Shown here: in pieces, positions 1-11,763 of the stretch
How positions within the stretch are numbered: the first letter of the stretch is position 1
How the letters are laid out: every line of letters begins with the position of its first letter
Source of the DNA: an uncultured Deinococcales bacterium
GTDB lineage: Bacteria; Deinococcota; Deinococci; Deinococcales; JAAFIG01
NCBI GenBank assembly: GCA_964244895.1
Contig: CAXTKV010000170.1
Location: 1 to 11,763 of the forward strand
Direction of reading: 5' to 3'
DNA: 11,763 bases
Program-made: the position numbers and the translations under genes
Notes under the pieces: generated by a model
Told to the model about the DNA's origin: nothing
The model's input: the letters and a program-made list of their open reading frames with translations, nothing else
Databases searched by the model: none

Positions 1-788
1 CGCGTGTGAGACGCCCAGGCGGCGGGCGTGGCGTCCGCCAGGTAAGAGGTCGTGGCCAGCCCGATGCTCATGCCGCGCGTGCGTTTGAGGATCTCGGTGA
101 TCTGCTCCTGGCGCGGGTCGTCCAGGCTGCTGGCGGTGTTGTCCGGGTAGACCCCTAAGCCGTTGTTGGCGCTCTTGTGGCCGGTGGCGTAGGCGCTGGC
201 GCTGTTGGCGGAATCCGTCACCAGCCCGATCAACCCGGACGTGGCGATGCTGGCGACGTTATCGGTTTTTTCCATCTCGAGCATGCCGTTGGGCTTGCCG
301 TTGGTGATGCCCGTCTTGATGATGCGCGCCGCCGTGACGGTGTTCCAGCCCATGCCGTCACCGATGAACAGGATCACGTTTTTGGCTTTCTTGGTCAAAC
401 CCATGCCGCCGCGCACGATGTTGTACGTGGCCTTGTTGGTGAACGCGCCCGCGTCGTCGCTGCCCGTCACGGCGACCTCCAGGCTGCCCGTCGTGCGCAG
501 GGTCACGTCGCGAACCATGTAGTTCTCGGTGGTGGCGGCCTTGTCGCCCTCGCCCGCGCTTTTCACGAGCGGCTTGCCGAAGTAGCTTTCGGCGCTGCGA
601 CCGCCGACGGTGATCTCGAGGTTCCTGGTCGGGCTTTTCAGGTCGCTGATCTCGACGCGGAAATCGAACTTGGCTCCCGCCAGAAATTTGGCGTTGCTGA
701 CGGGCAAAATGGCGATCTTGGCTGCTTCAGCGCCGCTCACAACGGCGGCGATAGCGGCGGCAGCGATGGTCAATGCGCGTGATTTCAT
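1..788 (-). CDS. phoA: Secreted alkaline phosphatase (PhoA family), 5' part; continues beyond the left edge
   Basis: Manual translation from ATG at 788: MKSRALTIAAAAIAAVVSGAEA (signal peptide)...KAKNVILFIGDGMG...VTDSANSASAYATGHK (catalytic Ser in DSA)...LADATPAAWASHTR. RBS GGAGG lies 7 nt upstream. No stop codon in the window. Confidence 0.93.
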   Translation of the reverse strand, partial: MKSRALTIAAAAIAAVVSGAEAAKIAILPVSNAKFLAGAKFDFRVEISDLKSPTRNLEITVGGRSAESYFGKPLVKSAGEGDKAATTENYMVRDVTLRTTGSLEVAVTGSDDAGAFTNKATYNIVRGGMGLTKKAKNVILFIGDGMGWNTVTAARIIKTGITNGKPNGMLEMEKTDNVASIATSGLIGLVTDSANSASAYATGHKSANNGLGVYPDNTASSLDDPRQEQITEILKRTRGMSIGLATTSYLADATPAAWASHT

Positions 789-807
789 GTTTTGGCCTCC
801 GCGAAGG

Positions 808-839
808 AAGCTAAGAGTGGCGCGTCAGGTTTTTGTCAA
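808..839 (-). promoter_or_regulatory. Putative phoA promoter: 11-bp-period direct repeat (Pho-box-like) followed by a -10 element
   Basis: Minus strand reads TTGAC-AAAAAC-CTGAC-N10-TAGCTT ahead of the phoA RBS. The geometry matches OmpR/PhoB-family activated promoters. Confidence 0.5.
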
Positions 840-877
840 CTCGCGTTCTGGACTGTATTGATTCGCGTGCTGAAGCC

Positions 878-925
878 AAGACCGTCCAGCACGCGAATCT
901 AAAAATGCGTGCTGGACGGTGTTTC
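878..925. repeat. REP-like palindromic element, copy 1
   Basis: Perfect 14-bp inverted repeat ACCGTCCAGCACGC (881-894) / GCGTGCTGGACGGT (907-920) with a 12-nt loop. Degenerate right-arm fragments also occur at 841-859 and 860-872. Confidence 0.9.
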
Positions 926-1004
926 TGTTCACGGTGGCGCGTGTTGCGGGCGGTCGGTCATTGCTGTAGCGTCACCGGAAGTCTCGAGCTTGAGGACTTT
1001 GCTC

Positions 1005-1036
1005 TTGACGAAACCCTGAATTTCGCGCGGAAGACT
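1005..1036 (+). promoter_or_regulatory. Putative promoter of the small ORF (direct repeat plus -10-like hexamer, leaderless)
   Basis: TTGAC-GAAACC-CTGAA-N10-AAGACT-N6-ATG(1043). The spacing is identical to the phoA site. Confidence 0.4.
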
Positions 1037-1042
1037 CTGCGC

Positions 1043-1252
1043 ATGTCGAAACGACGCGAGACGTACATGAAAGAGGCCGCCAACCGTTTCCTCGAGAATT
1101 CCCGTTTCAGCACGCCCGCCGAAGCGGTCGAGGCGGGTGTCCGCACCATCAGCGAGTGGTGCGATTACCTGAACATCGCCCGCGCTCGCTACGGGTTGCA
1201 GCACGAACCCCTCGAGACGAACATCGCCTGGAACGAACCTCAGGCCGCCTGA
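1043..1252 (+). CDS. Hypothetical small protein (~69 aa, MSKRRETYMKEAANRFLENS...EPQAA)
   Basis: 3' part of ORF 833..1252, with GC-rich third codon positions. The upstream extension crosses a REP copy and is probably non-coding. A -10-like hexamer sits 6 nt before ATG 1043. Start is uncertain. Confidence 0.65.
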   Translation: MSKRRETYMKEAANRFLENSRFSTPAEAVEAGVRTISEWCDYLNIARARYGLQHEPLETNIAWNEPQAA

Positions 1253-1296
1253 GCGGATGGATCAGAAACAGCTCGAATCGAGCTATTTTGAGTAAC

Positions 1297-1361
1297 CGAG
1301 AAGACCGTCCAGCACGAGATATATCTGACTCGATGCTCAAGATTCGCGTCCTGGACGGTTT
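1297..1361. repeat. REP-like palindromic element, copy 2
   Basis: GAGAAGACCGTCCAGCACG...ATTCGCGTCCTGGACGGT, longer loop and one mismatch; lies between convergent genes. Confidence 0.85.
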
Positions 1362-1465
1362 TGGCTGATCCTGAAAAGAGTTCGGCGGGGTCAATCTCTT
1401 CACGCTCGCGCCTGTCCGAAGCCTCGGTCTCGAGTTTCGCGGAATGTGTAGGTGTTCCTCGAGCC

Positions 1466-3184
1466 TCAGTTCTTCAACTCGCGCGCGTAAATGTTGTGAT
1501 CCGCCGCGTTGACGAAAAGGGCGCGTCGACCGTCGGGTGAAAGTTGCCACTGGTCGTTCTCTATTTTCGCGTTCAGCGCGGCCAATGTTCTGGACGTGCC
1601 GGTGCGCGCATCGAATTCCATCAACTCGTGGCTCGGTGAGCGCAAGCCGAGCGGTACGTAGACGATCCGGTTCGCGTCTCGCCAACGGAGCGATCCGAAC
1701 CACGACGCGCGGCGCGACTGACCGGTGTTCGCATCCATCACGAAGGCGCCGTTGCGCGCGGCTGAATCGAAGGCGATCGTGTACGCGATCCAGCGCCCGC
1801 CGGGACTGAGGCTGAGGCTGCGAAAGTTGAGGGCTTTGACCAGCACGCGCGATTGGCCGCTTTGCACGTCCAGTACGCGCAAGCTGCGGTCGCGCTCGGT
1901 GGGGTCAGATTTCCCGGTGATCACCAACCGGTTCTCGTCCAGCCAGCCGACCACGCCGCCGCCGTACAGCCTGAGCGCGCGCTTCGGGCTGCTCGAGGTG
2001 AGCCTTGACGGCGCGCTGGTCAGGTTGGCGGTAAAAATATCCGTGGTCAGGCGGTCAAAATTGCCATTCAAAGCGGATACGCTCCACGCGATCCTGGCTT
2101 CGGATGGCGAGTACGACAGGTTGCCATCATTTGTCGGCAAGCTCACTCGGCGACCATCCGAGACGCGTTCCAGGATGCTGCGCGATCCCGGCAAGAGCGC
2201 GTAGCGTTCGCTCGGCGAGATGAACGCCACGCTCGAGAAGGCGGTTTTGATCGCGCCCGGTTCGTGCGGGTTGACGCCGTAGATGGCGGCGTTTCCGGGC
2301 TTGTCCACAGCTTTATCCACAAATAGAACGCGCGCGGAATCCGCGCTCCACGACGGGTTGGCGCAGCACCCGCCGGTCGTCAGTCGGATCTGTCCCAGGC
2401 TCGCGTCATCGTAGGAAGGCGGGACTGAAGGGAAAGCCTCGATTCTGCTCGGCCAGTTCTGGGCGGGGCTGCCGGGCGCGGGTGGCCACGGGCGCGCGAA
2501 TTCGTTCAGCAATCGTTGGCCGCGACGCGCCTGCGGTTGATCGTCCAGGCGCTGCCAGCGCCTCGGGTCGTTCAGATCCCGCTGGAAACCCCGCCCGAAG
2601 CTTCCGGCGAGTGCGAGCGTGCTCCAGTCGGCGTCGATGTACAAGACCGGGTTGAAGAAGCGCTGGTGCGAGGCGTCGCGCACCTCGAGGTGCAGGTGCG
2701 GCGCGCTGATGCAGGTGAACTGCGAATCGCCGGAAAGCCCAATCGGGTCGCCTCGTTTAACGCGCTGCCCGACGCGCACACCGGAACGTTTTTGCAGGTG
2801 CCCGTACAGGCTGGCCAGGTTGCCCGCGTGCAAAATCACCAGGTTGTGCGGCGGCGATCCGTGCGGGCCGTCGACTTCCGTGACGGTTCCGTCCCCGATG
2901 GCGCGCACGGTCGTACCGCACGGCGCGCTGAAATCCAGCCCGAAATGGATGCCCTGCCCGGCGCGGTAATCCGAATTCCTGCGCCGGTAGCCGCCCGTGG
3001 TGTTGCCGTAGGCCTGGGTGAACATCCACGAGTTCGGCCCCGGATCGCCCGCGAACGGCAACCCGAACTGGCGCGAGGGCGGCGCGATCCGGGCATCCGG
3101 CAGCGCTGGCGCGTAATGCGCCAGTCCGACCGCGCCAGCGCAGAGCGTCAGGACGAGCGTCAGGGCTTTCGGGGGTTTGGACAC
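1466..3184 (-). CDS. Exported M23-family metallopeptidase with C-terminal TolB/PD40-like beta-propeller
   Basis: Signal peptide; HxxxD (HFGLD), YGHL, VKRGDPIGLSGDS and HxH (PHLHLE) M23 motifs. The C-terminal half has repeated WSADS/ISPSE/YSPSE/LSPGG/LSPDG propeller-type turns. CATGAT lies 6 nt before the GTG start. Confidence 0.88.
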   Translation of the reverse strand: MSKPPKALTLVLTLCAGAVGLAHYAPALPDARIAPPSRQFGLPFAGDPGPNSWMFTQAYGNTTGGYRRRNSDYRAGQGIHFGLDFSAPCGTTVRAIGDGTVTEVDGPHGSPPHNLVILHAGNLASLYGHLQKRSGVRVGQRVKRGDPIGLSGDSQFTCISAPHLHLEVRDASHQRFFNPVLYIDADWSTLALAGSFGRGFQRDLNDPRRWQRLDDQPQARRGQRLLNEFARPWPPAPGSPAQNWPSRIEAFPSVPPSYDDASLGQIRLTTGGCCANPSWSADSARVLFVDKAVDKPGNAAIYGVNPHEPGAIKTAFSSVAFISPSERYALLPGSRSILERVSDGRRVSLPTNDGNLSYSPSEARIAWSVSALNGNFDRLTTDIFTANLTSAPSRLTSSSPKRALRLYGGGVVGWLDENRLVITGKSDPTERDRSLRVLDVQSGQSRVLVKALNFRSLSLSPGGRWIAYTIAFDSAARNGAFVMDANTGQSRRASWFGSLRWRDANRIVYVPLGLRSPSHELMEFDARTGTSRTLAALNAKIENDQWQLSPDGRRALFVNAADHNIYARELKN

Positions 3185-3249
3185 GGCTCGATCATGCGCT
3201 CAACGTCCGGTCTCTGGCGATGTGTCCGGTGACAATCGCTCGGGATGAT

Positions 3250-3318
3250 CTCGAGGATACTGTCCCGGACGGCATTTCTTGGGATACGATTTTTGCGTGT
3301 GCGACGGTGTTCTCTGAG
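3250..3318. repeat. REP-like palindromic element, copy 3 (degenerate)
   Basis: CTCGAGGATACTGTCCCGGACG...GCGTGTGCGACGGTGTTCTCTGAG. The outer arms match the family and pair with G-T wobbles. Confidence 0.65.
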
Positions 3319-3461
3319 AGCTTACCGACGAGGGTGAAAGCTCAACCTGAACCTCGAGCGCTCGCGATTTGAGCTCGGCTCGAGCGTGCTCTAACACCCT
3401 TACCCTGGCGCATCGGCATCTCGGAGAACGCCCTGAGGGTCGCGCGTCAGGGGATTGGATC

Positions 3462-4520
3462 TCAGCGAAAGTCGGAGAACCGATCCCGGTGAACCACGTA
3501 CACCACCCCGAGGGCCGCTGCCACCGCCAGCAGGCTCGAGACGCCGTAACTGACCAGCGGCAGGGTCAATCCGGTCACGGGCGCGAGCCCGATGGCCGCA
3601 CCCAGATTCTCGAGCACCTGAAAACCCAGCATCGCCATCACGCCACCGATCACCAGCCGATCCGTATCCGAAGGGCATTCGCCGCCCATGCCGGTCATTC
3701 GCCAGAACAGCAGGCCGTACATCACGATCAAAAAGGCCGCGCCCAGGAAGCCCTGTTCTTCCGCCCAGGGCGCGAAAATAAAATCCGTGTGGTCTTCGGG
3801 CACGAAATTGCCCTGCGATTGCGTGCCTTGCCGGTAGCCCTTGCCGGTCAGCCCACCCGAACCGATGGCGATGCGCGACTGGATCAACTGGTAGCCCTGG
3901 CCTCTGGCGTCCCGGTCGGGGTTGACGAAGATCGTCAGGCGGTTCTGCTGGTACGGTTTCAGGTGCGGCCAGACCAGGGTTGGGCTGGCCACCGCCACCA
4001 CCGCCAGCCCGATCAGCAGGTGACGCCACGGCACGCCGCGCGCCACGATCATGCCGACGATGATGGCCGAAAGCACCAGCGCGCCGCCCAGATCGCCCGT
4101 GCCGACCATCACCAGTCCCAGCATCGGCAAGGACACCGCCGCGATGGGCAGGTAATCGCGTGGGCTCCGGATCGGTCGGGTCATGACGCGCGCCAGCATC
4201 AAAATCAGCGCGATCTTGCCGAACTCGAGCGGTTGGAATTGAAAGAAACCGTGCCCCAGCCAGTTGCGGTTGCCGTTGACTTCCGTGCCGAAGAACATCG
4301 TCATCAACAGCAGAATCAGCGATAGCCCGTACAACGGGACGGCCAGCGCGTACAACCTCGAGCGTCCCAGCCACCACAGCGCGGCGATCGGCACGAGCGC
4401 CAGTCCAGCGCCCAACAATTGCTTCTGGAAGACATCGTGCTGGGCGACGCTCGAGACGGTCAGCAGCCCGATCCCGAGGATCACCGCGATGATGAATGGC
4501 AACCCGATTTCGCGCGACAC
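3462..4520 (-). CDS. rodA: SEDS-family peptidoglycan glycosyltransferase (RodA/FtsW), probably RodA
   Basis: About 10 hydrophobic segments; FQFQPLEFGK, LKPYQQNRL, GYQLIQSRIAIGSGGLTGKG, VPEDHTDFIF and PVTGLTLPLVSYG motifs. Confidence 0.9.
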   Translation of the reverse strand: MSREIGLPFIIAVILGIGLLTVSSVAQHDVFQKQLLGAGLALVPIAALWWLGRSRLYALAVPLYGLSLILLLMTMFFGTEVNGNRNWLGHGFFQFQPLEFGKIALILMLARVMTRPIRSPRDYLPIAAVSLPMLGLVMVGTGDLGGALVLSAIIVGMIVARGVPWRHLLIGLAVVAVASPTLVWPHLKPYQQNRLTIFVNPDRDARGQGYQLIQSRIAIGSGGLTGKGYRQGTQSQGNFVPEDHTDFIFAPWAEEQGFLGAAFLIVMYGLLFWRMTGMGGECPSDTDRLVIGGVMAMLGFQVLENLGAAIGLAPVTGLTLPLVSYGVSSLLAVAAALGVVYVVHRDRFSDFR

Positions 4521-4606
4521 GTTGACCTCGACTGGATTCTCTCCTTCCGGCGCGGCTTGAGGGTGAGAAGGCTCTCAATCTGCGCCCGCGTCGGGCAGGG
4601 TTGTAT

Positions 4607-4660
4607 CTCGAAGAACACCGTCCAGCACGCAATTCCAGAAACGTGTGCTGGACGGTGTTC
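4607..4660. repeat. REP-like palindromic element, copy 4
   Basis: GAACACCGTCCAGCAC (4613-4628) / GTGCTGGACGGTGTTC (4645-4660), a perfect 16-bp inverted repeat just after the dehydrogenase stop codon. Confidence 0.92.
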
Positions 4661-4664
4661 CGCT

Positions 4665-5552
4665 TCAATCCTTCTTCTCGAGCCCCAATTCCTGGCCCGC
4701 CCAGCGCTCCAAGAGTTGCGCGGCGGCCACGTGATCCACGTCCGGCCCGAGTTCGCGCAACGCGATCTCCAGCAGATTTTCCGTCAAGGAGGTCAACGGC
4801 GACGGCACGCGGCTCTCGCGCAGCGCCTGGGACGCGATCCGCACATCCTTGGCCATCAAACCCAGCGCGAAGGTCGCCGGAAACGCCCGACCCACGACGC
4901 GCTCCGGGAACAGGTTCATCGAAACGTTGGAACGCCCGCTCGAGGCGTTGATCACTTCCAGGGCGGTGGCGGTGCTGACCCCGGCCTTCTCGAGGCCCAA
5001 CAGCACCTCCGATAAGCCCAGGATGTTGATCGCCAACATCGCCTGGTTGGCGGCCTTGACCGCCATGCCCGCCCCAGATGGCCCGACGTGAACGACTTTC
5101 GCGGCGAAGGCGTCGATCGCGGGTCGGGCCGTCTCGAGCGCGGCGACCTCACCGCCGATCATGACGGTCAGTTTGCCGCCCACCGCGCCGCCCACACCGC
5201 CGGACACGGGCGCATCCAGAAACTGCACGCCTCTGGTTTCCAGCAACGCCTGAAGTGCTCGGGCGGTGGCGGGATCACCGGAGGTGCAATCCACCCAGAC
5301 CGCGCCCGGTTTGATGACTGTTAATGCTTCGTGCACCAGCGGCACGACTTCCTTCGAGGTCGGCACGCAACTGAAAATCACGTCCGCGCCCATCGCTTCA
5401 GTGACACTCGACACGGCTTTCGATCCGAACTCAAGCGCGTGCGTTTCGGCTTTGGCCGCCGTGCGGTTCCAGACGAGCGTCTCGAAACGTTTGGCCAGGT
5501 GACCCGCCATCGGGTAGCCCATCAGTCCCAATCCTAAAAAAGAGGCGCGCAT
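4665..5552 (-). CDS. NAD(P)-dependent beta-hydroxyacid dehydrogenase (3-hydroxyisobutyrate dehydrogenase/tartronate semialdehyde reductase family)
   Basis: FLGLGLMGYPMA Rossmann motif, FLDAPVSGG substrate motif, catalytic Lys in GMAVKAANQ, F.L.LMAKD. GAGAAT lies 6 nt before the ATG. Confidence 0.92.
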   Translation of the reverse strand: MRASFLGLGLMGYPMAGHLAKRFETLVWNRTAAKAETHALEFGSKAVSSVTEAMGADVIFSCVPTSKEVVPLVHEALTVIKPGAVWVDCTSGDPATARALQALLETRGVQFLDAPVSGGVGGAVGGKLTVMIGGEVAALETARPAIDAFAAKVVHVGPSGAGMAVKAANQAMLAINILGLSEVLLGLEKAGVSTATALEVINASSGRSNVSMNLFPERVVGRAFPATFALGLMAKDVRIASQALRESRVPSPLTSLTENLLEIALRELGPDVDHVAAAQLLERWAGQELGLEKKD

Positions 5553-5565
5553 GCCGCGATTCTCG

Positions 5566-5625
5566 CACGAGACGGCACCGTCTGGGACGTGAGTTGAAAT
5601 CTGCGTCCCAGACGGTGTTCTCGTG
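5566..5625. repeat. REP-like palindromic element, copy 5 (compensatory variant)
   Basis: CACCGTCTGGGACG (5576-5589) / CGTCCCAGACGGTG (5604-5617), perfect 14 bp, plus an outer CACGAGA/TCTCGTG pair. Confidence 0.88.
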
Positions 5626-5805
5626 GGTTATTCCTCGAGAACACCCGAATTTCACGAACGCGATCTCGAGCAGAACCCGATCAGACCGCTCAGGTTTGCA
5701 ATTCGCGTTTCAGCCCGAGATACCCAAAACCCGTCCAATCCGACTGGCGCGCGAGACTGACCGCAATAAAAGTGTCACTTCGCTGGGGAAAGTGTACTTC
5801 TCGCC

Positions 5806-5832
5806 TTGTCAATACGTTTTCAGGCGTATACT
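5806..5832 (+). promoter_or_regulatory. Putative sigma70 promoter TTGTCA-N15-TATACT
   Basis: Near-consensus hexamers with a short spacer, directly upstream of the small ORF. Confidence 0.45.
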
Positions 5833-5845
5833 CCGGGTGTTGCTT

Positions 5846-6142
5846 ATGCGACCCGCCTACTCCTACCCGCTCGGCCCACTGGCCGCCCCATCCGACACCG
5901 AAAGCGCTGCGACCCCATCCGTCCTGCGCGGCACGGCCCGAGAAGCCTTCCTGACGCGGCTTCACACCCGGCTCGTCAACCCGGAAGACGAAGTGCTTCT
6001 GGAGGATGAACTCGGACAGCCGTGGGTGGATCGTCCGATTCTGGATCTCTCGGACGAGCGCGAACTCGTGCAAGTCAGTTGGCGCGAGGTCTGCCTGAAC
6101 TGGCCGGACGCGATGTGCAACGACGACGCGGACAAAAAGTAA
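5846..6142 (+). CDS. Hypothetical acidic protein (~98 aa)
   Basis: 3' part of ORF 5594..6142 with GC-rich third positions, preceded by TATACT and followed by a terminator. In-frame GTG 5837 and TTG 5840 are alternative starts. Confidence 0.7.
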   Translation: MRPAYSYPLGPLAAPSDTESAATPSVLRGTAREAFLTRLHTRLVNPEDEVLLEDELGQPWVDRPILDLSDERELVQVSWREVCLNWPDAMCNDDADKK

Positions 6143-6162
6143 GCGCCAAAAACAACCCCACC

Positions 6163-6191
6163 AAAGCCCGAGCCTCGCGCTCGGGCTTTTT
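6163..6191. terminator. Intrinsic terminator, probably bidirectional
   Basis: AAAGCCCGAGC-CTCGC-GCTCGGGCTTTTT between convergent stop codons at 6142 and 6208. Confidence 0.85.
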
Positions 6192-6207
6192 CGCGCCTGA
6201 AAATGCC

Positions 6208-6834
6208 TCAGGTCGTCCAGCGCGAGAGAACCCGAGGTCCGAAGGTGTAATTCAACTGCACCAGCACGATAAAACCGATGCTCCAGTACGTGTTGAAAAC
6301 GCACAGGGCCGCACCGAGCGCATAGAGCGTCTGGGCGACCACGATCCGGCGCTTGATGACCACGGAAAGCTCAGCTGGCGTCTCCGGTCTAACCAGCCCC
6401 GCCCGGATCGCGTAAGTCCAACTGCCGTACAGCACGACCCCCAACAGCAGCACGTTCAGCCAGTAGATGATCAGCGCCGTGCGGAAGGTGATGAATTCTG
6501 CCAGCAAGTTCGTCGAAAACGGCATCAGCGCCACCGCCGCCAGGAACGCCAGGTGAATCCAGGAAAGCTGACGGTCCGCGCGGCTGAACTGGCTGAGTTG
6601 CGCCTGCTGCCCGACCCAGAAAATCCCGAGCGTCAAGAACGACAACAGGTACGTTGCCACGCGCGGCGAGAGCCCCGCCAGCGCGCGCCAGAGATCCTGC
6701 TCGGTCTGAACGCTTTCCGGCGATGGAACGCGAATCTCGAGCACGATCAAGGTCATGGCGATGGCGAACAGGCCGTCGCTCAGGGCAGCGATGCGCTCCA
6801 GGCTGGTCGCGGCGAACCGGTTGTATAAGCTCAT
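6208..6834 (-). CDS. TMEM175-family (DUF1211) potassium channel-like membrane protein, 208 aa
   Basis: RIAALSDGLFAIAMTLIVLEI (RxxxFSD-like TM1), YLLSFLTLGIFW and ALMPFST motifs; about 6 TM segments. Start placed at ATG 6834, with CATAGT 7 nt upstream, because the longer ORF runs through a REP copy. Confidence 0.9.
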   Translation of the reverse strand: MSLYNRFAATSLERIAALSDGLFAIAMTLIVLEIRVPSPESVQTEQDLWRALAGLSPRVATYLLSFLTLGIFWVGQQAQLSQFSRADRQLSWIHLAFLAAVALMPFSTNLLAEFITFRTALIIYWLNVLLLGVVLYGSWTYAIRAGLVRPETPAELSVVIKRRIVVAQTLYALGAALCVFNTYWSIGFIVLVQLNYTFGPRVLSRWTT

Positions 6835-6889
6835 CGGTTTCACTATGGCCTTCGGCGAAAACACAATCAAGGGTGCGCCCGGTGTTCCC

Positions 6890-6942
6890 CTCGAGAAGAC
6901 CGTCCTGCACGCATATCTCGATTCGCGTCCCGGACGGTGTTC
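6890..6942. repeat. REP-like palindromic element, copy 6
   Basis: CTCGAGAAGACCGTCCTGCACGC-N12-GCGTCCCGGACGGTGTTC between divergent genes. Confidence 0.85.
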
Positions 6943-7049
6943 CTGTGCTCGCCCAATTCTCGCCCGAGCCCCGCCCATCGCGCTAGAATGGCGTTCCACA
7001 GCCATGCTCGAGCCGAATCCCGGCCCGAGAACCCCAAAGAGGTGAGCGC

Positions 7050-8399
7050 ATGACGATCCCGACCAGCAAACAGGAACTTCACCAGCAACAGCACGCCAAA
7101 CACGTGCTCTCGTCGTGGGCGGTGCAGAGCACCATGGCGCAAGCCCCGGTCGCCGTGCGCGGCGAGGGGCGCTTCTTCTGGGACGAGGACGATAACAAGT
7201 ACCTCGACCTGGCCTCCGGGCTGGTCAGCACCAACCTCGGACACGGGCACAAGGCGGTCGTCAAGGCGATCCAGGATCAGGCCGCCAAACTCTGCTACGC
7301 CCCGACCTCGTACCTGAACGACAAACGCGCCGAACTGGGCGCGGCGCTCTCCGAACTCTCGCCGTGGGAAGAGGGCTGCCGCACGTTCTTCACCACCGGC
7401 GGCGCTGAAGCCAACGACGACGCCATCCGTCTGGCGCGCACCCTGACGGGCCGATTCAAGATCCTCGCGCCGTACCGCAGCTATCACGGCAGCACCGGAT
7501 TGAGCATCCAACTGACCGGCGAAGACCGCCGCTGGGGCAACGAACCCGCCATCTCGCCCGGCATCCTGCACTTCTGGGCTCCGTTCACGTACCGCAGCCC
7601 GTTCTTCACGCAAGACCCCGCCGAAGAAACCGCCAGGGCGCTCGAACACCTCGAGCGCACGCTCTTGCAAGAAAACCCCCAACGCGTCGCCGCGATCATC
7701 CTCGAGCCGATCGTCGGCACGAACGGCGTGATCGTCTACCCGGAAGGCTACCTGGCCGGATTGCGCCGCATCACCGAACAGCACGGCATCCTGTTGATCT
7801 TCGACGAGGTCATGACCGGTTTCGGGCGCACCGGATCGGCCTTCGCCAGCACGCGATTCAACGTCACACCCGACATCCTGACCTTCGCCAAAGGCGTCAC
7901 CAGCGCGTACTTGCCGCTCGGCGGCGTGATGGTGCGCGAAAGCCTGGCCAGGCACTTCGACACCAACGCCCTGCCGGTGGGTCACACCTACGCGGGCCAC
8001 CCGATGTCCTGCGCCGCCGGACTGGCGACCTTGCGCGCCTATCAGGAAGAAGGCATCTTTGACTACGCCAGAAACACCCTCGAGCCCTGGTTGCGCTCCG
8101 GCCTCAAGGAACTCGAATCCCGCCACGCCATCATCGGCGAGGCGCGCGGATTGGGCGCGTTCTGGGCGCTGGAATTCGTGAAAGACAAAGACACCCGCGA
8201 ACCCCTCGTGCCCTGGATGGGCGACGGCCCCGGCGTCATGAAACACTTCTACGCCGAACTCAAAAAACGCGGCGTCTACAGCTTCGGCAAGTTCAACGTC
8301 GCCATGGTCACACCACCCCTGACCACCACCCGCGAAGAACTCGACCTGGGTCTTGAGGCGCTCGACGCAGCCACCACCGCCCTGAACGCGATCATCTAA
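7050..8399 (+). CDS. Class III PLP-dependent (omega-amino acid/amine) aminotransferase
   Basis: YLDLASGL, GGAEAND, SYHG, ILEPIVG, LIFDEVMTGFGRTG, PDILTFAKG (PLP Lys) and GHTYAGHP motifs. RBS GAGGTG; TAGAAT at 6984-6989. Confidence 0.95.
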   Translation: MTIPTSKQELHQQQHAKHVLSSWAVQSTMAQAPVAVRGEGRFFWDEDDNKYLDLASGLVSTNLGHGHKAVVKAIQDQAAKLCYAPTSYLNDKRAELGAALSELSPWEEGCRTFFTTGGAEANDDAIRLARTLTGRFKILAPYRSYHGSTGLSIQLTGEDRRWGNEPAISPGILHFWAPFTYRSPFFTQDPAEETARALEHLERTLLQENPQRVAAIILEPIVGTNGVIVYPEGYLAGLRRITEQHGILLIFDEVMTGFGRTGSAFASTRFNVTPDILTFAKGVTSAYLPLGGVMVRESLARHFDTNALPVGHTYAGHPMSCAAGLATLRAYQEEGIFDYARNTLEPWLRSGLKELESRHAIIGEARGLGAFWALEFVKDKDTREPLVPWMGDGPGVMKHFYAELKKRGVYSFGKFNVAMVTPPLTTTREELDLGLEALDAATTALNAII

Positions 8400-8423
8400 A
8401 GCCTTCAACTCAGTCCAAACCTT

Positions 8424-8474
8424 CCGTCCCCGACGACCCTCTCAGCTCGAGAGAACACCGTCGGGGACGGTCTT
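8424..8474. repeat. REP-like palindromic element, copy 7 (rearranged); may act as terminator
   Basis: CCGTCCCCGACG (8424-8435) / CGTCGGGGACGG (8459-8470), followed by TCTTTT. Contains the family end CTCGAGAGAACACCGTC. Confidence 0.7.
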
Positions 8475-8648
8475 TTGCTGACACACCACGAAGCCGCGCA
8501 GCGGTGACGGAATTGCACACGACCCACCCCACCCCGGACGCTAATGTGAAACGGAAAACGCGAAAGAAATCCATCCAGGAGGTAAAACGCGAACGCACGC
8601 CAGAAACTACCAAAACCCCGCTCCCAGACGGCGAAACACGCCAAGCCT

Positions 8649-8680
8649 GTAAGAGAACCGTAAGTGCCCCGCGTTAAACT
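8649..8680 (+). promoter_or_regulatory. Putative major pilin promoter: direct repeat plus -10
   Basis: GTAAG-AGAACC-GTAAG-N10-TAAACT, about 100 nt upstream of the pilin start. Confidence 0.45.
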
Positions 8681-8782
8681 CAATCTCAGACAGCAAGAGG
8701 AACGACCTCGAGCGTCCAGAACTGCACACGGTTGACCGACCAATATAAATAAAACATTCGGTCAAACCACAAGGAGAAAGAC

Positions 8783-9154
8783 ATGAAGAACCGTAAGGCC
8801 CAAGGCTTCACCCTGATCGAGCTCCTGATCGTCATCGCCATCATCGGTATCCTCGCCGCCGTGCTCATCCCGAACCTGTTGAGCGCCCGCACCACCGCCC
8901 AGAAGCGCGCCGAGCAGGCCTACACGCAGAACGTCTTCAAGGCCGCCAACGCCTACATCGCCGACAACATCGCCGCCACCGCCCTGCCCTCCACCTCGTG
9001 CGTCGGCAGCTACACCGTGGGCAGCTACGGCGCAGGCTCCGGCCCGGCGACGCTGAGCGCCTGCACGGTCGCCTTCGTTGCTGCCACCCAGACGGTCACG
9101 GTCACGGCCACCAGCACCATCTCCGGCGTCGGTACCTTCACGGTCGGCAACTAA
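8783..9154 (+). CDS. pilA: Type IV pilin, probable major pilin (PilA4-like)
   Basis: MKNRKAQG|FTLIELLIVIAIIGILAAVLIPNL class III signal with E5; two Cys; strong RBS AAGGAG; strongly C/G-ending codons; own terminator. Confidence 0.92.
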   Translation: MKNRKAQGFTLIELLIVIAIIGILAAVLIPNLLSARTTAQKRAEQAYTQNVFKAANAYIADNIAATALPSTSCVGSYTVGSYGAGSGPATLSACTVAFVAATQTVTVTATSTISGVGTFTVGN

Positions 9155-9178
9155 ACCCCGCATCCGAACCTGGAACAC

Positions 9179-9212
9179 AACCCCTCGACGGCGCAAGCCG
9201 CCGGGGGGTTTG
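9179..9212 (+). terminator. Intrinsic terminator after pilin 1
   Basis: AACCCCTCG-A-CGGC-GCAA-GCCG-C-CGGGGGGTT-TG: stem with GNRA tetraloop and a short U tail. Confidence 0.7.
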
Positions 9213-9282
9213 GTATGAGCATCAAGATAAGATCGCCCTGATGTACGCGGGCGTCGTGATCAGGATGCTCCCCGAGGCGCAT

Positions 9283-9687
9283 ATGTCCCAGAAACCGCTT
9301 CCTTCTCAGCGTCAAATACAGTTTCCTCAGTCAGACGGGTTCACCCTGATCGAGTTGTTGATTGTTATCGCTATTATCGGCATTCTGGCCGCTGTGCTGA
9401 TCCCCAACCTGATGAGCGCCCGTAAGGTCAGTCAGAATCGCGCGGCCCAGGCATATGGACAGAACGTGTATAAGGCAGCCAACGCCTATCTGTCGGAATT
9501 CCCCAGCGCGACCACGAGCGACATAGTCAACCCGGATTGCAAAGCCGGGTACGCGACCGGCAACTACAGCGTGGCAAATCCGGGGACGGGCGTGCAAAGC
9601 TGCCGCGTCGAACCGGATGCGAATGGCAACGGAGCGCGCGTCGTGGTCGTCAGTATCAACAGCACGACCTTTACCGTCGGTTTGTAA
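9283..9687 (+). CDS. Second type IV pilin paralog (134 aa)
   Basis: MSQKPLPSQRQIQFPQSDG|FTLIELLIVIAIIGILAAVLIPNL; GAGG upstream of ATG 9283; aligns with pilin 1 over the mature chain (AY.QNV.KAANAY, two Cys, TFTVG). Confidence 0.88.
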   Translation: MSQKPLPSQRQIQFPQSDGFTLIELLIVIAIIGILAAVLIPNLMSARKVSQNRAAQAYGQNVYKAANAYLSEFPSATTSDIVNPDCKAGYATGNYSVANPGTGVQSCRVEPDANGNGARVVVVSINSTTFTVGL

Positions 9688-9702
9688 GCAAAATAGTTGC
9701 TC

Positions 9703-9738
9703 TGAAGGGTGTCCTCGAGATCTCGAGGACACCCTTCA
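9703..9738. repeat. Perfect 36-bp palindrome with no loop
   Basis: TGAAGGGTGTCCTCGAGA|TCTCGAGGACACCCTTCA. Confidence 0.95.
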
Positions 9739-9834
9739 ATAATCCTTGGGTTTTTGCGAAAAGCCGTTCAGGCTCGAGCGTTGCACTCGAGATGACCAAA
9801 CATCTCCGATCGGGTTTCCGTTTTTGCTTCAGCA

Positions 9835-9880
9835 AAAACACCGTCGTGGACGCGCCGAAATATTCGTGTGCTGGACGGTA
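9835..9880. repeat. REP-like palindromic element, copy 8
   Basis: AACACCGTCGTGGACGCG-N10-CGTGTGCTGGACGGTA; imperfect stem. Confidence 0.8.
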
Positions 9881-9977
9881 TCGCGTACAAACTGCCAATC
9901 TCGTCCTACGTCCCACCGCTTCGATCTCGAGGTGCAAACGCACCGAGAAACCCGCCAGCGGCGTCTATAGTCCACCT

Positions 9978-11495
9978 GTGCGCGAACCCTTCCTGACGAC
10001 CCCGCGCGCATCGCATCCCGCGTCAAATCTGCGTACCGACATCGATGCTGGCGCAACGTTGCTGACTGTGTTCGTGGCGGTGTTCCCGCTCGTGTTCGTG
10101 CCGGGCGCACTCTTCTCGAACCCTCCGATCATTGATGACACGGTGCGGACGCAGGCGATGGAGCAATACTTTTTTCTGCCGAAGCTAATTGTGCTGTGCG
10201 TCTTCGGATTGCTGGCGTTACTTGAGACTCGCAAGCGAAGTTGGCGTTCCGTGTGGGTCGGCTTGCTGGTCGTACACTTGGCCCTGGTCGCCCTGAGCGC
10301 TTTGAACGCGAACGACACGATCACTTATGTCCTGTTGGGCGGTCAGCAGCGCCTGGATGGCGTGGTGTATCAGGTCGCGCTCGCGCTGATCGGCGTGTTC
10401 GCATTTCAAACGTTTGCCCAAGATCAGAGCGGCATCTCGAGGGTCATGACAGCGTTCGTCGCGGCGGGTGCAACCCAGGCCGTGCTGGTCGTGGTTCAGC
10501 GTCTGGGTTTCGATCCGGTCGCAACGTTCGTGCGCTGGAAGGCGTTCGATGCGCCGGGTGGCAGCATTGGGCATCCCGGCATGGTCGCGGGTTTGCTGCT
10601 GCCCGCCTTGATCCTGGCAACCTGGTCTTTTCTCGAGTCGCGCGAATCGCGTTCGAGGCTGTGGTGGGGTCTGGCAGCGGTCGCGTTGTCCATTGGCCTG
10701 AGCGTGGTCAGCAACAGAACGGCGCTGCTCGGGTTGGGTATTGGATTGGCCTTTGTCCTTTTGCGTCGGCGTTCGCTGGAGACGCTGGGTTTTTCAGCAT
10801 TTTTGATCGTCCTGGTGATTTTTGGGCGCAACGCGATCCCCAGCCCGAACGCACCGAACCGCGACCTGATCTCGACCCAGACGCTCGAGACGCGCCGCAT
10901 GATCTGGCCGCTGGCGCTTCAGGCATCTCGAGAAACGAGGGGTCAACCGTTGATTGGCGGAGGGCCGGACGCGTTGCGGTTGTGGACGTTGCGCTCCGCA
11001 CCCCTCGGGCAGTTTGTGTCGCTTCTCGGTCTCGAGCTGGGTTGGCCGTCCGATACGATCATCGAGCGCACAGATCTGATACGAGCGCCAGATGCGCCAA
11101 TTCGGGATTCGCTCTTGCGCGTGCAGTTCGCCCGCTTCGGTGACCAGCAAAACGTGACTCGAGATTTTCCCATCACCCTGGATCGGGCGCACGATCTGCT
11201 GCTGGATCGGCTGGTGGCCTACGGTGGTCTGAGCGCCCTGATCTGGTTGGTGTTGTACCTGTACCCGTTGCTCAAACCCACCTGGGACTTGGTTGTCCGA
11301 TCTCGAGCGAGCACGCATTCGTCTCGAGAAAACCATCCGGGAAACGGGGTCGCAGGGGGCTTGATCGGCGCGGTGCTGGCATTGAGCGTGTATTACCTGG
11401 CGTGGTTCCCGGTCATGCAGGTCGAACCGCTGCACCTGATCCTGCTCGCCGCTGCGTGGGTCGCCGTCTCGAGATTGAACGGGGCAAAAACGTGA
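9978..11495 (+). CDS. O-antigen ligase (Wzy_C) family membrane protein, candidate pilin O-oligosaccharyltransferase, ~505 aa
   Basis: Multi-TM; GSIGHPG, SNRTALLGL, TRRMIWPLAL..PLIGGGP and DRAHDLLLD..VAYGGL resemble Wzy_C motifs. Start placed at GTG 9978, 6 nt after TATAGT; the upstream part of ORF 9537 spans repeats. Confidence 0.78.
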   Translation: MREPFLTTPRASHPASNLRTDIDAGATLLTVFVAVFPLVFVPGALFSNPPIIDDTVRTQAMEQYFFLPKLIVLCVFGLLALLETRKRSWRSVWVGLLVVHLALVALSALNANDTITYVLLGGQQRLDGVVYQVALALIGVFAFQTFAQDQSGISRVMTAFVAAGATQAVLVVVQRLGFDPVATFVRWKAFDAPGGSIGHPGMVAGLLLPALILATWSFLESRESRSRLWWGLAAVALSIGLSVVSNRTALLGLGIGLAFVLLRRRSLETLGFSAFLIVLVIFGRNAIPSPNAPNRDLISTQTLETRRMIWPLALQASRETRGQPLIGGGPDALRLWTLRSAPLGQFVSLLGLELGWPSDTIIERTDLIRAPDAPIRDSLLRVQFARFGDQQNVTRDFPITLDRAHDLLLDRLVAYGGLSALIWLVLYLYPLLKPTWDLVVRSRASTHSSRENHPGNGVAGGLIGAVLALSVYYLAWFPVMQVEPLHLILLAAAWVAVSRLNGAKT

Positions 11496-11763
11496 ATTGG
11501 GGCTGGCTGGCCGTGCCGCTCTGGGCGGTGCTGTACTGGGTCTGGCATCAGCCCGGAACGCATTACGATGCGCCGCCGCTCTGGGCGATGCTGTCTGGCT
11601 TGCTCGCGTTGGCCTTGTGCGGTTGGCGCGTCCCACGGCTCGTCTGGGCGTGGTGGGCGGCGGGCGCGGTCACGCTCGCGTGGAGTTTGACGCCGGGCAA
11701 CACGCTCGTTTTGGCGCAGTGGGAACTGTTGTACGTGGCGATGTTCGCCGTGGCGGCGGGCTC
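11492..11763 (+). CDS. Membrane protein, 5' part; possibly a second O-antigen-ligase-family protein
   Basis: GTG overlaps the previous TGA (GTGA). Open to the window end: MNWGWLAVPLWAVLYWVWHQPG...VTLAWSLTPGNTLVLAQWELLYVAMFAVAAG, Trp-rich and hydrophobic. Confidence 0.7.
   Translation, partial: MNWGWLAVPLWAVLYWVWHQPGTHYDAPPLWAMLSGLLALALCGWRVPRLVWAWWAAGAVTLAWSLTPGNTLVLAQWELLYVAMFAVAAG

Follow-up and report, generated by a model that had tools for sequence, protein, structure and literature searches.

For thirty years no consensus has formed on the cause of HIP1, the abundant palindrome of cyanobacteria, and the models now in use invoke a methyltransferase. The word CTCGAG is itself a known methylation target: m6A at CTCGAG has been measured in Marinithermus hydrothermalis, Meiothermus ruber and M. 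chliarophilus, with no restriction partner listed for the methyltransferases concerned (PMC4752239, tables S3 and S4). Here we describe an excess of CTCGAG in the genome of an uncultured Deinococcales bacterium, of which no published report was found in the literature. A sequence-only reading of the window, the whole stretch of 11,763 nucleotides analysed here (contig CAXTKV010000170.1), had proposed a HIP1 analogue produced by methylation-directed repair or recombination, or by biased DNA uptake. As a description the analogy holds, the word being genome-wide, frame-independent, family-wide and kept at the DNA level.

CTCGAG in the window and across the genome

The window (62.4% GC) carries exactly 46 CTCGAG, or 3.9/kb, the first at 276 and the last at 11468-11473, in agreement with an earlier manual count of about 46. 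Chance was said to account for about 4, and 200 dinucleotide-preserving shuffles of the window average 4.86, with a largest value of 12. Frames and intergenic status follow gene calls made in the present analysis, by which 17 of the 46 sites are intergenic and the coding copies lie, as had been suggested, in more than one frame (17 Leu-Glu, 8 xxC TCG AGx, 4 xCT CGA Gxx).

276..11473, no strand: 46 CTCGAG copies, at a density (3.9/kb) typical of the genome (4.27/kb)
276..620, minus-strand ORF 3-788 (gene call of the present analysis): sites 276 and 615, both Leu-Glu
983..1463: sites 983, 1429 and 1458, intergenic; 1091 and 1211, within a short ORF weakly called at 1043-1252 (+)
1992..2689, M23 peptidase gene 1466-3184 (-): sites 1992 and 2232 (xxC TCG AGx), 2684 (Leu-Glu)
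3250..3384: sites 3250, 3353 and 3379, intergenic, adjoining a copy of an abundant hairpin repeat
3535..4455, FtsW/RodA gene 3462-4520 (-): sites 3535, 4357 and 4450 (xxC TCG AGx), 3609 and 4224 (Leu-Glu)
4677..5138, NAD-dependent dehydrogenase gene (-): sites 4677, 4989 and 5133 (Leu-Glu), 4939 (xxC TCG AGx)
5634..5670: sites 5634/5665, an intergenic pair
6736..7012: site 6736 (Leu-Glu, TMEM175-family gene, -); 6890 and 7007, intergenic
7650..8084, class III aminotransferase gene 7050-8399 (+): sites 7650, 7701 and 8079, all Leu-Glu
8446..8712: sites 8446 and 8707, intergenic, upstream of the first pilin gene
9703..9738: perfect 16-bp hairpin whose arms are sites 9714 and 9722, 3' of the second pilin-like gene
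9773..9931: sites 9773, 9786 and 9926, intergenic by gene calls, with an uncertain start of the downstream ORF
10436..11473, ORF of a long membrane protein, end at 11495 (+): nine sites covering every frame, namely 10632, 10884 and 11031 (Leu-Glu), 10927, 11158, 11302 and 11323 (xCT CGA Gxx), 10436 and 11468 (xxC TCG AGx)

The intergenic groups pointed out earlier (1429/1458, 3353/3379, 5634/5665, 9714/9722/9773/9786) are all present, and the hairpin at 9703-9738 has a folding energy of -31 kcal/mol (z -7.2). Such clustering is real in the window but absent genome-wide, where gaps between sites average 231 with a CV of 0.96 and a variance/mean of 0.96-1.27; it reflects denser intergenic DNA (5.2/kb away from the abundant hairpin repeat, 8.2/kb near it) plus hairpins.

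The whole genome (328 contigs, 91% complete) holds 21,883 CTCGAG, 4.27/kb or about one per 230 bases, making it the commonest hexamer; being a palindrome, it has equal forward and reverse counts. The excess is not limited to the window: all 190 contigs of at least 10 kb carry 2.4-6.8/kb, and across 20 windows of a closed relative the density varies only from 3.95 to 5.85/kb. Against Markov models of orders 0-2 the excess is 9-13x, rising to about 20x once the sites are masked out of the background. It outlives tetramer correction (order 3) at 3.4x, still as the top-ranked hexamer, and falls to 1.25x after pentamer correction (order 4) because 71% of all CTCGA sit within CTCGAG. Synonymous-codon shuffling leaves 4.2x overall and 3.6x, 12.6x and 7.1x in the three reading frames, and intergenic DNA shows 7-14x overall and 7-11x away from the hairpin repeat. 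The 4,003 genes contain 14,816 sites, 73% of which read Leu-Glu. The CTC GAG dicodon encodes 59% of Leu-Glu against 11% expected, and the Leu-Glu pair is raised 2.12x in the proteome whereas Glu-Leu is not (0.99), the mark of a force acting at the DNA level and able to double a single dipeptide across the proteome. One-off neighbours are mildly enriched (TTCGAG 1.86, CCCGAG 1.69, CTTGAG 1.32), and the remaining NTCGAN words stand at 0.2-1.8x. The flanks show codon periodicity and no consensus; with sites mostly genic, no extended and mostly intergenic shared element of the REP/MITE type was seen.

The bias is also independent of gene class. The codon-corrected log-odds that Leu-Glu is written CTC GAG are 2.52 for all genes, 2.53 ± 0.09 for core, 2.37 ± 0.19 for mobile and 2.61 ± 0.22 for defence genes. 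Three mobile regions have a raw density of 6.8-8.0/kb with the same codon-corrected bias as core genes, so that the higher raw density of mobile DNA disappears once codons are corrected for. The sole region without the word is an AT-rich restriction cassette, with no CTCGAG in 2.35 kb. Fast acquisition by low-GC methyltransferase genes rich in CTCGAG was likewise rejected, because the hosts of those genes are themselves lower in GC. A search for phages of the family gave three distant integrase matches (25-33% identity), none of them in GenBank phages.

Slow loss and fast regain among relatives

CTCGAG density is 4.3-6.8/kb in all 19 genomes of the family, of which the source genome is the lowest. 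In a set of six close relatives (genus g4), compared at 12-14% DNA difference and not including the source genome, loss of sites is about threefold slower than that of matched codons, and regain is several-fold faster. Synonymous loss at the third position of Glu is 29/758 in sites versus 27/215 in matched codons, and at the third position of Leu 34/758 versus 116/1018; five of six loss tests show protection, the exception being 11/145 versus 3/44. Glu codons that follow CTC read GAG in 96.5% of cells (177 columns) versus 27.7% elsewhere (287 columns), and the fitted gain of GAG is 0.75 (0.33-18) after CTC versus 0.073 (0.053-0.09) elsewhere. Because the leave-one-out counts draw on the same columns repeatedly, their p-values overstate significance, and the direct gain count made in this way is without power because one-off sites seldom persist (2/83).

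The effect is confined to the six bases. Fourfold-site divergence is flat at 0.29-0.34 at every distance from the site, and the flanking bases are not locally protected. Each of the six positions is favoured, changes towards A/T included. Mirror positions mostly give similar values (C1 vs T, 1.92, with G6 vs A, 1.73; T2 vs C, 1.39, with A5 vs G, 1.26), one pair being discordant (C3 vs G 2.80, G4 vs C 1.13). Vsr-type repair was rejected as the source of CTCGAG, since the preference extends to A/T-ward changes and to transversions. At 67% protein identity, conservation of position was not seen (odds 2.1 vs a control median of 1.9), and sites lie in less conserved protein context (0.58 vs 0.63). 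A strain about 94% alike spans the window in one run; none of the 40 differences listed, out of 727, falls in a site, with about one expected, too few to weigh either way.

Candidate causes of the excess

We tentatively favour, at somewhat short of an even chance, a reading in which CTCGAG is a HIP1-like word written by strand-biased MutS/MutL mismatch resolution under the guidance of a putative sequence-specific reader. Sites are regained by single-base change; the bias would act on mismatched DNA, where MutS and MutL, guided by the reader, would tend to keep the strand that reads CTCGAG. Part of the mismatches may come from recombination that AddAB starts between copies of the chromosome, and the word itself may be a side effect with no function at individual sites. 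The evidence for a repair or recombination origin, as had been proposed, is gene co-occurrence. The source genome encodes MutS, MutL, AddA and AddB, and across 201 genomes of the order a strong excess almost always stands alongside both MutL and AddAB. In family f2 the CTCGAG:GTCGAG ratio is at least 2.2 in 17 of 19 genomes with MutL and 0.7-1.8 in all 34 in which MutL was not found. In family f3 it is below 0.5 in 53/53 genomes, by hand tally, and AddB was found in none of them; AddA was found in 143/147 non-f3 genomes and in 0/51 of genus g7. The exceptions are seven g15 genomes with MutL and AddB and ratios of only 1.1-2.0, two more with both genes and low ratios (G180, 1.2; G192, 1.7), and one with a ratio of 3.1 in which MutL was not found (G053). 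In a quick AddA tree G135, where MutL was not found, and G192, which has it, are sisters with the same low ratio. Perhaps three or four independent losses underlie the link, and these probably removed other genes along with MutL and AddAB. No strand-marking protein was found, and the addAB loci compared share no conserved partner alongside. We know of no MutL system with such a sequence preference. In Thermus thermophilus, one report rules out gene conversion as the cause of allele segregation (PMC6469415). A broader version, which we regard as speculative and on balance unlikely, is that a methylation-independent MutS/MutL bias, fed by AddAB recombination, writes CTCGAG into every replicon of the lineage and has reshaped the proteome, and that a drive of the same kind may explain highly iterated palindromes in other polyploid prokaryotes.

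Slow loss and fast regain are equally expected from weak selection, and they fit a few units of Ne*s per site. Each CTCGAG might bind a putative abundant protein, a chromosome organiser or repair loader, with selection keeping the number of sites high. We judge this unlikely, though a serious contender. Graded binding predicts the enriched one-off neighbours, the chance that a Leu-Glu pair is a site is slightly higher where other sites are sparse within 300 bp (z -3.4), and the same conservation pattern in HIP1 is taken as selection in PMC5861425. Against it stand near-random spacing, a U-shaped local dependence (0.68, 0.53, 0.66), the turnover of positions at 67% protein identity and the lack of a candidate protein; binding alone, moreover, leaves the MutL pattern unexplained.

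Biased uptake and recombination, as in Neisseria and Haemophilus, would make CTCGAG a DNA-uptake signal, a possibility weakened by equal bias in mobile DNA and, in our estimate, improbable. Competence machinery is present (ComEC family in the source genome and 17/18 relatives, pilin in the window, DprA by motif only), and the distorted proteome, less conserved protein context and enriched one-off neighbours resemble what PMC2817400 gives for uptake sequences; HIP1, too, raised transformation in two cyanobacteria (PMC13756078). Yet uptake sequences are described as scarce in transferred genes (PMC2817400), whereas our three mobile regions are biased as core genes; CRISPR spacers carry five sites in 594 positions, and the flanks are without consensus. 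ComEC occurs in 194/201 genomes of the order, enriched or not, and its distribution is uninformative. The one genome cited in favour (G120), with ComEC not found and no excess, also lacks AddAB and MutL.

In Elhai's ratchet, CTCGAG carries the mark of a methyltransferase and new sites become fixed through methyl-directed repair; here that enzyme would have been missed or recently lost. An orphan XhoI/PaeR7I- or TaqI-like methyltransferase, as had been suggested, was not found in the source genome or its 18 relatives by searches that combined four Pfam families and N6_Mtase with a pair of named queries and with phmmer; the TaqI-like and PaeR7I-like queries had no close homologue in 19/19 family genomes (best 26-39% identity, partial). 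Methylation-directed repair is therefore unsupported for this family. The source genome has a type I HsdM-like enzyme, a BREX PglX, a D12-class enzyme, a mobile-element enzyme and an AT-rich beta-class methyltransferase beside a probable restriction gene; none resembles the CTCGAG enzymes, though one might conceivably still target the word. N6/N4 matches occur in 17/19 and Eco57I matches in 18/19 family genomes, with no shared orthologue among the 30 + 30 loci compared out of more matches. No orthology links the m5C enzymes of five relatives, and the source genome yielded none. XhoI-family nucleases number 0/19 in the family and 6/201 in the order. Strong PaeR7I-like matches are sporadic (14/200 genomes), and in genus g13, by hand tally, density is 2.3/kb with such a match (n=4) and 2.1/kb without (n=13). 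The plasmid pMESIL01 of Allomeiothermus silvanus is enriched (599 CTCGAG vs 99 GAGCTC), though none of the strain's five listed motifs is CTCGAG, by a method that reads m5C poorly (PMC4752239). Density also exceeds the model's ceiling of 1 per kb (PMC4390886). The ratchet does fit the MutL link, the orphan-type m6A of Marinithermus and Meiothermus, and a source genome that is 91% complete with the family's lowest density; we hold it to be a poor prospect all the same.

That CTCGAG is the Chi of Deinococcota AddAB, where resection stops and inter-copy repair favours the allele carrying the word, seems very improbable. It would act on every replicon, the source AddB keeps its N-terminal domain, and the AddA and AddB distribution given above, with no excess in f3, agrees with it. 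However, 33 of the 34 f2 genomes without excess have AddAB, the source AddB aligns Leu at the Chi-binding Bacillus F68 (PMC4824097), no AddB residue was seen by eye to track enrichment, and the abundance of known Chi sites is mostly due to codon usage (bioRxiv 10.1101/2021.07.08.451572). Codon usage, Leu-Glu peptides, a preference for TCGA or a repeat family might produce the excess as an artefact, a reading suggested by the order-4 value, the Leu-Glu share of coding sites and the sites abutting the hairpin repeat; it is already refuted by the codon evidence (excess in three frames after shuffling, Glu-Leu at 0.99, the dicodon share), by the other NTCGAN words, by intergenic DNA away from the repeat and by the comparison between relatives.

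Comparison with known systems

The same word is targeted by the orphan methyltransferases of Marinithermus and Meiothermus (m6A) and of Nocardia (PMC4752239). Marinithermus and Meiothermus fall within the order sampled here, but their CTCGAG methyltransferases were not found in the family; in Nocardia, CTCGAG forms local origin clusters near dnaA, not a genome-wide excess (PMC4752239). As with Chi of RecBCD/AddAB (PMC4824097 and bioRxiv 10.1101/2021.07.08.451572), AddAB is present wherever the word is enriched, and the word is on mobile DNA too. In contrast to Chi, its excess survives codon correction, and AddAB-bearing genomes without MutL lack it; Chi is an asymmetric word co-oriented with replication, while CTCGAG is palindromic and therefore without strand polarity. 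Like the uptake sequences of Neisseria and Pasteurellaceae (PMC2817400), it builds up through point changes, skews peptide usage, favours protein positions of lower conservation and has enriched near-matches; it differs in being short, palindromic, without flanking consensus and not rarer in mobile DNA.

With HIP1 (GCGATCGC) and the alternate HIPs of cyanobacteria (PMC4390886, PMC5861425 and PMC13756078) it shares the character of a hyper-abundant palindrome in coding and non-coding DNA and in all frames, kept beyond codon controls and with one-off neighbours enriched. Conservation beyond codon controls, one mark of the HIP class, was found in g4 (12-14% DNA difference, five of six loss tests). 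A second, a cognate methyltransferase (PMC4390886), was not found in the 91%-complete source genome; for a third, at least 75% GC, CTCGAG has 67%, and TCGATCGA (50% GC) is listed as an exception (PMC4390886). HIPs are further described as periodic along the chromosome at 10-90 kb (PMC5861425). CTCGAG differs further in being a 6-mer from another phylum whose positions are not conserved at long range, and in its abundance, which at 4,270 per Mb in the source genome and as much as 6,800 within the family exceeds the 1,000-2,000 reported for HIPs. The excess extends to cultured relatives (the A. silvanus plasmid), and the repair, binding-site and uptake readings are therefore separable by experiment. 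An unrelated phylum thus presents a word denser than HIP1, no methyltransferase found with it and natural contrasts in MutL/AddAB presence, which, if the repair-bias reading is true, would offer a testable second case of a HIP1-type word.

Genome-wide abundance of CTCGAG

The window holds exactly 46 copies of CTCGAG (mean 4.86 and maximum 12 in shuffles), in agreement with the approximate count of the sequence-only reading. It is contig C170 of the source genome (5.12 Mb, 328 contigs, 91% complete), where the word occurs 21,883 times, or 4.27 per kb, nearly twice as often as the next hexamer, and the density of the window is typical. The three nearest named relatives of this genome's RodA come from uncultured 'Deinococcales bacterium' genomes at 67–68% identity. 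Observed/expected ratios under Markov orders 0 to 4 are 12.8, 9.1, 9.8, 3.4 and 1.25; CTCGAG ranks first among hexamers at orders 0–3, and the order-4 ratio is low because 71% of CTCGA sit inside CTCGAG. The excess is real: it is still 3.4-fold against the order-3 background, and it extends beyond the window to every contig of at least 10 kb (190 of 190, at 2.4–6.8 per kb). Other six-base palindromes are mostly avoided, such as CGGCCG (30 copies) and CCCGGG (60).

A self-trained script called 4,661 genes, of which the strongest 4,003 were used for frame counts. Coding copies number 10,860 as Leu-Glu, 786 as xCT CGA Gxx and 3,170 as xxC TCG AGx, against 3,019, 62 and 450 in five synonymous shuffles, so the excess outlasts codon shuffling in all three frames. 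Leu-Glu is the most over-represented dipeptide of the proteome (18,321, 2.12-fold; Glu-Leu, 0.99-fold), and CTC GAG encodes 59% of it against 11% expected. Codon-corrected log-odds that Leu-Glu is the site are 2.52 for all genes, 2.53 for core genes, 2.61 for defence genes, 2.37 for three mobile regions and 2.36–2.86 across GC3 classes. The bias favours every one of the six bases, mostly alike at mirror positions, with log-odds of 1.2–1.9 against transition neighbours and mostly 2.3–3.0 against transversion neighbours (exceptions 1.1, 1.4 and 5.4). No flanking consensus was found in the source genome, spacing is near random (CV 0.96), and local dependence is weak and U-shaped. Intergenic copies away from an abundant hairpin repeat reach 5.2 per kb, 7–11 times expectation. 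The excess is a DNA-level feature. The copies of the repeat in the window, and three genes there, are as follows.

878-923, 1301-1362, 3260-3311, 4614-4659, 5570-5619, 6896-6941, 8454-8490, 9837-9882: intergenic hairpin-like repeat, also found genome-wide
6208-7005, minus strand: TMEM175-family potassium channel gene
8783-9154, plus strand: first gene of a tandem type IV pilin-like pair (N_methyl match)
9355-9687, plus strand: second pilin-like gene (gene call and similar N-terminus)

The repeat consists of two inverted arms flanking a short AT-rich spacer and is very abundant; its 10-base core has 1,184 matches in the genome, 67 of them inside called genes, and CTCGAG often adjoins its ends (117/1,184 and 98/1,184 at two fixed offsets). 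A separate 16-bp hairpin follows the second pilin-like gene. Genes for dnaE2-like error-prone polymerases lie on plasmid-like contigs C165, C294, C312 and C248 (C165 alone was compared with named records), and the C165 gene carries 37 CTCGAG in 3 kb.

Spread through the order and co-occurrence with MutL and AddAB

All 19 genomes of the source family, f1, carry 4.3–6.8 CTCGAG per kb, the source genome being lowest. Across the 201 genomes of the order, abundance was expressed as the ratio of CTCGAG to GTCGAG, a one-base neighbour of equal composition (by script for f1 and f2, by hand for the rest). This ratio is 9–54 in f1, 3.4–19 in f5 excluding genera g9 and g30, 26–340 in the probably Thermus-like g9, and below 0.5 in 53 of 53 genomes of the probably Deinococcus-like f3. 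The g9 values are high because GTCGAG is almost gone and CTCGAG has stayed. Seven 20-kb samples show avoidance of TCGA (0.57-fold), yet 84% of the leftover TCGA is CTCGAG. The 28 g9 genomes (for example loci L421-L423 and L439-L442) hold 5–70 GTCGAG per strand and 1,455–2,803 CTCGAG, and all 28 encode a TaqI-like methyltransferase, which may protect CTCGAG alone, as reported for the Marinithermus enzyme. The mirror word GAGCTC is near-absent from f1 (0–25 copies in 16 of G001-G018; the remaining pair have 114 and 161, and the source genome 568), and no methyltransferase common to f1 that would explain this was found.

The source genome encodes MutS, MutL, AddA and AddB. MutL was found throughout f1, f3 and f5, in 19/53 f2 and in 8/23 f4 genomes; AddB was found in 15/18 f1, 52/53 f2, 0/53 f3, 21/23 f4 and 52/53 f5 genomes. 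Within f2, the ratio is at least 2.2 in 17 of 19 genomes with MutL and 0.7–1.8 in all 34 without it, and within f4 it is 6.3 in G025, which has MutL, and 1.1–1.8 in 12 g8 genomes where MutL was not found. Exceptions are seven g15 genomes with both MutL and AddB at 1.1–2.0, G180 and G192, which are low, and G053, at 3.1 though MutL was not found. In a rapidly built tree of 29 AddA proteins, with the careful search unfinished and f2 not one clade, the f2 genomes without MutL fall at two or three points, and at one of these the sister is a genome that has MutL and a ratio just as low. MutL and AddAB both look close to necessary and neither looks sufficient, judging from a handful of events.

The force on CTCGAG is equal across gene classes, limited to six bases, strand-symmetric, position-blind and tied to MutL, and is read most simply as a bias in how mismatches are resolved. 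The strand reading CTCGAG would be retained, and we tentatively favour this as the way in which the sites are written, with a confidence somewhat short of even. Given the AddAB link, the mismatches could arise as chromosome copies recombine; polyploidy is described for Thermus and Deinococcus (PMC6469415) and may extend to f1.

Turnover of sites

Rates of gain and loss come from g4 relatives rather than from the source genome, namely six genomes, 12–14.5% different, over 78 coding blocks and 92.6 kb of reference. Synonymous losses at sites against controls are 29/758 vs 27/215 (Glu3), 34/758 vs 116/1018 (Leu3), 11/254 vs 20/181 (Ser3), 4/254 vs 58/419 (first C) and 8/145 vs 7/42 (Arg3), with p-values overstated because columns were reused; one further test gave no protection (11/145 vs 3/44). 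Glu after CTC is GAG in 96.5% of cells against 27.7% elsewhere, at most one genome deviates in 174 of 177 such columns, and fitted gain is 0.75 (0.33–18) after CTC against 0.073 elsewhere. Divergence flanking the sites is flat. Between the source genome and G006 (163 orthologues, 67% identity), site sharing at conserved Leu-Glu does not exceed that of control dicodons (odds 2.1 vs 1.9), and Leu-Glu encoded by CTCGAG lies in less conserved protein context (0.58 vs 0.63). Loss is slow and gain fast, and so the number of sites is held while their positions turn over.

Weak selection on binding sites, which could likewise hold the numbers up, predicts the same gain and loss rates as the mismatch bias; we consider it plausible but less likely.

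A drive through DNA uptake seems unlikely to have raised CTCGAG. ComEC is near-universal in the order (194/201 genomes). CRISPR spacers carry 5 CTCGAG in 594 positions (20 spacers), at least the host density. The 2.35 kb of an AT-rich restriction cassette contain no CTCGAG, so newly arrived DNA begins without sites. At C36:30814-32156 of the source genome (L402), the CRISPR repeat itself contains CTCGAG, 5 of 18 spacers carry it, and the array adjoins a type I-C-like cas operon. G120 (f2, 2.1 Mb, 96% complete; L426-L429) shows no excess, and searches of it for AddA, AddB, ComEC and MutL found none of the four.

Methyltransferases and known systems

Tables S3/S4 of PMC4752239 list CTCGAG as an m6A motif of Marinithermus hydrothermalis, Meiothermus ruber and M. 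chliarophilus; the enzymes have no listed restriction partner. One of our queries was a TaqI-like protein of M. hydrothermalis (WP_013702854; 57% to M.TaqI-like g9 proteins, and strongly matching the solved M.TaqI). The other was a protein of Meiothermus with a cluster member named 'modification methylase PaeR7I'; we infer that both queries are CTCGAG enzymes of that survey. The orphan XhoI/PaeR7I- or TaqI-like enzyme once suggested did not emerge, neither query having a close homologue in any of the 19 family genomes. In the source genome, the m5C methyltransferase family had no match and a phmmer sweep with collected methyltransferases yielded no additional DNA enzyme; the m5C enzymes of five relatives are mutually unrelated. 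Plasmid pMESIL01 of Allomeiothermus silvanus (348 kb) has 599 CTCGAG against 99 GAGCTC, with CTCGAG at 3.1–3.5-fold in its first 50 kb. In PMC4752239, that strain's five listed motifs exclude CTCGAG, a motif is lacking for one of its six enzymes, and the method is poor at m5C. That a methylase behind CTCGAG was missed or lost is an improbable account.

Two loci are recorded alongside. An m5C methyltransferase on C40 of G003 (L197/L200) is interrupted by a long insertion with, by eye, intein-like ends. A D12-class methyltransferase gene lies at C6:30755-32520 of the source genome (L009), beside a gene that we take to resemble NotI/EagI-family nucleases; CGGCCG, at 30 copies, is this genome's rarest hexamer.

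That CTCGAG acts as Chi alone is very unlikely, and an artefact is scarcely credible.

The openly available full-text literature that was searched yielded no published CTCGAG excess in Deinococcota. The word in honey bee is treated in PMC3903499, and further comparisons are offered by PMC2817400 (uptake sequences), PMC4824097 and bioRxiv 10.1101/2021.07.08.451572 (Chi) and PMC6471742. The proposed analogy with HIP1 stands as far as behaviour goes, CTCGAG behaving like HIP1 as described in PMC5861425 and PMC13756078. It departs from the HIPs in GC and in that no cognate methyltransferase was found, and is therefore not classed with the cyanobacterial words. The mismatch bias favoured above would be the ratchet of PMC4390886 minus its methyltransferase, and the density of CTCGAG exceeds that model's ceiling of 1 per kb. 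The CTCGAG excess belongs to a known kind of phenomenon.

Follow-up and report, generated by a model that had tools for sequence, protein, structure and literature searches.

Paired palindromes with two spacings one helical turn apart, restricted to one genus, and their possible role as protein docking sites

Palindromes between bacterial genes are customarily read as mobile hairpins or as RNA structures. In the window analysed here, the whole 11,763-nt stretch from contig CAXTKV010000170.1 of an uncultured Deinococcales bacterium (assembly GCA_964244895.1), one palindrome family occupies 8 of 10 intergenic gaps. Genes were called within this analysis, giving 12 genes in the window with 10 true gaps and one overlap; Pfam names 8 of the 11 window ORFs tested, two of which are pilin genes. 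All eight copies reported in an earlier note on this DNA are present and intergenic (three divergent gaps, one convergent and four tandem), and none lies inside a CDS, as the note had observed, with in-gene copies existing elsewhere in the genome. The note had described each copy as a single stem, which had to be revised, since each really consists of two 25-bp units. The features are listed below with unit scores in bits, the working PWM threshold for a unit being 14 bits.

Weak extra unit, 837..861, minus strand: 39 bp upstream of copy 1; 9 bits, sub-threshold and uncertain.
Copy 1, 876..925, no strand: units 876-900 and 901-925, centres 25 bp apart, 28 and 37 bits; divergent gap following the alkaline phosphatase gene.
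Copy 2, 1299..1364, no strand: units 1299-1323 and 1340-1364, centres 41 bp apart (a rare class, 11 genome-wide), 29 and 26 bits; convergent gap.
CTCGAG word, 3250..3255, no strand: in register at the outer end of copy 3.
Copy 3, 3254..3313, no strand: units 3254-3278 (left, degenerate) and 3289-3313, centres 35 bp apart, 12 and 24 bits; tandem gap between the M23 peptidase gene and rodA.
Copy 4, 4612..4661, no strand: units 4612-4636 and 4637-4661, centres 25 bp apart, 37 and 34 bits; tandem gap, the copy ending 3 nt from a stop codon.
Copy 5, 5572..5621, no strand: units 5572-5596 and 5597-5621, centres 25 bp apart, 14 and 33 bits; divergent gap, with a matched TGGG/CCCA change (fold).
CTCGAG word, 6890..6895, no strand: in register at the outer end of copy 6.
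Copy 6, 6894..6943, no strand: units 6894-6918 and 6919-6943, centres 25 bp apart, 34 and 30 bits; divergent gap.
Copy 7, 8417..8476, no strand: strong unit 8452-8476 (25 bits) and decayed left partner 8417-8441 (sub-threshold, placed by sequence reading and fold), centres 35 bp apart; tandem gap ahead of the first pilin gene.
Copy 8, 9835..9884, no strand: units 9835-9859 and 9860-9884, centres 25 bp apart, 15 and 22 bits; tandem gap behind the second pilin gene.

Copy 3 is also found at the same place in a related strain's contig, with 7 listed differences from 3249 to 3309. The two copy-free gaps had been credited with classic terminators; this holds on direct reading for 6142-6208 (an 8-bp GC stem and five T) and less well for 9154-9355 (an imperfect hairpin and only three T), and neither was among the hits of the terminator scan. 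The outer CTCGAG, which the note had included in the repeat, does not belong to it: of the 16 ends in the window 2 carry it in register, as do 398 of 3,142 over the whole genome; 10 of 1,571 pairs have it at both ends (about 25 expected under independence), and the left CACGAG of copy 5 is shifted from the register by 2 nt. CTCGAG is a word in its own right, found family-wide, that often adjoins the element without being intrinsic to it, and like a HIP it is over-represented throughout genes, unlike the 25-bp unit.

At 14 bits or more the genome yields 4,129 palindromic units in 2,533 clusters (about 2,500 elements), against just 5 units in the reversed genome, so that copies number in the thousands, as had been guessed. 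They make up about 2.4% of the genome, with approximately one palindromic site per 1.5 to 2 kb of chromosome. The unit is a 25-bp dyad with a 3-bp centre and the consensus core ACCGTC-N3-SACG, whose positions are 96-99% conserved while the remaining positions drift; position frequencies show that base identity in the core is fixed beyond what pairing alone would give, and that the unit and its flanks lack the GTAG/GGAG tetramer, as the note had remarked. The exact core 13-mer occurs 1,268 times in the host genome and 0 to 7 times in each of 40 relatives, and is at background level in every sampled genome of the order Deinococcales. The family is thus the lineage-specific repeat that had been proposed: it is restricted to one genus and absent from sister genera, and congeners keep copies at orthologous places with about 80% identity, the variable positions turning over. 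Rfam gave no match at any gathering score.

Distances between the centres of neighbouring units fall almost entirely into two classes (752 at 25 and 102 at 26 bp; 469 at 35 and 162 at 36 bp), every other distance up to 130 bp being represented by at most 23 cases. The two classes differ by one helical turn, and in the 1,573 pairs genome-wide the outer halves are inverted copies of each other (terminal inverted repeats). We put at about even the chance that the elements are selected docking sites on double-stranded DNA for a putative oligomeric DNA-wrapping protein that organises the chromosome. A point against this model is that, with 10.5 bp to the turn, the spacings of 25 and 35 bp come to about 2.4 and 3.4 turns and not to whole numbers.

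The note had further taken compensatory changes in copy 5 as a sign of conserved pairing. The matched change in that copy is real, but as a genome-wide rule covariation between arms is confined to the 25/26 class: it is strong in the 25 class (z 17), and the 35 and 36 classes have none (349 against 353 expected; 112 against 112). Matched arm changes were also seen at two orthologous loci in congeners. Pure duplex binding predicts neither these changes nor the 25-class covariation, which counts against the docking model; under that model arm matching in the short class would come from hairpin-templated repair of the 19-bp stem and not from a hairpin function. Covariation also bears on the reading as RNA-level hairpins that end or protect transcripts, which we consider very improbable. 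Many copies begin within 10 nt past a stop codon, window copies fold at -16 to -35 kcal/mol, covariation in tandem gaps is higher near stops (z 10.0, n=264) than far from them (z 1.9, n=86), and U-tract terminators occur in 2 of 104 short convergent gaps with a copy versus 7 of 29 without one, all of which would fit such a role. However, there is no G.U excess (G.U 890 versus A.C 990, six subsets pooled), covariation is equally strong in divergent gaps (where 342 clusters lie), the phased pattern described below extends on both sides, and U-tract terminators are no rarer here than in element-free relatives.

Flanking DNA carries a phased A/T pattern with a period of about 11.5 bp that reaches about 100 bp (amplitude 0.032 at 11.6 bp, at most 0.006 in the jittered control) and vanishes beyond 90-160 bp. 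Its phase, counted from the outer unit, is identical in all four spacing classes, and it is as strong in divergent as in tandem or convergent gaps, with no difference among codon positions 1-3. The signal is unchanged in the 2,700 of 2,912 flanks free of relic units, and two sets of control anchors (stop codons and CTCGAG) were flat. Since the whole genome shows an 11.3-bp period, the flank signal may be the phasing of a general property.

Along the chromosome, 2,262 of the 2,533 clusters lie in internal intergenic gaps, usually one per gap, and counts per gap are under-dispersed across all gap sizes. Neighbouring elements repel each other under 1 kb: the odds ratio for both gaps flanking a gene being occupied is 0.29, 0.41, 0.49, 0.69 and 0.84 as gene length rises, and a model of occupancy that includes gap size, context and gene length retains a distance term (z 9.1, n=1,970). 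The median distance from an in-gene copy to the closest intergenic one is 1,076 bp (n=92), compared with 607 bp for random gene positions (p 9e-10), so that in-gene copies fill long holes between intergenic ones. Repulsion is local, global spacing being no more even than under a one-per-gap null (CV 0.63 versus 0.64). Elements are lost from accessory or recently acquired DNA, copies have no polarity relative to transcription or to neighbouring copies, and occupancy is unrelated to codon-bias rank, a proxy for expression.

Placement and geometry also allow a topology site that acts without a protein or through gyrase, in which cruciform or bent DNA pins supercoil tips or attracts gyrase, in the manner of E. 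coli BIME-2; we regard this as improbable. As for a cruciform, short-class arms are complementary in all gap types without G.U bias; occupancy peaks in convergent gaps; and the E. coli gyrase motif, with its phased G/C flanks over about 130 bp and its enrichment in BIME-2, offers a precedent in the part of its description considered here (PMC6379681). That motif, however, is described there as degenerate, following transcription and having a flank period of 10-10.7 bp, whereas the period here is 11.3-11.6 bp and occupancy is unlinked to expression level. Moreover, the 35/36 classes lack covariation, the core is fixed by base identity and not just by pairing, and promoter avoidance would give the same convergent preference.

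Between 112 and 174 clusters, about 5%, lie in genes (112 of 2,533 more than 60 nt inside well-scored genes). The full pair in PheT shows no alignment gap against any of the family orthologues (8 of 8), ancestral bases surviving between its cores, and therefore arose in place; the unit region of AlaRS is gap-free in 5 of 5 orthologues. Among the 23 testable in-gene clusters (of the 112), 10 of the 17 single units bring in 0 extra residues, and one of the 6 pairs has a length that would allow an insertion; a pair in the FtsK linker adds 19 of 21 residues. In genes the core was observed 240 times, against 67-89 in three synonymous shuffles, and in-gene copies favour certain reading frames. Gaps give another picture: those holding an element are a median of 83 bp longer than the same gaps in other genera (n=49; others +2.5 bp, n=54, p 9e-5), which favours insertion there, with p 0.16 when the gain is compared with that of 25 long empty gaps. 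Observations on arrival by insertion are divided, in-gene copies mostly adding no DNA and element-bearing gaps being longer.

These data weigh on the alternative of an orphan mobile hairpin of REP/REPIN or MITE type, copied early in the genus and now decaying or lightly exapted, its enzyme lost or unassembled, which we think unlikely. Like REP dimers (as characterised in part in PMC3733652), the elements are two small inverted palindromes, mostly intergenic and close behind stops. Longer gaps at elements and the FtsK pair are in its favour, as is a congener that has a pair where genome G000 has a single unit, with a length difference of 36 bp. Element edges are sharp and a few copies are near-identical (the same 50-bp copy recurs without change at two loci whose flanks are unrelated, and 48 pairs show at most 3 differences), and an assembly that is 91% complete with collapsed repeats could hide the enzyme. 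Against it, there is no tag, and the target duplications that the earlier note had suggested looking for did not appear (the highest z among 2,527 tests, over 1,467 pairs, was 3.3), which together with the in-gene copies argues against its MITE reading. Subfamily structure is slight (nearest neighbour at 6.6 mismatches versus 7.0 in block shuffles), whereas in a control family of GTAG REPs 35 of 101 copies have a neighbour within 5 mismatches (shuffled minimum 13); the middles of pairs are nearly all unique (740 of 747 distinct). Origin in place in PheT and AlaRS, repulsion with hole-filling, and cores kept while the rest drifts also speak against mobility. The sole RAYT-like gene in the 91% complete assembly (C12, whose E value of 7e-13 falls short of the family cut-off) is not flanked by the repeat as had been envisaged: it lies 1.4-1.5 kb from the nearest pairs, and ordinary GTAG REPs stand in front of the gene and within it. 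The host genome has, separately from the element, a true GTAG REP family with its RAYT. No reverse transcriptase was found. In this assembly, which collapses repeats, none of the 4 long repeated segments has a unit at its end, and contig ends are not enriched for units (24 of 656, 28 expected).

Several of the same observations would suit an uptake signal for DNA, the third independent kind, in which a surface receptor prefers site-bearing fragments and biased uptake with recombination leads to a high, even density; this too seems unlikely, and slightly more so. Uptake sequences, in the accounts drawn on here (PMC2397512, PMC2817400), arise in place, are evenly spread, show a frame preference, form inverted intergenic pairs and are missing from recently acquired DNA, and origin in place, spread, frame bias, inverted pairs and absence from acquired DNA are all seen here. 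ComEC is present and the window has its two pilin genes; however, ComEC matches also occur in 10 of 14 control genomes, and its presence therefore says little on uptake. Known uptake sequences are short and non-palindromic, with 34.5-65% in ORFs (PMC2817400, as far as its account was used), in contrast to a 25-bp dyad with so few clusters in genes, and a receptor for one word leaves the two-class spacing and the 100-bp phased flank unexplained.

Returning to docking sites, a binding protein, which the note had named as a possible partner, is in our interpretation the likeliest one. A putative dimer would read each 25-bp unit, and two dimers would sit together on one helix face, giving classes one turn apart; the protein would bend or wrap about 250 bp, a wrapping that the flank pattern would record. 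Selection would act on site density, with a mutual spacing of about 1.5 kb, and copying may have seeded the first intergenic copies. No candidate emerged among HU (3 copies here versus 2-3 in 12 family genomes), GyrA (one, of ordinary length), the Lrp family (6 here versus 4-9 in 9 family genomes) or 20 hand-picked highly expressed small proteins out of 4,614 called in total. A bolder form, which we hold possible though short of probable, is a sequence-programmed chromatin, with an oligomer on paired palindromes every 1.5 kb that wraps about 250 bp and selection that rewrites codons of essential genes. If true, it would give bacteria an equivalent of positioned nucleosomes or insulator arrays; we know of no high-information architectural site set of comparable density.

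The family fails several mobile-hairpin and RNA tests and bears three signs of a distance-dependent function in duplex DNA: its helical geometry, the phasing of its flanks and a self-spacing that extends even to essential genes. If a protein reads the element, this would be a new mode of bacterial chromosome organisation, with a short defined pull-down substrate in hand; if it is an uptake signal, it would be a third independent origin of self-DNA preference. Because sister genera are without the element, its gain is datable and the partner gene findable by comparison.

A model for how the paired palindromes may act is the phage 186 CI wheel, in the published portion considered here an oligomer that binds palindromes spaced by two or three turns and wraps 150-180 bp, non-specific flanks included (PMC3675496): dyad sites and spacings differing by whole turns are shared, whereas the phage has few sites at one switch and other spacings, and here, with some 2,500 sites chromosome-wide, no such protein emerged among the candidates examined. 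The gyrase motif and BIME-2, as far as described in PMC6379681, resemble the element in having repeats as hot spots and a central core with phased flanks, which here have another period and reach about 100 bp; unlike that motif, the element has a core that hardly varies, and its occupancy does not follow codon-bias rank. DUS/USS also reach thousands of copies, the element differing from their available descriptions (PMC2397512, PMC2817400) as a long dyad in pairs of fixed geometry that is rarely in genes. HIP1 and alternative HIPs, outlined in PMC4390886 as 5-8-nt words throughout genes, match CTCGAG of this family and not the 25-bp element. The small non-coding repeats of Deinococcus radiodurans (60-215 bp, at least one mobile; summary in PMC11276467) are likewise dispersed, non-coding and from the same order, in whose sampled genomes the core 13-mer is at background. 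CGTC-tagged REPs have an unpaired end-tag CGTC, an 8-9-bp stem, a 4-5-nt loop and a CCA tail (Di Nocera et al. 2013, PMC3733652, whose available text mentions neither Deinococcus nor Thermus); the element, too, contains CGTC, forms inverted dimers, prefers unlike partners and has no dedicated transposase, yet compared with that text its CGTC is internal and paired, on either side of the 3-bp centre. With GTAG REPs, REPINs and BIMEs, as sketched in the portions used of PMC3733652 and PMC6006769, it shares short, high-copy, lineage-specific intergenic palindromes that are often inverted dimers; unlike GTAG REPs and REPINs so described, it is without an unpaired tag, an adjacent cognate RAYT or clear subfamilies, has two strict spacings one turn apart and phased flanks, and shows origin in place in several conserved genes and mutual repulsion of its copies.

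The source genome (G000) was available as an assembly of 5.12 Mb in 328 contigs (62.7% G+C, 91% complete) and is the sole member of its genus among the genomes sampled, in a family of 19 genomes. Genome-wide gene coordinates were obtained with our own hexamer-based caller, yielding 4,614 genes (81% coding). The window carries the following features:

Alkaline phosphatase gene (Pfam)
1043-1252, 69-aa ORF with a good coding score, without Pfam match
M23 peptidase gene (Pfam)
RodA gene (Pfam)
NAD-dependent dehydrogenase gene (Pfam)
5846-6142, 98-aa ORF with a good coding score, without Pfam match
TMEM175 channel gene (Pfam)
Class III aminotransferase gene (Pfam)
8783-9687, two tandem type IV pilin-type genes (Pfam)
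After the two pilin-type genes, 505-aa membrane-rich ORF, without Pfam match

Named homologues of RodA stand at about 69% ("Deinococcales bacterium") and 50-57% (Deinococcus and Truepera species). All eight copies of the repeat that the earlier note had placed in the window were recovered, occupying 8 of its 10 gaps. Across the genome, CCGTC..GACGG pairs peaked at inner distances of 28, 29, 38 and 39 (667, 112, 384 and 155 counts), where five control pentamers gave no peak, and also at a distance of 3 (251 counts), identifying the building block as a 25-bp dyad with a consensus of about AGAACACCGTC-N3-SACG.. (28.5 bits). A weight-matrix scan detected 4,129 units (the reversed genome gave 5), which we grouped into 2,533 clusters comprising 1,573 pairs, 949 single units (437 of them accompanied by a weak partner at about the usual spacings) and 11 larger clusters. 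Neighbouring units were spaced by 25 bp (752), 26 bp (102), 35 bp (469) or 36 bp (162), and clusters were located in tandem (1,407), convergent (513) and divergent (342) gaps, in called genes (174) and at contig ends (97). An origin of pairs by direct duplication was rejected, as direct matches were not in excess. An IHF-like motif was found between units in only 2 of 462 and 1 of 162 cases.

The element proved as abundant and lineage-specific as the earlier note had supposed: its exact core 13-mer occurs 1,268 times in G000, counts in the 40 relatives examined, which include 18 genomes of the same family, range from 0 to 7, and a scan of 1.1 Mb of relatives' DNA detected 3 units. A search of 10 genomes of sister genera (about 0.58 Mb sampled) turned up no further abundant word or spaced dyad that could be a dialect of the element, an 80-kb sample of G000 yielding 62 units as a positive control. 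Searches with the paired pattern returned 0 matches in GTDB genomes, IMG/VR and phages, a single chance match in plasmids (E 0.6), and 8 metagenome loci, of which 5 were of the G000 lineage type and 3 were unrelated and set aside. We also observed, on an unrelated metagenome contig of 42% G+C (L008:2513-2590), one long perfect palindrome with similar arms, which is probably due to chance. Four of the 5 element-bearing metagenome contigs have an orthologous region in G000 (76-84% identity), and the element lies at the same place in the three aligned cases (spacing of 26 vs 25, 25 vs 25, and a pair vs a single unit). Long element-free contigs of G000 carry accessory genes, a plasmid-type RepA, a BREX component and a DDE transposase (50 genes scanned on 4 contigs), with a normal CTCGAG density. 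An Rfam search, as the earlier note had proposed, gave 8 weak matches, none close to the gathering score, and no description of the family was found in the literature listings searched.

The element may have had a mobile origin followed by later capture, which may also combine with a docking role. Copying is suggested by a 50-bp pair found identically at two places whose flanks are unrelated, by 48 pairs of copies within 3 mismatches, and by element-bearing gaps being longer than in relatives (+83 bp, vs +2.5 bp for the comparison gaps); however, no target duplication was found, 740 of 747 pair middles are distinct, and subfamily structure is weak, nearest-neighbour copies differing at 6.6 of 50 bases vs 7.0-7.5 in shuffles. 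The GTAG REPs of G000, about 100 of which are dispersed through the genome, form tight subfamilies, unlike the element. Pfam Y1_Tnp gave no match in G000, a blank that was misleading, since a single gene was picked up with the NCBIfam RAYT model:

L053:1405-1971 (a DNA piece from contig C12 of G000), RAYT-like gene with one GTAG REP upstream and one inside the reading frame

This arrangement resembles the described subclass 2.4. The earlier note had proposed a search for a transposase or HUH/RAYT gene flanked by the repeat; the RAYT-like gene is not flanked by the element. No reverse transcriptase was found in G000.

Several copies inside conserved genes point to an origin of the element in place. 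We identified 112 clusters deep in genes, where the core occurs at about three times the synonymous-shuffle level with a strong reading-frame preference. In PheT (identity confirmed), a 36-bp-spaced pair aligns without gaps to 8 of 8 family orthologues; the bases between the cores are the relatives' codons, and only core positions have shifted to the consensus, altering residues. One unit in AlaRS aligns in the same way to 5 of 5 orthologues. We then counted residues gained in the 23 in-gene cases with an available homologue: single units (n = 17) added 0 residues in 10 cases and between -2 and +4 in 6, the remaining case, a poor alignment, giving 21, and pairs (n = 6) added 0, 3, 6, 6, 19 and -22, where insertion would need 17-21. 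Weak single units are lesser evidence for an in-place origin than the PheT pair. For a further in-gene case, on contig C256, none of 5 genomes supplied a homologue.

Gaps hold one copy at any length (mean 0.70-0.91, variance 0.24-0.38). The odds ratio for both gaps beside a gene being filled was 0.29 for genes under 500 bp and rose to 0.84 for those over 1,500 bp, and the distance to the next copy predicted gap occupancy (z 9.1) in a model with gap size, context and gene length. In-gene copies lay a median of 1,076 bp from the nearest intergenic copy, vs 607 bp for random gene positions. Speaking against spacing by distance, the overall regularity (CV 0.63) does not exceed that of a one-per-gap null (0.64), although it is far above that of free placement (1.28).

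A/T content oscillates outward from the element with a period of 11.6 bp nearby and about 11 bp further out, at an amplitude of 0.032 (jittered controls reach no more than 0.006), and dies away beyond 100 bp; the whole genome has an 11.3-bp period. The phase is set by the outer unit in all four spacing classes. The pattern does not differ between gap types or among codon positions 1, 2 and 3; at four-fold sites it is uncertain and of lower amplitude (0.009 +/- 0.005), around in-gene cores it is weakly present (0.015 vs a jitter maximum of 0.013), and with anchoring on stop codons or CTCGAG it is absent. Relic units were rejected as the source of the flank period, which persisted after removal of flanks that bear them, as were protein helices and stop codons.

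Covariation was counted directly. In the 25 class (centre spacing in bp), variable stem columns matched at 5.42 vs 4.98 after reshuffling of halves (z 17, n = 747), and the excess is seen in all three gap contexts; where both arms were off consensus, they were complementary 419 times vs 348 expected, and matched in-place changes of both arms were seen at two orthologous loci. No covariation was detected in the 35 and 36 classes (349 vs 353 expected; 112 vs 112), and columns 19-22 are biased against pairing whatever the class. On the transcribed strand G.U was not favoured over A.C (890 vs 990, six subsets), one class-36 subset leaning toward G.U (86 vs 58). The compensatory change noted earlier in copy 5 is thus real, but conserved pairing is not general and gives no pointer to RNA. 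Arm matching in the short class may come from repair templated by a hairpin with a long stem and a short loop; a cruciform role is an alternative source. A role of the element as terminator replacement was not seen; U-tract terminators are scarce in every sampled genus (2-14 per 100 kb above shuffles). No significant polarity to replication or transcription was found, and a weak trend was not upheld.

The earlier note had included an outer CTCGAG in the repeat. This was not borne out, as CTCGAG adjoins 398 of 3,142 outer ends of pairs (just 10 of the 1,571 pairs have it at both ends) and no covariation is seen between flank positions; it is separate from the element. With 21,883 occurrences in G000 (9.8 times the order-2 expectation), a density of 4.3-6.8 per kb in every one of the 19 family genomes vs at most 2.9 in 22 others, and in-gene copies mostly in frame 0 at about four times the synonymous-shuffle level, CTCGAG is a HIP-like word of the family, not found described as a HIP in the literature listings searched. 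The reverse word, GAGCTC, is avoided. Several palindromic hexamers are strongly avoided genome-wide (CGGCCG at 0.009 of expectation, CCCGGG 0.027, CCGCGG 0.11), which suggests many restriction systems, past or present. Separately, a perfect 36-bp palindrome around two CTCGAG words lies just past the second pilin gene (9703-9738), sharing its gap with copy 8, and a CRISPR-like repeat containing CTCGAG is present in 19 copies on contig C36 and once on C240.

The best fit to the element would be an oligomeric protein bound to two dyads and wrapping the adjoining DNA, given the fixed-identity dyad, two spacings one turn apart, phased bendable flanks, distance-based spacing and independence of strand, expression and polarity; selection would then maintain about one site per 1.5 kb. 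No candidate reader was found among HU, GyrA, Lrp and 20 small highly expressed proteins, in a scan of a minority of called proteins. G000 encodes three HU paralogues (C10, C103, C117), two divergent and one with very high codon bias, the usual family number being 2-3; the candidate-protein search also returned 11 tyrosine recombinase matches and one N6/N4 methylase match. An uptake sequence also fits, by its evolutionary signature more than by its anatomy, as described in PMC2397512 and PMC2817400. Under either main rival, mobile hairpin or uptake signal, the element would fall within an already known kind.

We compared the element with known systems, including the E. coli gyrase motif (PMC6379681). 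It lacks defining features of MITEs, GTAG REPs (PMC3733652, PMC6006769), uptake sequences (PMC2397512, PMC2817400) and HIPs (PMC4390886), and also of CGTC REPs (PMC3733652) as these are described in the text of that paper; the small repeats of D. radiodurans (PMC11276467) were compared by description and not by sequence. We class the element as new by its combination of features, the nearest working model for its putative binding being the phage 186 CI wheel (PMC3675496).
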